From: an uncultured Streptococcus sp. | GTDB lineage: Bacteria > Bacillota > Bacilli > Lactobacillales > Streptococcaceae | NCBI RefSeq assembly: GCF_963456385.1 | Contig: NZ_CAUOLF010000003.1 | Location: 51,515-115,514 of the forward strand | Direction: 5' to 3' | DNA length: 64,000 bases | Shown here: one piece after another, positions 1 to 64,000 of the stretch | How positions within the stretch are numbered: position 1 is the first letter of the stretch | Layout: each line of letters starts with the position of its first letter | The notes under the pieces: generated by a model | Told to the model about the DNA's origin: nothing | The model's input: the letters and a program-made list of their open reading frames with translations, nothing else | Databases searched by the model: none | Position numbers and translations under genes: made by a program

Positions 1-2
1 TG

Positions 3-728
3 ATTACGCTCAAAGGTTACAAGCAGCTGTCTGAGGCTGATGTGGTCATTTATGCAGGCTCCTTGGTCAATCCAGACTTGCTCAACTACTGTAAAGAAGG
101 AGCTGAGATTCACGACAGTGCCAGCATGCACTTGATGGAAATCATCGATGTCATGGAGGCTGGAGTCAAGACTGGTAAAGATGTGGTTCGTCTGCAAACG
201 GGAGATTTCTCCATTTATGGCTCCATTCGAGAGCAGATCGAAGAGATGAAGAAGCGCGATATAGAGTTTGACTGTACGCCGGGCGTCAGTTCTTTTCTGG
301 GAGCTGCTTCCAGTATCGGGGCAGAGTACACCGTGCCAGAGGTTTCTCAAAGCCTCATCATTACTCGGATGGCCGGCCGGACGCCTGTGCCAGATCGGGA
401 ATCTCTGAAAAGCTATGCTCAGCATCGGACCTCTATGGCCATCTTCTTGTCCGTTCAAGGCATCGAAAAGGTCGTTAGCGAGCTGATCGAGGGTGGCTAT
501 CCTCCAGAAACGCCTGTGGCTGTTATTTACAAGGCGACTTGGCCGGATGAAAAGAAGGTCTTTGGCGATTTGACAAACATTGCTGAGAAGGTCAAGGAAG
601 CTAAGATTAGAAAAACAGCTTTGATTTTGGTCGGTGACTTTTTAGGTCAGGAATTCTACTATTCCAAGCTCTATCATGCAGATTTCCAGCATGAGTTTAG
701 ACGGGGGAAGAGCAGCCATGCCAAGTAA
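3..728 (+). CDS. cbiF: cobalt-precorrin-4 C11-methyltransferase (5' end outside window)
   Basis: Tetrapyrrole methylase motifs ([33 protein letters not shown]); frame open from the window edge; precedes cbiG. Confidence 0.95.
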
Positions 729-1779
729 TTCTCAACCTCGCTACGCAATCGCAACAGTGACAGCGGTCGGCAAGGACTTGGCTCTGACTCTGCGAGAAAA
801 GCTGGTCAAGGAAATCCCTATCTATACGACACCTCGATTGGCAGATGACAGGGTCATTGCCATCGAAGGACGTGTGATTGAGGCGCTTGGTCAGCTCTTT
901 CAGGAAGTGGATGTCCTCATTTGTATCATGGCTATCGGTGCAGTTGTGCGAGCTATTGCTCCGGTCTTGAAAGACAAGGCGACTGACCCAGCTGTGGTAG
1001 TCATGGATGAGAAAGCGACCAATGTCATTAGTCTGCTGAGCGGACATCTAGGCGGAGCCAATCAAGTGACGCTAGACATCGCAGAATTGCTCGGTTCCAA
1101 TCCTGTTATCACGACAGCGACAGATGTGCAGAATGTAACAGCCTTGGACAATCTGGCCAAATCAGTCAATGGCTGGCGGCCGGAATTGAGAGAATTCATC
1201 AAACCTTTCAACAGCTATCTAGGCAGCGGCCGAACCGTCTATTTCTATCAGGAAAAGGACTGGGTTACGGACCTTCGCGGTCTGACTCTGGTGGATGAGG
1301 AAGGACTTGTGGCTGTTCTCAAGGGAACGGAACCGCTGATTCTGCTGACTACAGAAAAAAAGGACCTTCAAAGAGAAAATCTGGCTCTCATCTATCCTCA
1401 ACCCTATATCTTAGGAGTTGGTGCTAGGAAAGATGTGGCTCCTGCTGTCTTCCGAGAAGGCTTTGAGGAATTTTGTCAGCAGCAGGGGATTTCTGCCAGC
1501 GAGATTTCTAAAATTGTCAGCATTGATGTCAAGAAGGATGAAGCAGCCATTCTGGCCTTGGCTGAGGAATTGAGCTGTCCCTTTGAGACCTTTACTAAGG
1601 AGGAGCTGTCTGTTGTAGCAGACCGCTATCCTCAGTCAGATTTTGTCAAAAAGACAGTCGGGGTCGGCAGTGTCGCCTTGGCCAGCGCAGATTTGGCCAG
1701 TCAGGGTCAAGTCCTGACAGAGCGCTTTGCCAAGAACGGCTGTACCTATGCGCTTGCAAAAGCAATAACCAAAAAGTAA
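718..1779 (+). CDS. cbiG: cobalt-precorrin-5A hydrolase
   Basis: [36 protein letters not shown] motifs; ATG at 718 overlaps cbiF end. Confidence 0.93.
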
Positions 1780-1858
1780 ATCAGAAGAAAAAGCAGATGG
1801 TCCTATGAACCAACTGCCCTTATAAAATTTTATCATACCCATAAAGGAGAAAAAATAT

Positions 1859-2584
1859 ATGTTATACGTTATCGGATTAGGCCCAGGTAAAGAAGAATTG
1901 ATGTCACAAGAAGCATTGGCTGCTATAGCAGATTGTGAAATTATCGTCGGCTACTCGACTTATATGCGGTTGATTCTTGATTTAGTCAAGGACAAGGAGC
2001 TCGTAGCGAATGGTATGCGTCAGGAAATCGACCGTTGCCAAAAGGCTATTGATTTGGCTAGAGAGACCGGCAAAAATGTTGGAGTTGTTTCCAGTGGAGA
2101 TGCCGGAGTCTATGGAATGGCTGGCTTGATTTTAGAATTGCTGGGAGATGCCAGTGATGTAGAAGTTAAGGTGGTTCCAGGTATCACAGCTAGTCTGGGT
2201 GCCGCTGCTGCTATGGGAGCTCCTCTTATGAATGACTTCTGTCATATCAGTCTGAGTGACTTGATGACTCCTTGGGAAATGATTGAGAAGCGTCTGCATG
2301 CCGCAGCTCAAGGTGACTTTGTTGTCTGTCTCTATAACCCTCGGAGTAAAGGACGTCCAGACCATTTGGCAAAAGCACTTTCTATCATGTCTGAGTACAA
2401 GTCAGAGGATACTATTGTCGGTATCGGTAAGGACATTGGCCGTAAGGATGAGGAAATCATCTTGACGACTATCAAAGACTTGGATGAGACTTTGGTAGAT
2501 ATGACGACAATCGTTATCGTTGGTAACAAAGAAACTTATGTTAAAAACGGACGCATGATCACACCTCGAGGATATACTTTATGA
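1859..2584 (+). CDS. cbiH: cobalt-factor III/precorrin-3B C17-methyltransferase
   Basis: VIGLGPG, SSGDAGVYGMAG, DFCHISLSDLMTPW, YNPRSKGR, MITPRGY; AAGGAG SD. Confidence 0.96.
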   Translation: MLYVIGLGPGKEELMSQEALAAIADCEIIVGYSTYMRLILDLVKDKELVANGMRQEIDRCQKAIDLARETGKNVGVVSSGDAGVYGMAGLILELLGDASDVEVKVVPGITASLGAAAAMGAPLMNDFCHISLSDLMTPWEMIEKRLHAAAQGDFVVCLYNPRSKGRPDHLAKALSIMSEYKSEDTIVGIGKDIGRKDEEIILTTIKDLDETLVDMTTIVIVGNKETYVKNGRMITPRGYTL

Positions 2585-3330
2585 TGAAATTACTGCTGGG
2601 AGGGACATCCGACAGCACCGCTATTTTAGAAGTGCTTGACCGCTTGAAAATCGATGTGACCAGCTCTGTTGTCACAGACTACGGCCGGTACTTGGCTTCC
2701 AAATACGGCCAGCCGGTCATTCAGGGGCGATTGACAGCCGATGATATGGTTGCCTTCATCAAAGAGAATGATGTGGATGAAATCATTGATGCCACCCATC
2801 CTTTTGCGGATATCGTTTCCAAGGAAGCCATTCGGGCGGCAGAGATGGCTGGTGTATCTTACCTGCGCTTTGAGCGTCAGGCTACCTTGGATTTGAGCGG
2901 GGCCATCGTGGTGCATTCGACCCAAGAAGCCATTGATGAGATTGCTAAGCGCGGCTACAAAACAGTCTATCTGGGAACGGGCAGTAAGACCCTGCCGCTC
3001 TTTGTCAATGGCCTACCAGAGCAGCGGATTGTCGTTCGCGTTCTGCCGACTTCGGAAGTGCTTCTGGCTTGTGAGCAGCTGGGACTGGTAGCGGATCAGA
3101 TTGATGCGATTAAGGCTCCATTTTCCAAAGAGTGTAATAAAGAGCTCTTACTGCGCTCGGGAGCAGATGTCTTTGTTTCCAAGGAGAGCGGTACGGTCGG
3201 TGGTATTCGTGAAAAGATTGATGGCTGTCAAGAGCTGGGGATGGACTGCATTATCATCTCTCGGCCAATTGTGGCCTATCCGCAGATGGTTTCTAGCTTA
3301 GAAGAGCTAGAGGCTTATCTGACAAAATAG
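2581..3330 (+). CDS. cbiJ: cobalt-precorrin-6A reductase
   Basis: LLGGTSD, IIDATHPFA, YLRFER, VSKESG..GG..EKI. Confidence 0.95.
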   Translation: MMKLLLGGTSDSTAILEVLDRLKIDVTSSVVTDYGRYLASKYGQPVIQGRLTADDMVAFIKENDVDEIIDATHPFADIVSKEAIRAAEMAGVSYLRFERQATLDLSGAIVVHSTQEAIDEIAKRGYKTVYLGTGSKTLPLFVNGLPEQRIVVRVLPTSEVLLACEQLGLVADQIDAIKAPFSKECNKELLLRSGADVFVSKESGTVGGIREKIDGCQELGMDCIIISRPIVAYPQMVSSLEELEAYLTK

Positions 3331-3348
3331 CTAATAAAAGGAGAAAAA

Positions 3349-4788
3349 ATGTCCGGTTTAGTAACATTACTGGGAGCAGGCCCAGGCGATGCGGAGCTGT
3401 TGACCCTCAAAGGTAAGAGACGGCTTCAAGAAGCAGATGTCTTGGTCTTTGACCGCTTGGTCAATCAGGAGCTCTTTCAGCATCTAAAGTCTGACTGCGA
3501 AAAGATAGATGTCGGTAAAAAGCCAGGCCAGCCCTGCATCCAACAGGAAGAGATTGAAAAGATTCTCATCGAAAAAGCCCGTCAGGGCAAGCGGGTAGTC
3601 CGCCTCAAGAGCGGTGATCCCTATATCTTTGGCCGAGGCGGAGAAGAAGGAGTCAAGCTGGTGGAAGCTGGTGTGGACTTTGAAGTGGTGCCAGGTATCA
3701 CCTCTGCTGTGGCTGGTCTGACCTATGCAGGGATTCCTATGACTTATCGGGATGTAGCGACTAGCTTCCATGTCTTTACAGCCCATCTCAAGGATGAGAC
3801 AGAAATGCTCAATTGGGAAGCAATTTCTGAGCTCAAAGGAACCTTGGTCTTTCTCATGGGCATGAAAAATCTGCCTTCCATCGTCCAAGAGCTGACGGCT
3901 AGAGGCTATGGCAAGGACAAGCCAGCCGCCATCGTTGAATGGGGAACCCATCCTCAACAGCGCTCGGTGGATGGAACCTTGGGTAACATAGTAGAACTAG
4001 CAGAAGCTGAGGACTTTAAGGCGCCGAGTGTCATCGTGGTAGGTGATGTCGTGGCCTATAGACAGCAGCTGAATTTCCATGAGAATCTGCCGCTTTTTGG
4101 CCGGAAAATCCTCATCCAGCAGTCAGAGACGGGCAGACTTCCTCGCTTGCTCAGGGATGCTGGAGCTGCGCTGACCACTTTCCCTGCTCGAGATTTGGTT
4201 GAAGGGTTAGAATTGCAGCTGCCGGACTTGGAGCAGGTAGACGGTCTCCTCTTTGCAGACATGCAGAGCTGGCCGCTCTTCTTGAAAGCCCTCCGCAAGG
4301 CAGGCAGAGACTTGCGCAGTCTGCCGGACATCCGCTTTGCGGCTATTGGTCATCATACGGCTAAGTCTATCGAAGCGAGCGGGATTGTGCTGGATCGGAT
4401 GACGCCTCAGCAGTCGGATGCGGATTTTGCAGCTGCTCTTGAAAAAGAAGGCGGCAACTGGTATATTGTAACAGCTGAGCATAAGAAAGCCAGTCTGGCA
4501 GAACTATATTCTCGGCCGATTATTGCTAGCCACAGGCTGGCCTTTGACAGTCAGATTAGCAGTGACAATTGGTCAGAGATTGAAGTTGTCTGTCTTCCGA
4601 ACTCTGCTGCGGCCATGAACTTTGTAGCAGCCAGTCAGGAAGCTGGATTCGACTGGACAGATGTCCCTATCGTTGTCATGGGTGCTAGCACGCGGGCTGT
4701 TTTAGAGGAAGCAGGCTTTAGCAATATTGTTGAGACAGATGAAGCGACGATTGCTTCCATCATTGATAAATGTCGGGAAATTCTCTGA
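3349..4788 (+). CDS. cobA: uroporphyrinogen-III C-methyltransferase fused to a HemD-like domain
   Basis: LLGAGPGDAELLTLKG, VVRLKSGDPYIFGRGGEE, VPGITSA; C-terminal half after PLFGRKILI is HemD-like. Confidence 0.92.
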   Translation: MSGLVTLLGAGPGDAELLTLKGKRRLQEADVLVFDRLVNQELFQHLKSDCEKIDVGKKPGQPCIQQEEIEKILIEKARQGKRVVRLKSGDPYIFGRGGEEGVKLVEAGVDFEVVPGITSAVAGLTYAGIPMTYRDVATSFHVFTAHLKDETEMLNWEAISELKGTLVFLMGMKNLPSIVQELTARGYGKDKPAAIVEWGTHPQQRSVDGTLGNIVELAEAEDFKAPSVIVVGDVVAYRQQLNFHENLPLFGRKILIQQSETGRLPRLLRDAGAALTTFPARDLVEGLELQLPDLEQVDGLLFADMQSWPLFLKALRKAGRDLRSLPDIRFAAIGHHTAKSIEASGIVLDRMTPQQSDADFAAALEKEGGNWYIVTAEHKKASLAELYSRPIIASHRLAFDSQISSDNWSEIEVVCLPNSAAAMNFVAASQEAGFDWTDVPIVVMGASTRAVLEEAGFSNIVETDEATIASIIDKCREIL

Positions 4789-4801
4789 AAGGATAAAGGT
4801 C

Positions 4802-5569
4802 ATGAGTAAAGCTATAGTAGTAGTCAGTTTCGGAACGACCTATCCCGAGACCAGACGCAAAACAATTGAGGCTTGTGAGCAGGCTATTCAGGAACATTTT
4901 CCAGACTATCCGGTACACCGAGCTTTTACATCCAATGTCGTTAGACGGCGGATTAAGAAGCAGGAAGGGCTAGATATTCCTACGGTCAAAGAGGTTTTGG
5001 AGCAGCTCTTGGAGGCGGGCACTGAAGAGGTCTATATCCAGCCTCTCCATGTCATTTTGGGCAGCGAGTATGAGAAGATTCTCGCTCAAGCCAAAGAGTT
5101 TGAATCAGCTTTTAAAAAGCTGGTCGTTGCCAAGCCTCTGCTCAACAGTCAGGAAGACTATGAGGCTGTCAAGGATATTCTGCTGGAACGGTATGGCCAT
5201 GAAGGTCAGGATGCAGCAACAGTTCTGATGGGCCACGGCAGTCAGCATTATGCCTTTACAGCTTATGCAGCCTTGGATCATATGATGAAGGGAAACTCAG
5301 TCTATATCGGATGTGTAGAAAGCTATCCTCCGGTTGAGCTGATTGAGCAGGAACTGAAGAAAGAAGGTGTCCGAGAAGTTCATCTAGCACCCTTCATGCT
5401 GGTAGCGGGTGACCATGCGACCAATGATATGAGCTCAGATGAGGAAGTTTCTTGGTATCACTTCTTCAAGGAGCGGGGATATGAGGTCAAGGCCCATCTG
5501 GTCGGTCTGGGCGAATATCCTGAAGTTCAGCAGCTCTACATCCAGCACTTAGAAGAAATCATCGAATAG
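4802..5569 (+). CDS. cbiK: sirohydrochlorin cobaltochelatase
   Basis: VVSFGTTY, RAFTS, QPLHVI.G.EY, LMGHGS, PFMLVAGDHA.ND; ATG at 4802. Confidence 0.95.
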   Translation: MSKAIVVVSFGTTYPETRRKTIEACEQAIQEHFPDYPVHRAFTSNVVRRRIKKQEGLDIPTVKEVLEQLLEAGTEEVYIQPLHVILGSEYEKILAQAKEFESAFKKLVVAKPLLNSQEDYEAVKDILLERYGHEGQDAATVLMGHGSQHYAFTAYAALDHMMKGNSVYIGCVESYPPVELIEQELKKEGVREVHLAPFMLVAGDHATNDMSSDEEVSWYHFFKERGYEVKAHLVGLGEYPEVQQLYIQHLEEIIE

Positions 5570-5578
5570 GAGGAAGGC

Positions 5579-6280
5579 ATGGCAAAATTTTACGGAATTG
5601 GTGTGGGACCGGGTGATAGCGAGCTAGTGACTATCAAGGCCAGTCGGCTTTTGGAAGACTTAGATATTCTCTATACACCTGAGGCTAAGAAAGGGAGTAA
5701 GAGCTTTGCATTAGGCATTGCAGAGCCCTACCTGAAAGAGCAACTGGAAATCAAGCAGCGGCATTTCCCTATGGTCCGTTCCAATTCGACCAAAGAAGTC
5801 CAGTGGCAGGCCATCTCTGCTGAAATCGCAGAGGATGTCAAGTCTGGCAAGAATGTCGGCTTTATCACACTGGGTGACCCCATGGTCTATAGTACTTACA
5901 GCTATCTGCTGGCCCTGCTGGAAAAGGAAATCGACTGTCAGACCATCCCTGGTATCACCTCTTTCTGTAGCATGGCTTCTGAGCTAGGTCAGCCTCTGAC
6001 CATGGATGAGGAGTCTCTGGCGGTCATGCCGGCTACGGCTTCAGCTGAGAAGATTGAGGCGGCGCTTGAGCTGCATGACTCGATTGTGCTGATGAAGGTG
6101 GCCAATCACCTAGATACTGTCCTGCCTCTGCTAGAAAAGCTCGGTCTCTTGCAGCAGACTTTTATGGTTAGCAATTCTTCGACGGATAAGCAGCAGACCC
6201 TGCTGGGCCTCGAGAGAATCACACCAGAAACCAAGCTGCCTTATTTTACTACCTTCCTCGTGAAAAAGAAGATTTTTTAA
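5579..6280 (+). CDS. cbiL: cobalt-factor II C20-methyltransferase
   Basis: FYGIGVGPGDSEL, FITLGDPMVYSTY, IPGITSF, VLMKV. Confidence 0.95.
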   Translation: MAKFYGIGVGPGDSELVTIKASRLLEDLDILYTPEAKKGSKSFALGIAEPYLKEQLEIKQRHFPMVRSNSTKEVQWQAISAEIAEDVKSGKNVGFITLGDPMVYSTYSYLLALLEKEIDCQTIPGITSFCSMASELGQPLTMDEESLAVMPATASAEKIEAALELHDSIVLMKVANHLDTVLPLLEKLGLLQQTFMVSNSSTDKQQTLLGLERITPETKLPYFTTFLVKKKIF

Positions 6281-6349
6281 TATCAGAACCCATGTTCATG
6301 GATAAACATTCATCCTTTTGAGCTTAGGTTCTTAGTAAAGGAAAAAAAT

Positions 6350-7084
6350 ATGAAACTATTGAAAAATAAAAAAGTAACTTTTGTGGCCTTGTTGGCTATT
6401 TTGGCGGTACTGAGTACCCAGTCTGTGTCAGCTATGCATATCATGGAAGGCTATCTTCCACTCTTTTGGTGTATCTTCTGGTTCGCCGTATTCCTGCCTT
6501 TCTTTGTGGTCGGCTTGATGCGTATCAAGAAAATCGTTGCAGAGGATCCAAATTCCAAGACCATGCTGGCCTTGTCCGGTGCCTTTATCTTTATCCTGTC
6601 TTCTTTGAAGATTCCGTCTGTTACAGGATCTAGCTCGCATCCGACTGGGGTTGGTCTGGGGACAGCTATGTTTGGTCCGTCCGTTATCAGCGTTTTGGGA
6701 ACCATCTGTTTGCTCTTCCAAGCCCTCCTCTTGGCTCACGGCGGCTTGACTACTCTGGGTGCCAATGCCTTCTCAATGGCAGTGGTTGGTCCATTTGTCG
6801 GTTATTTTGTCTATAAGTTTGCTAAATCCATCAAGCTGTCTACACCGGTATCTATCTTTATCTGTGCGGTGATTGCGGACTTGGCGACTTATGCGACAAC
6901 TTCTATCCAGCTCGGTTTAGTCTTCCCAGATGCTAATAGCGGTTTTGTTGGTTCTGCATTGAAATTCATGGGTGTCTTCTTGACCACTCAAATCCCGATT
7001 GCTATCGTAGAAGGATTGCTGACAGTTGTCCTCTATAACTTGATCTCAGAAAATATCAAAGAAAGAGCAGGTCTGTTCAAATGA
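6350..7084 (+). CDS. cbiM: cobalt ECF transporter S component, with signal peptide
   Basis: Signal peptide ..SVSA followed by [30 protein letters not shown]. Confidence 0.96.
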
Positions 7085-7386
7085 AAAAATATAAGAATAT
7101 CATCTTAATCTTGGCTGCAGTAGCAGTCACTCTAGCTGCCTTTATCTTTGCCCCTAAGGGTGTGGAATACAGTGGAACAGATGACGCTGCTGAAAAAACC
7201 ATTAGCACTATCCAAAAAGACTACGAGCCTTGGTTTTCACCGATTTTTGAGCCAGCAGGTCCGGAAGTAGAGAGTCTGCTCTTTACCCTGCAAGGCAGTA
7301 TCGGAGCGGGGATCATCTTCTATGTCATTGGCTACCACAAAGGGAAAAAACAAGGCCAACAAAAGGAACTTTCTGAACATAAATAA
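7081..7386 (+). CDS. cbiN: cobalt transport accessory protein
   Basis: [27 protein letters not shown]. Confidence 0.95.
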
Positions 7387-7503
7387 AAGCCTTCAACAGT
7401 AAGAGCGAGCTCTGGTTCTTGATAGCGATTCAGCTTGTCTGGGACCGGAGTTGCTCTGTGCTGGGAGGTATTGCAAAACATAGCTAGAAAGGAGAGCTAC
7501 CTC

Positions 7504-8178
7504 ATGTTTGCGATTGATAAATACGCCTATCAAAACCGGTTGAAAAATCTGCCGGTTGCTTATAAATTTGTCATCTATGTACTCTTGTTAGCTGTCAGTT
7601 TTTCTGGTGTCAGGAGTCTGCAGCTAGGGCTCATTGTCTTGGTGGCGCCTCTGACTTGCTATCTAGCTCGGCTTCCGTGGTTGCGCTATCTAAAGTGGTA
7701 TCTGCACGCCAGTATTTTTATTCTGATTAGTCTCTTGACCTTTATCTTGACCTATCAGAATAATCAGGAACAGCTCTTGCTGGCCTTGCCTTTAGGTCAG
7801 GGTTATCTGGGTATCAGCCAATCCTCTGTCCAGCAGACCATTTTTATCCTTTTGCGCATCTACTCATCCTTGGTTTCGACTTATTTCTTTGTCCTGACGG
7901 TACCTTTTGCTCAGATGCTGCGGCTTTTTAAAGCCATGCACGTCCCGCGGGTTCTGCTAGACTTGATTGTCCTCATGTATCGCTTCATTTTCCTGGTCTT
8001 CTATGAGTTTGTGACCATTCGGGATACCTTGGACTTGAAATTCTCCTTTTACAATAAAAGGAAGCAACACCAGGCTTGGGGTAGATTAGCCAATACTCTC
8101 TTTGTCAAACTGCTGGATGATAATCAGCATTTAAATGAGGTGCTGACGCTAAGATTTGATGCAGAGCACAGTGAATAA
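7504..8178 (+). CDS. cbiQ: cobalt ECF transporter T component
   Basis: MFAIDKYAY.NRL, hydrophobic, LMYRFIF; ATG at 7504 after AAAGGAG. Confidence 0.9.
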   Translation: MFAIDKYAYQNRLKNLPVAYKFVIYVLLLAVSFSGVRSLQLGLIVLVAPLTCYLARLPWLRYLKWYLHASIFILISLLTFILTYQNNQEQLLLALPLGQGYLGISQSSVQQTIFILLRIYSSLVSTYFFVLTVPFAQMLRLFKAMHVPRVLLDLIVLMYRFIFLVFYEFVTIRDTLDLKFSFYNKRKQHQAWGRLANTLFVKLLDDNQHLNEVLTLRFDAEHSE

Positions 8179-8240
8179 TGAAAGCGCATTTACAAGAAGA
8201 CTGCTTTTATACTATAATGGAAAGTAGATAGGAAACTCAG

Positions 8241-9056
8241 ATGTTACAAGTGAAGAATATTTCTTTTGCGTATGACGAAAATCCAACGCTGCACGATATT
8301 TCTATGGACTTCGAAGAAGGCCGGATTACCGGCATTCTAGGAGTTAACGGCTCAGGTAAGTCTACCATCATGAAAATTATCACCCGCCTGCTCAAACCGC
8401 AGAAGGGCAGCATTTTATATGATGGTCAGCCTGTGGGCGACTCTAAGAAGGCCTTGTTTCAGTATCGGCAGCATGTCAATATGGTCTTTCAGAATCCAGA
8501 GCAGCAGCTCTTTTATACCATTGTGAAGGACGATATTGGTATGGCCTTGGAAAACTTAGGCTATGAAGAAGACGAGATAGCAAGCAGAGTCGCGACGGCT
8601 TTAGAGATGATGGACATTTCCCATCTGCAGGACAGACCCTTGCAGTATTTGAGCTACGGCCAGAAAAAGCGGGTGGCTATTGCTGGCATGCTGGCCCTGC
8701 AGCCCAAGTATCTGCTGCTGGATGAGCCTACGGCAGGACTGGATCCAAAAGGGCGGGACCAGATGGCAGCGACCATGAAAAAGCTGGTCCAGGCTGGAAC
8801 CAACATTATCGTATCCAGCCATGACATGGATCTGATGTATGACTGCTGTGACTATGCCTACCTACTGGAGAAGGGGCATTTGATCGCACAGGGCAGCAAG
8901 TTTGATTTCTTCCAGCAGGGAGATCTGCTAGTAGAGGCAGGCTTGGCTGTACCTTGGATTGTCAAGCTTCATCAGACTATCCAGACGCCACTGGCAGAAA
9001 ATGAAGCTGCTTTCTTTGAGCAGCTAGGAGGAAATGGAACATGGTCAAATCATTGA
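8241..9056 (+). CDS. cbiO: cobalt ECF transporter ATPase
   Basis: GVNGSGKS, VFQNPEQQLF, LSYGQKKRVAIAG, LDEPTAGLDP. Confidence 0.95.
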   Translation: MLQVKNISFAYDENPTLHDISMDFEEGRITGILGVNGSGKSTIMKIITRLLKPQKGSILYDGQPVGDSKKALFQYRQHVNMVFQNPEQQLFYTIVKDDIGMALENLGYEEDEIASRVATALEMMDISHLQDRPLQYLSYGQKKRVAIAGMLALQPKYLLLDEPTAGLDPKGRDQMAATMKKLVQAGTNIIVSSHDMDLMYDCCDYAYLLEKGHLIAQGSKFDFFQQGDLLVEAGLAVPWIVKLHQTIQTPLAENEAAFFEQLGGNGTWSNH

Positions 9057-10540
9057 TGGTACAGGGGACTGCCTCAGATGCTGGAAAAAGCATTATTGCG
9101 GCGGGCCTCTGTCGGATTTTTAAGCAGGATGGCCTAGAAGTGGTGCCTTTTAAGTCGCAGAATATGGCGCTTAATTCCTTTATTACCAAAAAAGGAGATG
9201 AAATGGGCCGGGCTCAGGTTGTTCAGGCTGAGGCAGCTGGTAAAGAGCCGGATGTCCGCATGAATCCAGTTCTGCTCAAGCCAACATCTGACCGCAAGTC
9301 CCAGGTCGTCTTTTTAGGCCGTGTACTGCGGGATATGGATGCCGTCGAATACCATGAATACAAGCAGCAGCTCCTGCCTAAGATTAAGGAAGTCTATGAG
9401 GAGCTGGGCGCTGAGAATGATATCATCGTCATTGAGGGTGCTGGCAGTCCAGCTGAAATCAATCTCAATGACCGAGACATTGTCAATATGGGCATGGCCA
9501 AGCTGGTTGATGCGCCAGTGATTTTAGTGGCGGATATTGATAAGGGAGGCGTCTTTGCCTCTATCTACGGAACGATTGAGCTCATGCCGCCTGAGGACCG
9601 CAAGCGGATTAAGGGGGTTATTATCAATAAATTCCGCGGCGATGTGGCCTTGCTGCAGTCTGGTATTGACATGATTGAGGAGCTGACTCAGGTGCCGGTC
9701 ATCGGAGTCGTGCCTTATGCCCAGCTGGATATTGACAGCGAGGACAGTGTCGCACTGGTGCAGAAAAGCCGGCGCTTTGATAGCAGAAAGAGTCTGGATA
9801 TCGCAGTTGTCAGCCTCAAGCGCCTGTCCAACTTTACGGATTTCCACAGTTTAGAAATCCAGCCGGATGTTTCTGTCCGCTATGTCCAGCCTGGTGATGC
9901 AATTGGTCGGCCGGATCTCTTGATTCTGCCGGGCAGCAAAAACACCATCGAAGACATGAACTACCTGCGAGAGTCTGGTCTTGAAGCTGAGATTCTCGAG
10001 TGTCTAAAGCAGGGCGTGCGAATCTTTGGTATCTGTGGCGGCTATCAGCTGCTGGGGCAGAAGATTAGTGACCCTCTGCACCTAGAGTCTGACTTAGAAG
10101 AGATTAGCGGTCTAGGTATTTTAGAGACAGAGACGGTACTTCAGCCGGTCAAGCGGACGACTCAGGTCAGAGCCCTGCATGAGGGGCAAGAGCTAGAGGG
10201 CTACGAGATTCACATGGGGGAAACCCAGCTGGCGGATAGTCTGGAGCCATTCTCCATCATCAAGGAGCAAAATGGTGAAGCAGCCGAGCGACTAGATGGA
10301 GCAGTGGCTTATGGTGGGCAAGTACAAGGAACCTACCTTCATGGGGTCTTTGACAATCTAGAATGGACTCGACAGTACCTGAATGAACTTCGTCTGGCTA
10401 AGGGCTTAGAGCCACTAGAGGACCAGCTTGTCAGTATCAAAGACTTTAAAGACAGGGAGTATGATAAGTTGGCAGACATCCTTCGCCAGTCTTTGGACAT
10501 GGAGCAGATCTATCAAATCATCAACAGAGAAGAAAAATGA
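9041..10540 (+). CDS. cbiP: cobyric acid synthase
   Basis: MVQGTASDAGKS, PFKSQNMALNS, IEGAGSPAEINL, GICGGYQ, GTYLHG. Confidence 0.97.
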   Translation: MVKSLMVQGTASDAGKSIIAAGLCRIFKQDGLEVVPFKSQNMALNSFITKKGDEMGRAQVVQAEAAGKEPDVRMNPVLLKPTSDRKSQVVFLGRVLRDMDAVEYHEYKQQLLPKIKEVYEELGAENDIIVIEGAGSPAEINLNDRDIVNMGMAKLVDAPVILVADIDKGGVFASIYGTIELMPPEDRKRIKGVIINKFRGDVALLQSGIDMIEELTQVPVIGVVPYAQLDIDSEDSVALVQKSRRFDSRKSLDIAVVSLKRLSNFTDFHSLEIQPDVSVRYVQPGDAIGRPDLLILPGSKNTIEDMNYLRESGLEAEILECLKQGVRIFGICGGYQLLGQKISDPLHLESDLEEISGLGILETETVLQPVKRTTQVRALHEGQELEGYEIHMGETQLADSLEPFSIIKEQNGEAAERLDGAVAYGGQVQGTYLHGVFDNLEWTRQYLNELRLAKGLEPLEDQLVSIKDFKDREYDKLADILRQSLDMEQIYQIINREEK

Positions 10541-11112
10541 GAATTTATACGAAATACGGTGACAAGGGCTTTACACGGCTCTACGGTGGGGACCGAGTAT
10601 CCAAGACCCATATTCGGGTCGAAGCTTATGGAACGATGGATGAGCTATGCTCTCATCTAGGCTATGTCGTATCTGAGATGCGTGACTATCCGATCTTGGA
10701 CGACCTGCGTCTGGAATGCGAGGAAATCCAGCAGCATCTCTTTGACTGCGGCAGCGACTTGGCTACGCCGCGGGAGTTACGCCCCTACAAGCAAGAGCCA
10801 GCCAATGTCAGCTGGCTGGAGGAGCGGATGGATGAGTATATGCATATCCCTCCGAAAATCGACCGCTTTATCATTCCGGGCGGCCATCGGATTGCGAGTC
10901 TCCTGCATGTGGCTCGCACCATGACCAGACGCTTAGAGCGGCGCATGGTAGCTGTTATAGAGGCAGAAGAAGCAGTCAATGAGATCGGCTTGATCTATAT
11001 CAACCGTCTGTCGGATTACTTTTTTGTACTGGCTCGATTGGTCAATGATCGTCTAGAGGAGCCGGATACAGTCTACAAACGCAGCGCGAAAATCTTTCGG
11101 GAAAAGAAATAG
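10537..11112 (+). CDS. pduO: PduO-type ATP:cob(I)alamin adenosyltransferase (copy 1)
   Basis: IYTKYGDKGFT, VEAYGTMDEL, FIIPGG, YINRLSDYFFVLAR. Confidence 0.92.
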   Translation: MRIYTKYGDKGFTRLYGGDRVSKTHIRVEAYGTMDELCSHLGYVVSEMRDYPILDDLRLECEEIQQHLFDCGSDLATPRELRPYKQEPANVSWLEERMDEYMHIPPKIDRFIIPGGHRIASLLHVARTMTRRLERRMVAVIEAEEAVNEIGLIYINRLSDYFFVLARLVNDRLEEPDTVYKRSAKIFREKK

Positions 11113-11123
11113 GAGAAGCTAGC

Positions 11124-11555
11124 ATGTATCCAGTCATGATTAATATCAGAGAGAAGAAAGTCGTGGTAGTGGGAGGCGGCAAGGTCGCAGCGCGGAAGAT
11201 TAAGACCCTGTTGACTGAGCAGGCTGCTGTGACAGTAATCAGTCCGACTCTGCATGCTGACATTCCGCAGGCGGAGGTCCAGTGGCTAGCTAGACCCTAC
11301 CAGACAGGTGATTTGGAAGGCGCGAAGCTGGTCTTTGCCTGTACAGATCAGGAGGAAGTCAACCGTCAGATTATGGAGGAGGCGGCACCCAGTCAGCTGG
11401 TGAACAATACGGGCGACAAGACCTTTTCTGACTTCTACAATGTAGCCATTGCGAGAAAGAAGGACGTGTCTGTCATGATCTCGACCAACGGTCTTTCGCC
11501 CAGCCGTTCCAAGGAGATTCGCAAGAAGATAGAAGCAATTTTAGACCAACTTTAA
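11124..11555 (+). CDS. sirC: precorrin-2 dehydrogenase (SirC / CysG N-terminal type)
   Basis: MYPVMI, VVGGGKVAARK Rossmann motif, ISTNG.SP. Confidence 0.88.
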   Translation: MYPVMINIREKKVVVVGGGKVAARKIKTLLTEQAAVTVISPTLHADIPQAEVQWLARPYQTGDLEGAKLVFACTDQEEVNRQIMEEAAPSQLVNNTGDKTFSDFYNVAIARKKDVSVMISTNGLSPSRSKEIRKKIEAILDQL

Positions 11556-11570
11556 AAGAAGGAAAGAAGC

Positions 11571-12824
11571 ATGCACCTATTATATGTGGGTTTGACCCAT
11601 CGGGAAACGCCGCTGACAATTTTGGAAAAAGCGCATTTTTCAGATCAGGAGGGGCTCAAAGCTCTGAAGCTCCTGAAAAGAGAAAAAAGTATCTTGGAAA
11701 ATATTATTCTGTCCACCTGCAATCGGACCGAGCTCTATCTGGTGGTGGACCAGCTGCACACTGGCCGCTACTATTCCAAGCATTTTTTGGCGGACTGGTT
11801 TCAAATTCCTGTCAAGGAGCTGGAAGAGTATTTAGTCTTTCGTGAGGGGGATGATGCCTTGCGGCATTTGCTGCGGGTTTCTATCGGATTGGAATCCAAG
11901 ATTGTCGGTGAAAGTCAGGTCTTGGGCCAGCTCAAGCAGGCTTTCTTGACAGCGCAAGATGCTGGTACGACTGGAATTGTTCTCAATCAGGCTTTCAAGC
12001 AGGCGCTGACCTTTGCTAAGCGCATGCATGATTCTTATCGGATTAATGACCGGCCTATTTCTATCGGCCTGACAGCTATCCAAGAGCTGGATCGTTTAGG
12101 CCTAGATTACACCAGCAAAAAGGTAGCTATTATTGGTCTGGGAGAGATTGGTCAGCTGGTGACCAAGTATGCCTTACAGCGGCCTTTCAAGTCAGTCATG
12201 CTCCTCAACCGTACAGTCAGCAAGGCCCAGCCTTTTCTGACAGAAGACAGGGTATCTGCCCATGGCTGGGATGAGTTGGAAGCGGTGCTGGCGGATGCGG
12301 ATGTGGTCTTTTCAGCGGTTAAAACGGAAGAATACATTATCTTTCCCTCCATGCTTAAGGAGGGTGCGGTCGTGTTTGACCTCTGTCTGCCTCGTTCCTG
12401 CCATCCGAGCTCGTCTCTCAAACTCTATAATATCGAAAATCTAACCAATCAACTGGAGCAATACAAAGCGGAACGGCAGGAGATTGCTGCTCGGATTGCT
12501 TTGGAGATTGATGAGGAGCTGGTCAAGTTTGCTGACTGGCGTCAGCAGCTGGGTATTATTCCTCTGATTCAGGAAATCAGGGATAAGGCTTTGGAAGCTC
12601 AAGCTTCGGCCATGGAAAGCCTTAATCGCAAGATTCCGGATTTGACAGAGCGGGAGCAGAAGCAGATTTCCAAGCACATGAAGAGTATTATCAACCAAGT
12701 CCTGAAGGAGCCAATCTTGCAGCTCAAAGAGCTGTCAGTCGGAGAGCATTCAGACTATGACATTGCCTTGATTGCCAAGATATTTGGCTTGCACAGAGAA
12801 AGGGGAAAAGATGAAGGTCATTAA
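11571..12824 (+). CDS. hemA: glutamyl-tRNA reductase
   Basis: ILSTCNRTELY, GLESKIVGESQVLGQ, IGLGEIG. Confidence 0.96.
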   Translation: MHLLYVGLTHRETPLTILEKAHFSDQEGLKALKLLKREKSILENIILSTCNRTELYLVVDQLHTGRYYSKHFLADWFQIPVKELEEYLVFREGDDALRHLLRVSIGLESKIVGESQVLGQLKQAFLTAQDAGTTGIVLNQAFKQALTFAKRMHDSYRINDRPISIGLTAIQELDRLGLDYTSKKVAIIGLGEIGQLVTKYALQRPFKSVMLLNRTVSKAQPFLTEDRVSAHGWDELEAVLADADVVFSAVKTEEYIIFPSMLKEGAVVFDLCLPRSCHPSSSLKLYNIENLTNQLEQYKAERQEIAARIALEIDEELVKFADWRQQLGIIPLIQEIRDKALEAQASAMESLNRKIPDLTEREQKQISKHMKSIINQVLKEPILQLKELSVGEHSDYDIALIAKIFGLHRERGKDEGH

Positions 12825-13731
12825 GGTAGGAACCCGCAAGAGTAAGCTGGCCATGACCCAGACCCAACAGTTAGTGGACCAGCTCAAGGCGCTCCATCCA
12901 GAGCGGGACTTTGTCCTCGTTCCCTATACCACAAAAGGAGATCGCTTGACCCATGTCAGCCTCCAGGAAATTGGCGGCAAGGGAGTCTTTGTCAAGGAAA
13001 TTGAGCGAGCCCTCTTAGCTGGTGAGATTGATATGGCGGTCCACAGTCTCAAGGACATGCCGGCTAAGCTAGCTGAGGGCTGTGCGCTCGGTGCGATTAG
13101 TCAGCGAGAAGATGTTCGAGATTGCTTGATTTTCCGTCAAGCTGGCCAGACGCTGGCTAATCTTTCTGAGGGCGCTCTTATAGGAACCAGCAGCATTCGC
13201 CGACAGGTTCAGCTGCAGGCTCAGAGACCGGATTTGGCTTTTAAACCACTTCGAGGCAACATTGATACACGCATCAAGAAGCTGGAAGAAGGCGAGTACG
13301 ATGCGATTGTCTTGGCTATGGCCGGTCTTAAACGCTTGGGCTGGCTGGACCAAAGCCGACTTCACATTCAGACTTTAGAGACCAGTCTTTGCCTGCCGGC
13401 TATTTCTCAGGGCGCTTTGGCGGTGGAATGCCGGGAAGAGGATGAGGAGTTGCGGAGTCTGTTAGCGGCTGTTCAGGATGAGAAGACAGCAGCTGAAGTG
13501 GCAGTTGAACGGGCAGTTTTGGCTCAGATGAATGCAGACTGCACCTTCCCTATCGCTGCTTTTGCCCAGAAAAACGGTCAGGACTATCAGCTAGAGGCCA
13601 TGCTGGCCAAGGAGGACGGCCAATGTGTCTTTGTCAGCCTTCAAGGGCAGGATGGTCAGGAATTGGCAGAGCAGGCTGTGCGCCAGTTAGCCGATAAGGG
13701 AGCAGTAGGAATGCCATGGTTAAAAAAATAA
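12811..13731 (+). CDS. hemC: porphobilinogen deaminase
   Basis: GTRKSKLAM.Q, GGKGVFVKEIE, AVHSLKDMP, GTSSIRR, RGNIDTRI; ATG at 12811. Confidence 0.97.
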   Translation: MKVIKVGTRKSKLAMTQTQQLVDQLKALHPERDFVLVPYTTKGDRLTHVSLQEIGGKGVFVKEIERALLAGEIDMAVHSLKDMPAKLAEGCALGAISQREDVRDCLIFRQAGQTLANLSEGALIGTSSIRRQVQLQAQRPDLAFKPLRGNIDTRIKKLEEGEYDAIVLAMAGLKRLGWLDQSRLHIQTLETSLCLPAISQGALAVECREEDEELRSLLAAVQDEKTAAEVAVERAVLAQMNADCTFPIAAFAQKNGQDYQLEAMLAKEDGQCVFVSLQGQDGQELAEQAVRQLADKGAVGMPWLKK

Positions 13732-14441
13732 TCTTTACCAGGGAGCAGGCGCCGGACTCTGCCTGGCTAGAAAAGATCAAACAGGCTGGATTTGAGACAC
13801 ATCATGTTCCTCTCATTCGATGTCAGTCTCTGCCCTTGCCAGAAGCTGTCCAAGCAATTCCGCCAGAAGCCGACTGGGTCTTTTTTACCAGTGCTGTCGC
13901 AGTGGAGGCTTTTAGTCCCTATATGAAAGCTGACTACCAGATTGCGACCATTGGGCCGCAGACCAGTCAGGCGCTGGACAAGCTAGGCCGAGTCTGTGAT
14001 TTTCAGGCCAGCAGCCACTATGGTCTTGACTTTATTCAAGAGTGGCTGGATTTGGCTCTGCCGACGCAGAAGATCTTGCTGCCTCAGAGCAGCCTGTCCA
14101 ATCCCAGTCTGGCTGAGAAGTTAAAAGAAGCAGGTCATGATGTCTGGGCTTGGCCTATGTACGAAACAACCTCAAATCCTGCTGGTCAGGACCAGCTCGA
14201 GACCTATCTGTCCCAAGAGGATGTGATTTGGACCTTTGCCAGTCCGTCGGCTTGGCAGAGTTTTTGTGCTATTCAGCCCCATCTAGCATCCAGCCATCAG
14301 ATTGCAGTGATTGGCCAGACAACGGCTCAGGCTGTTAAGGGGTCCGGCTATAGGGTAGACTACCAGCCCCAGAGTCCTTCTGTTGAGGAAATGGTCAAGG
14401 AAATAATCAAGAAAGAAGAGAAGAAGCATGGAATTTTATAG
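13716..14441 (+). CDS. hemD: uroporphyrinogen-III synthase
   Basis: [27 protein letters not shown]; lies between hemC and hemB. Confidence 0.9.
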
Positions 14442-15399
14442 ACATCGCAGGCTGAGAAGAAGCAGCGGTCTGCGGCAGCTGGTTCGAGAAACCAAGCTGT
14501 CTGTGGATGATTTTATCCAACCCTTGTTTGTCAAGGAAGGCTTGACTGAAAAGCAAGAAGTAGCTTCCATGCCGGGAGTTTATCAGTTCTCCATCGAGGA
14601 TTTGCTGCCAGAAGTTCAGGAATGTGTGGACTTAGGTATTCGAGCTTTTATCGTCTTTGGCATTCCGTCAGAAAAGGACGAAATAGGCAGTCAGGCTTCA
14701 GCTGAAAATGGCATTGTCCAAGAAGCTATCCGTCTGATCAAGAAGCATTTTCCTGAGACGGTCGTCATTGCAGACACCTGTCTCTGTGAGTTTACCAGTC
14801 ACGGCCATTGCGGTATTTTGCGAGGGGAAGAAGTGGATAATGATCTGTCTCTGACTAGACTGACAGAAGTCGCTGTCAGCCAAGCCAGGGCTGGAGCAGA
14901 TGTCATTGCGCCTTCCAATGCCATGGACGGTTTTGTGGCGGCTATTCGTCAGGGACTTGATGCAGCGGGCTTTGAAGACATTCCGATCATGTCCTATGCC
15001 ATTAAGTTTGCCTCTAGCTTTTATGGACCTTTCCGAGATGCTGGTGAGAGTGCTCCGGCCTTTGGTGACCGCAAGACCTATCAGATGGATCCGGCCAATC
15101 GATTGGAGGCTTTGAGAGAAGCCAAGAGCGATGAGGAGCAGGGAGCAGACTTTCTCATGGTTAAGCCGGCTCTGGCCTTTCTGGATATCCTCAGAGAGCT
15201 GCGTCAGGAAACTCGGTTGCCTCTGGTGACCTATAATGTCAGTGGAGAATACGCCATGGTCAAGGCAGCAGCCCAGCAGGGCTGGATCAATGAAAAAGCT
15301 ATAGTCATGGAAACTTTGACCAGTATGAAGCGGGCTGGGGCAGACTTGATTATCACTTATTTTGCCAAGGATGTGGCCGGCTATCTGAGAGAAGGATAG
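14428..15399 (+). CDS. hemB: porphobilinogen synthase
   Basis: [20 protein letters not shown] zinc site, [14 protein letters not shown]. Confidence 0.97.
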
Positions 15400-15442
15400 A
15401 GACTGCGGAAAATCAGCAGTTTTCTAGATAAGGAGGACCAAC

Positions 15443-16741
15443 TTGAAGAGAGAACATTCCAACCAATATTTCACAGAGGCTCAAAAGCTCTTTCCCGGCG
15501 GTGTCAACAGTCCTGTCAGGGCTTTTAAGGCTGTGGGCGGCCATCCGCTTTTTATCGAAAAAGCCAGCGGAGCCTATTTGCATGATGTCGATGGCAACCG
15601 TTATATTGACTACGTCCTGTCTTGGGGGCCTATGATTTTGGGGCATGCTCCTAAGGATGTGTTACCAGCAGTTGTGGAAGCTATTTGGGAGGGAACCAGC
15701 TTTGGTGCTCCTAGTCCCAGAGAAATTGCCCTCGGCCAGCTGGTGCAGGAGCGCCTGCCTTTCATGGAAAGAATGCGGATGGTCAATTCGGGAACGGAAG
15801 CGACCATGAGCGCCATTCGGGTAGCGCGTGGAGTGACCAAGCGCTCTAAAATTGTCAAATTTATCGGCTGCTATCACGGCCACAGCGATTCCTTTTTGGT
15901 TCAGGCTGGTTCAGGCTTGGCCAGCTTTGGGATTGCTGATTCTGCCGGAGTCATTGCTCAGGTAGCTGGGGAAACTCTGGCTTTACCTTACAATGACACA
16001 GATGCTCTCAAGGCTTGCTTTGAAAAGCACGGAGACGACATTGCCTGTGTCATTTTAGAAGCCGTTGCTGGCAATATGGGCTTGATTCCTGCGGATGCGG
16101 ACTTTATCAGTACTATTCGCTCCCTCACTCAGGAATACGGCTCTCTCTTCATCGTTGATGAGGTCATGAGTGGTTTCCGAGCTCATTATCAGGGGGCAGT
16201 CGGCCTCTATCAGACAGAGCCAGACCTTGTCTGCTTGGGCAAGGTTATCGGTGGCGGCTTTCCAGTCGCAGCCTTTGGCGGTAAGGCTGTCTATATGGAT
16301 CAGGTAGCGCCTCTAGGCAGCATCTATCAGGCTGGTACCTTGTCGGGCAATCCAGTCGCCATGACGGCCGGTTACGAAACGCTGAAACAGCTGACACCGG
16401 AGCTCTTTGCTGAGATCGAAGAGAAAACAAGCTACCTCTGTGATGGCTTGCGAAATCTAGCAGACAAGTACAGTATTGATTTGCAAGTCGTATCAAAAGG
16501 TACCATGTTTGGCTTCTTCTTCAGTCAGAAGCCAGTTCGCAATTTTGAGGATTCTAAGGCGGCTGACCATGCTCAGTTTGCACGACTGCACGGTCTCTTG
16601 CTGGAGCAAGGCATCTATCTGGCGCCATCTCAGTATGAAACCAACTTTATGTCAAGTGCCCATACTAGAGAGGACCTAGACCAGACCTTGGCGGCCTTTG
16701 AGCGGGCATTTCAAGCAATGAAAGAAGAAGCAAATGGCTAA
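15443..16741 (+). CDS. hemL: glutamate-1-semialdehyde 2,1-aminomutase
   Basis: [38 protein letters not shown] start after AAGGAGG. Confidence 0.97.
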
Positions 16742-17318
16742 GATTGTGTTAGTGACAGGCGGGGCCAGAAGCGGTAAGTCGGCATTTGCGGAGGAGCAGT
16801 TGGCGGACCGAGAGCGAGTTTGCTATATTGCGACTGGTCTTCCCCGAGGAGAAGATCCAGAATGGCAGGAGCGGATTCGGCTGCACCAAGAGCGCCGGCC
16901 GGCTTCCTGGACGACTCAGGAGCAGTATGCAGGGCTGGCCGACTGGCTGCGAGAGCAGTCGCATCCAGTTTACCTGCTGGACTGTGCCACTCTTCTGACT
17001 AGCAATCGCCTCTTTGATTTGATTGCTCAGCATTTTCCAGACAAGCTGGAGCTGACCGAGGAACACTTTCTCAGTCGGCAGGAGCAGTCTTTCTTGCTGC
17101 AGCTCTTGGAAGAAGAATGGCAAGAGCTCCTATCTACAATCCGTCAGACAAATGCTGAGTGCTGGATTGTAACGGATGAAGTTGGCCTGGGCATTGTCCC
17201 AGAGACCAGACTAGGGCGCTTCTTTCGTGATGTGCAGGGCAAGATCAACCAACTGATTGCAAAGGAGGCGAGTGAGGCTTATCTAGTCATTTGCGGCCTC
17301 GCTCAGCAGTTGAAATGA
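16734..17318 (+). CDS. cobU: adenosylcobinamide kinase / cobinamide-phosphate guanylyltransferase
   Basis: [34 protein letters not shown]. Confidence 0.95.
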
Positions 17319-18043
17319 TAAAGGCATTGATTATCTATACCCAATTTTTTAGCCGGATTGTGATTCCAAAGGCAGTGGATATTTCCTATCTGCGACGGGG
17401 ACTTCCTTTTCTGACCCTCTTTGGCCTCTTGCTGGGTTTGATTTCAGGTGGATTTTATTTCCTGGTGAGCCTAGTCTTACCAGGGATTGTCGCTTGGGTT
17501 CTGACCCTTGCTTTCGATGTTCTGCTGACAGGTGGTTTTCACTTAGATGCCTTGGCGGATACGGCGGATGGGCTCTTCTCTTCTCGTAAGAAGGAGCGGA
17601 TGCTGGAGATTATGAAGGACAGCCGGATTGGCAGCAATGGCGTTCTGGCGCTCATTCTCTACTATGCTCTGATGCTGGTTCTCTACTCTTATCTGCCAGA
17701 GCCTCGCTGGTTTATCGTGGCTAGTCTGACCATGATTGGCAAGGCCGGTCTGAGCCTACAGCTTTACCGGATGACCTATGCTAGAGAAGGCGGCGGCTCG
17801 GGAAATTTCTTCAGTGGTAGCAAGACTAGTCATATCCTGCTTGCCCAGCTTCTTCCCTTACTCTTATCTCTGCTGGTTTTCAGTTGGAGAGGCCTTCTGG
17901 CTTACGGCTTAGTATTTTTGGGAGCAATCGGCTATCGCCGGTTCGTTTATAATAAAATTGATGGCCACACAGGCGATACGCTGGGAGCCTATGTCGAAAT
18001 TGCCCAGCTCCTCTATCTTTTAGGATTGGTGGTGCTGGGATGA
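17315..18043 (+). CDS. cobS: adenosylcobinamide-GDP ribazoletransferase
   Basis: TGGFHLDALADTADG, IMKDSRIGS.G, GHTGDTLGA; ATG at 17315. Confidence 0.96.
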   Translation: MIKALIIYTQFFSRIVIPKAVDISYLRRGLPFLTLFGLLLGLISGGFYFLVSLVLPGIVAWVLTLAFDVLLTGGFHLDALADTADGLFSSRKKERMLEIMKDSRIGSNGVLALILYYALMLVLYSYLPEPRWFIVASLTMIGKAGLSLQLYRMTYAREGGGSGNFFSGSKTSHILLAQLLPLLLSLLVFSWRGLLAYGLVFLGAIGYRRFVYNKIDGHTGDTLGAYVEIAQLLYLLGLVVLG

Positions 18044-18612
18044 AAAGATGGTATTTGATGCGGCATGGTCAGACAGACTACAACCGCAGGCGCTGTTTCT
18101 ACGGCAGCCATGATGTCTCTATCAACGAGCAAGGCCAAGCGGACTCCAAGCAGCTGGCGCTACTGATGCAGGAGCACACGGTCGATGCAATCTACACTAG
18201 TAGTCTCAAGCGGACGCAGGAAACAGCCCAGCTGGCTTTTCCAGACAGGCAAGTCAAGGCCTTAGCTGATTTTGACGAGCGAGGTTTCGGACAATGGGAA
18301 GGTTTGACAGCTGATGAGATTCAGGCAGCCTTTCCAGAAATCTGGCAGGCTTGGCTGGAGGCTCCCTTTGAGATTACGCCTCCTGAGGCAGAAGTGTTCG
18401 CTGACTTTCAGACCAGAGTCTGGGCAGCAACAGACCGCCTGCTAGATAGTACTGAGGACTCAATCGCTCTAGTAGCTCATTTGGGAGTCCTTCGCTTGAT
18501 TTACCAGCATTTGGTTGATGGAGAGGCTGTTTTTTGGAACATTGATGTCCCCCAAGGACGAGTGCTGCTCTTGGAAGAGCGTGACCAGACTTGGCAGGCG
18601 ACCTTACTCTAA
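18040..18612 (+). CDS. cobC: alpha-ribazole/adenosylcobalamin-5'-phosphate phosphatase (histidine phosphatase)
   Basis: LMRHGQT, SSLKRT.ET, E.GFG.WEG, VAH.G; follows cobS. Confidence 0.88.
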   Translation: MKRWYLMRHGQTDYNRRRCFYGSHDVSINEQGQADSKQLALLMQEHTVDAIYTSSLKRTQETAQLAFPDRQVKALADFDERGFGQWEGLTADEIQAAFPEIWQAWLEAPFEITPPEAEVFADFQTRVWAATDRLLDSTEDSIALVAHLGVLRLIYQHLVDGEAVFWNIDVPQGRVLLLEERDQTWQATLL

Positions 18613-18667
18613 GGATTTATTATAAAAAAACAAACAATATGATTTATCTTGGGAAAGAGGTGACCAG

Positions 18668-19771
18668 ATGAATACACAGATTCAGGATAAATTTACTTTT
18701 AAAAATGGTCAGACTGTGCGCAATCGCGTTGTCTTGGCTCCCATGACCATCTGCGCTAGTGATCCGGGCGGCTATGTTTCTCAGGCAGATATTGACTTTT
18801 TTGCCCGCCGTTCGAGGTCGGTTGGCATGGTCATCACTGGCAGTACCTATGTCCGTCCTCTGGGCAAGTCCTTTGCGGAGAGCTTCAGCGGCGCCGAGGA
18901 CGATAAGATTGAGGGGCTTAGCCGTCTGGCCAAGGCCATCAAGGACCAAGGGGCTCTGGCTATTGTTCAGCTCTATCATGGCGGTCGTATGGTTCTGCCT
19001 GATTTGATTGACGGTCAGCCAGTAGCACCCAGTGCTGTTAAGGCTCCACGCGATTATCTGGCGGAGCCGAGGGCGCTCAAGAACGCTGAAGTGGAGCAGG
19101 TGATAGAGGACTTTCTGTCAGCTATTAGACGGGCAATTCAGGCTGGCTTTGATGGTGTCGAGCTTCATGGAGCCAATACCTACCTGATCCAGCAGTTTGT
19201 CTCTCCCCATTCCAATGTCCGTCAGGACAAGTGGGGCGGCAGCCTTAACAACCGCCTGCGCTTTCCAAAGACCTTGCTGAAAAGAGCCAAGCAACTGGTC
19301 AAAGAAGAGGCCGACCGTCCCTTCCTGATTGGCTACCGCTTTTCTCCGGAAGAGATTGAAGAGCCAGGAATCCAGCTTTATGATACCCTGCAGTTGCTGG
19401 AGCAGCTCATCTATCATCAGGTGGACTATCTGCATATTTCGACCTCTGATGTCTGGCGCTCGTCTATCAGAGATTCTCAGGACTCGGAGCCAGTGATTGA
19501 AAAAATTATCAGAAAAATTAATGATAGAGTGCCCCTGATTGGTGTCGGTCAGATTGAGACCAAGCAGGATGCCCAGCGTGTATTGGATGCGGGGATTCCG
19601 CTCTTTGCCCTCGGCAAGGCCCTGCTCCTAGACCCCGACTGGGCAGAAAAGGTTGTCTCTGGCCGAGAGGCAGAAGTCATCCGAGCTTATCGCGATGAGT
19701 TGCAGGCAGACTTGGCTCTGCCAACTGCCTTTGTCGAAGATGCTCGAAGCTATCTGGAAGGAAAAGATTAA
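18668..19771 (+). CDS. NADH:flavin oxidoreductase, Old Yellow Enzyme family
   Basis: NRVVLAPMT, QLYHGGR, AGFDGVELHGANTYLIQQF.SP.SN.R.D.WGG. Confidence 0.93.
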   Translation: MNTQIQDKFTFKNGQTVRNRVVLAPMTICASDPGGYVSQADIDFFARRSRSVGMVITGSTYVRPLGKSFAESFSGAEDDKIEGLSRLAKAIKDQGALAIVQLYHGGRMVLPDLIDGQPVAPSAVKAPRDYLAEPRALKNAEVEQVIEDFLSAIRRAIQAGFDGVELHGANTYLIQQFVSPHSNVRQDKWGGSLNNRLRFPKTLLKRAKQLVKEEADRPFLIGYRFSPEEIEEPGIQLYDTLQLLEQLIYHQVDYLHISTSDVWRSSIRDSQDSEPVIEKIIRKINDRVPLIGVGQIETKQDAQRVLDAGIPLFALGKALLLDPDWAEKVVSGREAEVIRAYRDELQADLALPTAFVEDARSYLEGKD

Positions 19772-19800
19772 GACAAGCACATCCCCAAGGAGGAAATAGA

Positions 19801-19863
19801 ATGAGCAATCACTTGTTTTTCATTCGTTTGCTCTCTCATCTTCAGGACATAGAACCACCTTAG
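19801..19863 (+). CDS. putative 20-aa leader peptide MSNHLFFIRLLSHLQDIEPP
   Basis: Perfect AAGGAGG at 19787-19793, 7 nt before ATG; too short for the ORF track; overlaps a stem-loop. Confidence 0.6.
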   Translation: MSNHLFFIRLLSHLQDIEPP

Positions 19864-19947
19864 ACAGAGAGCGAAGCGTATTTAGATTTGACTAGGACAG
19901 ACCGTCTTAAAGTAGTTTACAAAATAGAAAAGGAATTTGAATATTTT

Positions 19948-21483
19948 ATGAAACATTTTAAAAAGATTATGGCTCTAGCCTTGGCAGGCCTAGCCCTAGC
20001 CTCCTGTGTAAACCCTAGCAAAACCAGTGAGCCTACTGGCGATAGTGACAGCAAGACTGTAACTATTGGCTATACCCAGTTTCCAGCAAATGTAGATCCA
20101 GCAGCGGAATACAATGGCTGGTTCACGGTCCGTTACGGAGTGGGAGAAACCCTCTTTAAGATGGACGACAAACTTGAGGTAAAACCTTGGCTGGCTGAGA
20201 AAATCGAAGCAGTCTCAGACCTAGAGTGGAAAATTACCCTCAAGGATAAGGTGACTTTCCAAAATGGTGAAAAAATGACTGGTGAAAAGGTCAAAGCCTC
20301 TCTGGAACGCTTGATTAAGACCAGCGAACGGGCAGCATCAGATATGGGCATTGACAGCATATCTGCAGAGGGTCAAACTGTGACCATCAAGACAAAGGCT
20401 GTGCAACCGATCATGGCGAATCTCTTGGCAGAGCCATACTCCGCCATTGTCGATACGACTGGCAAGAGTGCATCTGACAAGGCTCCTGTCGGAACTGGCC
20501 CTTACATGGTGACCAAGTACACTCCTGAGAGCGGAGCAGAGCTCAAGGCTTATGATGACTACTGGGATGGCAAGCCAAAAGTTGCTAATCTGAAGATCAA
20601 ATACTTCTCTGATCCGACAGCTATTTCTGCAGCCCTCAAGTCTAAGGAAGTCGATGCCGTCTATGGTCTGCCTTATGCAAATCTAAGTACCTATGCTTCC
20701 GATAAGAACTACAAAATTTCTGAAGTAGAAGGTTCTCGCTACCTAGCATATTACTATAACTTTGAAAATCCTTACGTAGCAGATGACAAGTTCCGTCAGG
20801 CTTTAGATACCTTGGTAGACAAGAAGACCTACTCTGAATCCCTCTTTAAAGGCTCAGCTGTACCAGCTGTTGGACCTTTCCCTAAAGGGTTTGCCTTTGC
20901 TCTGCAAAAGAGCGTCCATGAATTTAACGTAGACAAGGCTAAGAAACTCTTGGATGAAGCTGGCTACAAGGATACTGACGGCGATGGCTACCGTGAAAAA
21001 GACGATCAAAAAGTCAGCATTGAGCTGCTGTCCTTTACTCGTCTGCCTGAAATGCCGCTGGCTGTAGAAGCAAGCCAACAACAACTCAAGGAAGTCGGAA
21101 TCGAAGCGACTATTAAGAAAGTTGAAGTCAGTGCCGTTGCCAGTGAAAAGGACTATGCCTTCACACCTTACGCGGTGGTAGCAGCTCCTATCGGTGATCC
21201 ATATGCCTTCTTCAACAGTGCCGTTAAGACCAATGGTACAGCCAATATCGGTCACTACAGCAACCCAGAAGCAGACAAGAAAATCGAAGAGCTGGCGACT
21301 GAAACTGATCCAGCTAAGCGCAATCAGCTCAGCAAGGAAATCCAAGAAATCATGGATAAGGACTACGGCTTTACCATCATCGGCTTCTTCAAGGTCGCTC
21401 TGGTAATGGACAAGTCGGTCTCTGGTCTGGAATCCCATCCGACAGACTACTATCACGTCAGCAACAAACTATCAAAGGAATAA
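19948..21483 (+). CDS. ABC transporter substrate-binding lipoprotein, family 5 (peptide/nickel/opine)
   Basis: Lipobox LASC; ETL, PWLAE, L+D.V.FQNG, PVGTGPY, YWDGKP. Confidence 0.92.
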   Translation: MKHFKKIMALALAGLALASCVNPSKTSEPTGDSDSKTVTIGYTQFPANVDPAAEYNGWFTVRYGVGETLFKMDDKLEVKPWLAEKIEAVSDLEWKITLKDKVTFQNGEKMTGEKVKASLERLIKTSERAASDMGIDSISAEGQTVTIKTKAVQPIMANLLAEPYSAIVDTTGKSASDKAPVGTGPYMVTKYTPESGAELKAYDDYWDGKPKVANLKIKYFSDPTAISAALKSKEVDAVYGLPYANLSTYASDKNYKISEVEGSRYLAYYYNFENPYVADDKFRQALDTLVDKKTYSESLFKGSAVPAVGPFPKGFAFALQKSVHEFNVDKAKKLLDEAGYKDTDGDGYREKDDQKVSIELLSFTRLPEMPLAVEASQQQLKEVGIEATIKKVEVSAVASEKDYAFTPYAVVAAPIGDPYAFFNSAVKTNGTANIGHYSNPEADKKIEELATETDPAKRNQLSKEIQEIMDKDYGFTIIGFFKVALVMDKSVSGLESHPTDYYHVSNKLSKE

Positions 21484-21486
21484 AAC

Positions 21487-22269
21487 ATGCTGGAAATGAA
21501 AGATCTGCTGGTGCAGTCAGCAGATAAAGTCATTCTCGATCGGGTCTCCCTCTCTCTTGCTGAGGGGGAGTCCCTTTCGATTGTGGGCGAGAGTGGCAGT
21601 GGCAAGTCTACCCTGCTCAAAATGCTGCTGGGTCTCCCTCTCAGGGGGCTGACAGTAACAGAGGGCAGTATTACTTTTGAGGGGCAGGAAATTCAGCCCC
21701 AGGACCACCGTATTTATCTGCCTTTTGTGGGCCGAGAAGTGGCCTGGATTAGCCAGCATGCCAGTCTCAGCTTTAATAACCGCCGTAAGATCAAAAAGCA
21801 TTATCAGGACTTGGTGAAAAATCAGAGCCACCAAGCAGCAAATCTCCGTCCCTTGGAAGAATGCCTAGAGATGGTGGGGCTGCTGCCTGAAAAAGTCGTC
21901 AATAAGTATCCTTTCGAGCTCAGTGGCGGTATGATGCAGCTAGTCGGTGTGGCGCTAGCTCTAGCTAGCAGACCCAAACTATTGCTGGCTGATGAGCCGA
22001 CTAGCGCTCTGGATGTCCTGTCGAAAATGAAGCTGCTTGTTCTCTTGAGCAAGCTTCATCAGGAGGAAAACATGGCCATTCTCTTTGTCACTCATGATAT
22101 CAGCGTAGCTGAGCATCTGGCGCAAAAAGTAGTCGTCATGAAGGAAGGACAGATTGTCGAAATCGGTCCAGCCCATCAAGTTCTCTGCCATCCTGAGCAG
22201 GCCTATACCCAGAAATTGCTGAAGGCCGTGCCTAAGCTAGCAGCATTTAGAGAAGGGGAGCAGCTATGA
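21487..22269 (+). CDS. peptide/nickel ABC ATPase (OppD/NikD-like)
   Basis: VGESGSGKS, YPFELSGGM, ADEPTSALD. Confidence 0.93.
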   Translation: MLEMKDLLVQSADKVILDRVSLSLAEGESLSIVGESGSGKSTLLKMLLGLPLRGLTVTEGSITFEGQEIQPQDHRIYLPFVGREVAWISQHASLSFNNRRKIKKHYQDLVKNQSHQAANLRPLEECLEMVGLLPEKVVNKYPFELSGGMMQLVGVALALASRPKLLLADEPTSALDVLSKMKLLVLLSKLHQEENMAILFVTHDISVAEHLAQKVVVMKEGQIVEIGPAHQVLCHPEQAYTQKLLKAVPKLAAFREGEQL

Positions 22270-23036
22270 ATCAAGTATTGATCGGTCGCCAGTTGACCTA
22301 CGAGTACAGTCAGATAGGCGAGCGGAGAATCGGTGTCTTTGATATTGACATTAGCTTGGAAAAGGGACAGGCTTTGGGTCTGGTCGGTGAATCAGGTTCA
22401 GGTAAGAGTACCATTGCCAAACTCATCTGCCGCTTTTTAAAGCCAGACCAAGGGGAGCTGACTCTACTGGGCCAGCCAGTCTCTGCCTACAAGGATAGGG
22501 ACTACTATGCTCGGGTCCAGTATATCGCCCAGCAGCCCCAGTCGACCTTTCATCCCAAGCGCAGCATTCAGCAGAGCCTAGAAGAGGTCTGTCGAAACTT
22601 CTCTCTCTACCAGCAGCAGTCAGATAGAAAGCAGGCCATCCATGACTTGCTGAGATCGGTTGGTCTGACACCTGAGCTTGCCCGGCGGCTGCCGCACCAG
22701 CTGAGCGGAGGAGAATGCCAGCGGGCGGCTATTGCCCGTGCCTTGGTGATTAATCCCGATGTGCTCATCTGCGATGAAATCACCAGTGCTCTGGATGTGA
22801 CCGTTCAATATGAGGTCATGCAGCTGCTGGCAGATATCAAGGAGCGCTCGCAAACCTCCTTTCTCTTCATCTCTCATGACATCGCACTGGTCAGCAATTT
22901 TGCGGAAGATTTGGTCGTCCTCAAGGACGGAATCGTGCAAGAAAAGGGCAGCATGCGAGAGGTCGTCTCTGCTCCTAAGAGTGACTATACCAAGCTCTTG
23001 CTCAGTCAGTACAGGGAGGATAAAGATGAGGATTAA
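22266..23036 (+). CDS. peptide/nickel ABC ATPase (OppF/NikE-like)
   Basis: VGESGSGKS, PHQLSGGECQR, CDEITSALD. Confidence 0.93.
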   Translation: MNQVLIGRQLTYEYSQIGERRIGVFDIDISLEKGQALGLVGESGSGKSTIAKLICRFLKPDQGELTLLGQPVSAYKDRDYYARVQYIAQQPQSTFHPKRSIQQSLEEVCRNFSLYQQQSDRKQAIHDLLRSVGLTPELARRLPHQLSGGECQRAAIARALVINPDVLICDEITSALDVTVQYEVMQLLADIKERSQTSFLFISHDIALVSNFAEDLVVLKDGIVQEKGSMREVVSAPKSDYTKLLLSQYREDKDED

Positions 23037-24009
23037 GCAAGAACTAGACTCTATGGCTCCTTGCAGCAGCTATCAAGGCAGTCTGCCCATCACAGATGAG
23101 CTGGCTATCCAGTACACTCTGCTTAAAGGACAGGCTACCCAGCCCTTGCTGACCATCAGTGCTGCAGTCCATGGCTGCGAGTATGTCGGAGTTAAGGCGC
23201 TGATGGACTTGGCGCATGAATGGGACTTTAACTTTCAGGGCTCTGTCCTCCTCCTGCATGCAGTCAATGTCAGCGGCTTCTGGGCTCGGGAGACGACGCT
23301 TGTACCTGAGGACGGTCTCAATCTAAACAGGATCTTTCAGGACCAAGGGCCAGTTTCCAGCCTCAGCTATCAGATTCGGTCTGTGATTGAGAGCCAGGTC
23401 TTTAGTGTCAGTGACTTCCTGATTGACCTGCACAGTGGTAATCGGGAAGAACTGCTGACCCCTCATGGTTACTATTCTCTGCGGGCGAATCCAGAGGTGG
23501 TCGAAAAGTCCTATCAGATGCTGCAGGCTTCTGGGACACCGATTATCTATCAATCTCAGGACCGCGGCAATCTTTATCACGCTGCCTCGGTGGACTATGG
23601 TTTGCCTAGCATCCTGCTGGAGCGGGGAGAAAACGGCACCTGTCTGCCAGAGGATGTGCTGGCCATGAAAGAGTCGGTCAAACAAGTCGCCCGCTATCTT
23701 TTTGAAGGGAGCATGCCCTATTATAAGCAGGCGCCACTGATCTTTGATGACAGCTACTATCTGAACTGTCAGAGGTCGGGCTGCTGGATGTGCTTTGTCC
23801 GTCCCAATCAAACAGTACAGGCTGGTCAGGTCATCGGTGAAATCTGTGATATTTATGGCAATATTTTAGAAAAGGTGACTGCCAAGGAAGATGGTCTGGT
23901 CCTCTACCAGAAAGCGACCTTGGTCGTCCACCAAGGCGAAGTGCTGTTGGCTGTAGCTAGCAAGAAGCCTGGAAGCTACCAGACATCTGAAAGGGAGGCG
24001 CATGATTAA
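23026..24009 (+). CDS. M14-clan succinylglutamate desuccinylase/aspartoacylase-family metallohydrolase
   Basis: HGCE zinc motif, NLNRIF, IDLHSG, LLERG, C-terminal barrel (V.AGQVIG.I.D); ATG at 23026 after GGGAGG. Confidence 0.88.
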   Translation: MRIKQELDSMAPCSSYQGSLPITDELAIQYTLLKGQATQPLLTISAAVHGCEYVGVKALMDLAHEWDFNFQGSVLLLHAVNVSGFWARETTLVPEDGLNLNRIFQDQGPVSSLSYQIRSVIESQVFSVSDFLIDLHSGNREELLTPHGYYSLRANPEVVEKSYQMLQASGTPIIYQSQDRGNLYHAASVDYGLPSILLERGENGTCLPEDVLAMKESVKQVARYLFEGSMPYYKQAPLIFDDSYYLNCQRSGCWMCFVRPNQTVQAGQVIGEICDIYGNILEKVTAKEDGLVLYQKATLVVHQGEVLLAVASKKPGSYQTSEREAHD

Positions 24010-24997
24010 ATTTATTATCAAAACTATTCTGCAATTCGTCCTCATCCTGCTCTGCGTCAGCTTTATCTCCTTTTTACTGGTTTATCTAGCACCGGGAGAT
24101 CCGGCTGAGAGCATCCTCAACGCTCAGGGCATTCCTTATACCAAGGAACTGTTGGAAATCAAACGAGCAGAGATGGGACTGAATGGCAGCTTTATGGAGC
24201 AATATCTGGCCTGGCTGGGCAGGATTGTCCATGGTGACTTTGGTGTGACCTATAATTCTGGAGCTTCGGTCTGGGAGCAGCTGGTTTTCTATTTTCCCAA
24301 TACAGTCTACCTAGCTTTTTATACCCTGCTAGCGACTCTGGGGATTTCCCTGCCGACAGCTCTCTACACATCCTACCATGCTGGAAAGCCTATCGACCGC
24401 TTCCTGATGGCAGGTCTGGTCTTCCTGAATGCCATTCCTAGCTTTGTTATGGGAATTATCCTGATTCTGATTTTTTCTGTTCAGCTTCACTGGTTTCCCA
24501 TTCAGGCAACGGCTAATGAGCTGGGTCTAGTCTTGCCAGTCATGACACTGGCCATGATCATGTCCACTCGCTATATCCCGCAGCTGCGAACTGCTCTGAT
24601 AGAAGTACTGCATTCGCCAGAAGTCGAAGGTGCGCGAGGTCGAGGGATTCGAGAGGGCCATATCCTGTTGCACGATGTGATTTACAATGTCTTGCCCTTT
24701 CTTCTGACCTTGGTCAGCCTTTCTCTGGGCTCGCTCTTAGGCGGTGTGGCTATTATCGAGCACCTCTTTTCCTGGCCGGGCATCGGTAAGATGCTGATTG
24801 GCGTAGTCGCCAATCGGGATTATCCCCTCATTCAGGGGGCGGTCCTCTTTATCACAGCGGGAGTCTTGACTGTAAATCTAGTCTTTCAACTGCTCACGGT
24901 TTGGCTCAATCCTCGCATCCGACTGGCTCAGGAAAATCCCAAACTGCTGCCGCGTATGAAGAAATTAAAAGCAAGCAAGGAGGGTTCGTATGGATAA
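24002..24997 (+). CDS. peptide/nickel ABC permease (OppB/NikB-like)
   Basis: LAPGDPA, GDFG.TY, ARGRG, IE.LFSWPGIG, RDYPLIQG. Confidence 0.93.
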   Translation: MIKFIIKTILQFVLILLCVSFISFLLVYLAPGDPAESILNAQGIPYTKELLEIKRAEMGLNGSFMEQYLAWLGRIVHGDFGVTYNSGASVWEQLVFYFPNTVYLAFYTLLATLGISLPTALYTSYHAGKPIDRFLMAGLVFLNAIPSFVMGIILILIFSVQLHWFPIQATANELGLVLPVMTLAMIMSTRYIPQLRTALIEVLHSPEVEGARGRGIREGHILLHDVIYNVLPFLLTLVSLSLGSLLGGVAIIEHLFSWPGIGKMLIGVVANRDYPLIQGAVLFITAGVLTVNLVFQLLTVWLNPRIRLAQENPKLLPRMKKLKASKEGSYG

Positions 24998-25799
24998 GAA
25001 AATCAATCGAAAACTCCTGATTTTGGGCGGCCTTATCATCCTGGCCCTAGTCCTATCCTCCTTGGCTCCTCGTCTCTTGGGTGACAGTTTGACCAAGGTC
25101 AATCTAGGTCAAGCCCTGCAAGGACCGAGCAGCAGTGAGTGGTTCGGAACGGACGCTCTAGGCCGCTCTGTCTTTGCACGTGCCGTGAGCGGAGGCGCAG
25201 AAACGGTCCTGCCGGCCCTGATGATTTTGATGCTGATTGCGGCGGTGGGCTCCTTTATCGGAGTGACCAGCGCCTTCATCGGCGGGAAATTCGACCAGCT
25301 CATCTTGCTGGTAATCACGGTCTTTCAATCTTTCCCATCTATCATTTTGGTCATTGCCATCGTCAGTATCTTGGGGATCGGTCTCCAGCAGACACTCATC
25401 GCTATCTGCCTGACGGCCTGGACCAAGTACGCCTACCTGATGCGTTCCATGACCCTGCAACTGAAAAATGAACCCTATATCCAGTCCTCGAAAATGTATG
25501 GCAATAGTTTTTGGACTACCCTGAAAAACTATTATTTTCCTAGTCTATTTCCTCAGATTCTGACAACCATGAGCTTTGACATCAGCACCATTATCATGGA
25601 AATCGCTGGTCTCAGCTTTGTCGGCTTGGGAGCTCAGGCACCGTCGCCTGAGTGGGGAGCCATGATTAATGATGGCCGGATTTACATTCAGGAAGCCCCT
25701 TGGATTGTAGTCTTCCCTTGTATCTTGCTGATTCTGACTATTCTCCTCTTTACCAAGTTCGGGGATGCTCTCAACAGCAAGTACAATCGCATGAGTTAA
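24990..25799 (+). CDS. peptide/nickel ABC permease (OppC/NikC-like)
   Basis: FGTDALGRSVFAR, LSFVGLG.QAPSPEWG.MI, GDAL. Confidence 0.93.
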   Translation: MDKKINRKLLILGGLIILALVLSSLAPRLLGDSLTKVNLGQALQGPSSSEWFGTDALGRSVFARAVSGGAETVLPALMILMLIAAVGSFIGVTSAFIGGKFDQLILLVITVFQSFPSIILVIAIVSILGIGLQQTLIAICLTAWTKYAYLMRSMTLQLKNEPYIQSSKMYGNSFWTTLKNYYFPSLFPQILTTMSFDISTIIMEIAGLSFVGLGAQAPSPEWGAMINDGRIYIQEAPWIVVFPCILLILTILLFTKFGDALNSKYNRMS

Positions 25800-25894
25800 T
25801 CATCAAAAATCAACAGCTAAAAAAACTGCATTCCCCCTATCTCTTGGGACTGCAATCAAAAAAAATATGAATACAAGAAAGTGATTCAATAAAA

Positions 25895-27502
25895 ATGAGA
25901 AAAAAATTATTTTTATTAGTTGTCCTCTTGCTGCCTTTATTCTTGGTAGCCTGCCAGCAAAACTCAAACTCTTCCCAACAGGTCAATGAGAAAGACAAAC
26001 TCACTATGGTCTGGGGTGAAGACTTTGGGGATGTCAACCCTCACCGCTACAATCCAGACCAATTTGTCATTCAGGATATGGTCTATGAAGGCCTGGTCCG
26101 CTACGGTGACAATGGGAAAATCGAGCCAGCCTTGGCAGAAAGCTGGGATATCAGCGAAGATGGTAAAACCTATACCTTCAAGCTGAGAAAGGCAAAATTC
26201 TCAGACGACTCTGACTTTAATGCAGAGAATGTCAAACGCAATTTCGATACAGTCTTTTCAGAAGAAAATAAGAAAAACCACACTTGGTTTGACTTTACTA
26301 ACCAATTGGAAAGCTACCGAGTTGTCGATGAGCATACCTTTGAGATTAAGCTCAAACAAGCCTACAGTGCGACTCTCTATGATTTATCAATGATTCGTCC
26401 AATCCGCTTCGTAGCTGATGCTGCCTTCCCTGACGGAGATGACACAACTAAGGACAACCTCAAAAAGCCAATCGGAACCGGTCAATGGGTTGTCAAAGAC
26501 AAGAAGGCAAATGAGTACATCACTTTTGCCCGTAATGAAAATTACTGGGGTGAAAAGCCTAAACTGAAAGAAGTAACGGTCAAGATTATCCCAGACCCAC
26601 AAACCCGTGCTCTTGAGTTTGAGTCTGGCAATGTTGACTTGATCTATGGAAATGGCGTTATCGGTCTGGATAACTTTGCCAAGTATGCCAAGGATGATAA
26701 GTACACGACAGACGTATCTCAGCCTATGTCCAGCCGCCTCATGCTCTTGAATGCCAAGCAAGAAATTTTCAAAGACAAGACTGTCCGTCAGGCGATGAAC
26801 CATGCGGTTGATAAGAAGTCTATCGCGAAAGACATTTTCCGCGGCACAGAAACACCGGCTGATACCATCTTCTCCAAGTCTACTCCGCACTCTGACGCCA
26901 ATCTGACTCCCTATGAATACGATATCGAACTGGCTGAAAAGATGCTGGATCAAGCAGGCTGGAAGAAAGGCTCTGACGGTATCCGCGAAAAAGATGGCAA
27001 GAAATTGAGTCTCAATGTCCCTTATATCTCTTCTAAGGCGACAGACAAGGACTTGGTTGAGTACTTCCAAGGCGAATGGAAGAAAATCGGTATTGACGTT
27101 CAGCTCAAAGCCATGGAAGAAGATGACTATTGGGAAAATATTAAGACGGGCGACTTTGATTTGATGCTGACCTTCTCTTGGGGAGCACCTTGGGATCCGC
27201 ATGCTTGGATGACTGCCCTGACTTCACCAGCAGACCATGGCCACCCAGAAAATGTTTCCCTAGAAGCTCTGCCATCTAAGTCAGAAATGGACAGCATTAT
27301 AAAGGCGACTCTGGTTGAGCCAGACGAAGCAAAAGTTGATGAAGGCTACAAGAAAGTCCTCACCATGCTCCATGATGAAGCTATCTATATTCCAATCACT
27401 TATCAATCCGTTGTTTCCGTCTACCGCAAGGGAGAACTTGATGGCATGCGTTTTGCTCCAGAAGAAAATGCCTTCCCACTGCGCTACATTGAGAAAAAAT
27501 AA
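25895..27502 (+). CDS. NikA/CntA-like nickel/cobalt-metallophore binding lipoprotein
   Basis: Lipobox LVAC; NPH.Y..DQF..Q.MVYEGLV, IRPIRF, PIGTG.W, SWGAPWDPH resembling E. coli NikA WGAPYDPH. Confidence 0.85.
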   Translation: MRKKLFLLVVLLLPLFLVACQQNSNSSQQVNEKDKLTMVWGEDFGDVNPHRYNPDQFVIQDMVYEGLVRYGDNGKIEPALAESWDISEDGKTYTFKLRKAKFSDDSDFNAENVKRNFDTVFSEENKKNHTWFDFTNQLESYRVVDEHTFEIKLKQAYSATLYDLSMIRPIRFVADAAFPDGDDTTKDNLKKPIGTGQWVVKDKKANEYITFARNENYWGEKPKLKEVTVKIIPDPQTRALEFESGNVDLIYGNGVIGLDNFAKYAKDDKYTTDVSQPMSSRLMLLNAKQEIFKDKTVRQAMNHAVDKKSIAKDIFRGTETPADTIFSKSTPHSDANLTPYEYDIELAEKMLDQAGWKKGSDGIREKDGKKLSLNVPYISSKATDKDLVEYFQGEWKKIGIDVQLKAMEEDDYWENIKTGDFDLMLTFSWGAPWDPHAWMTALTSPADHGHPENVSLEALPSKSEMDSIIKATLVEPDEAKVDEGYKKVLTMLHDEAIYIPITYQSVVSVYRKGELDGMRFAPEENAFPLRYIEKK

Positions 27503-27593
27503 AAGCTAACTTCATACATAAAAATTTGCATATAAAGGGAGTAGTGCTGCTAAGTTGAAAAGCTTATCAGCCGCCCCTTTTCTTTTAAGAAAC

Positions 27594-28535
27594 ATGAAAA
27601 AAGATTTATTTAAAACAATAGTTTCTCTCTTTGCTGCCCTCTTGATGATATCAGTCTTGACCTTTCTCTTGGCCAAGCTGTCCTCGGCGGATCAAGCAGA
27701 AAACTATTTAAGGGTATCTAAGATTCAAGTGACTCCTCAATCCTTGGAAAAAGCCAGAGAATATCTGGGACTCAATCAACCTTGGCCCCAGCAGTATCTA
27801 GGCTGGCTGACTAAGGCTCTTCGTGGGGATTTTGGGACATCTTATCTATTAAAGGTTCCTGTCCTGCCCCTGGTGTTAGAGCGTTTCCAGTCCACCCTTT
27901 CTCTGGGACTGACTTCCTTTGTCCTCATTTTGCTGACATCCATACCTTTAGGTATTTTCAGTGCGGTCTATAAGGAATCTCTCTTTGATAAGGTCGTTCG
28001 CTTTCTATCCTTTTCCAGCGTTTCCATGCCCAGCTTTTGGTTAGGCTACATGCTGATTGTGGTTTTTGCTGTTCAGCTGAGATGGCTGCCAGTTTCGGGC
28101 AAGCAGGATTTTAGCAGCTTGATTCTTCCTAGTCTGACCCTTAGTATGTCTTTGATTGGCCAATATACCGCTTTGATCCGCAAGGCTGTGCTGGAGCAGA
28201 TGAACAGTGTCCATGTTGAAAATGCCCTCCTGCGCGGAGTCAGCAAGTTCTTCCTGGTCAAGAATCATCTCTTGAGAAATTCCCTGCCAGCCATTGCGAC
28301 AGGCCTGAGCCTGACCTTGGTCTATCTCCTGACAGGCTCCTTAATTGTTGAAGAAGTCTTCTCTTGGAATGGTGTCGGCTCCCTCTTTGTAGATGCGCTC
28401 CAGTCTGTGGACCTGCCCATTATTCAGTGCTGTATGCTTTTATTTGGCCTATTATTCTTGGGGAATAATGTTCTCACCCAGCAGCTGCCGCTCTGGATAG
28501 ACCCTAGAGTCAGAAAAAGGAGGAGTAATGTCTAA
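27594..28535 (+). CDS. NikB/CntB-like ABC permease
   Basis: GDFGTSY, SMPSFWLG, IVEEVFSWNGVG, IDPR; start either ATG 27594 or TTG 27555. Confidence 0.9.
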   Translation: MKKDLFKTIVSLFAALLMISVLTFLLAKLSSADQAENYLRVSKIQVTPQSLEKAREYLGLNQPWPQQYLGWLTKALRGDFGTSYLLKVPVLPLVLERFQSTLSLGLTSFVLILLTSIPLGIFSAVYKESLFDKVVRFLSFSSVSMPSFWLGYMLIVVFAVQLRWLPVSGKQDFSSLILPSLTLSMSLIGQYTALIRKAVLEQMNSVHVENALLRGVSKFFLVKNHLLRNSLPAIATGLSLTLVYLLTGSLIVEEVFSWNGVGSLFVDALQSVDLPIIQCCMLLFGLLFLGNNVLTQQLPLWIDPRVRKRRSNV

Positions 28536-29334
28536 ACGATTTATTTTTTCAAGTGTCATTTTGCTGGCTCTCTTCATCTGCGCTCTCTTTGCACCCTATC
28601 TATCCACCTTTGACCCCCAGCATGTAGAGATTTCCAATAAACTGATGCCACCTGATGCTGTTCATCTGCTAGGAACGGATCAGCTAGGCAGAGACGTCTT
28701 GTCTCGTCTGCTGCATGGAGCTCGTTATTCTCTCTTTTTATCCCTGACCATCAGTCTGCTGGAAGTGGTCATCGGTGTGACAGTCGGACTGCTGATTGGA
28801 TGGTACCAAGGAAAGACGGAAGCGACCTTCTTATGGTTTGCAAATGTTATTTCTGCCTTTCCTAGCTTCCTGCTATCGCTAGCTACAGTTGGGATATTGG
28901 GACAGGGAATGACCAATATGATTCTAGCCATTGTTATCATAGAGTGGGTCTACTATGCAAGGGTGACGGCCAATCTGGTCAAGAGTGCCAAGGAGGAAGC
29001 CTATGTCATTTCTGGCCAGACCATGGGACTCTCCCAGATTCATATTCTCAAAACTCATATCTTGCCCTTTATCTACAAGCCCATATTGATTATTGTGCTG
29101 ATGAATATCGGGAATATCATTCTCATGATTTCTGGCTTTTCCTTTCTGGGAATCGGTGTCCAACCCAACATTACCGAGTGGGGCATGATGCTGCATGATG
29201 CTAGAAGCCATTTTCAAACGGCAACTTGGATGATGCTGGCGCCCGGACTGGCTATCTTCCTGACTGTGGTCGCCTTTAATCTATTTGCCGAATGCTTTGA
29301 GGAGAAAGGCTGGAAACAGATATGGAAAAAATAG
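28528..29334 (+). CDS. NikC/CntC-like ABC permease
   Basis: LLGTDQLGRDVLSRL, SFLGIGVQP..EWG.ML. Confidence 0.92.
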   Translation: MSKRFIFSSVILLALFICALFAPYLSTFDPQHVEISNKLMPPDAVHLLGTDQLGRDVLSRLLHGARYSLFLSLTISLLEVVIGVTVGLLIGWYQGKTEATFLWFANVISAFPSFLLSLATVGILGQGMTNMILAIVIIEWVYYARVTANLVKSAKEEAYVISGQTMGLSQIHILKTHILPFIYKPILIIVLMNIGNIILMISGFSFLGIGVQPNITEWGMMLHDARSHFQTATWMMLAPGLAIFLTVVAFNLFAECFEEKGWKQIWKK

Positions 29335-30113
29335 CAGTAAAGAAACTGACAGCCCAAATCGAGCAAAAGACCATTCTGCAGGACATCAGCTTTGAAGTGG
29401 AGGCAGGTCAGTCTCTGGTCATTATTGGGGAGAGTGGTTCTGGTAAAACCCTCTTAACCAAGATATTGATTGGGCAGCTACCTTCATCTTTAAGCCTGCA
29501 AGGAGAAGTTCACTACGGCACCATGGCTTTGGAGCGAAATTCTCTCAAAGCTTGGCAGCAGCTGCGAGGCAGTCAAGTGGCCTACATGTCGCAAAATCCG
29601 ATGGCTATGTTTAATCCTTTTCAGACTATTCAAAGTCACTTTTGGGAGACCCTGCGCAGCCATAGCAAGATTTCAAAGAGCGTTTGTCTGACTAAGGCCG
29701 TAGCCTCTATGAAAGAAGTCAGACTGGGAGAGCCGGAAGAACTTTTGAAAAAATATCCTTTTGAGCTCAGCGGCGGTATGCTGCAGCGAGTCATGCTGGC
29801 TATCTTGCTTTGCCTAGAGCCAGAGACCATTATATTGGATGAGCCTACTTCAGCGCTGGATATCCATAACCGAGAGCAGATTATCCTTATCTTAAAAGAG
29901 CAGCTAGCTAAGGGAAAGACCCTCATCACAGTGACCCATGATTATCATTTGGCGCAGGAGCTGGGAGGCAAGATGCTTGTCATGTATCAGGGGGCTATCA
30001 TGGAGGAAGGGTCAGTGGCCAAGCTCCTTGAAAGTCCTTCGCAATCCTATAGCCAAGACCTTATCTTAGGAAATCCATACGAACGGTTGGTGAGAGACGA
30101 TGCTGGAATGTAG
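29322..30113 (+). CDS. NikD-like ABC ATPase
   Basis: IGESGSGKT, YPFELSGGMLQR, LDEPTSALD. Confidence 0.93.
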   Translation: MEKIAVKKLTAQIEQKTILQDISFEVEAGQSLVIIGESGSGKTLLTKILIGQLPSSLSLQGEVHYGTMALERNSLKAWQQLRGSQVAYMSQNPMAMFNPFQTIQSHFWETLRSHSKISKSVCLTKAVASMKEVRLGEPEELLKKYPFELSGGMLQRVMLAILLCLEPETIILDEPTSALDIHNREQIILILKEQLAKGKTLITVTHDYHLAQELGGKMLVMYQGAIMEEGSVAKLLESPSQSYSQDLILGNPYERLVRDDAGM

Positions 30114-30810
30114 ACATGTATTTAAAAAATTCGATGGCAAAATGGTTGTCAAAGACTGCAATTTCACCGTCCAGAAAGGTGAAATTATCGGCCTGATGGG
30201 CGAGAGCGGCAGCGGTAAGAGCACACTGGCGAAATTGCTGCTTGGCCTAGAAAAACCTAGCCAGGGTGAGATCCTGCTGGATGGTCAGCCCTACTCAGTC
30301 AAAAAGTCTGGCGTGAGAATTCTGTTGGTCTTTCAAGACTCGCTCCATTCGGTCAATCCGAACTTTACAGTCGAGCAGGTCTTGACAGAGGCCCTGCCAA
30401 AGGATGTGGCTAGAGAAGAGATAGAGACCATTCTAGAAGACGTCGGTCTAGACAAAAGCTTTCTGAGTCAGCCGGCACGCCAGCTCAGTGGTGGCCAGCT
30501 CCAACGGATTTGCATCGCCCGCGGCCTGCTCTTAAAGCCAGATATTCTCATCTTTGATGAGGCTCTGAGCGGTCTGGATCCCATTGTTCAAGGCAGATTG
30601 TTACGCCTGCTATATGATTTGTGGGAGAAATACCAGCTGACCTATCTTTTCATCTCGCATGACTTCAAGCTGAGCTATGCTCTCTGCCATCGGATTTTGG
30701 TCATGGCAGACGGGGAAATCGTTGATGAGATAAAGAACTTTGAGCTTCCTATCCAGGCTCATCACCCCGTGACAAAAAAATTGATAGGCGACAAAGGACA
30801 TTTCAGCTGA
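30100..30810 (+). CDS. NikE-like ABC ATPase
   Basis: GESGSGKST, QLSGGQLQRICIAR, FDEALSGLD. Confidence 0.93.
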   Translation: MLECRHVFKKFDGKMVVKDCNFTVQKGEIIGLMGESGSGKSTLAKLLLGLEKPSQGEILLDGQPYSVKKSGVRILLVFQDSLHSVNPNFTVEQVLTEALPKDVAREEIETILEDVGLDKSFLSQPARQLSGGQLQRICIARGLLLKPDILIFDEALSGLDPIVQGRLLRLLYDLWEKYQLTYLFISHDFKLSYALCHRILVMADGEIVDEIKNFELPIQAHHPVTKKLIGDKGHFS

Positions 30811-30862
30811 CGAATATCTTAACTAGCTGATCTATTTTAAAATTAAACATAAAGGAACATAT

Positions 30863-31438
30863 ATGAAACGTACTTTTGAAACGAGAAAACTTTACTTCGG
30901 CTTTCCGGTCTTCTTCTTAGGCTATAAGGACGATGTCCACGGTTATAATATTTCAACCTCAAGCTCGGTTTATTCCTTGGGCAGTATGATGGTTATTGCC
31001 ATGCGTACCAAGGGGAATGCTATTACAGAGATTACCAAGCACCAGCAATTCACAATCAATGTCCCTGAGAAGGATTTGACCAAAGAGTCTGAAATTGCTG
31101 GCTTCAACAGCCGCAAGGACAAGTTTGCCCTGACCGGTCTTAGCTACACAATCGGCGAGACCGTGGATGCGCCGCTGGTAGACCAATGCCCTGTATCCAT
31201 TGAATGTCAGGTGCTGGATATGGTCGAATGCGGTGCCTTGACCAATGTCATCGCCCGTGTCACTCGGCGCGTGGTTGATGAAGACTTGATTGATGAGAAT
31301 GACGCTTTCCGCAGTGACCGTTTTTCTCCTATCAGCTACATGGGAGATGGAGATGGCCGGATTTACCGCTATTTTAACGACGAGTCGGTCAAGATGGGCT
31401 CCATTATCAAAGAAATCCGCAAACAAGAAGAAAAATAA
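30863..31438 (+). CDS. flavin reductase-like (flavoredoxin family) FMN-binding protein
   Basis: LYFGFPV, FTINVP, AG..S.KDKF, V.APLV.QCPV.IEC. Confidence 0.85.
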   Translation: MKRTFETRKLYFGFPVFFLGYKDDVHGYNISTSSSVYSLGSMMVIAMRTKGNAITEITKHQQFTINVPEKDLTKESEIAGFNSRKDKFALTGLSYTIGETVDAPLVDQCPVSIECQVLDMVECGALTNVIARVTRRVVDEDLIDENDAFRSDRFSPISYMGDGDGRIYRYFNDESVKMGSIIKEIRKQEEK

Positions 31439-31479
31439 AGAAACCGCTGAGATAGTTACGTCTCAGCGGTTTAGTTTTC
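31438..31479. terminator. bidirectional intrinsic terminator
   Basis: AAACCGCTGAGA...TCTCAGCGGTTT inverted repeat between convergent flavin reductase and queG. Confidence 0.8.
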
Positions 31480-32613
31480 TATCACAAGTTTTTCTTCTAG
31501 GCCAAATTTCTCTAGGAAACGGCCTTGCTCTTCTTGGATTTGCGGAGTCGGATTTTTGATGCCCATGACTAGTTCTATAATTTCTGGATGGACCTCACGC
31601 ACCAGCTGACTCAGAGCCCAGATAGCTGTAGCGACATGAATCGGATTTTGCCCCTTGTCGATAATTTCCAGCATTTTGGGAATGGCAGAGCGGTCATTGG
31701 CATTTGCCAGAGCGATGATGGCATTGCGCTGCAGGATATTTTTCCCCCGCCAGCTGCCGGCCACATGACCGAATTTCTCCTTAAACTGACCGTTGGAAAG
31801 CTCCAAGAAAGGCAGGAGCTCGGGATGAGAAAGGTCGGGGTCAATTTCTGTTGCGAGCGGATTGTCCAAGCCTTTATTATAAGGACAGCAGATTTGACAG
31901 ATATCACAGCCATATATGACCGTTTTAATCTTCTTACGAAATTCCAGATCCATGACGCCCTTGTCCTGAGTCTGAAAGGATAGACAACGCTTGGCATTCA
32001 TGCTGCCGTCACCAATCAGGCAGGAAGTAGGGCAGGCTGTCACGCAGCGATTGCAGTCTCCGCAGCCGTAGTCGACAGGCTGATCAGGCTCGATGTCCAG
32101 ATTGGTGATGAGTTCGCCCAGAAACATATAGGAGCCAAATTCCTTGGAGATGACCAAGCCATTCTTGCCGATAAAGCCGATTCCTGCTCTTTGGGCCACG
32201 GCGGTATCGACCAAGGCGCCCGTGTCCACCATGCCCTTGTATTCAAAGTCAGCGGTCAGTTCTTCGATTCCCTTGGCAAGCCGGTCCAGCTTGTCCTGCA
32301 GGACATAATGGTAGTCCAGCCCCCAGCTGTTAGGGGTGAATTTTCCCCGCTTGTAGGTTGTTTTCTGAGGCTGTTGCTTGAGCTTGTGGGGGTAGGCGAC
32401 TGCGATAGAGATGATGGTCTTGGCTGAAGCTAGACTCAGCTTAGGCTTAATCCGCTCCTCAATGTTCTTATGTTCAAATCCTGAATTTCGCCCTTCGTCT
32501 ACAGCCGAGAGCAGTGATTTCTCCAGATAGTCGAAATCATCCGCTGTCGTAAAGCCAATCTTAGAAATCCCAATTTCTTTTGCTAAGTTAATAATTTCTT
32601 CTTTGATGTTCAT
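31471..32613 (-). CDS. queG: epoxyqueuosine reductase (cobalamin-dependent, two [4Fe-4S] clusters)
   Basis: WG.DYH, VDTG, AGIGFIGKN, CGDCNRC...CPT, RCLS, YGCDICQICCPYN, C-terminal HEAT-like repeat. Confidence 0.95.
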   Translation of the reverse strand: MNIKEEIINLAKEIGISKIGFTTADDFDYLEKSLLSAVDEGRNSGFEHKNIEERIKPKLSLASAKTIISIAVAYPHKLKQQPQKTTYKRGKFTPNSWGLDYHYVLQDKLDRLAKGIEELTADFEYKGMVDTGALVDTAVAQRAGIGFIGKNGLVISKEFGSYMFLGELITNLDIEPDQPVDYGCGDCNRCVTACPTSCLIGDGSMNAKRCLSFQTQDKGVMDLEFRKKIKTVIYGCDICQICCPYNKGLDNPLATEIDPDLSHPELLPFLELSNGQFKEKFGHVAGSWRGKNILQRNAIIALANANDRSAIPKMLEIIDKGQNPIHVATAIWALSQLVREVHPEIIELVMGIKNPTPQIQEEQGRFLEKFGLEEKLVIEN

Positions 32614-32802
32614 CCCTACTATTATAGCGGAAAAATGCCAACTTGGCGAATGATTGAGAAAGGTATCTATACTTTATTGATATACCAATATTTTATAAGA
32701 CTTCCTTAGCCTATATACTGTATGATATAATGAAATATGGAATTTTTTTATAGAAAGTTCCGAAAAGTTTAGGGAATTTTTTTAATAAATGGGAGTTATA
32801 AT

Positions 32803-33444
32803 ATGAAAAAGAGATATTATGAATTTTTGAATGTTCTTGTTACGGATTGTAATCCAATCAGAAACTTAGATTTTTATAAGGCTGGTTTAATTGAGTTGTT
32901 TTTTATCTCACTGGTATCTATCGTTTCGATTTTCTTACGCGGTGAGATGCATGAGCGGAGCATGATGGTCATGCAGTTTACTATTGGGCACATCGCTATC
33001 TTGTTGCTAGCCTTCTTATTGTTCCAAAAGTTTTTTGATACCAAAGCCTTGCAGCTCATTCCGACCAGCTCTTACCTATTTCTGCATTTTGAATTGCTTT
33101 TTTGGGGTTCCATCTTTTTTGGTGAGAACTACTTAGCATTTTTTATGATTTTTATCATACTCAGCTTGTCTTATCAGCTGATCAATTTGCTCTATCAGAT
33201 GGTGATCGTTTCAAAATTGAGATATTTTGAACAGAAACAAAAGATCAACATTTTGCAGATTCACGCCATCGTCCTGTGCTGCCTGTCAGCAGCAGTAGCA
33301 GTCATCACTCGCCTGTTTATGCTGTCAGGAATCTATATGATTATTGCATTAGTAGGCTTGAGCATTGCATTGACGCCCTTGTATCTATTGGGCTATGCAC
33401 AAGTTTTCACAGGCTGGAGAAATCAAGTGCCTGATAAATGGTAG
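32803..33444 (+). CDS. hypothetical multi-pass membrane protein
   Basis: 213 aa, several hydrophobic segments, GGGAG SD, upstream TGnTATAAT at 32723-32731. Confidence 0.8.
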   Translation: MKKRYYEFLNVLVTDCNPIRNLDFYKAGLIELFFISLVSIVSIFLRGEMHERSMMVMQFTIGHIAILLLAFLLFQKFFDTKALQLIPTSSYLFLHFELLFWGSIFFGENYLAFFMIFIILSLSYQLINLLYQMVIVSKLRYFEQKQKINILQIHAIVLCCLSAAVAVITRLFMLSGIYMIIALVGLSIALTPLYLLGYAQVFTGWRNQVPDKW

Positions 33445-33725
33445 AATTGAAGGGGGATTGTCGAAGAAACGATTTCCCTTTTTTTATTAAGAGTGAAGAA
33501 GTAAATGTGAATGCATCCGCTATAACTGGATTGTTTATCAAGAATGATTTAAAATGGATAAGAGTAATTAATACTGAGAAGTTTAGAAGAAACAAAAATA
33601 TCAGTATAGGAGCTGCAAAATGAAGAAAAAATATTACTATAGTATAATTCTTTTTGTTCAAGAAGGTAGTAATCGCTACAAGAAACTCAAGTTAAGGGAA
33701 AATCAACGATAGAAGGAGCCAGCTG

Positions 33726-34532
33726 ATGCAAAGACAAGGAACTGGTGAGCAGCGCTATAAAGCATTGAAGAAAAAAAGTATTTATCAAATGATTTATGGT
33801 ATTATTTTTTGGATTTTCTTATTTTATATATGGCTTGGGTATATATGGCTTGGCCTGCCCCATATTAACGTATTGTTTTGGATAATTTATCTCTCTCTTT
33901 TGGCTTATCTTATCTTTTGTGGTATACAATTGAGTATTCGGATTAATAATCTATTTTTAGAGGATATTGATTTGGATGCCTATAGATACTTTGTAGGGAT
34001 TTGCAAACCTGGGAAAAAAGCGGAAACTATCTATTTTACTACATTTAGAAAATGTAGGATAGAGCTTGCCGAAGGAAGATTTAAAGATGCTCTGAGTATA
34101 TTGGAAACAACGATTTCAAATCATAGTTTAGAGAAAGTAACAACTTTTAGACAGTTAACGATTTTTAGACAATTGATACTGTGTTCTATTTATTTAGCAG
34201 ACGAAGAGAAGTATCAATATTGGCTGTCTAGTTTGCAAGGAGTGGCGACAAATAGAAAATCCCTTTTAAAGCTCAAAGATTCTTTGCTAGAAGAAATGCA
34301 AGCGATTCATGATTTAGTAATAAATAAACAGCCTAATCCCTTTTTTGAGACTCATACTGCTAAAAATAGGTTTTCTTATTTGTTTAATCTTTACTACAAA
34401 GGCATAAATGCGAAGCTCAATCGTGATGAAGAAAAGGTGCTGACATGTTTTGAGGAATTGGCCAAAGAGAACGAACAGTTATTTATTGTTCAACAAGCAA
34501 AAGAAGAGTTGAGAAAAGCAATGATGGCTTAA
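33726..34532 (+). CDS. hypothetical membrane protein (2 N-terminal TM segments plus helical TPR-like domain)
   Basis: 268 aa; AAGGAG SD; AT-rich. Confidence 0.78.
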   Translation: MQRQGTGEQRYKALKKKSIYQMIYGIIFWIFLFYIWLGYIWLGLPHINVLFWIIYLSLLAYLIFCGIQLSIRINNLFLEDIDLDAYRYFVGICKPGKKAETIYFTTFRKCRIELAEGRFKDALSILETTISNHSLEKVTTFRQLTIFRQLILCSIYLADEEKYQYWLSSLQGVATNRKSLLKLKDSLLEEMQAIHDLVINKQPNPFFETHTAKNRFSYLFNLYYKGINAKLNRDEEKVLTCFEELAKENEQLFIVQQAKEELRKAMMA

Positions 34533-34557
34533 AAACAATAGGAGGGTGGTTTAGTTA

Positions 34558-35274
34558 ATGGCAAAGATAAATAGAAAAAATCAAGCAAAGATTACTGATA
34601 TAGAGAGATACCATGGTCCCTTGATTACACATGGTGTTAGTTTAGTTTATATTAAGTTATATCCATGGATTGCTTTAGCATTAACTGGTTTTCTGTATGT
34701 GGGTGGAACTTATGAAGACAATCTAGGCATCTTTAAAGGACTTTCTTTGTTTTGCGGTCTTGTGAATATATTAGGTATTATCATTTCTTTTATTCCCTAT
34801 TTGGTAAACGCATGGAAGGCTTTAACATATTATTTGATAGCCCTCACAGTGTTAAGCTTAGTGATAGTTACAAATTTTATTTGTTTACTAATGGTTATTT
34901 CAGACGGTAGTTCTATAGGAGCTAAGGAGATATATCAATCCCCTCTCACTCCATTTTATGTAATATTGATGATGTTCCTTTTTATCTTTGCTTGTGGTCT
35001 CTATGCTTGGTACTATCTCCCAAAGAATCAGGGGAAAGTCTGGGCTTTTAATCAAGTAAAAGAGGGAAATAGAAAGAAAACATGGTGGAATAATTTTGCT
35101 GTAGCTTTTGCCGGGGCAACAATCATTCCCTCCCTCCTAACAGGCTATATTCAGATTGCTTTTGGTGTTTTATTGGGAATTTTGTTGACCTTGACTTTGC
35201 CAGCTGTCATGGTAGATGCGTTTTATGCAGCTATTTATATAAGGAAACATCCGAAAAGTGATGAACTGATTTGA
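34558..35274 (+). CDS. hypothetical multi-pass membrane protein
   Basis: 238 aa; AGGAGG SD; about 6 hydrophobic helices. Confidence 0.8.
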   Translation: MAKINRKNQAKITDIERYHGPLITHGVSLVYIKLYPWIALALTGFLYVGGTYEDNLGIFKGLSLFCGLVNILGIIISFIPYLVNAWKALTYYLIALTVLSLVIVTNFICLLMVISDGSSIGAKEIYQSPLTPFYVILMMFLFIFACGLYAWYYLPKNQGKVWAFNQVKEGNRKKTWWNNFAVAFAGATIIPSLLTGYIQIAFGVLLGILLTLTLPAVMVDAFYAAIYIRKHPKSDELI

Positions 35275-35369
35275 GGTATTTTTACTAGCTGACAAAAATT
35301 TAAGTGGTGTACCGAATATACCCAATATAGTTAAACAATGATAAAAAATATACTTTAAAAGGAAAATGA

Positions 35370-35930
35370 ATGAAGAAATATTCTAATTTAGTAAACTTAG
35401 GCTGGTATCAGGGTAAGGCCCTTTATTATGATTTAGAGAAGGAACAATTAAAACTATCTAACGTTTTACAAAATACTGAGAAAATTCAGACCTATACCCC
35501 TGCCTTTATACTGATAGTTGGTCCATTGTTAAGGATGATAGCAAAGAAACTTGTAGTAGATTCTTTTAACATTCGATTAATAATACTAATTTTAACCATC
35601 TTTCTTACTGGGATTATTACTAGAATGGCAATGGTTTCTATGAAAAAGAAAACCACTTTTTCTATAGTAAATTTAGAAGGTTCTGAGGGAAAGGAGTTTA
35701 TAGAAAAAGCAAAAAAACATTATAAAGTAATTAGAATAACACAATTACTTGGTACCCCATGTGTGGTACTACTTTCCATATTGTATTTAAAAGATGGTGA
35801 TATGATGATGATGATACTCGGTAGTATTTTAAGTTATGCGCTTATTATGATTCATTATGACTACCAAATGTCTAAACGTAAGAAAATCTTGCAACATTTA
35901 GAAGAAAACTTTGCTAAGGCAGAGAAATAA
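35370..35930 (+). CDS. hypothetical membrane protein (about 4 TM segments)
   Basis: 186 aa; AAGGA SD; AT-rich. Confidence 0.78.
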   Translation: MKKYSNLVNLGWYQGKALYYDLEKEQLKLSNVLQNTEKIQTYTPAFILIVGPLLRMIAKKLVVDSFNIRLIILILTIFLTGIITRMAMVSMKKKTTFSIVNLEGSEGKEFIEKAKKHYKVIRITQLLGTPCVVLLSILYLKDGDMMMMILGSILSYALIMIHYDYQMSKRKKILQHLEENFAKAEK

Positions 35931-35952
35931 TTTTTCTCTGCCTTTATTTTTT
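35915..35952 (+). terminator. intrinsic terminator
   Basis: AAGGCAGAGAAA-loop-TTTCTCTGCCTT followed by a T-rich tract. Confidence 0.8.
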
Positions 35953-35960
35953 CACAAATC

Positions 35961-36002
35961 TGAAAGCGCTTCATTGACAAAGTCTGCCAGATAGTTTATA
36001 AT
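35961..36002 (+). promoter_or_regulatory. sigma-A promoter with adjacent cre (CcpA) site
   Basis: TGAAAGCGCTTCA 35961-35973; TTGACA 35974-35979, 17 bp spacer, TATAAT 35997-36002. Confidence 0.85.
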
Positions 36003-36022
36003 ATAATAACAGTATAGAAAAT

Positions 36023-36056
36023 GGCAAGGAAGCCTGATTTGATCGCAATGAAGCGA
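36023..36056 (+). promoter_or_regulatory. ANTAR (EutV) dual-hairpin element
   Basis: ggc-AAGGAA-gcc and tcgc-AATGAA-gcga; hexaloops with A1/G4. Confidence 0.8.
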
Positions 36057-36128
36057 GTGTTTCAGAATCAAAGGGGTTTTCTATGCCATTTTTTTGCGCA
36101 CTATTATTTTTTATGGAGGATTGTTTCT

Positions 36129-37445
36129 ATGCGGACAAAAGGAATTGTGCTGCTTTGTAGTTTGGCTTTGCTTCTGGGAGCTTGTCAAGCGGGGAATAAT
36201 AAGACGACGACTGAGTCATCCTCGGCTAAGACGGAGACAACAGATAAGGACAAGGCTAAGACTTTGGATAAGGGCGTCTGGGAAGACAAGCTTTATGCCC
36301 GTCTGACCAAGCTCATCAAGGAAAATGGGAACACCAGCTCTAGCTATGATAAAAATAAAAAACCTTATGCCGTCTTTGACTGGGACAATACGACAGTCAT
36401 TAACGATATTGGCGAAGCAACCTTTACCTATCAAATTGAAAATCTGGCCTTCAAGATGACGCCGGAAGAATTTGACCAAGCAGTGCGGACCAATATACCG
36501 AGCGACGATTTTGTTGAGGATTACCATAACAAAGATGGTGAGCCAGTAAACATCGACAAGATTGCGGCTGACTTGCTTTCTGACTATACAGCTATTTACA
36601 ATAGCTATAAGGGAATGCAAGGAGACAAGTCTCTGGAAGAAGTCAAAAAGACTGATGAATACCAAGACTTTGCTGCTAAACTCCGCTATCTTTACGAAGC
36701 GATTGGTGACACTTTCAGCTCTGACATCAGCTATCCATGGGTGACCTACCTCTATGCAGGTATGACTTCTGAAGAAGTTCAAGCCCTATCTGAAAAGTCT
36801 ATTGACCAGGCTCTTGAGGACAAGCTGACTTCTGAAACTTGGGAAAGTCCAGAAGGCTTGAAAGGTGAGTCAGGCCAAATCACCGTGACCTTCAAGCGCG
36901 GTGTTCGCTCGGTCAAGGAAATGCAAAATCTCTATAAGACTCTGATGGCTAACGGCATTGATGTCTATATCTGCTCAGCGTCTTATATCGATGTGATTAT
37001 CCCTTATGCTAGCAATTCTAAGTATGGCTACAATATTCCTAAAGAAAATGTTACTGCTATGCGCCTGAAAAAGGATGACAAGGGAGTGATTCAGCCGGAA
37101 TACGATACCAACTATGCTCAGACTCAGGGGGAGGGCAAGACAGAGACTATTAAGAAGCTGATTGCTGTCAATCATGACAATCAAGAACCAATCCTGATTG
37201 CCGGTGACAGTAATGGCGACTATGCTATGCTCAAGGATTTCCCTAAACTGCAAATGGGTATCATCTTCAATCTTCTGAGAGATCCTAGCAAGGGAATCGG
37301 TCTTTTGCAAACTAAGGCAATTGAAACTTACGGCCAGGAAGATGCACTTTACTACCTGCAAGGCCGCGATGAAAATAAAGGTGTACTGCTCAACGGCAGG
37401 GAAACTATCAAACTAGATAGTAAGGAAGCCCAGCTCAGTAAATAG
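36129..37445 (+). CDS. HAD-superfamily phosphatase lipoprotein (phosphorylcholine/phosphoethanolamine phosphatase-like)
   Basis: Lipobox LGAC; motif I AVFDWDNT, motif II YICSAS, Lys in GEGK, motif IV AGDSNGD; ATG 36129 after GGAGG. Confidence 0.85.
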   Translation: MRTKGIVLLCSLALLLGACQAGNNKTTTESSSAKTETTDKDKAKTLDKGVWEDKLYARLTKLIKENGNTSSSYDKNKKPYAVFDWDNTTVINDIGEATFTYQIENLAFKMTPEEFDQAVRTNIPSDDFVEDYHNKDGEPVNIDKIAADLLSDYTAIYNSYKGMQGDKSLEEVKKTDEYQDFAAKLRYLYEAIGDTFSSDISYPWVTYLYAGMTSEEVQALSEKSIDQALEDKLTSETWESPEGLKGESGQITVTFKRGVRSVKEMQNLYKTLMANGIDVYICSASYIDVIIPYASNSKYGYNIPKENVTAMRLKKDDKGVIQPEYDTNYAQTQGEGKTETIKKLIAVNHDNQEPILIAGDSNGDYAMLKDFPKLQMGIIFNLLRDPSKGIGLLQTKAIETYGQEDALYYLQGRDENKGVLLNGRETIKLDSKEAQLSK

Positions 37446-37475
37446 CGGGCGGTCCCCTGTCATAGAGAGGAATGG

Positions 37476-37919
37476 ATGCAAAATATGAAAAGAATCATGT
37501 TTGTTGGTCCAGTCGGAGTGGGTAAGACTACTCTGACCCAGCGACTGAAAGGCTTGGAGCTAAGCTACTTTAAGACTCAGGCTATTGAGTTCTATGATGC
37601 CATCATTGACACGCCTGGAGAATTTCTCCAGCATCGTAAGTATTATAATGCTCTGAACGTGACGGCAACGGAGGCTGATGTTATTGGTCTCTTGGTGGCG
37701 GCTTCCAATCAGATGCAGACCTTTCCTCAAGGCTTTTCTTCCCTCTTCAATAAAGAAGTGATTGGCATTGTCACCAAGATTGATATGGCTGATAAGGAAG
37801 AACAAATCGAAAAAGCACGGCGGCAGCTGAAAGCGGCTGGAGCCAAGGAAATTTTTGAAATATCAGCGACGGAAAACGAAGGAATTGACCGTCTTCAGGC
37901 TTATCTGGAGTCAGACTAG
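37476..37919 (+). CDS. eutP: EutP/PduV family P-loop protein
   Basis: VGPVGVGKTTL, YFKTQAI, IDTPGEF, GIVTKID. Confidence 0.92.
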   Translation: MQNMKRIMFVGPVGVGKTTLTQRLKGLELSYFKTQAIEFYDAIIDTPGEFLQHRKYYNALNVTATEADVIGLLVAASNQMQTFPQGFSSLFNKEVIGIVTKIDMADKEEQIEKARRQLKAAGAKEIFEISATENEGIDRLQAYLESD

Positions 37920-37936
37920 GGACGAAAAGCCGAATA

Positions 37937-37945
37937 TGGTATACT
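37937..37945 (+). promoter_or_regulatory. possible extended -10 promoter upstream of cobD
   Basis: TGGTATACT; no clear -35. Confidence 0.45.
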
Positions 37946-37982
37946 AGATTCTAACAAGGAAACGAGGAAGGAATGTCTATTT

Positions 37983-39077
37983 ATGAAAGTAGAGCACGGG
38001 GGAAATGCGGCAGCTTTGGCTGAGGAATTTGGTTTTTCTCTAGAAGACTGTCTGGATTTCAGTGCCAATATCAATCCTCTGGGGATTTCTCAAAAGCTAA
38101 GGGCTTGTCTGACCGAGTCCATTGATTGGCTGGTTCATTATCCAGACATCAGCTACAGCCACTCCAGAGAGCTTTTGGCACATCATCATGGCCTAGAAAA
38201 GGACAATGTACTGCTGGCAAATGGCGCGGTAGAAGTCTTTTATGAGTTGGCCCGCTTCCTGCGTCCAAAAACAGTCCTTACTCTGAGCCCTACTTTCATG
38301 GAATATGAGAAAGCCTTCTCGCAGGTACAGGCCAAGGTAGAGCGCTTTAGCCTCCCTTCCCCATCCTATGAGTGGAGTCTAACTGACATGTTGCCAGCCT
38401 TGGATTCACTGACTGCAGGAGACGCTGTACTCATCTGCAATCCTAATAATCCGACGGGTACCTTGATTCGGCGTACTGAGTTAGAAAAGTTAGCTGACTA
38501 CTTGCAGGAGCGGCAAATCTTTTTGATACTAGATGAGGCTTTTATAGACTTTCTGAACGATGAGGAGGACTATAGCTTCGTCTCCTGTCTGGCCACCTAT
38601 CCAAATACAGTAGTGGTGCGGTCTCTGACCAAGTTTTATGCTATTCCTGGTCTGAGATTGGGCTATGCTCTCAGCTGTCATCCAACTTGCTTTGATGAGA
38701 TAGAGGGGAACCGCGCTCCTTGGTCGGTCAATGCTATGGCGGATCACGCCCTGCCTGTCCTTTTGGAGGATCAGGCCTATCAGCAAGCTACCAAGGAGTG
38801 GCTTCGAGTAGAAAGAGATTTCCTTTTTCAAGGAATGACTGCATTTTCACAGATTCGGCCGGTCAAGCCTAGTGTCAACTATATCTTCTTTGAATATTTA
38901 GGTCGGCAGGATCTGCGTCAGGAGCTTCGGCAGAGAAAGATTTTTATCCGTTCCTGTCAAAATTATCATGATCTGACAGAACGTCATTACCGCATAGCCA
39001 TCCGCAGTCATCAGGAGAATGAACAGCTTCTGGCTTGTCTGACAGAGGTCTTGGCGAAAGAGGCTCCTTATGACTAA
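37983..39077 (+). CDS. cobD: L-threonine-O-3-phosphate decarboxylase
   Basis: HGGN, DFSANINPLG, CNPNNPTG, LDEAFIDF, RSLTKFYAIPGLRLGY. Confidence 0.95.
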   Translation: MKVEHGGNAAALAEEFGFSLEDCLDFSANINPLGISQKLRACLTESIDWLVHYPDISYSHSRELLAHHHGLEKDNVLLANGAVEVFYELARFLRPKTVLTLSPTFMEYEKAFSQVQAKVERFSLPSPSYEWSLTDMLPALDSLTAGDAVLICNPNNPTGTLIRRTELEKLADYLQERQIFLILDEAFIDFLNDEEDYSFVSCLATYPNTVVVRSLTKFYAIPGLRLGYALSCHPTCFDEIEGNRAPWSVNAMADHALPVLLEDQAYQQATKEWLRVERDFLFQGMTAFSQIRPVKPSVNYIFFEYLGRQDLRQELRQRKIFIRSCQNYHDLTERHYRIAIRSHQENEQLLACLTEVLAKEAPYD

Positions 39078-39936
39078 GGGAATCGTGTCCTGTCCAGGTT
39101 CTTGCGGTGAATTATTTCAAGGTTTAGTAGGAGAGCAGGAGATCTTGCTCTCCTATGGGATTGAGAAGCGCAGTCGAGTGAGATTGGACGGGGTTTCGTC
39201 TCTCGCAAGGCAACCCCAAGGTGAAAAGGTAAGGCGAGCTTTGGAGCTCCTGCCTGTGGCCAATGATTTCTCTTTTGTTCAGGAGTCAGACCTGCCTATC
39301 AGCAAGGGCTATTCCAGCAGCACAGCTGATATGATTAGCTGCCTGCAGGCAGCTGCTCTGGGACAAAAGCAGCCTCTAAAGGCATCAGATTTAACTCGTC
39401 TCTGTGCCGAGATTGAGCCTACTGACTCGGTGGCTTTTGCGGACTGGACGGTCATTGAGCCCCTGACTGGTCAAGTGGTCTGGCAGACAGACTGGCGACC
39501 GGAGCTCTATGTCTATATCTTGGAGCCTGTGGAAATGGTGACAACTCTTGACTTGGTTCGGATGAAGGACAGTTCTAGCTATCCGGCTGAGGAGTCTAAG
39601 TGTTTGCTTCCTCTCTTTCAGGAGGCTTGTCAGGAGAAGAGTTTGGAAAAACTTGGCCATTTAGCGAGCTATAGTGCTTTGTTGAACAACCAACGGCTAC
39701 CCAAACCCTATCTGAAAGAATTACTGGCTTTGGTAAAAGAACACCAGTGTTTAGGCCTCAATGTTGCCCATAGTGGTACATTGGTTGGTCTGTTGCTGAG
39801 CAGGGAACAGCTAGAAGTCTTGCCTAAGCTAGAGTCTGAGCTAGCTCGCTCAGCCAGTGGGGCTTATTATCAGACTCGGACCTTGAGCAGGATTATTTTT
39901 GAAGGGGTGCAGCCGGTCAGGGAGGAGACAGACTAG
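39070..39936 (+). CDS. pduX: L-threonine kinase (GHMP family)
   Basis: CPGSCGELFQG, LPISKGYSSSTAD, IEPTDS, VAHSGT. Confidence 0.92.
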   Translation: MTKGIVSCPGSCGELFQGLVGEQEILLSYGIEKRSRVRLDGVSSLARQPQGEKVRRALELLPVANDFSFVQESDLPISKGYSSSTADMISCLQAAALGQKQPLKASDLTRLCAEIEPTDSVAFADWTVIEPLTGQVVWQTDWRPELYVYILEPVEMVTTLDLVRMKDSSSYPAEESKCLLPLFQEACQEKSLEKLGHLASYSALLNNQRLPKPYLKELLALVKEHQCLGLNVAHSGTLVGLLLSREQLEVLPKLESELARSASGAYYQTRTLSRIIFEGVQPVREETD

Positions 39937-39937
39937 T

Positions 39938-41005
39938 TTGAAAGACTTAGAAAAAATTATTGAGCAGATTCTTCCATTAGACAAAGACAAGGTTCAAGAA
40001 GGCCAGCGCTATTGTGATCAATTAGGGAAACCTCCGGGGTCCTTGGGAAAGCTCGAGACTATCTATGCTCGCTTGCATGCCATGTTTTCTGGACCTATTG
40101 ACCTAGAGAAGAAGATTGTCCTCGTCTATGTGGCAGATAATGGCATTGTGGCTGAAGGCGTTTCTGCCAACCCTCAGGAAACGACCTATACTGTTGCTCG
40201 CAATATTCTAGTAGGGAAATCAGGCTTGTGTGCCATTTCAGAACATGCAGGTTCAGACATCTGTCTGGTAGACATTGGCTGCAAGAAGGATATCTTTGAG
40301 GAAAATAAGGACAAGGTTTGTCATGGGACGCGCAATATGCTCAGGGAATCAGCCATGACTCGCGAGCAGGCTATAGCGGCAATTCTAGTCGGCTACAAGA
40401 AGACAGAGGCCTTGATCAAAGACGGCTATCGTCTCTTTGGAACAGGAGAAATGGGGATTGGCAACACCACCACCTCGGCTGCTGTCATTGCAGCGGTTCT
40501 CGGTCTAAAAGCAGAAGATGTCACAGGCTATGGAGCTGGTCTGACTCAGGATATGAAGGCTCATAAAACAGCCATTATCCAGCGGTGTTTGGATCGTCAT
40601 GCTCCTTATGGAGATATTCTTGATCTGACCGCTAAGCTTGGTGGGCTAGATATGCTGGCTATGGCAGGCACTCATCTCGCCTGTGCCAGCTATCAGCTGC
40701 CTTGTGTAGTGGACGGTCTTATCTCTCTGACGGGGCTTCTGATTGCCCATCAGCTGACTCCTCATGTCTTGGACTATGCATTTGCTTCCCATGCTTCGAC
40801 GGAGCCTGCTTACAAACTGGTCAGTAACTTTCTAGGACTGGAGCCCATGCTTTTGCTGGATATGCGGCTAGGTGAAGGCTCGGGCTGTCCTTTGGCTTTC
40901 TTTCTGCTGGAAAATGCTGTCTATACCATGGAGCACATGCCAACCTTTGCTGAAGGCAGCTTGAAAGAAGAAGATTATGTTGATATTCGCAAAAATGTGA
41001 CTTAA
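39938..41005 (+). CDS. cobT: nicotinate-nucleotide:dimethylbenzimidazole phosphoribosyltransferase
   Basis: KPPGSLGKLE, ADNG...EGVS, GEMGIGNTTTSAA, MRLGEGSG; TTG start after GGAGG. Confidence 0.95.
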   Translation: MKDLEKIIEQILPLDKDKVQEGQRYCDQLGKPPGSLGKLETIYARLHAMFSGPIDLEKKIVLVYVADNGIVAEGVSANPQETTYTVARNILVGKSGLCAISEHAGSDICLVDIGCKKDIFEENKDKVCHGTRNMLRESAMTREQAIAAILVGYKKTEALIKDGYRLFGTGEMGIGNTTTSAAVIAAVLGLKAEDVTGYGAGLTQDMKAHKTAIIQRCLDRHAPYGDILDLTAKLGGLDMLAMAGTHLACASYQLPCVVDGLISLTGLLIAHQLTPHVLDYAFASHASTEPAYKLVSNFLGLEPMLLLDMRLGEGSGCPLAFFLLENAVYTMEHMPTFAEGSLKEEDYVDIRKNVT

Positions 41006-41017
41006 AGGAGGAAAAAT

Positions 41018-41617
41018 ATGCAACTCTATACAAAAACAGGTGACAAGGGCTTGACCAAGCTAGTTGGCGGCCAAAGTGTTGCCAAGGATGCAGAACGAGT
41101 GAATGCTTACGGAACCATTGATGAGCTGAACTCTTGGATTGGTTATACTATTACCAAGCTGGACAAGGATGATAAGCTGAGAGATGAGCTGCTCCAGCTG
41201 CAGCATTATCTCTTTGACTGTGGTTCAGACCTCTCTACTCCTCAGGGAGTTTACCCTTATAAGGTCGATCAGCAGCTGATTGACTGGATTGAGGAGAGGA
41301 TTGATACCTACGCAGAAATTCCACCGGCTCTGGAAAGGTTTATCCTGCCAGGCGGTGACGAGATTGCTTCCATGATTCATGTGGCTCGGACCATTGCAAG
41401 ACGGGCAGAGCGTCATATCGTAGGGGCTATGTGGACTACAGAAATTAACAATAATGTCCTGATTTTTGTCAACCGTCTATCAGATTACTTCTTTGCCTTG
41501 GCTCGAGTAATCAACTTTACTAAAAACCAGGAAGACATCGCCTATGAAAGAGGTGCCAAGGTCTTCCACAATATCACCAAGGCGGATGTTGAGCGTTGGG
41601 CAAGCAAACGCCAGTGA
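41018..41617 (+). CDS. pduO: PduO-type ATP:cob(I)alamin adenosyltransferase (copy 2)
   Basis: LYTKTGDKG.T, VNAYGTIDELNS, FILPGG, ARRAER, NRLSDYFF. Confidence 0.92.
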   Translation: MQLYTKTGDKGLTKLVGGQSVAKDAERVNAYGTIDELNSWIGYTITKLDKDDKLRDELLQLQHYLFDCGSDLSTPQGVYPYKVDQQLIDWIEERIDTYAEIPPALERFILPGGDEIASMIHVARTIARRAERHIVGAMWTTEINNNVLIFVNRLSDYFFALARVINFTKNQEDIAYERGAKVFHNITKADVERWASKRQ

Positions 41618-41619
41618 CA

Positions 41620-41689
41620 AAAAGAAACAGAAAAAGTTCTGTCTTTCCAAATTGACTTTACCAAGTCTTGGAAGGACAGAACTTATTTT
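41620..41689. terminator. bidirectional terminator ending pduO (+) and the minus-strand sRNA
   Basis: AAGTTCTGTCTTTCCAA...TTGGAAGGACAGAACTT with T/A tracts on both sides. Confidence 0.8.
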
Positions 41690-41714
41690 GATCTTCTAAA
41701 AAAGAAAGCCGCCT

Positions 41715-41755
41715 ATACATCATCGTATCTTCATGCTAAGCTTCGTTGATTAGCA
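41715..41755 (-). promoter_or_regulatory. ANTAR dual hairpin within the sRNA
   Basis: Minus strand: tgctaatc-AACGAA-gcttagca, linker tgaag, atac-GATGAT-gtat. Confidence 0.75.
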
Positions 41756-41920
41756 CTAGCTTTCCAATTATTGACTCTGCTCCTTTGCAGAAAGACAAGA
41801 GAAACCTCATCTTTAGAAAATTAACGTACTTAAACGTAGAGTCAATAATGGAAACTAAGCTAAAATGTTTGTTCCAAACTGACATCACTACCTTACATCG
41901 AGGCATGAAATCTACTAAAA

Positions 41921-42009
41921 TTTAAGAATAAAGACCTGACTTAAAGCTGAAAAGCTTATCACAGTGGCGGGACCGCGCTGGATTTGCACCAGACTTCCAT
42001 ATCCTTAAA
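41921..42009 (-). promoter_or_regulatory. cobalamin (AdoCbl) riboswitch aptamer, compact eut-type
   Basis: Minus strand GGAAGTCTGGTGCAAATCCAGCGCGGTCCCGCCACTGTGA...AAGTCAGGTC (T-loop and B12 box), closed by TTTAAGGATA/TATTCTTAAA. Confidence 0.92.
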
Positions 42010-42038
42010 AGTACTAAAATCAATTTCCTAGTAACTAG

Positions 42039-42067
42039 ATTGTAACACCTTTCACAGGGAATTACAA
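42039..42067 (-). promoter_or_regulatory. sigma-A promoter for the riboswitch sRNA
   Basis: Minus strand TTGTAA, 17 bp spacer ending in TGt, then TACAAT. Confidence 0.7.
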
Positions 42068-42168
42068 GGAAAATGAACTAAATTTTAATAAAAATTTAAT
42101 CCTTCAAATAAGCTTGGCTTTGCAAGGAGAAGCGGCACTAAAAACTTCTTATATTAATGACTTTTTTA

Positions 42169-42197
42169 TTGCCATGAAAGCGCTTTTGTGTTATAAT
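42169..42197 (+). promoter_or_regulatory. eutG promoter with cre site in the spacer
   Basis: TTGCCA-17bp-TATAAT with TG extension; TGAAAGCGCTTTTG at 42175-42188. Confidence 0.85.
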
Positions 42198-42204
42198 TCA
42201 ATAT

Positions 42205-42302
42205 AGTACAAAGGGGTACTGAAGATAAATAAGCAATGAAGCTATATGAAAATGCTGTGACGTGTGTAGGGGAGCAGTCTTATTTTCATATAGTTTCTTT
42301 TT
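42205..42302 (+). promoter_or_regulatory. ANTAR dual hairpin overlapping an intrinsic terminator (eutG leader)
   Basis: agtac-AAAGGG-gtact; agc-AATGAA-gct; terminator GAAGCTATATGAAAAT/ATTTTCATATAGTTTC plus T run. Confidence 0.92.
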
Positions 42303-42335
42303 GTTTAAAAACAGATACAACAGAAAGGAGAAAAG

Positions 42336-43478
42336 ATGTATAAGATTTCCTATAAGACTGAATTGCATGTGGGCAAGGGCGCTCTGCAGCAATTAAGCCA
42401 TTATAAAAACGAGCATATTTTAGTCGTTGCCGATCCTTTTTTGAAGACATCTGGCACGCTGGATGCTATTTTAGCCAACTTTGATGACAGCAATGATATT
42501 GTTGTTTTCACAGATATTGTGCCTGATCCGCCAATCGAAACAGTTGTGGCTGGTATCAAGAGTGCAGGAGACAGACCAATCAGCATTGTGCTTTCTATTG
42601 GCGGAGGCTCTGCCATTGATGCTTCCAAGGCTATGTATTATTTTGCCAAGAAGCAGGGTGCCTTCTCAGAGGCCATTCTCATTGCCATTCCTACAACGAG
42701 CGGAACTGGATCTGAAGTAACGTCCTTTTCTGTCATCACGGATTCAGAGAGAGGGACCAAATATCCTTTAGTGACCAAAGAAATCCTTCCGGATGTTGCA
42801 ATCTTAGATGCGGATTTGGTTCTGTCCCTTCCTGGTAACATAACGGCTGACACTGGAATGGATGTACTGACCCATGCCATTGAAGCTTATGTATCGACCA
42901 AGGCTACGGACTTCTCTGATGCCTTGGCTGAAAAGGCGATCAAGCTGGTCTTTGAATACTTGCCTAAAGCCTACAAAAATGGTCAGGATGTAGAAGCGCG
43001 TGAAAAGATGCATGCAGCATCCACTCTGGCTGGTATGGCCTTTAACACAGCTTCTTTGGGTATCAATCACAGTCTGGCACATGCGGCAGGAGCTAAGTTC
43101 CATGTACCTCATGGTCGTTTAAACAGTATTTTAATGCCCCATGTCATTCAGTATAATGCTGGTATCGAATTCAACAATCGGAACCGGCAGGCGACAGACA
43201 AGACTGTAGCGAGCCGCTATCAAGATATTGCCAAACTATTGGGATGCAGTGCTTCAAGTCCTGTGTCAGGAGTAAGACAGCTGGTTGAAGCCATCAAGAA
43301 ACTACAAAGAAAGCTGGAGATGCCAACTTCTCTCAGAGAATATGGTGTGAAAGCAGATGCTTTTGCTCAGTACAAGGTAGAAATTTCAGAAGCTGCTCTG
43401 CATGATGGCTGTACTCCGACTAACCCTCGCGTCCCTACGGCAGAAGAACTGCTTAAAGTATTAGAGAAAGCGTTTTAA
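42336..43478 (+). CDS. eutG: iron-containing alcohol dehydrogenase (EutG/PduQ type)
   Basis: [47 protein letters not shown]. Confidence 0.9.
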   Translation: MYKISYKTELHVGKGALQQLSHYKNEHILVVADPFLKTSGTLDAILANFDDSNDIVVFTDIVPDPPIETVVAGIKSAGDRPISIVLSIGGGSAIDASKAMYYFAKKQGAFSEAILIAIPTTSGTGSEVTSFSVITDSERGTKYPLVTKEILPDVAILDADLVLSLPGNITADTGMDVLTHAIEAYVSTKATDFSDALAEKAIKLVFEYLPKAYKNGQDVEAREKMHAASTLAGMAFNTASLGINHSLAHAAGAKFHVPHGRLNSILMPHVIQYNAGIEFNNRNRQATDKTVASRYQDIAKLLGCSASSPVSGVRQLVEAIKKLQRKLEMPTSLREYGVKADAFAQYKVEISEAALHDGCTPTNPRVPTAEELLKVLEKAF

Positions 43479-43487
43479 TCCTCTGAA

Positions 43488-43516
43488 TTGCTGTTATGCC
43501 AAAATTATTGTATAAT
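43488..43516 (+). promoter_or_regulatory. probable promoter for eutS-eutV-eutW
   Basis: TTGCTG at 43488, 17 bp spacer, TATAAT at 43511-43516. Confidence 0.65.
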
Positions 43517-43574
43517 GATTAAGAGCATGCAGTACACTTCTGAAGGTTTAAAATCATGAAGAAGGTTTACTAAA

Positions 43575-43919
43575 TTGGAAGAAAAACAAAGAATGATACA
43601 GGAATACGTTCCTGGGAAACAAGTGACCTTGGCGCACCTTATCGCTAATCCTGATGAAGTCATTTTTGAAAAATTAGGATTGCAGGCAGAAATCAAGGAT
43701 GCGATTGGAATCTTGACGATCACTCCGAGTGAAGCGGCTATCATTGCGGTTGATATTGCGACCAAGGCTGCGGATGTTCAAGTTGGTTTTGTGGATCGTT
43801 TCAGCGGCTCTGTCGTGATGACAGGTGACGTTTCTTCTGTTGAGGCAGCTCTCATTGCCGTTTTACAAGGTCTGGAAGAGATTTTGGGCTTCTCCAGCAC
43901 TGTCGTAACGCGGACATAA
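43575..43919 (+). CDS. eutS: BMC shell protein EutS/PduU
   Basis: [41 protein letters not shown] start. Confidence 0.95.
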
Positions 43920-43943
43920 AAAATCAAACTGTCGAGGGGAAGT

Positions 43944-44519
43944 ATGAAAGGCAGAATACTAATTGTTGATGATGATCCAATTGTAAGATTAGATATCCGA
44001 AATATATTAGAAGCAGCTGATTATGAAGTGGTGGCTGAGGCATCCGATGGCTTTGAGGCTATTGATTTGTGTCAGAAATATCGTTGTGACTTGGTCATGA
44101 TGGACATCAAGCTTCCGCTTCTAGATGGCCTGACAGCGGGTAAGAAGATACTCGAAGATGCTTTAGCCTACAGTGTGATTCTACTGTCAGCCTACAGTGA
44201 AGAACACTATGTTCAAAAAGCTAAAACCAATGGGATTAGTGCTTACTTGGTTAAACCTTTGGATGCCAAATCCTTGATTCCTATGGTAGAGGTCTGCATT
44301 GAGAAGGGCCGCCAGCTTCAGCAGATGTCCAATGAAATGGTCAAGCTGTCGAAAAAGATAGACGATCGGATTGTGATTGAAAAGGCCAAAGGCTTACTGA
44401 TGGCTCGTGATCATTTGTCAGAGCCAGAAGCTTTCAAGCGCATTCGGACAATTAGTATGCAAAAGAGAGTGCCGATGATTGAGATTGCTAAATTGCTGGT
44501 GCTCCAAGATGATGTGTAA
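43944..44519 (+). CDS. eutV: ANTAR-domain response regulator
   Basis: Receiver domain (IVDDD, MDIKLP..DG, YLVKP) plus ANTAR domain (IEKAKGLLM, AF..IR..SM). Confidence 0.95.
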   Translation: MKGRILIVDDDPIVRLDIRNILEAADYEVVAEASDGFEAIDLCQKYRCDLVMMDIKLPLLDGLTAGKKILEDALAYSVILLSAYSEEHYVQKAKTNGISAYLVKPLDAKSLIPMVEVCIEKGRQLQQMSNEMVKLSKKIDDRIVIEKAKGLLMARDHLSEPEAFKRIRTISMQKRVPMIEIAKLLVLQDDV

Positions 44520-45955
44520 TGATGTATAAAGATAAGATAAAGCAGCTTTGTCAGGAACAGACAAATTTGGATGAGGCTGATATCGAGCATCTTGTCCAAC
44601 AGGCTGACGAATTATTGAAAAACTCAGCTTATGCCAATGAAGATGTCTTCATTGATGTAAAGAACATCTTTTCGGAACATGCCATTGTCATCTTTCACAA
44701 AAAACCGGAAAGCAAGCTCAGCTTGTACGAAAACTCGGTTGTAGGTGCTATGGCCTATCTGGAAAATGAGCCAGGTGTTATCCGGACCTTGGAGACGGGC
44801 GCTCCTTCGATAGGGCTTTCGGCCAGATCGCAGGAGGGCTTAGCCATCCATCAGACGGTCTTTCCGATAGTGAGAGAAGAGCGCGTCATTGGAACGCTGA
44901 TTATCGAAAGAAATGCTCCTCAGACTTTACCGGACCACTTTTCTTTAGATAAAGAGAACGACGGTTTTGAGTTACGGAGCACTCCTGAGATTTCAGCCCA
45001 AGAGCAGTTTGTTTTATTTGATCATATAGATGAAGCTTGTCTGGTCTTTGACCAGCAGGGTTATCTCAAGTATTTCAATCAAGCAGCCGCTGATTCTTAT
45101 CGCCATAAGCTGGGCTATATGGACTCGATTGAAGGAATGCACTATAGCAATCTGGTCTTAGACAGTCTGACTTTTGAAGAAATCCAGCAACTGGGACCGC
45201 AAGCCCCTCAAGAAAAACCTCACCAAGTTGAGGTACATTATGGCACTTATTGCTTTTTGGTCAAGCGCTACCTGCTGGCTGAGAGTGAAAATGTGGTCAT
45301 GATCTGTAAGGATATTACAGATATTAAGGAAAAGGAAGCGCAGCTCTTAACCCATACAACTACCATTCGTGAAATGAACCATCGGGTAAAGAATAACTTG
45401 CAAACCGTTGTTTCCTTGCTACGACTACAGGCTCAGCAAAGTCCAGGAGCAGACACCAAAAAAGCTCTTAATGACAGTATGAACCGTGTGCTCTCCATAG
45501 CGGCGACCCACGAGCTCCTGTCTTCTCAGCAGGATGACAGCATTCAGATTGAGCATCTGCTGAAAAAAGTTATCGAAAATGTTCAGCGCTGTTTTTCCGG
45601 GCATAGGGAAATAACCCTGACCTACAGCCTGGAACCGGAACTCTGTCTCGACAGCAGCCGGGCTACTTCACTGGCACTAATCGTCAATGAATTACTGCAG
45701 AACAGCTATGAACATGCTTTTAAGGACAAAAAAAATCCAGAAAAACCGCAAATCCGTTTGCAGGTTGGACTTAAAAATGATATAATAACTTTAAAAGCAC
45801 TGGATAATGGTAGCGGTTACAATCGAGAGCATTCCTTTGAGAATCATTTGGGTCTACTCTTGGTGGAGCGCTTTGTCCAAGGAAAATTGTTTGGAACCTT
45901 GTCTATCCACTCAGACTATGAGGGAACGACAACGACCATTCGTTTTAAAAAATAA
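44519..45955 (+). CDS. eutW: ethanolamine-sensing cytoplasmic histidine kinase
   Basis: EPGV.RT, HisKA_2 motif EMNHRVKNNLQ, NELLQNSYEHAF, DNG.G, LGL. Confidence 0.93.
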   Translation: MMYKDKIKQLCQEQTNLDEADIEHLVQQADELLKNSAYANEDVFIDVKNIFSEHAIVIFHKKPESKLSLYENSVVGAMAYLENEPGVIRTLETGAPSIGLSARSQEGLAIHQTVFPIVREERVIGTLIIERNAPQTLPDHFSLDKENDGFELRSTPEISAQEQFVLFDHIDEACLVFDQQGYLKYFNQAAADSYRHKLGYMDSIEGMHYSNLVLDSLTFEEIQQLGPQAPQEKPHQVEVHYGTYCFLVKRYLLAESENVVMICKDITDIKEKEAQLLTHTTTIREMNHRVKNNLQTVVSLLRLQAQQSPGADTKKALNDSMNRVLSIAATHELLSSQQDDSIQIEHLLKKVIENVQRCFSGHREITLTYSLEPELCLDSSRATSLALIVNELLQNSYEHAFKDKKNPEKPQIRLQVGLKNDIITLKALDNGSGYNREHSFENHLGLLLVERFVQGKLFGTLSIHSDYEGTTTTIRFKK

Positions 45956-45964
45956 ATACTACCA

Positions 45965-46055
45965 GACTAACAATGATGTCAGTCGAAAAAAGCAATGACG
46001 CTTGAAGAATGTAAATGAACTCAGTTTGTTTGCATTACTTTGAGCGTCTTTTTTT
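45965..46055 (+). promoter_or_regulatory. ANTAR dual hairpin overlapping an intrinsic terminator (eutA leader)
   Basis: gactaac-AATGAT-gtcagtc; aagc-AATGAC-gctt; terminator GACGCTTGAAG/CTTTGAGCGTC plus T7. Confidence 0.92.
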
Positions 46056-46068
46056 GGAGGTTTTTAGT

Positions 46069-47502
46069 ATGTCAGATAAAATTTTGAGTGTGGGGCTTGA
46101 TATCGGGACAGCCACTACACAGCTGATCTTGTCAGAGCTTACCATCGAGAATATTGCTTCTGTGTTTACTATTCCTCGTGTCTATATTACAGATAAAAAA
46201 GTTCTTTATAAAAGTGAAATTATCTTCACACCAATTTCGGATCAACTTTTGATCGAGGTGGATAAGATCAAAAACTTTGTTCTGAATGAGTATGCGAAGG
46301 CAGGCATTCAGAAAAAAGATATTCAGATGGGAGCAGTCATCATTACTGGTGAGACGGCTCGCAAGGAAAATGCCAGTCAGGTGCTCCAAGCGCTGAGTGG
46401 TTATGCTGGTGACTTTGTTGTTGCGACGGCTGGGCCAGACCTTGAGAGTATCATCGCTGGTAAAGGGGCCTGCAGCCATCAGTATTCCCAAGAGCATCAT
46501 ACATCAGTCGTCAATATTGATATTGGTGGGGGGACTTCCAATCTGGCAGTTTTCCGAGAAGGAGATGTGATTGATACAGGGTGTTTTGATATCGGAGGTC
46601 GGCTGATAAAAATGGATCCGCAGACCCAGCGGATTAGCTATATTGCTCCAAAACTGCAGACTATTATTGCAGAGCAGGGGCTTCAGCTTGCAGTTGGTGA
46701 AACGGTCCATCGGGCTGATTTGGATCGGCTGATTCAAGAAATGGTCTCCGTATTAGAACAGTCTGTAGGAATTGACAATCACAGTCCTTACTATGAGCTC
46801 CTACAGACCAACCACGGTCTCAAGTTGAACTATGATCTCCACTGCGTATCTTTCTCTGGTGGTGTAGCTGATGGAATATACTTGGAAACGACCTCGGCGG
46901 ATGATTTCCGCTATGGAGATATCGGTATCCTGCTTGGCAGAGCGCTGAGCAAATCCAAGATTTTTGATCAAAAGAAAGTCATCCAGTCAGCTGAGACCAT
47001 TCGGGCAACCGTTGTTGGAGCAGGCAGCCATACGACTGATGTCAGCGGCAGTACCATTACCTACATCTCTGATATCCTCCCTATTAAGAACATTCCAGTT
47101 CTCAAACTGGCTGCTTCTGATGAGCATGAGGATAAGGAGGGACTGCAGCAGATTATCAAGGACAAGGTGGCCTGGTTCACACTGGAAAATGAAGTCCAGC
47201 AGGTGGCTTTGGCAATCAATGGAGAAAAAAGCCCAAGCTTCGCCCGGGTTTTGGAATACGCAGAGGCTATTGTTGGCGGAATGAGCGAAAGCATTGAAAA
47301 GAAAATTCCGCTGCTAGTGGTGGTCAGAGAAGATATGGCCAAGGTTTTAGGTCAATGTCTCTTTGCTCAGTTGCCTAAGGATTATCCATTTGTCTGCATT
47401 GACTCAGTGGATGTTCAAAATGGCGACTATATTGATATTGGTAATCCAGTCATTGAAGGCTCGGTCTTACCGATTGTCGTGAAAACATTGGTGTTTAATT
47501 AA
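46069..47502 (+). CDS. eutA: ethanolamine ammonia-lyase reactivating factor
   Basis: LSVGLDIGTATTQ, IITGETARKENA, DFVVATAGPDLES, ETIRATVVGAG; ATG 46069 after GGAGG. Confidence 0.96.
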   Translation: MSDKILSVGLDIGTATTQLILSELTIENIASVFTIPRVYITDKKVLYKSEIIFTPISDQLLIEVDKIKNFVLNEYAKAGIQKKDIQMGAVIITGETARKENASQVLQALSGYAGDFVVATAGPDLESIIAGKGACSHQYSQEHHTSVVNIDIGGGTSNLAVFREGDVIDTGCFDIGGRLIKMDPQTQRISYIAPKLQTIIAEQGLQLAVGETVHRADLDRLIQEMVSVLEQSVGIDNHSPYYELLQTNHGLKLNYDLHCVSFSGGVADGIYLETTSADDFRYGDIGILLGRALSKSKIFDQKKVIQSAETIRATVVGAGSHTTDVSGSTITYISDILPIKNIPVLKLAASDEHEDKEGLQQIIKDKVAWFTLENEVQQVALAINGEKSPSFARVLEYAEAIVGGMSESIEKKIPLLVVVREDMAKVLGQCLFAQLPKDYPFVCIDSVDVQNGDYIDIGNPVIEGSVLPIVVKTLVFN

Positions 47503-47533
47503 ACTTTTATTAACACAAAGGAGGAAGTAATCC

Positions 47534-48904
47534 ATGATTTTGAAAACAAAATTGTTTGGTCGGCTTTACGAATTTAAATCCGTAAAAGAAGTGCTGGCCA
47601 AAGCCAATGAGTACAAATCCGGAGACCAGCTAGCCGGAGTAGCAGCAGAATCTGCTGAAGAGCGTGTCGCTGCTAAGGTTGTACTAGCTCAGCTGAAACT
47701 GTCTGATTTGTTCAATAATCCGGTAGTGCCTTATGAAGAAGATGAAGTAACACGGATTATCATTGACGACGTCAATCTTCGTACTTACGAAAAGATTAAG
47801 AACTGGACAGTAGAAGAACTGCGTGAGTGGATCTTGGATAACAAGACTAAGAACGTGGACATTCAGTGGCTGTCTCGTGGGTTGACTTCTGAAATGGTAG
47901 CAGCGGTTGCTAAGTTGATGACCAACTTGGACTTGATTGTAGCTGCCAATAAGATTGTCATTACCAAACATGCCAATACAACGATTGGTATGCCGGGAAC
48001 ATTCTCTTCTCGTCTTCAACCAAACCATACCACAGACGATCCAGACGGGATTATGGCTTCTACTATGGAAGGTTTTGCCTATGGATGTGGGGATGCTCTC
48101 TTAGGATTGAACCCAGTAGACGACTCAGTAGAAAGCGTCAAGCGGGTCTTGCATAAGTTTAACGACTTCATCGAAGAGTACAAGATTCCAACTCAGCACT
48201 GTGTGCTAGCTCACGTTACTACTCAGATTGAAGCCATGAATCAAGGTGCTCCGACAGGATTGGTCTTCCAGTCTATCGCTGGTTCTGAAAAAGGAAATGA
48301 AGCCTTTGGTTTTGATGCTAAAATCATTCAAGAAGCTTGGGATACAGCTCTGAAAGTGGGAACAGCTGCTGGGCCGAATGTCATGTACTTTGAAACAGGT
48401 CAAGGTTCTGAACTTTCATCTGATGCTCACCATGGAGCAGACCAAGTGACTATGGAAGCTCGTTGTTATGGTTTCGCTAAACGCTTCGATCCATTCTTGG
48501 TGAACACCGTTGTTGGATTCATCGGACCTGAATATCTCTATGATTCTAAGCAGGTTATCCGGGCTGGTTTGGAAGACCACTTCATGGGCAAACTGACTGG
48601 TATCTCAATGGGTTGTGATATCTGTTACACTAACCACATGAAAGCTGACCAAAACGATGCTGAAAATCTCTTGGTTCTTCTCGGAGCAGCTAATGTTAAC
48701 TACATCATGGCGATTCCTCATGGTGACGATATCATGCTTAACTATCAAACAACTGGTTACCATGAAACAGCAACCATGCGTTCACTTCTCAACAAACGTC
48801 CAATCAAGGAATTTGAAGAGTGGATGGAAAAGATGGGCTTGATGGAAGATGGCCACCTGACAGAAATCGGCGGAGACGGCTCCATCTTTATGAGACAAAA
48901 TTAG
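47534..48904 (+). CDS. eutB: ethanolamine ammonia-lyase large subunit
   Basis: [52 protein letters not shown]. Confidence 0.98.
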
Positions 48905-48920
48905 CAAGGAGGAAATCATT

Positions 48921-49841
48921 GTGGATGAATTGCAATTAAAAGAAATGATTCGCTCATTGTTAAATGAGATGGGCGGCGACTCAGCTGTTAAAGAAACAGC
49001 AGCGACTGACCAGAATAAAGCTGAAAAACCTGCGGTTTCTCTGCAGGAGGAAGTCAAACAAGACACTTCAGTGATTGAAGATGGCATCATTCCGGATATA
49101 ACAGAAGTAGATATTCAGGAACAGTTCTTGGTTCCAAATGCCATCAATGAAGAAGCCTACAGGAAGATTAAGAAATTTACTCCGGCACGTCTGGGCTTAT
49201 GGCGGGCAGGTGATCGCTACAAGACACAAAGTGTTTTGCGTTTCCGTGCAGACCATGCGGCAGCTCAGGATGCGGTCTTCTCTTACGTATCTGATGAATT
49301 TGTTAAGGAAATGGGCTTCATTCCTGTACAGACCAAGGCAGCAACTAAGGATGAGTACTTGACACGTCCAGATTTTGGCCGCATCTTCCCAGAAGATCAG
49401 CAGGCGATTATCAAGGAAAAATGCAAACCTAATGCCAAAGTTCAGATTGTCGTTGGTGATGGTCTTAGCTCATCAGCTATCGAGGCTAATGTTAAAGACT
49501 TCTTGCCGGCTCTGAAACAAGGTCTGAAAATGTTCGGACTGGACTTTGGTGAGGTACTCTTTATCAAGCATGCTCGGGTGGCGGCTATGGACCAAATCGC
49601 AGAGCTGACTGGTGCAGAAGTTATTTGTATGCTGGTTGGTGAGCGTCCAGGTCTGGTAACAGCTGAGTCCATGAGTGCTTATCTGGCTTACAAGCCAACA
49701 GTTGGTATGCCGGAAGCGAAACGGACTGTTGTTTCCAATATTCATAAAGGCGGAACACCAGCCGTTGAAGCTGGAGCCTATGTAGCAGAAATCATTAAGA
49801 AGATTCTTGATAATAAGAAATCAGGAATTGATTTGAAATAA
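48921..49841 (+). CDS. eutC: ethanolamine ammonia-lyase small subunit
   Basis: [46 protein letters not shown] start. Confidence 0.97.
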
Positions 49842-49850
49842 TAGGAGGTA

Positions 49851-50510
49851 GTGGCTTTGAAAAATGATCGATTAGGTGCAAGTGTATTAAGTGCCCTTCT
49901 GATTTCGAACGTGGATGCAGGTTTGGCGGCTTCTTTGGAGCTTAAACCACATCACAGAAGCCTGGGAATTATCACTTCTGACTGTGATGATGTCACTTAT
50001 GTAGCCTTGGATGAAGCAACTAAGGCAGCAGATGTCGAAGTAGTCTATGCTCGCAGTATGTACGCTGGTGCAGGCAACGCTTCAACTAAGCTGGCTGGTG
50101 AAGTCATCGGTATCTTGGCTGGTCCAAACCCAGAAGAAGTTCGCAGCGGTTTGGATGTAGCAGTCTATGAAATCGAAAATGGGGCTAGCTTCTACAGTGC
50201 CAATGATGATGACAGCATTCCTTATTTTGCTCATTGTATCTCTCGTGCAGGTTCTTACCTGTCAGAGGGAGCTAATGCAGAAGAAGGAACAGCAATTGCT
50301 TACTTGATTGCTCCACCGGGTGAAGCTATGGTGGCACTGGATGCAGCTTTGAAAGCGGCAGATGTGCAAGTTGGAGCCTTCTATGGACCACCGAGCGAAA
50401 CCAACTTTGCCGGCGGACTTCTAGTCGGATCACAGTCAGCCTGCCGAGCTGCCTGCGACGCATTTGCGAATGCAGTTATCGCAGTAGCAAATGATCCTAA
50501 AAGTTATTGA
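49851..50510 (+). CDS. eutL: trimeric BMC shell protein
   Basis: DDVTYVALDEATK, YAGAGNAS.KLAGE, PPSETNF.G. Confidence 0.95.
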   Translation: MALKNDRLGASVLSALLISNVDAGLAASLELKPHHRSLGIITSDCDDVTYVALDEATKAADVEVVYARSMYAGAGNASTKLAGEVIGILAGPNPEEVRSGLDVAVYEIENGASFYSANDDDSIPYFAHCISRAGSYLSEGANAEEGTAIAYLIAPPGEAMVALDAALKAADVQVGAFYGPPSETNFAGGLLVGSQSACRAACDAFANAVIAVANDPKSY

Positions 50511-50525
50511 TTAGGGGTTGATTAA

Positions 50526-51089
50526 ATGGCAGATAGAGCACTAGGTTTAATTGAAGTAAAAGGTTATCTAGGTGCTGTAGTTGCGGCAGATGCGGCTTTG
50601 AAGGCTGCCAATGTATCATTGCTTAATATTGAAACGGTCAAAGCTGGTTTGAACACAGTTCAATTAATAGGCGATGTCAGTGCAGTCCGCTCAGCGGTTG
50701 ATGCGGCAGTTGAGTTGGTACAGGATAAACCTTACTATCTGGCCAGCCATGTAATTTCTAGGCTGGATAACCAGACAGACATTCTCTTTGTACCAAAGAG
50801 AAACAGTAAAACAGCTAAAAAAGAGATTGCTTCTACGGCGGAAACAATCCCTTCAGAAAAAATCGAAGAAAAGCCTCAGCCTGTAAAGGAAACTAAGGCT
50901 GAACCAGCAGAGAAGCTTGAAGGAGAGACAAGGACCTACACCAGAGAAGAACTGGAAAAACTAAAAGTCGTCGAACTACGCAGCCTTGCCTATCATCAAG
51001 AAGGTATCCGTCTCAGCAAGAAAGAAATCAAATTTGCCAACAAGAAACTTCTCGTTGAGACTTTGATGGAAACAATAGGAGAGGAGTAA
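50526..51089 (+). CDS. BMC-H shell protein with C-terminal extension (EutK-like)
   Basis: ALGLIEVKG..GAV.AADAALKAANV, GDVSAV; charged linker; small helical C-terminal domain. Confidence 0.85.
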   Translation: MADRALGLIEVKGYLGAVVAADAALKAANVSLLNIETVKAGLNTVQLIGDVSAVRSAVDAAVELVQDKPYYLASHVISRLDNQTDILFVPKRNSKTAKKEIASTAETIPSEKIEEKPQPVKETKAEPAEKLEGETRTYTREELEKLKVVELRSLAYHQEGIRLSKKEIKFANKKLLVETLMETIGEE

Positions 51090-51095
51090 TTGCGG

Positions 51096-52574
51096 ATGTT
51101 TTTAGAAGATAAAGATTTGGTATCAATTCAGGAAGTAAGGAATTTGATTCGAGATGCAAAGAAAGCCCAAGCAGAACTTGCTAAAATGAGCCAAGAGCAA
51201 ATTGATACCATTGTAAAAGTAGTAGCGAAAGCTTGTTATGATGAGCGTGAACGCCTAGCTAAAATGGCGGCTCAGGAAACTGGCTTTGGCCGCTGGGAAG
51301 ACAAAGTATTGAAAAATGCTCTTGCTTCCAAAGGTATTCTTGAAGAAATCAAGGATATGAAAACGGTTGGGGTTCTCAGCGAAGACAAGGAAAAGAAAGT
51401 CTTGGAAGTTGGCGTTCCAGTCGGTGTCATTGCTGGCTTGATTCCATCAACCAACCCGACCTCAACGGTTATGTATAAGGCTTTGATCGCTTTGAAGGCA
51501 GGAAACAGTATCGTCTTCTCTCCTCACCCAAATGCTCTTAAGTGTATTGAGGAAACTGTGGAAATCATCAAGAAAGCTGCTAAGTCAGCTGGATGTCCAG
51601 ATGGAGCCATCAGTGCGATTCATCGGGTATCCATCGCAGCTACAAATGAGTTGATGCGACACAAGGATACAAATTTGATTTTGGCGACTGGCGGAAATGC
51701 CATGGTCAAAGCAGCATACTCATCTGGTACACCAGCAATCGGTGTAGGTCCTGGTAACGGTCCAGCCTTCATCGAAAGAACAGCAGATGTGCCAAAAGCA
51801 GTTCGTCAGATTTTGGATTCTAAAACCTTTGACAATGGTGTGATTTGTGCGTCTGAGCAGTCTATCATCGTGGAAGAAGATATGAAGGAAAAGGTTGTAG
51901 CAGAGTTCAAGAAACAAGGTGCTTACTTTGTTCCAGCAGAAGATGCTAAGAAACTAGGCTCCTTCATTATCCAGCCGAGTGGTGCGATGAATCCGAAAAT
52001 GGTTGGTAAAACACCGCAAGTGATTGCTGAGTTAGCTGGTATTTCAGTTCCAGCTGATGCTCGGGTCTTGATTGCAGAAGAAACAGGCGTCGGCAAGCAG
52101 TATCCATATTCTATGGAAAAACTGGCTCCAGTCTTAGGTTTCTACACTGTCAAGGACTGGTTGGAAGCTTGTGAGCTGAGTATTAAGATCTTGCATCATG
52201 AAGGTGCAGGCCACACTCTTGCTATCCACAGTCAAAACGAAGAAATTATTCGTGAATTTGCACTGAAAAAACCAGTATCTCGTCTGCTGATCAATACGCC
52301 AGCAGCTCTGGGTGGTGTCGGTGCAACGACTGGCCTCTTCCCAGCCTTTACTTTGGGTTGTGGAGCAGTGGGTGGCAGCGCGACATCTGATAATGTCAGC
52401 CCGCTCAATCTCTTCAATATCCGTCGTGTAGCTTACGGTACATCAGAACTGTCAGACCTGCGACAAGCAGAAAATATGGCAGTGGAAGAACCAAAAGCAG
52501 CAGCAGTTGACGGATCAAACGAAGAAGAACTGGTAACCTTGTTGGTTCAACGTGTATTGGAAAAACTAAAATAG
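51096..52574 (+). CDS. eutE: acylating acetaldehyde dehydrogenase
   Basis: [41 protein letters not shown]. Confidence 0.93.
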
Positions 52575-52606
52575 TCAATATTAAATATTATAATTGGAGG
52601 ATACAA

Positions 52607-53215
52607 TCATGGCAAACGCAAATGCATTAGGAATGGTAGAAACAAAAGGACTCGTTGGCGCAATCGAAGCAGCTGATGCAATGGTCAAAGCCGCTAACGT
52701 AACTTTAGTTGGTAAAGAACAAGTCGGCGCTGGATTGGTAACAGTCTTGGTTCGTGGTGATGTCGGTGCAGTCAAAGCAGCGACAGATGCTGGAGCAGCT
52801 GCAGCTGAAAACGTTGGTGAATTGATTTCAGTTCACGTAATCCCACGTCCACACGCAGAAGTAGAAGTAATCTTGCCTCATCAAGAATAAGATTACAGAC
52901 TTTCGGATAAAATTAAAAACAAGAGAATAATCGGAGGAAATAAACATGGCAAACGCAAATGCATTAGGAATGGTAGAAACAAAAGGACTCGTTGGCGCAA
53001 TCGAAGCAGCTGATGCAATGGTCAAAGCCGCTAACGTAACTTTGATTGGTAAAGAACAAGTCGGTGCTGGATTGGTAACTGTAATGGTTCGTGGTGATGT
53101 GGGCGCAGTCAAAGCAGCGACAGATGCTGGAGCAGCTGCAGCTGAAAATGTTGGTGAATTGATTTCAGTTCACGTAATTCCACGTCCACATGCTGAAGTG
53201 GAAGTTATTCTTCCC
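52607..53215 (+). repeat. tandem direct duplication of the eutM coding sequence
   Basis: 52609-52875 and 52946-53212 are nearly identical at DNA level. Confidence 0.9.
52609..52890 (+). CDS. eutM: BMC-H shell protein (EutM/PduA-like), copy 1
   Basis: [26 protein letters not shown]...GDVGAVKAA...HVIPRPH. Confidence 0.93.
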
Positions 53216-53221
53216 AAATAA
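52946..53221 (+). CDS. eutM: BMC-H shell protein (EutM/PduA-like), copy 2
   Basis: Near-identical to copy 1. Confidence 0.93.
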
Positions 53222-53417
53222 TTTGGGACAGATAAATATTTGCTGAAAGGGCCTGTATTGTAGCGTTTAGGCCTGATACAGGCCCTGAGGTAAATAGAAT
53301 ACTCAGTGAAAATGAAGCTTATGAGCAGTAGCTCTATACGTAAACGAAAATGTTGATTTTCGGAGAGTATCAGATTGATTTTCACAGAGTATCAACGGAG
53401 TAGAAGGATGTGAATAC

Positions 53418-54059
53418 ATGTCAGTTTTTACAGAAGCTAAGATCAGAAAGCTTTATAGAGAATCCGTTCTCGCTGATAACGGTGTCTTTGAATTAAACAA
53501 AGATGAAAAACTGACGCCAGCAGCCAGAGGTTTTCTCAATGATCACCATATTCGAATCATTTCTTCAGGTCAGACCAAAGGGAAAACAGCTTCAGCTGCT
53601 GATGCTATCAGGGTGCCGATTACAAACCTTGAGGACTCTGCTGTGTATCCACGACTATTTAGACTGACTAAACTTTATACTTGCTTTTTGAAGAACCAGA
53701 GAGAATTGCATCAAGCTTTTCAGGATGAAAAGTGTGAGCAAGTTGGCCAACTATTGAACATAGTAGAACAAATCGTTGGTCAGCATATTCTGGATGATAT
53801 TTCTGATTACCAGACAGACCTGCCTAGCAATGCAGAATTGCAGGCCATTCGGGTCAGTCGGCAGTTAGATCAAGAAACGGTTATGATGAGTTATCAGGAG
53901 CCGACTTGGCAGCTGAATTGCTATGAAACATATATCGAAACGACCCTCCTGCGCAAAGAATTGGAGCAGGCTGCTGATGGTGACAGAGATCAATTTGCTT
54001 GTAAGGTTTCTCAATTATTAAAATCAATTGAAGTCTTGCTCTGGTTGATAGCAAGCTAA
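53418..54059 (+). CDS. EutT-like protein (divergent)
   Basis: N-terminus VFTEA.IR...LTPAARGFL.DH.I resembles EutT; occupies the usual eutT position. Confidence 0.6.
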   Translation: MSVFTEAKIRKLYRESVLADNGVFELNKDEKLTPAARGFLNDHHIRIISSGQTKGKTASAADAIRVPITNLEDSAVYPRLFRLTKLYTCFLKNQRELHQAFQDEKCEQVGQLLNIVEQIVGQHILDDISDYQTDLPSNAELQAIRVSRQLDQETVMMSYQEPTWQLNCYETYIETTLLRKELEQAADGDRDQFACKVSQLLKSIEVLLWLIAS

Positions 54060-54082
54060 TAACAAGAGAAAGAAGAACAGCA

Positions 54083-54709
54083 ATGACTTTAGAAAATTTG
54101 GTAAATAAAGTAATTGATAAAGTTCAGGAAGAATTGCAGGGGTCATTTGAGGTAGAGGCGAGCGGACGTCATGTCCATTTGAGTCAGGAAGATTTGGAAG
54201 CCTTGTTTGGTCCCAACTATCAATTAACAAAAGCAAAAGACCTATCACAGCCAGGCCAGTTCGCTAGTCAAGAAAGGCTGACAGTTGTCGGTCCAAAAGG
54301 CGCTTTTCACAATGTGGTTATTCTGGGGCCTGTTCGCAAACATTCTCAGGTAGAAGTTTCCCTGACCGATTGTTTGCAGCTGGGCACCAAGGCTCCCATT
54401 CGCGAAAGTGGCGATATCGAAGGAACACCGGGTGTCATCTTGGCTCATGGGGACAAGGCAGTTTGTCTGGATAAGGGCCTGATTGTAGCTAAGCGTCATG
54501 TTCATATGACACCGGAAGATGCCGAACGTCTGAATGTAAAAAATCACGAGATTGTACAAGTCAGAGTAGAAGGTGCTCGTCCGCTGATTTTTGACGATGT
54601 GGTTATCCGTGTTAGTCCCAAGTTTGCGACTTATATGCATATTGACTACGATGAAGCCAATGCTTGTGGTTTCAAAAAAGGAACACGCGGACGGATTATT
54701 AAAAAATAA
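54083..54709 (+). CDS. pduL: PduL-type phosphotransacylase
   Basis: EASGRHVHLS, LSQPGQFA, ILGPVR..SQVEVS.TD, IVAKRHVHM, MHIDYDEANA. Confidence 0.95.
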   Translation: MTLENLVNKVIDKVQEELQGSFEVEASGRHVHLSQEDLEALFGPNYQLTKAKDLSQPGQFASQERLTVVGPKGAFHNVVILGPVRKHSQVEVSLTDCLQLGTKAPIRESGDIEGTPGVILAHGDKAVCLDKGLIVAKRHVHMTPEDAERLNVKNHEIVQVRVEGARPLIFDDVVIRVSPKFATYMHIDYDEANACGFKKGTRGRIIKK

Positions 54710-54740
54710 GTCCTATGAGCAAATAAAAGGTAGGTAAAGA

Positions 54741-55388
54741 ATGGAAAATCTAGATCATTTGGTAGATTTGATTACAGACCGCCTGATGGAAAAGTTGAAG
54801 AAAAAGCCTCAGAAACCCTCAGTATACGTCATTGGAGGCGATAAGATTCCTGACTTATTAGAAGGGGAAGGCTTTCAAGTCGTAAAAGATTCTTGCACAG
54901 CAGAGATTGTTGTTGTTGAGTCGCTTGGTTTTGATGCTTTTCTAAGACTCTCATCCCTTTGCCCTTTAGCGGTGGAGGAAGCAGTCATTTTAAAGAGTCT
55001 TTTGAAAGGCAAAAAAGTTCTAGTGTCAGACAGCGCCTTTGCTATTCAGCAGTACAAGCAATCTTCTAAAGTGTACTTGTATCAGGAACTGCAGGGACAG
55101 CGAGAAAAGCTGATTCGCTACGGTCTGCAATTTTATAAAGAAGGCCAACTCTTAGCACTCCTAGAAAGCGATCAGGCTGAAGAGCCTCGCCCGGAAGTGA
55201 AACGGGCGGTGGCAGAAGAAGTCAGCCAGAAGACTAAGGCTCCGAGCAAGCCGGTTTTGCTTACAGAGAAGAGGCTGAGAGAAATGGGCTTACCTGAAAA
55301 TGGAAACTTTAAAATAGAAAAAGGAATGATTGTGACAGCCTTGGCGAGAGATTATCTAAAACGTCAAAAAATAGAAATCATAGAATAA
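54741..55388 (+). CDS. microcompartment-associated protein of unknown function
   Basis: N-terminal amphipathic encapsulation-like helix; C-terminal LLTE...IVTALARDYL motif. Confidence 0.75.
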   Translation: MENLDHLVDLITDRLMEKLKKKPQKPSVYVIGGDKIPDLLEGEGFQVVKDSCTAEIVVVESLGFDAFLRLSSLCPLAVEEAVILKSLLKGKKVLVSDSAFAIQQYKQSSKVYLYQELQGQREKLIRYGLQFYKEGQLLALLESDQAEEPRPEVKRAVAEEVSQKTKAPSKPVLLTEKRLREMGLPENGNFKIEKGMIVTALARDYLKRQKIEIIE

Positions 55389-55402
55389 AGGAGTGGGTAG
55401 AG

Positions 55403-55684
55403 ATGTTTGTTGGTAAAGTAAAAGGAAGCCTTTGGGCGACTAGAAAAGACGAAAATTTAAATGGTTTGAAATTTTTAGTGGTCGAACGGCAGCTAAATGA
55501 ACATCAAAGTGACCCAGCTCTGCTTATTGTGGCCGACTGCATCGGTGCAGGCGAAGGAGACCAAGTAATGGTAACCACTGGCAGTTCTGCCCGGATGAGC
55601 CTAAATAAGACGAATATCCCTGTGGATATGGTCGTTGTGGCTATCATTGACAAGGTTGACTATCACAGTGATGAAGAATATTAG
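55403..55684 (+). CDS. eutN: BMC vertex pentamer
   Basis: GKV.GSLWATRK, VAD.IGAG.G..V.V..GSSAR, PVD..VVAIID. Confidence 0.95.
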   Translation: MFVGKVKGSLWATRKDENLNGLKFLVVERQLNEHQSDPALLIVADCIGAGEGDQVMVTTGSSARMSLNKTNIPVDMVVVAIIDKVDYHSDEEY

Positions 55685-55700
55685 AAACTAAGGTAATGTT

Positions 55701-56795
55701 ATGAGTATCAATGAAATTATCATTTATATCATGGTTCTATTCATGCTGATCGGTGCAGTGGATAAATGTATCGGTGGCAAACTAGGACTAAGTGAAAAAT
55801 TTGAAGAAGGTATCATGGCTATGGGAGCTTTGGCTCTGTCTATGGCTGGGATTATGGTAATCGCTCCCCTCTTGGCGGATGTCTTGAAACCGATTGTCGT
55901 GCCTTTGTATGGCTTGGTGGGGGCTGACCCGTCTATCTTTGCGACAACCTTCATTGCCAATGATATGGGAGGAGCTCCTCTGGCTCTCAGTCTGGCTCAG
56001 GATCCAGCAGTAGGAAATTTCGCTGCCTTTGTACTGGGCTCTATGATGGGGCCAACCATCGTCTTTACGATTCCAGTTGCCTTGGGTATTATTGAAAAAG
56101 ATGACCGTCCGCTTTTGGCTCGCGGAATCCTATACGGTTTGGTAACTGTTCCGATTGGCTGTCTCCTCGGAGGAATTTTCGTGCCAGGTCTGCCTTTTGG
56201 AACCTTGGTTGTCAATCTTATCCCGATTATCATTGTATCTGCTCTGATTTTCATAGGATTGCTTTTGGCACCTAATGCCATGATTAAAGGTTTTGAAGTG
56301 TTTGGTCAGATTATTGTTATCTTGGCAACGCTTGGTTTGGCTTTTGGTGCAGCGCAGCTTCTGACTGGAAATGAATGGCTCATCAGCATCTATCCAAAAG
56401 GTGCTGAGACACTGAAAGAAGCCTTTGAAGTTGTCGGAACGATTGCCGTAACCTTGGCTGGAGCCTTTGGTTTGGTAGCTGTCTTTACCAAGGTAGCCAA
56501 CAAACCGCTTTCTGCTATCGGAAAATCCCTAGGAATGAACGAAGTTGGTGCAGCTGGTTTGGTAGCTTCTCTGGCTAATAACATTGCCATGTTCCAAATG
56601 ATGAAGGATATGGACAAACGCGGTAAGATTATCAACGTAGCCTTTGCCGTATCTGCTTCCTTTGTTATCGGAGATCACCTAGGCTTCACAGCTGGTCAAA
56701 AACCGGAAATGATTGTGCCGATGATGATTGGTAAATTTGTCGGCGGTATCACAGCGGTATTACTGGCTTTCTTCTTAACGAAGAAGGAAGCTTAG
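55701..56795 (+). CDS. eutH: ethanolamine transporter
   Basis: FEEGI.AMG.LALSM.G, ANDMGG, SMMGPTIVFTIPVALG, GDHLGF. Confidence 0.95.
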   Translation: MSINEIIIYIMVLFMLIGAVDKCIGGKLGLSEKFEEGIMAMGALALSMAGIMVIAPLLADVLKPIVVPLYGLVGADPSIFATTFIANDMGGAPLALSLAQDPAVGNFAAFVLGSMMGPTIVFTIPVALGIIEKDDRPLLARGILYGLVTVPIGCLLGGIFVPGLPFGTLVVNLIPIIIVSALIFIGLLLAPNAMIKGFEVFGQIIVILATLGLAFGAAQLLTGNEWLISIYPKGAETLKEAFEVVGTIAVTLAGAFGLVAVFTKVANKPLSAIGKSLGMNEVGAAGLVASLANNIAMFQMMKDMDKRGKIINVAFAVSASFVIGDHLGFTAGQKPEMIVPMMIGKFVGGITAVLLAFFLTKKEA

Positions 56796-56812
56796 ACTTG
56801 GAGGTATGAAGT

Positions 56813-57262
56813 ATGGCAGATATTAATCGTTCTGACCTAGAAACATTGGTTCGTAAGATTCTATTGGAAGAATTAGCTACTAAAGATGGTGGGAAAAAAG
56901 TCAGCAAGGCAGGCGTAGCTTCTATCGCCCTGCCTGGTCTGGATGTTCGTCCAGAAGATCGCTTGGATACAGGTGATTCGAGCCATCAAGTTTATACACG
57001 AGACTTGCTGACCTTAGATGAGAGTCCAAGATTGGGCTTGGGGCTGATGACTATGGAAAAGACAACTTTCCCTTGGCATCTGGACTATGATGAAGTGGAC
57101 TATGTTATTGAAGGGCGTCTTGATATTATCGTTGGTGACGAAGTCATGACAGCTGGCCCTGGTGAAGTACTCTTCATCCCTAAAGGCAGTGACATTCAGT
57201 TCTCTGTCAGAGATAAGGCCCGCTTTATCTATGTGACCTATCCAGCTGACTGGCAAGGCTAG
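56813..57262 (+). CDS. eutQ: cupin protein EutQ
   Basis: ESPRLG.G.M, FPW.LDYDEVDYVIEG, FIPKGS, YVTYPADW. Confidence 0.95.
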   Translation: MADINRSDLETLVRKILLEELATKDGGKKVSKAGVASIALPGLDVRPEDRLDTGDSSHQVYTRDLLTLDESPRLGLGLMTMEKTTFPWHLDYDEVDYVIEGRLDIIVGDEVMTAGPGEVLFIPKGSDIQFSVRDKARFIYVTYPADWQG

Positions 57263-57662
57263 TTTGTTGGAAGATTCAACTATCAGATTTACTAGAATGG
57301 CAGGACAGCGGCCTGCTGTCCTGCCATTCTGTAATGATGGAAAATAAAAAAAACAGATAAAAGATGAGCAACCCTGCGAAAAGTTTATCATCTGTTATCT
57401 GCCTCTGCGATTGTTATTTCTGAAGGGAAAGGCCTGTCAAGTATATTTCTTGTAGGCTTAGCTTGGCATTCCTAAAAAAGTTGGTTAGGCTTTTTTGGAG
57501 AACGCGGAAAAATCTTCCTTTTTAAAAAACAACCATATTCATTCTAACAGAAAACCTTAGAATAATCTATTCTTTTGACCCAAAAAAAGTTTAAAAAAAG
57601 GAATCAGAAAGAGGCGTATAGCTATGGTGCACCTCTTATCTGATTTCCTTATTCCCTAAAAT

Positions 57663-57676
57663 TGTAAGCGCTTCAA
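57663..57676 (+). promoter_or_regulatory. cre (CcpA) site upstream of pduB
   Basis: TGTAAGCGCTTCAA. Confidence 0.75.
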
Positions 57677-57704
57677 AATATATGTCAGCGAAAGGAGCTG
57701 TCTT

Positions 57705-58409
57705 ATGGAAAACAAATGCAATATTACAGAATTTGTCGGTGTTAATCCGATAGGCGATACAATTGGACTTGTCATTGCCAATGTGGACCAGCAGGTGCTG
57801 GATGCTATGAAGCTAGAAAAGAGCTATCGCTCAATCGGTGTGGTCGGTGCTCGTACCGGTGCAGGTCCTCATATCATGGCTGCTGATGAAGCGGTCAAAG
57901 CAACCAATACAGAAATTGTTAAAATCGAACTGCCTCGTGATACTAAGGGTGGTGCTGGACACGGAAGTTTGATTATCTTTGGTGGCGAAGATGTATCAGA
58001 TGTCAGACGAGCTGTAGAAGTAACCTTGAAGGAAGTAGATCGAACCTTCGGCGATGTTTATGCTAATGATGCAGGGCATATTGAACTCCAGTATACTGCG
58101 CGTGCTAGCTATGCTTGTCAGACTGCCTTTGGTGCTGAATACGGTCGTGCCTTTGGCTTGATTGTCGGAGCACCTGCAGCCATTGGTGTTGTTATGGCGG
58201 ATACAGCTGTTAAGGCTGCAAACGTTACTGTTGTAGGCTATGCTTCTCCAGGAAATGGTGGCACCAGCCACTCAAATGAAGCTATCCTCTTTATCAGTGG
58301 GGATTCTGGAGCAGTTAGACAATCAGTTATCTCAGCGCGTGAAGTTGGACTGGCACTTTTAGGCAGTATGGGTGACGAGCCAACCAACTCACAGCCATCT
58401 TACATTTAA
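57705..58409 (+). CDS. pduB: trimeric BMC shell protein PduB (short PduB'-like form)
   Basis: C.ITEFVG, GDTIGLVIANVD, ARTGAGPHIMAADEAVKATNTE, LPRDTKGGAGHG. Confidence 0.95.
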   Translation: MENKCNITEFVGVNPIGDTIGLVIANVDQQVLDAMKLEKSYRSIGVVGARTGAGPHIMAADEAVKATNTEIVKIELPRDTKGGAGHGSLIIFGGEDVSDVRRAVEVTLKEVDRTFGDVYANDAGHIELQYTARASYACQTAFGAEYGRAFGLIVGAPAAIGVVMADTAVKAANVTVVGYASPGNGGTSHSNEAILFISGDSGAVRQSVISAREVGLALLGSMGDEPTNSQPSYI

Positions 58410-58430
58410 GAGTGAGAGGGAGGAAACGGT

Positions 58431-60092
58431 ATGAGATCCAAACGTTTTGAAGTATTAAGCGAACGCCCTATCAACCAAGATGGATTTGTAAAAGAATGGG
58501 TTGAAGAAGGTTTGGTAGCTATGGAAAGCCCCAATGACCCTAAACCCAGTATCAAGATTCAAAATGGGAAAGTGGTTGAGTTAGACGGCAAACCAAAAGA
58601 AGAATTTGACCTGATTGACCAGTTCATTGCCAACTATGGGATTGACCTGAGCCGAGCTGAAGAAGTTATTCAGATGGACTCAAGAGAGATTGCCAATAAA
58701 ATATTGACACCGAATGTACCTCGGACAGAAATCATCAAGCTGACCAAGGCCATGACTCCGGCTAAAATCATTGAAGTGGTCAATCAGATGAATGTCGTGG
58801 AAATCATGATGTGTCTGCAAAAGATGCGGACCCGTAAGCAAACAGCTACTCAAGCCCACGTCACTAATGTTAATGATAATCCAGTGCAGATTGCAGCAGA
58901 TGCGGCTGAAGGAGCTCTGCGTGGTTTTGCAGAGCAGGAAACAACGGTTGCCGTAGTGCGTTACGCTCCTTTCAATGCCCTGTCTCTGATGATTGGCTCA
59001 CAAGTGGGCCGTCCTGGGGTGCTGACTCAGTGCTCCTTGGAAGAAGCGACAGAACTAGAATTTGGTATGCGTGGCTTTACGGCCTATGCTGAGACCATCT
59101 CTGTTTATGGTACAGAAGATGTCTTCACCGATGGAGATGATACACCTTGGTCCAAGGCCTTTCTGGCTTCAGCCTATGCCTCTCGTGGACTTAAGATGCG
59201 CTTCACTTCTGGTACAGGGTCTGAAGTGCAAATGGGACAAGCCGAAGGCAAGTCCATGCTCTATCTGGAAGCTCGCTGTCTCTATGTAACAAAAGCAGCT
59301 GGGGTTCAAGGAACTCAGAATGGATCAGTAAGCTGTATCGGTATTCCAGCAGCTGTTCCAAGTGGTATTCGAGCAGTCGTTGCTGAAAACTTGATTGCCA
59401 GCATGCTTGATTTGGAATGTGCTTCATCAAATGACCAAACCTTTACTCACTCAGACTTACGTCGCTCTGTTCGGACTTTGATGCAGTTTGCGCCAGGTAC
59501 AGACTTTATCAACTCTGGCTACTCTGCTACACCAAACTATGACAATATGTTTGCCGGATCTAACTGGGATGCGGAAGACTTTGACGACTACAATGTCTTG
59601 CAACGTGACCTGCGGGTAGACGGTGGTCTTCGTCCTGTACGTGAAGAGGAAGTTGTGAAGGTTCGGAACAAGGCAGCACGCGTTATGCAAGCTCTTTTCA
59701 AAGGCTTGGGCCTGCCGCCGATTACCGACGAAGAAGTCGAAGCAGCTACCTATGCTCATGGCTCTAAAGATATGCCAGAGCGGGATAAGGTTGAAGACAT
59801 CAAGGCTGCTCAAGGTATTCTGGAACGCGGAGTTCAAGGGGCTGATTTGATAAAAGCCTTGGCTAATAATGGCTTCCCTGAAGTTGCCAATGAGCTGCTC
59901 AATTTGTTCAAGCAACGTGTAGCAGGGGATTTCCTGCAAACATCTGCTATCTTTGATCGAGATTGGAATGTTATTTCAGCGGTGAATTCACCGAATGACT
60001 ATGTTGGTGTCGGTACAGGCCATCGTCTGGTCGGCGAAGAATGGGAAAAAGTCAAAGACATTCCTAAAGCGATTGACCCGCGTGATGTATAG
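58431..60092 (+). CDS. pduC: B12-dependent diol dehydratase large subunit
   Basis: [45 protein letters not shown]. Confidence 0.98.
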
Positions 60093-60103
60093 GAGGAGCT
60101 AAG

Positions 60104-60772
60104 ATGACAGAGATAAATGAAACTTTACTGCGCTCCATTATTGCAGAAGTGATGAAAGAGATGAGCGCCAATACCAACGAAACAGCTGCTAAAACAAGCG
60201 AAAAGCCTGCCACAAAGCCTGTGTCCAATGAAAAAGCTGTCATCCGTACAGTTGGTGTGGCTAAGCCTAGCCAGTCAACGGATGAAGTCGTTATTGCAGT
60301 TGGACCTGCCTTTGGGGAACAGCAGGTGAAGACAATGGTGGACATTCCTCATACGGAAGTACTTCGTCAGCTGGTGGCTGGTATCGAAGAAGAAGGGCTC
60401 AAGGCTCGCATTGTCAAGGTCTATCGTTCTTCTGACGTTGCCTTTGTAGCGGTAGAAGGAGACCACTTGTCTGGTTCTGGCATTTCTATCGGTGTTCAGT
60501 CTAAGGGAACAACGGTTATTCACCAACGTGATTTGCCACCGCTCAGTAATCTGGAACTCTTCCCGCAGGCACCTTTGTTAACTCCTGAAACCTATCGTTT
60601 GATTGGTAAAAATGCTGCTAAGTATGCCAAGGGTGAAACACCAAATCCGGTGCCAACCCTTAACGACCAAATGGCTCGTCCTAAGTACCAGGCATACTCA
60701 GCCTTGCTGCATATTAAGGAAACGAAACTGGTTAAAAGAGGAAAACCAGCTGATGAATGTCAGGTGATTTAA
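60104..60772 (+). CDS. pduD: diol dehydratase medium subunit
   Basis: [33 protein letters not shown]-terminal encapsulation peptide. Confidence 0.97.
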
Positions 60773-60802
60773 TGCATATGATGTCTACAAGGAGAAATCA
60801 GA

Positions 60803-61318
60803 ATGAGTGAATCAGTAGAAACATTAGTAAAACAAATATTAGCCGAGCTAAGCGATAGCGGCTCAGCTAGTCAAGGAGCAGCCAATCGTCCTATCAGTTC
60901 TGATGAAGCGACAGCGGCTGATTATCCTATTTCTAAAAAACATCCAGACTGGATAAAGGTTGGTCAGGATAAGAAATTCGAAGATATTACACTGGAAAAT
61001 ATCTTGTCTGGCTATGTGACTGCAGAGGATTTGCGGATTAAGCCAGAGATTTTGATCAAGCAAGGTGAAATTGCTAAGAATGCCGGCCGTGAAGCAATCC
61101 AGTATAACTTTTCTCGGGCTGCCGAACTGACCAAGGTTCCGGATGCGCGTGTGCTGGAAATCTACAATGCCCTGCGCCCTTACCGGTCTTCCAAACAGGA
61201 ATTATTGGACATTGCCAATGAATTGGAAAAACAATATGGAGCTGTTATCTGTGCGGGCTTTGTCAGAGAAGCCGCTGAAAATTATGAGCGCCGCAAGAAG
61301 TTGAAAGGCGACAACTAA
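60803..61318 (+). CDS. pduE: diol dehydratase small subunit
   Basis: DYPI..KHP, NF.RAAELT.VPD.R.LEIYNALRPYRSSK, RKKLKGDN. Confidence 0.97.
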   Translation: MSESVETLVKQILAELSDSGSASQGAANRPISSDEATAADYPISKKHPDWIKVGQDKKFEDITLENILSGYVTAEDLRIKPEILIKQGEIAKNAGREAIQYNFSRAAELTKVPDARVLEIYNALRPYRSSKQELLDIANELEKQYGAVICAGFVREAAENYERRKKLKGDN

Positions 61319-61415
61319 TCCGGTTTATCAAGGCTATTTTGGGTTGAGAAAAGATTATTATCACTGCTTTTATAAATGCTGCTCAAAATAGCCTAATCTT
61401 GGTGGAGGTGAAAAT

Positions 61416-63272
61416 GTGAAACGAATCATTGGAGTAGACATAGGAAATTCTTCGACCGAGTCTGCCTTAGCTGAAGTGCAAGATGATGGAAGCATTCACT
61501 TTCTTGCCTCAGCCATTGCGGATACAACAGGTATCAAAGGGACCAAGGAAAATGTCCACGGGATTTATCAATCTCTGAGAAAATTGATGGAGCAAACAGC
61601 CTTTGAACTGGGACAAGTTGATTTGATTCGGATTAATGAAGCGACGCCTGTTATCGGCGATGTTGCCATGGAAACCATCACAGAGACGGTCATTACTGAG
61701 TCTACCATGATTGGTCATAATCCCCGTACTCCAGGCGGTCTGGGTCTGGGGATTGGGCTCACGGTAGATATTCTCGACTTGGTTCATCATCCGATTGATG
61801 GGAAATACATCGTGGTAGTGCCGAAGATCATTGATTTTGACTTAGTTGCCCAGCTGATCAATGCCTATCTAGCCAAGGGCTATCAGATTACCGCTGCAAT
61901 CTTGCAAGCGGATGATGGGGTTCTGGTCAATAACCGCATTAGCCAGAAGATTCCAATCGTGGATGAGATTCTCTTTATTGACAAGGTGCCTTTGGGAATG
62001 CAAGCTGCTGTTGAAGTGGTAGAGCAGGGGAAGGTGATTTCCCAATTGTCTAATCCCTATGGCATTGCTACGGTCTTTGGCTTGAGTGCAGAAGAGACGA
62101 AAAGCATCGTTCCCATTGCCCGTGCCCTCATTGGCAACCGCTCGGCTGTCGTGATTAAGACACCGGCAGGTGACGTTCAGGCTCGGACGATTCCAGCAGG
62201 CAGTATCCAAATTATCGGCAAGGAGCATACCTTAAAGGTGGATATTTCCAAGGGCGCCGATGAGATTATGGAAAAAATCGTCTACGCCGGCGAGATTAGC
62301 AATGTTGTCGGAGAAGCGGGCACCAATGTTGGTGGTATGCTTGAGAAAGTGCGCCAAACCATGGCTGACCTGACCGAGAAAGAGCCTTCTGACATTTATA
62401 TCCGTGACTTACTAGCCGTCAATACTTTTGCTCCGATTTCTGTGCGCGGTGGTGTGGCTGGAGAATTTTCTATGGAGCAGGCTGTCGGCATTGCCTCTAT
62501 GGTAAATTCCGACAAGCTGCAAATGTCCATCATTGCCCAAGAAGTCGAACGAGAGCTGGGTATTACTGTAGAAATCGGTGGAGCAGAAGCTGAATCAGCT
62601 ATCCTCGGAGCCCTGACTACACCAGGGACCGATCGCCCCTTAGCTATTTTGGACTTGGGAGCGGGCTCGACAGATGCTTCCATTATTGATAGCAGGGGTC
62701 AAATCTTGGCTGTCCATCTAGCCGGTGCCGGTGATATGGTAACCATGCTGATCAATTCGGAGTTGGGACTGGAAAATCATCATCTGGCAGAGGACATCAA
62801 ACGATATCCTCTGGCCAAGGTAGAAAGTCTTTTCCATATCCGGCATGAAGACGGCACTGTTCAATTTTTTGACAAGCCGCTGTCTGGAGATTTGTTTGCT
62901 AGAGTCGTCATCGTCAAGGAAAATGATGAATTTGTTCCTATTGATGATGGAGACTACTCTATCGAAAAAATCAAACTCGTTCGGCAGTCTGCCAAGGAAA
63001 GAGTCTTTGTTACCAATGCAGTGCGGGCTCTCAAGCGTGTCAGCCCTACTCAGAATATTCGAGACATTCCTTTCGTTGTCATCGTAGGTGGCTCAGCTTT
63101 GGACTTTGAAATACCTCAGCTAGTGACCGAAGCCCTCTCTCAGCATGCTATTGTAGCTGGTCGAGGCAATGTACGTGGCTTGGTGGGACCTCGAAATGCA
63201 GTAGCGACCGGACTGATTTTGACCTATGTCAGAGAGAAATGGGGGGCCGACTATGGAATTAGCTTATACTAG
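61416..63272 (+). CDS. pduG: diol dehydratase reactivase alpha subunit
   Basis: GVDIGNSSTE, INEATPVIGDVAMETITET, ILDLGAGSTDAS, GPRNAVATGL; GTG start. Confidence 0.97.
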   Translation: MKRIIGVDIGNSSTESALAEVQDDGSIHFLASAIADTTGIKGTKENVHGIYQSLRKLMEQTAFELGQVDLIRINEATPVIGDVAMETITETVITESTMIGHNPRTPGGLGLGIGLTVDILDLVHHPIDGKYIVVVPKIIDFDLVAQLINAYLAKGYQITAAILQADDGVLVNNRISQKIPIVDEILFIDKVPLGMQAAVEVVEQGKVISQLSNPYGIATVFGLSAEETKSIVPIARALIGNRSAVVIKTPAGDVQARTIPAGSIQIIGKEHTLKVDISKGADEIMEKIVYAGEISNVVGEAGTNVGGMLEKVRQTMADLTEKEPSDIYIRDLLAVNTFAPISVRGGVAGEFSMEQAVGIASMVNSDKLQMSIIAQEVERELGITVEIGGAEAESAILGALTTPGTDRPLAILDLGAGSTDASIIDSRGQILAVHLAGAGDMVTMLINSELGLENHHLAEDIKRYPLAKVESLFHIRHEDGTVQFFDKPLSGDLFARVVIVKENDEFVPIDDGDYSIEKIKLVRQSAKERVFVTNAVRALKRVSPTQNIRDIPFVVIVGGSALDFEIPQLVTEALSQHAIVAGRGNVRGLVGPRNAVATGLILTYVREKWGADYGISLY

Positions 63273-63633
63273 AAAGCCAACCATTAGGCTGATAGCTACG
63301 GACAATGCTCCTGCGGATAAGGTAGCACAAATCGGCTACGGTATCGAAGAGGAAGGTATCCCTTTCAGTCTGGTCTGCCCAGATGAACCTAGCGATCCTG
63401 TATCACTAGCGCATGTGGCTGCAACTCAATCCCAGCTTTTAGTAGGGATTGCCTGTGACGGGCGAGATGCAGTCCTCCATTATCGTAACTTGCCGCTTGA
63501 AAAATTTATCTATCGTATCAAAGATTATTCCGCTATACCGGACCACGTCTTGCGCCTGTTTGGCTCAAATGCAGCGCGGCTGGTCAAGGGAGTCCCATTT
63601 AAAAAATCTGACCTGTTAGAAGCATCTTTTTGA
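63253..63633 (+). CDS. pduH: diol dehydratase reactivase beta subunit
   Basis: KPTI, GIEEEGIPF, S.LLVGI, G.NAARLVKGVPF. Confidence 0.94.
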   Translation: MELAYTRKPTIRLIATDNAPADKVAQIGYGIEEEGIPFSLVCPDEPSDPVSLAHVAATQSQLLVGIACDGRDAVLHYRNLPLEKFIYRIKDYSAIPDHVLRLFGSNAARLVKGVPFKKSDLLEASF

Positions 63634-63691
63634 CTTGTTCCGATCGATTCAAAAAGATGTCCGTAGCAACTACTGAAAAGAGGTGAAATGG

Positions 63692-64000
63692 ATGGCTAGA
63701 GATAGAGAGAAAGACGAGCTCAGCAGTCCAGAACTATCAAGCTGGGGAGGAAACTCAGAATTGCAGGACATCATCATCCAAAAAGTCCTTGCTAGATGCC
63801 AAACCTTACTGGATAAAGAGCCTGTTCTTTTCACAAATATCTATCAGGATGCCTGGGAATTGGTAACAAGGGCCAGACGCAAGGCTGAAGAGCTGGGACT
63901 AGCCGTCGTGATAACGGTGGTTGATCCAGCAGCACAAGTTGTGATGACCTATCGTATGGAAAATGCCTTGTTAGTGAGTAACGATATGGCTTATAAGAAA
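63692..64000 (+). CDS. GlcG/HbpS-family haem-binding protein (PduO C-terminal-domain like), truncated by window end
   Basis: Manual translation MARDREKDE...ARRKAEELGLAVVITVVD...YRMENALLVSNDMAYKK; GAGGTG SD; missing from the ORF track because it has no stop in the window. Confidence 0.85.
   Translation, partial: MARDREKDELSSPELSSWGGNSELQDIIIQKVLARCQTLLDKEPVLFTNIYQDAWELVTRARRKAEELGLAVVITVVDPAAQVVMTYRMENALLVSNDMAYKK

Follow-up and report, generated by a model that had tools for sequence, protein, structure and literature searches.

Does the DNA between an old-yellow-enzyme-type gene (OYE) and the first gene of a predicted nickel/cobalt-type ABC importer hold a small gene, and if it does, how would that gene act? 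The question arose from a first-pass annotation of a 64,000-nucleotide stretch of a Streptococcus genome (the window), in which an unannotated upstream ORF (uORF) of 20 codons, ending in Glu-Pro-Pro-stop inside a hairpin, was proposed to be a ribosome-stalling attenuator of the importer. Our analysis indicates that the annotation was right about the ORF and probably wrong about its output: what stands is a genuine small ORF under selection, constrained mostly toward its C-terminus before an invariant PP, and what falls is the hairpin as the output of attenuation.

The binding protein encoded from 19948 shares 96-99% identity with records under the names S. sanguinis and S. panodentis, which places the window in the Streptococcus sanguinis group. 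The uORF lies in a run of same-strand genes that begins with cbiA, about 6 kb 5′ of the window, and continues through cob and hem genes, cobC, OYE, importer 1 and importer 2 to a flavin reductase-like gene ending at 31438; apart from cobC, the cob and hem genes are named putatively, from their sequences. According to a published account, the cobalamin cluster is a species-typical core feature of S. sanguinis (PMC5462765). The uORF would give a first handle on the regulation of the uptake genes attached to this cluster. The OYE stop lies 29 nt upstream of the uORF start, and the SD of the uORF is found 15 nt past that stop (Table 1).

Table 1. Features of the uORF and its neighbourhood, in window coordinates
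Feature	Position	Strand	Remarks
OYE, old-yellow-enzyme-type NADH:flavin oxidoreductase	18668..19771	+	after cobC; PF00724; NamA/OYE models below cut-off
SD of the uORF, strong	19787..19793	+	AAGGAGG, 7 nt 5′ of ATG 19801
uORF	19801..19863	+	20 codons, MSNHLFFIRLLSHLQDIEPP, Glu-Pro-Pro-TAG end; unannotated; C-terminal half under purifying selection
Hairpin over the uORF end	19825..19878	+	arms 19825-19836 and 19866-19878; core TCTC/GAGA and inner pairs near-invariant; no covariation
Predicted Rae1-type cut position	19846..19851	+	between 19848 and 19849, GAC/ATA; 12 nt 5′ of the stop; from the Bacillus rule as reported (PMC12407103)
Spacer from uORF to importer	19879..19947	+	weak SD AAGGA (19930-19934); neutral as a reading frame; carries indels
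Importer 1 family-5 solute-binding lipoprotein, Opp5A/SaNikA-like	19948..21483	+	NF045468 410 bits (cut-off 600); PF00496; best PDB matches 3t66, 4ofj
Remaining importer 1 genes: two ATPases, AstE/AspA-type deacylase (23026-24009), two permeases	21487..25799	+	PF24827 over cut-off
NikA binding protein of importer 2	25895..27502	+	TIGR02294 735 bits (cut-off 393)

The reading frame and its start signals

The perfect SD, the 20-codon frame with its Glu-Pro-Pro-TAG end and the weak, distant SD of the binding-protein ATG (only AAGGA, 13 nt upstream) are all present as the first-pass annotation had described them. Short ORFs with such a start are scarce, as the non-coding DNA of the genome, about 286 kb, has only 20 of them (at most 60 aa, AGGAGG-N5-10-ATG). 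In the predicted fold, the SD of the uORF is partly paired (opening about 11 kcal/mol). A terminal PP occurs in none of the 1884 long ORFs of the genome, but about one is expected from the internal PP frequency, so this count alone is not significant; terminal Pro makes up 1.6% in long ORFs versus 3.4% for Pro overall. The peptide has a hydrophobic N-terminal half and a conserved polar C-terminal half with His13, Asp16 and Glu18, and the helical hydrophobic moment of residues 7-17 is 0.64, a value attained in 4.5% of shuffles. Its two His codons are separated, and the run of cognate codons that marks a His attenuator is absent.

No paralogue of the uORF was found in its own genome by tblastn or blastn; second blastn matches in two other genomes (G074 and G117) were chance matches antisense to a lipoprotein-like gene. 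The exact 20-aa alleles of the window and of locus L043 (coordinates verified) are absent from a collection of 15 billion proteins, and searches for a protein family, a parent protein or an Atlas look-alike of the peptide found none. A search of literature listings returned no paper describing this ORF.

Conservation and selection

Among 33 sanguinis-group loci compared, 32 contain the region. The frame from ATG to Pro-Pro-TAG is intact in 31 of these 32 genomes, and AGGAGG is likewise kept in 31. When 150 other Streptococcus genomes were searched, 11 matched the DNA over its full length (92-98%), and the ORF is intact in every one of them. The SD, start and stop form islands in fast-changing DNA, with 0.17, 0 and 0 variants per base, respectively, versus 0.94 and 0.86 in the DNA around the SD. 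In metagenomes, a pattern search yielded 92 stretches, and of the 80 examined, 71 were unrelated chance frames and 9 were of the sanguinis type; ATG to PP-TAG is intact in 9/9 of the latter, which are not independent of the peptide because the search pattern contained it.

Variants were counted at codons 2-20 in 37 haplotypes from 81 partly redundant loci, with a read-through allele excluded. The 20 distinct variants comprise 11 synonymous and 9 non-synonymous changes, versus 27% synonymous expected (P = 0.007), and the excess is limited to the frame of the uORF itself (P = 0.38-0.92 in the five other frames). It is stronger in codons 10-20 (8:3, P = 0.002), a split between N- and C-terminal halves that was set post hoc. 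The omega of the uORF is about 0.33 among 31 genomes (P = 0.002-0.03 for kappa 1-6), with 0.70, near neutral, in codons 2-9 and 0.16 in codons 10-20 under the same post hoc split. For comparison, omega is 0.11-0.18 in OYE, 0.12 in the mature binding protein and 1.01 in the in-frame DNA past the stop, which also carries indels. These tests rest on few variants and tree-free counts, recombination is likely, and the split was picked after the data had been seen.

The same skew is visible in S. panodentis, where all four changes in the C-terminal half are synonymous and three residues of the N-terminal half differ, His4 included. The conserved C-terminal motif is L-[LI]-S-H-[LR]-Q-D-[IT]-E-P-P-stop. 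Of the two His residues only the second, His13, is invariant, His4 being replaced by Arg in S. panodentis; this weakens the earlier suggestion that the pair could sense metal or histidine. One natural allele (L044, 2850-2948) carries a 4-nt duplication and reads through after PP into a 32-aa product with all 20 residues kept; the same peptide is present as ENA protein P0063. This allele is a ready-made control.

An arrest peptide would be expected to show just such constraint, weighted toward the C-terminus ahead of an invariant PP. From its sequence, the uORF is a genuine small gene that had escaped annotation, is confined to one clade and bears the signature of an arrest peptide, and we consider it very likely that it is translated and selected.

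Taxonomic range and locus rearrangement

The uORF was found only in the S. sanguinis group. The peptide pattern (exact residues, one mismatch, a stringency that diverged relatives would escape) gave no hit in 400 other Lactobacillales genomes. Among the matches listed, none of 13 loci of the S. parasanguinis/australis type (74-76%) has an SD-led uORF before the binding protein, which in the three mapped loci directly follows cobC; it is also absent, again among the matches listed, at the S. suis-type loci, in G130, at four importer paralogues of 50% identity and at clostridial loci. After OYE, the uORF is absent in at least 11 of 13 other-species loci, that is, in all 11 for which downstream DNA was listed. 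The gene next to OYE in other streptococci is nikA, flavin reductase or another gene, and the nikA gene of importer 2 directly follows OYE in several of them. The uORF thus marks the junction at which importer 1 separates OYE from nikA. It was accordingly rejected both as a companion of OYE, whose other-species loci were seen without the peptide, and as a companion of the importer, since the non-sanguinis importer loci examined are without it too.

The order cobC-OYE-importer is a patchwork among loci (L066, L079, L245 and L279). OYE and the deacylase are both missing at this locus in S. parasanguinis, importer 1 and the deacylase are located away from the cob genes in S. suis-type genomes and in G130, and at some other loci OYE leads straight into nikA. 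A paralogue of importer 1 (50% identical) adjoins larA-/larE-like genes at four loci (L283-L286, e.g., L283:1-7843), putatively the lactate racemase genes larA and larE; nickel as a substrate of the importer family would fit because of this adjacency.

Transcription across the region

Two stranded RNA-seq runs (X18 and X19) were available from one study of a related strain about 95% alike, with an insensitive library type. In both, sense-strand coverage is unbroken from OYE through the uORF and the spacer into the binding-protein gene. Depth is flat in X18 (337, 364, 356 and 370 over these four parts) and falls from 345 to 240 in X19, about 30% lower and below the variation within genes. No pile-up of read ends was seen in the region, where strain mismatches confound end analysis, and a small-RNA run (X21), which had no reads on either stretch, gave no information. 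An antisense RNA or type I toxin was rejected on an antisense depth of 0-2 versus about 340 for sense. A putative internal promoter (TAGACA-16-TAGATT) was also discarded, as its spacer length shifts by indels among strains, and so was a read-through fusion to the binding protein, since many strains lack a continuous frame (spacings -145 to -151) and the post-stop omega is 1.0.

The hairpin as a proposed attenuator

According to the first-pass annotation, a ribosome paused at PP-stop would cover the 3′ arm and prevent the hairpin; in such a model, transcription termination or a block of the importer's ribosome-binding site would be lifted. The arms and the inner TCT/AGA and AGG/CCT pairs that it named were recovered as the MFE structure of 19820-19885. 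This segment, which was cut around the hairpin, folds at -17.6 kcal/mol (z = -3.36, 0/200 shuffles); the fold of the intergenic region as a whole does not stand out (z = -1.09, 29/200 shuffles). In the 37-haplotype alignment 94.7% of cells pair, the geometry places a terminating ribosome on the 3′ arm, and the decrease in X19 falls just past the hairpin, all of which speak for the proposal. X18, however, shows no drop there. The tract TATTTAGATTT is present after the hairpin as described, but it is not a terminator U-tract; it is neither long nor conserved, differing among strains (TATCTAG and TATATAG alleles), and no terminator-like site was found in 18400-20100. As a check, the annotation had proposed looking in orthologous regions for a conserved SD, frame and PP-stop and for hairpin covariation. 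The first three are borne out in 31 of 32 genomes, but compensatory change is seen in 0 of 18 pairs (7 vary by breaking only and 10 are invariant), a test low in power because the sequences are 92-100% alike. The outer pairs are each broken in 3-11 of the 37 haplotypes, and past the stop no stretch varies more than the 3′ arm (0.60 variants per base, with indels in addition).

A switch at the importer binding site is not predicted either. In the folding model, its opening energy is 5.6 kcal/mol when free versus 6.2 with a ribosome at the stop (means over 37 haplotypes), and ranges from 5.5 to 6.2 kcal/mol for a modelled ribosome at initiation, codon 9 or the stop; an erm/cat-type translational attenuator was rejected because the stalled ribosome leaves the downstream site no more open. 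TnaC acts via Rho, whereas no match to Rho over the cut-off was found in this genome (best 40 bits versus 509), so a Rho-dependent, TnaC-type leader was rejected as well. A His-codon attenuator was set aside given two separated His codons of which one is not invariant, as was closing of the uORF's own SD upon stalling, which exceeds 1 kcal/mol in just 13-18 of 37 haplotypes. Rfam gave no match at the gathering score (best E 3.5). The uORF thus failed the terminator-based, Rho-based, binding-site-switch and His-codon attenuator tests, and a conditional weak terminator, though conceivable, has nothing in its support. With no U-tract, no compensatory pairs, no Rho, no binding-site switch and no marked step-down in RNA-seq, the hairpin attenuator appears improbable.

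An imperfect inverted repeat, TAGGAC-N5-GTCTTA, lies at 19893-19909, where the spacer varies least (0.22 variants per base), and may serve as an operator or form a small hairpin.

Proposed stalling at the stop codon and mRNA decay

mRNA turnover is the remaining cis output, because no terminator, Rho or binding-site switch was found. We tentatively favor, at rather less than an even chance, a peptide that acts in cis: by stalling at PP-UAG it would affect the processing or decay of the mRNA, in the manner of spyA and bmrX with Rae1 in Bacillus. Given translation and selection, stalling would probably be the function, and, given stalling, an output via decay seems about equally probable. The uORF would be translated, as its SD and the selection signal suggest, termination would be slow at PP-UAG, as known effects of Pro before a stop suggest, and the output would be mRNA turnover. 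A queue of ribosomes would expose the mRNA to cleavage by Rae1 about 12 nt 5′ of the stop codon, and it would depend on the leading ribosome whether RNase J is held back from the importer fragment or let through. Stalled ribosomes would in this way set both the cutting of the long mRNA and the survival of its importer part, so that a lifetime would be tuned and no terminator switched. Importer expression could rise or fall in this scheme, and EF-P status, Ni/Co or His would be candidate signals.

This model draws on work in B. subtilis, where Rae1 is reported to cut the mRNA 12 nt upstream of a stalled ribosome at the spyA or bmrX stop, and cleavage at bmrX to shut down an ABC transporter message (PMC10351889, PMC12407103). 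For spyA, UAG is described as the stop most sensitive to Rae1 (PMC10351889, PMC12407103, bioRxiv 10.64898/2026.10.09.757949); Rae1 substrates are said to be creatable by a PP motif, to require at least 15 codons and to be disfavored at C-rich sites (bioRxiv 10.64898/2026.10.09.757949). Stalled ribosomes and strong SDs are also reported in Bacillus as 5′ roadblocks that shield downstream RNA from 5′ decay (PMC3997798), and terminal Pro is associated with slow release and possible tmRNA rescue (bioRxiv 10.64898/2026.10.08.757592; PMC11890864). The genome studied here encodes Rae1 (PF05991, 171.6 bits), two RNase J and EF-P. A Rae1 gene, a length of 20 codons and a predicted PP-UAG stall site are all present, as a Rae1 target would require. 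The context at -12 is middling (CAGGAC/ATAGAA in 24 of 36 haplotypes, with C at -6 and -1 and none downstream), and the two C may count against a Rae1 cut because Rae1 prefers C-poor sites. Further points against the decay model are the similar RNA-seq depth on OYE and the binding-protein gene (in an insensitive library of a strain about 95% alike), the loss of the PP-stop in the L044 allele, the existence of orthologous importers without the uORF, and the predicted partial pairing of its SD.

If these inferences hold, the uORF would work like spyA and bmrX or like TnaC-type stop-arrest ORFs. From the published descriptions, spyA (S1025; 17 aa) and bmrX (26 aa) are likewise cryptic short ORFs inside a polycistron (PMC10351889, PMC12407103, bioRxiv 10.64898/2026.10.09.757949), bmrX also precedes an ABC transporter, and a UAG stop and a length of at least 15 codons favor cleavage. 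Both show peptide-dependent stalling at the stop, which for the uORF is only inferred. Unlike the uORF, their C-termini as given in these sources (EKDQV and KIEGG) are without PP, and bmrX lies downstream of a true attenuator; no sequence similarity to either was seen, and cleavage in the uORF is a prediction at a site with two C. TnaC, PepNL and NanCL are described as short upstream ORFs with arrest at their stops, and in TnaC the terminal Pro is required, P24A attenuating arrest; unlike the uORF, they are 5′ leaders of E. coli genes (PMC11890864). uORF2 of hCMV gp48, a 22-residue helical peptide with Pro-Pro-stop that blocks termination and in which both prolines are reported to be critical, is an analogy only, as it acts by a scanning block on a eukaryotic ribosome (PMC4605324). 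A Pro before the stop also links the uORF to the C-terminal tagging motifs Pro-stop, Glu-Pro-stop and Pro-Pro-stop (credited to Hayes 2002 and Woolstenhulme 2013), at which release is slowed and tmRNA rescue can be triggered; these are described as context effects in E. coli and not as conserved regulatory genes.

An extension of the stalling model, which we regard as a long shot, is that the invariant His13-x-x-Asp16-x-Glu18-Pro-Pro reads Ni/Co or a metal-His complex in the exit tunnel and gates termination at UAG, with ribosome queues and Rae1/RNase J deciding the survival of the importer end of the ~37-kb cobalamin run. Metal sensing would then act through mRNA decay, and this in an operon with no match to a B12 riboswitch at its first gene. 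Natural termination-arrest peptides are not predictable from sequence, and in the literature consulted on Rae1, regulatory short ORFs linked to it are described from B. subtilis only. A selected, strongly initiated 20-codon PP-UAG ORF with natural alleles, one of them stop-less, offers a test of deliberate stalling in the processing of a streptococcal operon, with a general impact limited by its narrow range.

Other readings of the peptide

The amino-acid-level selection could also be explained by a small amphipathic protein acting in trans, for example by binding OYE, the deacylase or an importer subunit, with the PP-stop incidental. The hydrophobic moment, the co-transcription with candidate partner genes and the retention of all 20 residues in the read-through allele agree with this. 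Although it is the main rival, we consider it rather unlikely: OYE orthologues occur without the peptide in at least 11 of 13 other-species loci, the importer does so in all non-sanguinis loci examined among the matches listed, no protein relative was found, and the constraint is skewed to the C-terminus with a near-neutral N-terminal half. The product could also be an exported signal, a metal-binding peptide or an enzyme substrate, taken up or processed by the adjoining importer and deacylase. The two-part layout of the peptide and its place directly before a SaNikA-related family-5 importer, and before the deacylase, would suit such a role, but S. suis-like genomes and G130 have both importer and deacylase and no such peptide. 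Precursors of the SHP/XIP type have a Lys-rich N-terminus and a hydrophobic mature tail; the peptide has neither, and no Rgg-type regulator or modifying enzyme was recognized by eye among nearby ORFs. This reading is very unlikely, and the specific version raised in the first-pass annotation, a substrate of the neighboring enzymes, loses weight since orthologous OYE and deacylase genes exist without the peptide.

The uORF could instead be a functionless leftover: the 5′ end of a gene since lost, retained with its SD at the joint between importer 1 and the cob operon. Its restriction to one clade and its position at a rearrangement junction would be expected of such a remnant, its SD follows the OYE stop at a distance usual for an operon gene, a read-through allele exists, and in the window its frame is open as far as the binding-protein gene. 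All alleles but one, however, have the same stop, so that the synonymous bias must be younger than any truncation, and the DNA past the stop is neutral with indels. A 49-residue read-through query (short, and thus of limited reach) against 1.84 billion representatives retrieved just the read-through allele and no parent. A leftover is therefore improbable, about as much so as the hairpin attenuator.

Additional observations in the window and genome

An AdoCbl riboswitch (130 bits) was found at 41877-42025 on the minus strand of the window, divergent from eut-type genes that start at 42336; it faces the 3′ end of a plus-strand gene that ends at 41617. It possibly belongs to a B12-controlled small or antisense RNA of the kind of EutX/Rli55 or aspocR. 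One match to a EutV-site motif at 42232-42243 is at chance level. No cobalamin riboswitch was found before the first cob gene (cbiA-like; G000:C3:45160-45455), the genome's only RF00174 match being that at 41.9 kb of the window. Elsewhere in the genome, an SD-led ORF of 36 aa with a Cys/Gly-rich tail (G000:C28:5283-5393, minus strand) resembles NxxC-class precursors of streptococcal radical-SAM RiPPs.

Follow-up and report, generated by a model that had tools for sequence, protein, structure and literature searches.

The phosphorylcholine phosphatase PchP of Pseudomonas aeruginosa (PDB 4AS2) is a HAD enzyme with an export signal and DxDNT, S, K and GD..D motifs, associated with choline and with the regulators GbdR and NtrC. 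According to its published description (PMC3170909), it hydrolyses phosphoethanolamine as well, as a preliminary description of the locus considered here had stated, and it is induced via the pathway of its product. Promiscuity is common among HAD enzymes, and PchP too acts on more than one substrate. The HAD phosphoethanolamine phosphatases PHOSPHO1 and PECP1 (a plant enzyme) are eukaryotic and offer an analogy in reaction only; no PHOSPHO1-type entry was among the sequence or fold matches listed. Within bacterial eut clusters, a PF12710-type HAD gene resembling PchP (28% reported) has been described in Fusobacterium (PMC11796344; PMC6620236), and in 2019 its product was predicted to be a phosphate acetyltransferase, with the likeness to PchP noted (PMC6620236). 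The preliminary description had placed the HAD gene outside the canonical Salmonella, Enterococcus and Listeria eut gene sets. HAD genes are not new to eut loci, one being reported for the eut cluster of Fusobacterium nucleatum (PMC11796344). At the regulatory level, the EutV/ANTAR antiterminators of Enterococcus faecalis (PMC3369931) consist of two hexaloops with A1 and G4, a C-G closing pair and a short linker, in competition with a terminator and with cognate EutVW in the locus. On the supply side of ethanolamine use, reviews consider only phosphodiesterases acting on phosphatidylethanolamine (PMC5821096), and the words “phosphatase” and “phosphoethanolamine” are absent from the main text of PMC5821096. 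No assignment of a phosphoethanolamine phosphatase function to the HAD family described below was found in the searchable literature.

The window, a stretch of 64,000 nucleotides, is a Streptococcus sanguinis cob-eut-pdu island, and all of the elements in the preliminary description were recovered in it. Its PchP-like HAD phosphatase gene (36129..37445, forward strand, as are all features below unless noted; 438 aa) matches SSA_0508, with equal length (1317 nt), an identical cre and identical neighbors. SSA_0508 is annotated in databases as a phosphoserine phosphatase, and in the main texts found it figures solely as a differentially expressed gene. The start codon at 36129 follows a ribosome-binding site (GGAGG, 36115..36119), and GGAG before the ATG is conserved. 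ORF scans also reported a 474-aa frame from an in-frame ATG at 36021; this start was rejected because it lies inside the leader hairpin P1 and the length of the open frame differs between near-identical strains. As had been noted, eutP/pduV (37476..37919; PF10662, TIGR02528) comes directly after the HAD gene, 30 nt past its stop codon, and is likely co-transcribed with it; the two co-vary in two published datasets. Downstream are cobD, a pduX-like kinase gene, cobT and eutT (37983..41617), apparently with a second promoter: TG-N-TATACT was found by eye immediately 5′ of cobD, and these genes change by only about −0.6 log2 while SSA_0508/0509 change by about −2 (data of PMC7674665). Then follow, on the reverse strand, the AdoCbl riboswitch of an EutX-like sRNA (41877..42025; RF01482, 130 bits), whose reverse orientation in S. 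sanguinis has been described (PMC5821096); and, by their Pfam domains, the cognate regulators eutV (receiver-ANTAR, 43944..44519) and eutW (sensor kinase, 44519..45955), pduL (the eut gene for a phosphate acyltransferase, 54083..54709; PF06130) and eutH (ethanolamine permease, 55701..56795; PF04346). With good probability, the HAD protein is exported, acts as a phosphatase on phosphoethanolamine and is induced by the ethanolamine that it sets free.

At the protein level, the gene begins with a predicted lipoprotein signal peptide (36129..36185) with the lipobox LGA-C19; residues 1–40 are disordered in the structure model. An N-terminal hydrophobic stretch is present in 94 of 101 homologs starting with Met, with a lipobox-like word in 71 by a crude pattern test. 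A signal peptide is missing from 33 of 90 more distant representatives, among them copies in the eut clusters of Fusobacteriaceae; export therefore varies within the family. The lipobox and the motifs D84WDNT, S283AS, K337 and G359DSNGD bear out the earlier reading of the sequence; D84, D86, T88, K337, D360 and D364 are invariant in 35 of 35 sequences, and position 283 is S or T in all of them. Catalysis is presumably Mg-dependent and by phospho-aspartate at D84, with D86 as acid-base and with S283, K337, D360 and D364. The model (pLDDT 90.8) best matches HAD enzymes with a Rossmann-like core and a cap: the uncharacterized Anaerococcus prevotii protein of PDB 4GXT (Z 51.0, rmsd 1.9, 377 aligned), PchP (Z 27.5, rmsd 3.7, 291 aligned) and, at Z 14.8 or less, the phosphoserine phosphatases. 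Profile comparison gives E 2.3e-23 to PchP and 0.0009 to phosphoserine phosphatase. As modeled, the nearest characterized fold is thus that of PchP, and the likeness proposed in the preliminary description is upheld by sequence, profile and fold.

The likeness extends to the cap, where PchP D40, E43 and YPW correspond to D93, E96 and Y202-P-W204, each invariant or in 34 of 35 sequences. Of the alkylammonium-site residues of PchP, E43 is thus kept (E96), E42 is not (G95 here; E in 16, G in 12 and Q in 6 of 35), and the Y82–Y84 triplet falls outside the aligned stretches. Identity to PchP is only ~20–23%, the folded part is ~70 residues longer, and the protein is a predicted Gram-positive lipoprotein linked to eut, eat or eutH and to ANTAR or EutR control. 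As no membership in a choline regulon was found, it would work like PchP but is not classified as PchP. With 4GXT it forms one family (36% identity, TM 0.82/0.93); SYPW is replaced by PYCW there. Alignment with the folded part starts at the first residues of the 4GXT chain, which thus appears to be the signal-less form. Homologs in Fusobacteriaceae genomes, 40–54% identical, are in eut clusters, and from family, likeness and position we infer that the published Fusobacterium HAD protein is a member too, unlike ours without a signal peptide in its eutQ-HAD-eutG form. With SerB the protein shares the HAD-IB core, but at Z 15 or less, with twice the length, predicted export and no serine-pathway neighbors; a weak TIGR01488 match (37.4 bits) is below the 45-bit cut-off, and the protein is not assigned to SerB. 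Pfam gave no match to it, and ESM Atlas clusters are named solely HAD or phosphoserine phosphatase.

At the level of gene neighborhoods, homologs adjoin genes for ethanolamine uptake or breakdown in three bacterial phyla. Such a gene is no more than 4.5 kb away at 14 of 30 GTDB loci (among the matches listed, the best 80 of 561 in GTDB), at 35 of 56 from metagenomes and at 6 of 8 in Fusobacteriaceae. These counts, like those of co-occurrence below, are inflated by kin: ~27 S. sanguinis are nearly identical, 9 are Paenibacillus, and many high-GC loci resemble one another. There are at least seven arrangements beside eutH, eat or eutBC: before eutP, as in streptococci; after eutH-eutQ (G275, G145, L101); beside eutE (L105, L127, L128); after eutBC-eutL-eutM (L106); in eutR-eat-eutBC-HAD operons without shell genes (L104, L169, L199); in a two-gene HAD-eat unit in Paenibacillus (TIGR00908 above cut-off in three of three tested); and after eutH in a glutamylation-type cluster of Neisseria (glutamine-synthetase-like, aldehyde dehydrogenase, Fe-ADH and peptidase C26 genes), in a genome without EutB. 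Once the HAD gene is followed by a glycerophosphodiesterase gene (L214), and one isolated eutH (G828) has uninformative neighbors. The other 16 of the 30 GTDB loci, again among the matches listed, are stand-alone, mostly in Clostridium and Hathewaya; no phospholipase C gene was among the scanned neighbors of the clostridial ones. In a tree of 44 rows (a motif filter removed L101, L127, L128, L183 and L213, and the placement of four long branches cannot be trusted) linked members are spread over several supported clades. The Neisseria copy falls within the streptococcal clade (94/99, not starred), which is no more than a lead toward possible transfer.

The preliminary description had suggested looking at co-occurrence with eut loci, and the outcome is strongly positive. 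Among 401 Streptococcus genomes, 43 are strong HAD carriers and 48 have EutB, with 42 having both; in 39 of these 42 the two are within 50 kb on one contig. Among 401 genomes of the phylum sample EutB is in 29 and the HAD gene in four, all EutB-positive. Other, non-streptococcal carriers have EutB in 28 of 30 scored (two genomes are outside this count), and the remaining two have EutH. The HAD gene is accessory: 25 of the 29 EutB-positive genomes of the phylum sample and 6 of the 48 in Streptococcus have no match, and five of these last six, searched again with a profile, still gave none. In one further genome (G233) a HAD fragment with its leader is at a contig end, and neither EutB nor EutH was found. 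The position of relatives beside ethanolamine genes in three phyla makes it likely that the reaction is the dephosphorylation of phosphoethanolamine outside the cell.

The protein could instead be a surface phosphatase of general use, or one for a broad range of amino-alcohol esters (phosphocholine, phosphoserine, phosphothreonine, aminopropanol phosphate), serving phosphate or choline supply as much as that of ethanolamine, its place behind the eutP leader being incidental. PchP prefers phosphocholine; many clostridial copies are solitary; the databases say phosphoserine phosphatase; and the leader is, by position, that of eutP. We nevertheless regard this as unlikely, since the neighbors are ethanolamine permeases and lyases, with no choline genes among 107 neighbor proteins scanned; CutC is in only 6 of 29 scored non-streptococcal carriers (one genome is outside this count); the present genome has no CutC above cut-off, and choline kinase was not found in it; and even the stand-alone carriers have EutB.

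At the transcriptional level, the unit with the proposed phosphoethanolamine phosphatase is insulated by the intrinsic terminator of the upstream gene (35916..35954; a 12-pair stem and a T run); in RNA from a related strain, the reads diverge 5′ of 35915. The cre, promoter and two ANTAR hairpins of the preliminary description are all present. The cre (TGAAAGCGCTTCA, 35961..35973) abuts the −35 box, is identical to the word upstream of SSA_0508 in Table S2 of PMC7674665, and has by-eye counterparts at the equivalent position in six of nine other correctly oriented streptococcal leaders, with the misoriented G105 row left out. SSA_0508 is up by 1.91 log2 in a ccpA null by RNA-seq (PMC6904348, Table 2), so the gene fits the CcpA regulon, with direct CcpA binding putative. 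The sigma-70-type promoter (TTGACA-17-TATAAT, 35974..36002) matches consensus at 12 of 12 positions, the only one to do so among 18 sites listed within 34–40 kb, and TTGAC and TATAAT-like boxes are at the equivalent position in most relatives.

Next come P1 (GGC-AAGGAA-GCC, 36023..36034), whose three pairs and loop positions A1 and G4 do not vary across 12 of 12 streptococcal leaders, and P2 (TCGC-AATGAA-GCGA, 36043..36056), with one compensatory change (C-G/U-A in 7 vs 5 sequences, probably a single event). For the aligned leaders the RNAalifold consensus is exactly P1 and P2. Scored against Rfam, the leader gave no match at gathering level. The P2 loop is identical to that of the eutG leader, as noted earlier; stricter dual hexaloops, with both loops beginning AA, occur five times in the 2.26-Mb genome, and three of the five have a downstream U-run, namely the HAD, eutG and cbiA leaders. 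An alternative fold, a predicted intrinsic terminator (36012..36095; z −3.9) ending in seven T (36089–36095), excludes P1 and P2 by folding and is favored over them (−34.9 vs −21.2 kcal/mol with P1 and P2 forced). A simple terminator scan did not pick it up; a comparable long hairpin precedes a U-run in 10 of 10 streptococcal leaders folded, and four small-RNA reads confined to 36019–36090 are weakly suggestive. The leader sits where the canonical eutP leader would be, and therefore serves eutP here as well; its first gene, for a predicted exported enzyme, and a terminator stem that includes P1 set it apart from E. faecalis. RNA-seq reads, shallow and apparently unstranded, with the condition not given, indicate that the HAD ORF is transcribed. 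Beyond streptococci, two Enterococcus-clade homologs have a dual hairpin of their own, one of them stand-alone and the other divergent from an eutP with a separate hairpin pair; the clostridial leaders examined have none. Paenibacillus leaders, with one ANTAR-like hairpin over a terminator and no second loop by the rule applied, were not counted as ANTAR sites.

The hairpins may also not be functional EutV sites, which would leave the gene under CcpA control alone. This leader is absent from the five SK36 hits of a published ANTAR list (PMC3369931, Fig. S2); its terminator buries P1 besides P2, unlike the textbook layout; and reads traverse it in three RNA-seq runs, condition not given. Such an arrangement is rather improbable, however, as the leader obeys the published rules (A1/G4 loops, 3-bp stems, a linker of 8–9 nt where 5–12 are allowed), the hairpins persist in 12 of 12 leaders with diverged flanks, and a C-G-closed dual hexaloop arises in only 4 of 10,000 sequences made by dinucleotide shuffling of the 125-nt leader.

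It is very unlikely that the enzyme serves cobamide synthesis or salvage, with alpha-ribazole phosphate, threonine phosphate or the aminopropanol/ethanolamine-phosphate linker as substrate. The streptococcal gene order (HAD, then cobD, pduX, cobT, eutT), the ANTAR leader of cbiA and three clostridial copies divergent from cbiP-cbiB-cobD would agree with this, but these substrates are cytoplasmic; a cobC-type phosphatase gene is already at 18040–18612 (TIGR03162, 140.7 bits, below the cut-off of 162.9); cobD and cobT respond far less than SSA_0508 and eutP (PMC7674665; PMC6904348); and most other linked loci pair the HAD gene with eat, eutH or eutBC rather than with cob genes. Also very unlikely is a role in the microcompartment pathway as an acetyl-phosphate hydrolase or as a phosphate acetyltransferase of a third type, along the lines proposed for the Fusobacterium relatives, where 12 eut clusters have the HAD gene and lack EutD and PduL (PMC6620236, section 10). 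A signal-less 366-aa form, 40% identical, does lie between eutQ and eutG in G866, G840 and G876, with PduL not found in G866 or G840. Here, however, pduL is in the eut cluster (and Pta in the genome), so there is no missing slot to fill; a single cluster contains both HAD and PduL in G841, G856, G275, G145 and L101; homologs occur in shell-less eat-eutBC operons, the HAD-eat pair and the EutB-less cluster; and the protein has a lipobox and no PTAC or PTA domain (no PF01515 or PF06130). PduL co-occurrence and predicted export disfavor the idea for the lipobox form, and it could apply only to the signal-less one.

If the protein is a product-induced phosphoethanolamine phosphatase, transcription would by default halt at the long leader hairpin. 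Ethanolamine would activate EutW, and phosphorylated EutV would bind P1 and P2 and let the polymerase pass; with preferred sugars, CcpA on the cre would shut the promoter, and B12 would gate the system via EutX. The predicted membrane-anchored, outward-facing enzyme would split phosphoethanolamine into ethanolamine and phosphate, and the ethanolamine would pass through the EutH permease to the EutBC microcompartment pathway. Basal enzyme would thus free ethanolamine and raise its own level, which is positive feedback (product induction) rather than the feed-forward loop first suggested. Phosphocholine and similar esters are perhaps accepted too, the selected role being ethanolamine supply. Overall, the interpretation in the preliminary description is supported; we infer the substrate, the export and the binding of EutV. 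Strain SK36 reportedly failed to grow when ethanolamine was the sole carbohydrate (bioRxiv 2022.09.21.508965, data unshown there), and the defect of an SSA_0508 mutant in human serum was not significant (0.84, p 0.13).

We also lean toward a broader reading, in which the family is a phosphatase module dedicated to ethanolamine phosphate and has been recruited repeatedly, under ANTAR and EutR control, beside three unrelated routes of ethanolamine use. The routes are the EutBC microcompartment, the shell-less eat-eutBC operon and the glutamylation-type cluster in Neisseria.

Both the chemistry and the regulatory logic are of known kinds. A dedicated exported phosphatase would be a second entry route for ethanolamine, a counterpart of the Pseudomonas route from phospholipase C via PchP to choline, and two annotations (phosphoserine phosphatase and phosphate acetyltransferase) would be corrected for a family of several hundred clusters (359 representatives with E no higher than 1e-30). 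Should the module reading be true as well, 4GXT would gain a function, the Fusobacterium eut HAD protein would no longer stand as an acetyltransferase, and its signal-less form would draw on phosphoethanolamine that is imported or already inside the cell. For bacteria of the mouth, gut and soil, phosphoethanolamine would then count as a real nutrient and as an inducing signal, beside free ethanolamine or glycerophosphoethanolamine.

The window carries cobalamin synthesis genes and the eut cluster, and takes in the beginning of a propanediol cluster. Within it, the HAD unit is real, conserved and CcpA-repressed, and is predicted from its leader to be probably under EutV control; its first gene (36129-37445), which is followed by eutP, most likely codes for an exported phosphoethanolamine phosphatase. 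Named S. sanguinis genomes encode proteins 98-100% identical to the product, and SSA_0508 of strain SK36 is the counterpart, with the same length (1317 nt), cre and neighbouring genes according to the supplementary tables of PMC7674665. A terminator at 35916-35954 closes the preceding gene. Between queG and the HAD gene (32803-35930) are four small membrane-type ORFs with no clear family matches. This set differs among strains (L031 has the first ORF only), and upstream of 35915 the RNA reads of another strain depart from the window sequence; the impression is of a variable immunity-type cassette. In one genome (G016:C10:898037-899352, locus L125) the HAD gene is broken into two frames, by either a frameshift or an assembly error, with leader and eutP intact.

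As the preliminary description had it, a cre (35961-35973), a consensus promoter (TTGACA-17-TATAAT, 35974-36002, 12 of 12 matches) and two ANTAR hairpins (P1, 36023-36034; P2, 36043-36056) precede the gene. A run of seven Ts (36089-36095) and a GGAGG follow, ahead of the ATG at 36129. The lowest-energy leader fold is a long hairpin that ends with these Ts (z -3.9, 0 of 200 shuffles); forcing P1 and P2 costs ~14 kcal/mol relative to it, so the two are mutually exclusive. The dual-loop pattern arises in 4 of 10,000 shuffles of the leader. Genome-wide, its strict form occurs five times, three of them with a U-run (preceding the HAD gene, eutG and cbiA), under a rule that misses the eutA leader because of a mismatch in P1. 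The RNAalifold consensus of 12 streptococcal leaders is exactly P1 plus P2, with 97.6% of cells pairing; six of the seven pairs have no compensating change, and the one C-G/U-A swap is probably a single event. The hairpins satisfy the ANTAR-site rules as set out in PMC3369931, Fig. S2 of which does not include this leader among its five SK36 matches.

Coverage of leader and ORF is thin in three RNA-seq runs. A small-RNA run gave four reads, all inside ~36019-36090 and none over the ORF, a distribution that fits an attenuated leader, although four reads are too few as proof. Published mutant data support catabolite control: loss of ccpA raises SSA_0508 and eutP by 1.91 and 2.40 log2 (PMC6904348, Table 2), and a manL mutant shows a 2- to 5-fold rise of SSA_0508-0531 (bioRxiv 2022.09.21.508965). 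Further cre-like sites lie at 57662-57676, before pduB, and at ~42170-42185, in the eutG promoter region.

Two Enterococcus-clade HAD genes have their own dual hairpins without a U-run: the first lies at a distance from eut genes, the second is divergent from a eutP with a separate hairpin pair. ANTAR-type control is therefore not solely inherited from the eutP leader. The HAD-eat pairs of Paenibacillus (L085-L103) carry one hexaloop, AACGGT, which overlaps a terminator and may be a reduced ANTAR site. An ANTAR dual hairpin with terminator precedes cbiA ~6 kb upstream of the window (G000:C3:45350; L114:7351) and also in L117, so that de novo B12 synthesis is likely EutV-controlled; this site is in the PMC3369931 list. 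On the minus strand, an AdoCbl riboswitch followed by ANTAR-type hairpins (41877-42025; hairpin near 41788) is the reverse-oriented EutX-like sRNA known for S. sanguinis.

The protein (438 aa) is, as first described, a predicted lipoprotein with HAD motifs: a lipobox (LGA-C19) and a disordered tether up to residue 40 lead into a confidently predicted fold (pLDDT 90.8), and all 35 aligned homologues share D84, D86, T88, K337, D360 and D364. A Pfam search gave no match, and the score against the HAD-IB model is below cut-off. By fold comparison the nearest solved structures are Anaerococcus prevotii 4GXT (Z 51.0), to which no function is assigned, and the Pseudomonas phosphorylcholine phosphatase PchP (Z 27.5); phosphoserine phosphatases score 14.8 or less. 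PchP is periplasmic and acts on phosphocholine, pNPP and, as had been claimed, phosphoethanolamine (PMC3170909). Its E43, adjoining D40, and YPW are preserved here, whereas E42 is not; by analogy the protein would work like PchP, but it is not classed as PchP. About a third of distant representatives (33/90) lack a signal peptide. This signal-less subfamily (L130-L132, L116, L124:10773-11924, PDB 4GXT) is found partly within eut clusters, and Streptococcus merionis has both forms ~5 kb apart. Homologues P0175, P0265, P0127 and P0069 are predicted fusions to S-layer homology, 5'-nucleotidase, Ig-like or copper-amine-oxidase N-terminal domains, which would suit a surface role.

Co-occurrence with eut loci, proposed earlier as a check, bears out the association. 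A strong HAD match occurs in 43 of 401 Streptococcus genomes (20 others with weak signal-peptide matches only were excluded); 48 have the ethanolamine lyase marker EutB and 42 have both: within 15 kb in 36, within 50 kb in three and on separate contigs in three. Among 401 genomes of the phylum, all four HAD carriers are EutB-positive; 25 of the 29 EutB genomes lack HAD, which is therefore dispensable for eut. For 32 non-streptococcal carriers, among the matches listed, EutB is present in 28 of 30 scored, with EutH in the other two, and the choline marker CutC in 6 of 29 scored. HAD has an ethanolamine gene no more than 4.5 kb away at 14/30 GTDB and 35/56 metagenome loci among the matches listed (several misses being contigs <3 kb), and at 6/8 Fusobacteriaceae loci tested. 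The other 16 GTDB loci are isolated and mostly clostridial, with no ANTAR hairpins found at the clostridial ones listed. Since the locus surveys draw on the best 80 of 561 and best 80 of 371 matches, and close relatives inflate every count, the variety of arrangements weighs more than the totals.

HAD is the first eut gene in most streptococci, and the last, behind eutH-eutQ, in others and in one Clostridiaceae genome; it adjoins eutE in Fusobacteriaceae, follows eutBC-eutL-eutM in Propionivibrio, stands immediately behind eat-eutB-eutC (eutR divergent) in Lampropedia and many high-GC contigs, and in Paenibacillus has the eat permease as its only partner. The Neisseria sp. HSC-16F19 genome, in which EutB was not found, has it behind eutH, accompanied by genes for a glutamine-synthetase-like protein, two dehydrogenases and a peptidase C26. 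Uptake of free ethanolamine is the sole feature common to all arrangements and suggests ethanolamine as the product.

Several loci differ in detail. The Neisseria HAD clusters with streptococcal copies, and its locus (L065:2184-11290: RpiR regulator divergent from glutamine-synthetase-like, aldehyde dehydrogenase, Fe-ADH, peptidase C26, eutH and HAD genes) resembles the Streptomyces glutamylation route (PMC6529630), making it a candidate glutamylation-type ethanolamine pathway using EutH. At L214:4270-10439, eutR, eat, eutB, eutC, HAD and a glycerophosphodiester phosphodiesterase form a single run, as expected of a head-group salvage unit. A divergent eat permease, APH-family kinase, HAD and AraC regulator (L183, L211, L213) possibly couple an amino-alcohol kinase route to the phosphatase. 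Seven loci (L185, L188, L191, L194, L196, L203, L206) have a two-gene insert (~115 + 417 aa) between eutC and HAD, an HTH and a HipA-like gene in L185, the one scanned. In the S. australis/parasanguinis group (L079, L081, L087, L091), HAD-eutP-cobD-pduX-cobT-eutT-eutG is followed by pduBCDE, not eutSVW; in G052 the eut block is ~20 kb away from this run.

The HAD protein is unlikely to act in B12 synthesis, since a cobC-type gene is already present, the candidate substrates are cytoplasmic and cobD-cobT are expressed differently. In Fusobacterium, where PMC11796344 names a 'HAD' in the eut locus with no function given, a PchP-like HAD in 12 eut clusters without EutD and PduL was predicted to be a third phosphate acetyltransferase (PMC6620236). 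For the exported form this does not hold, because the eut cluster here has PduL, the genome also encodes Pta, and one cluster contains both HAD and PduL in each of G841, G856, G275, G145 and L101. For the signal-less HAD between eutQ and eutG, where PduL was not found in two of three genomes, the acetyltransferase role stays a candidate. Our literature search, incomplete in coverage, turned up neither an assignment of the family as exported phosphoethanolamine phosphatases nor information on whether saliva supplies phosphoethanolamine.

The circuit had been proposed as a feed-forward loop; it reads instead as product induction, a positive feedback in which ethanolamine released by the HAD protein would raise its expression. 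The SK36 SSA_0508 mutant has no defect in serum, and with ethanolamine as its only carbohydrate SK36 reportedly fails to grow (bioRxiv 2022.09.21.508965); the benefit may therefore be ammonia, nitrogen or extra ATP instead of growth.
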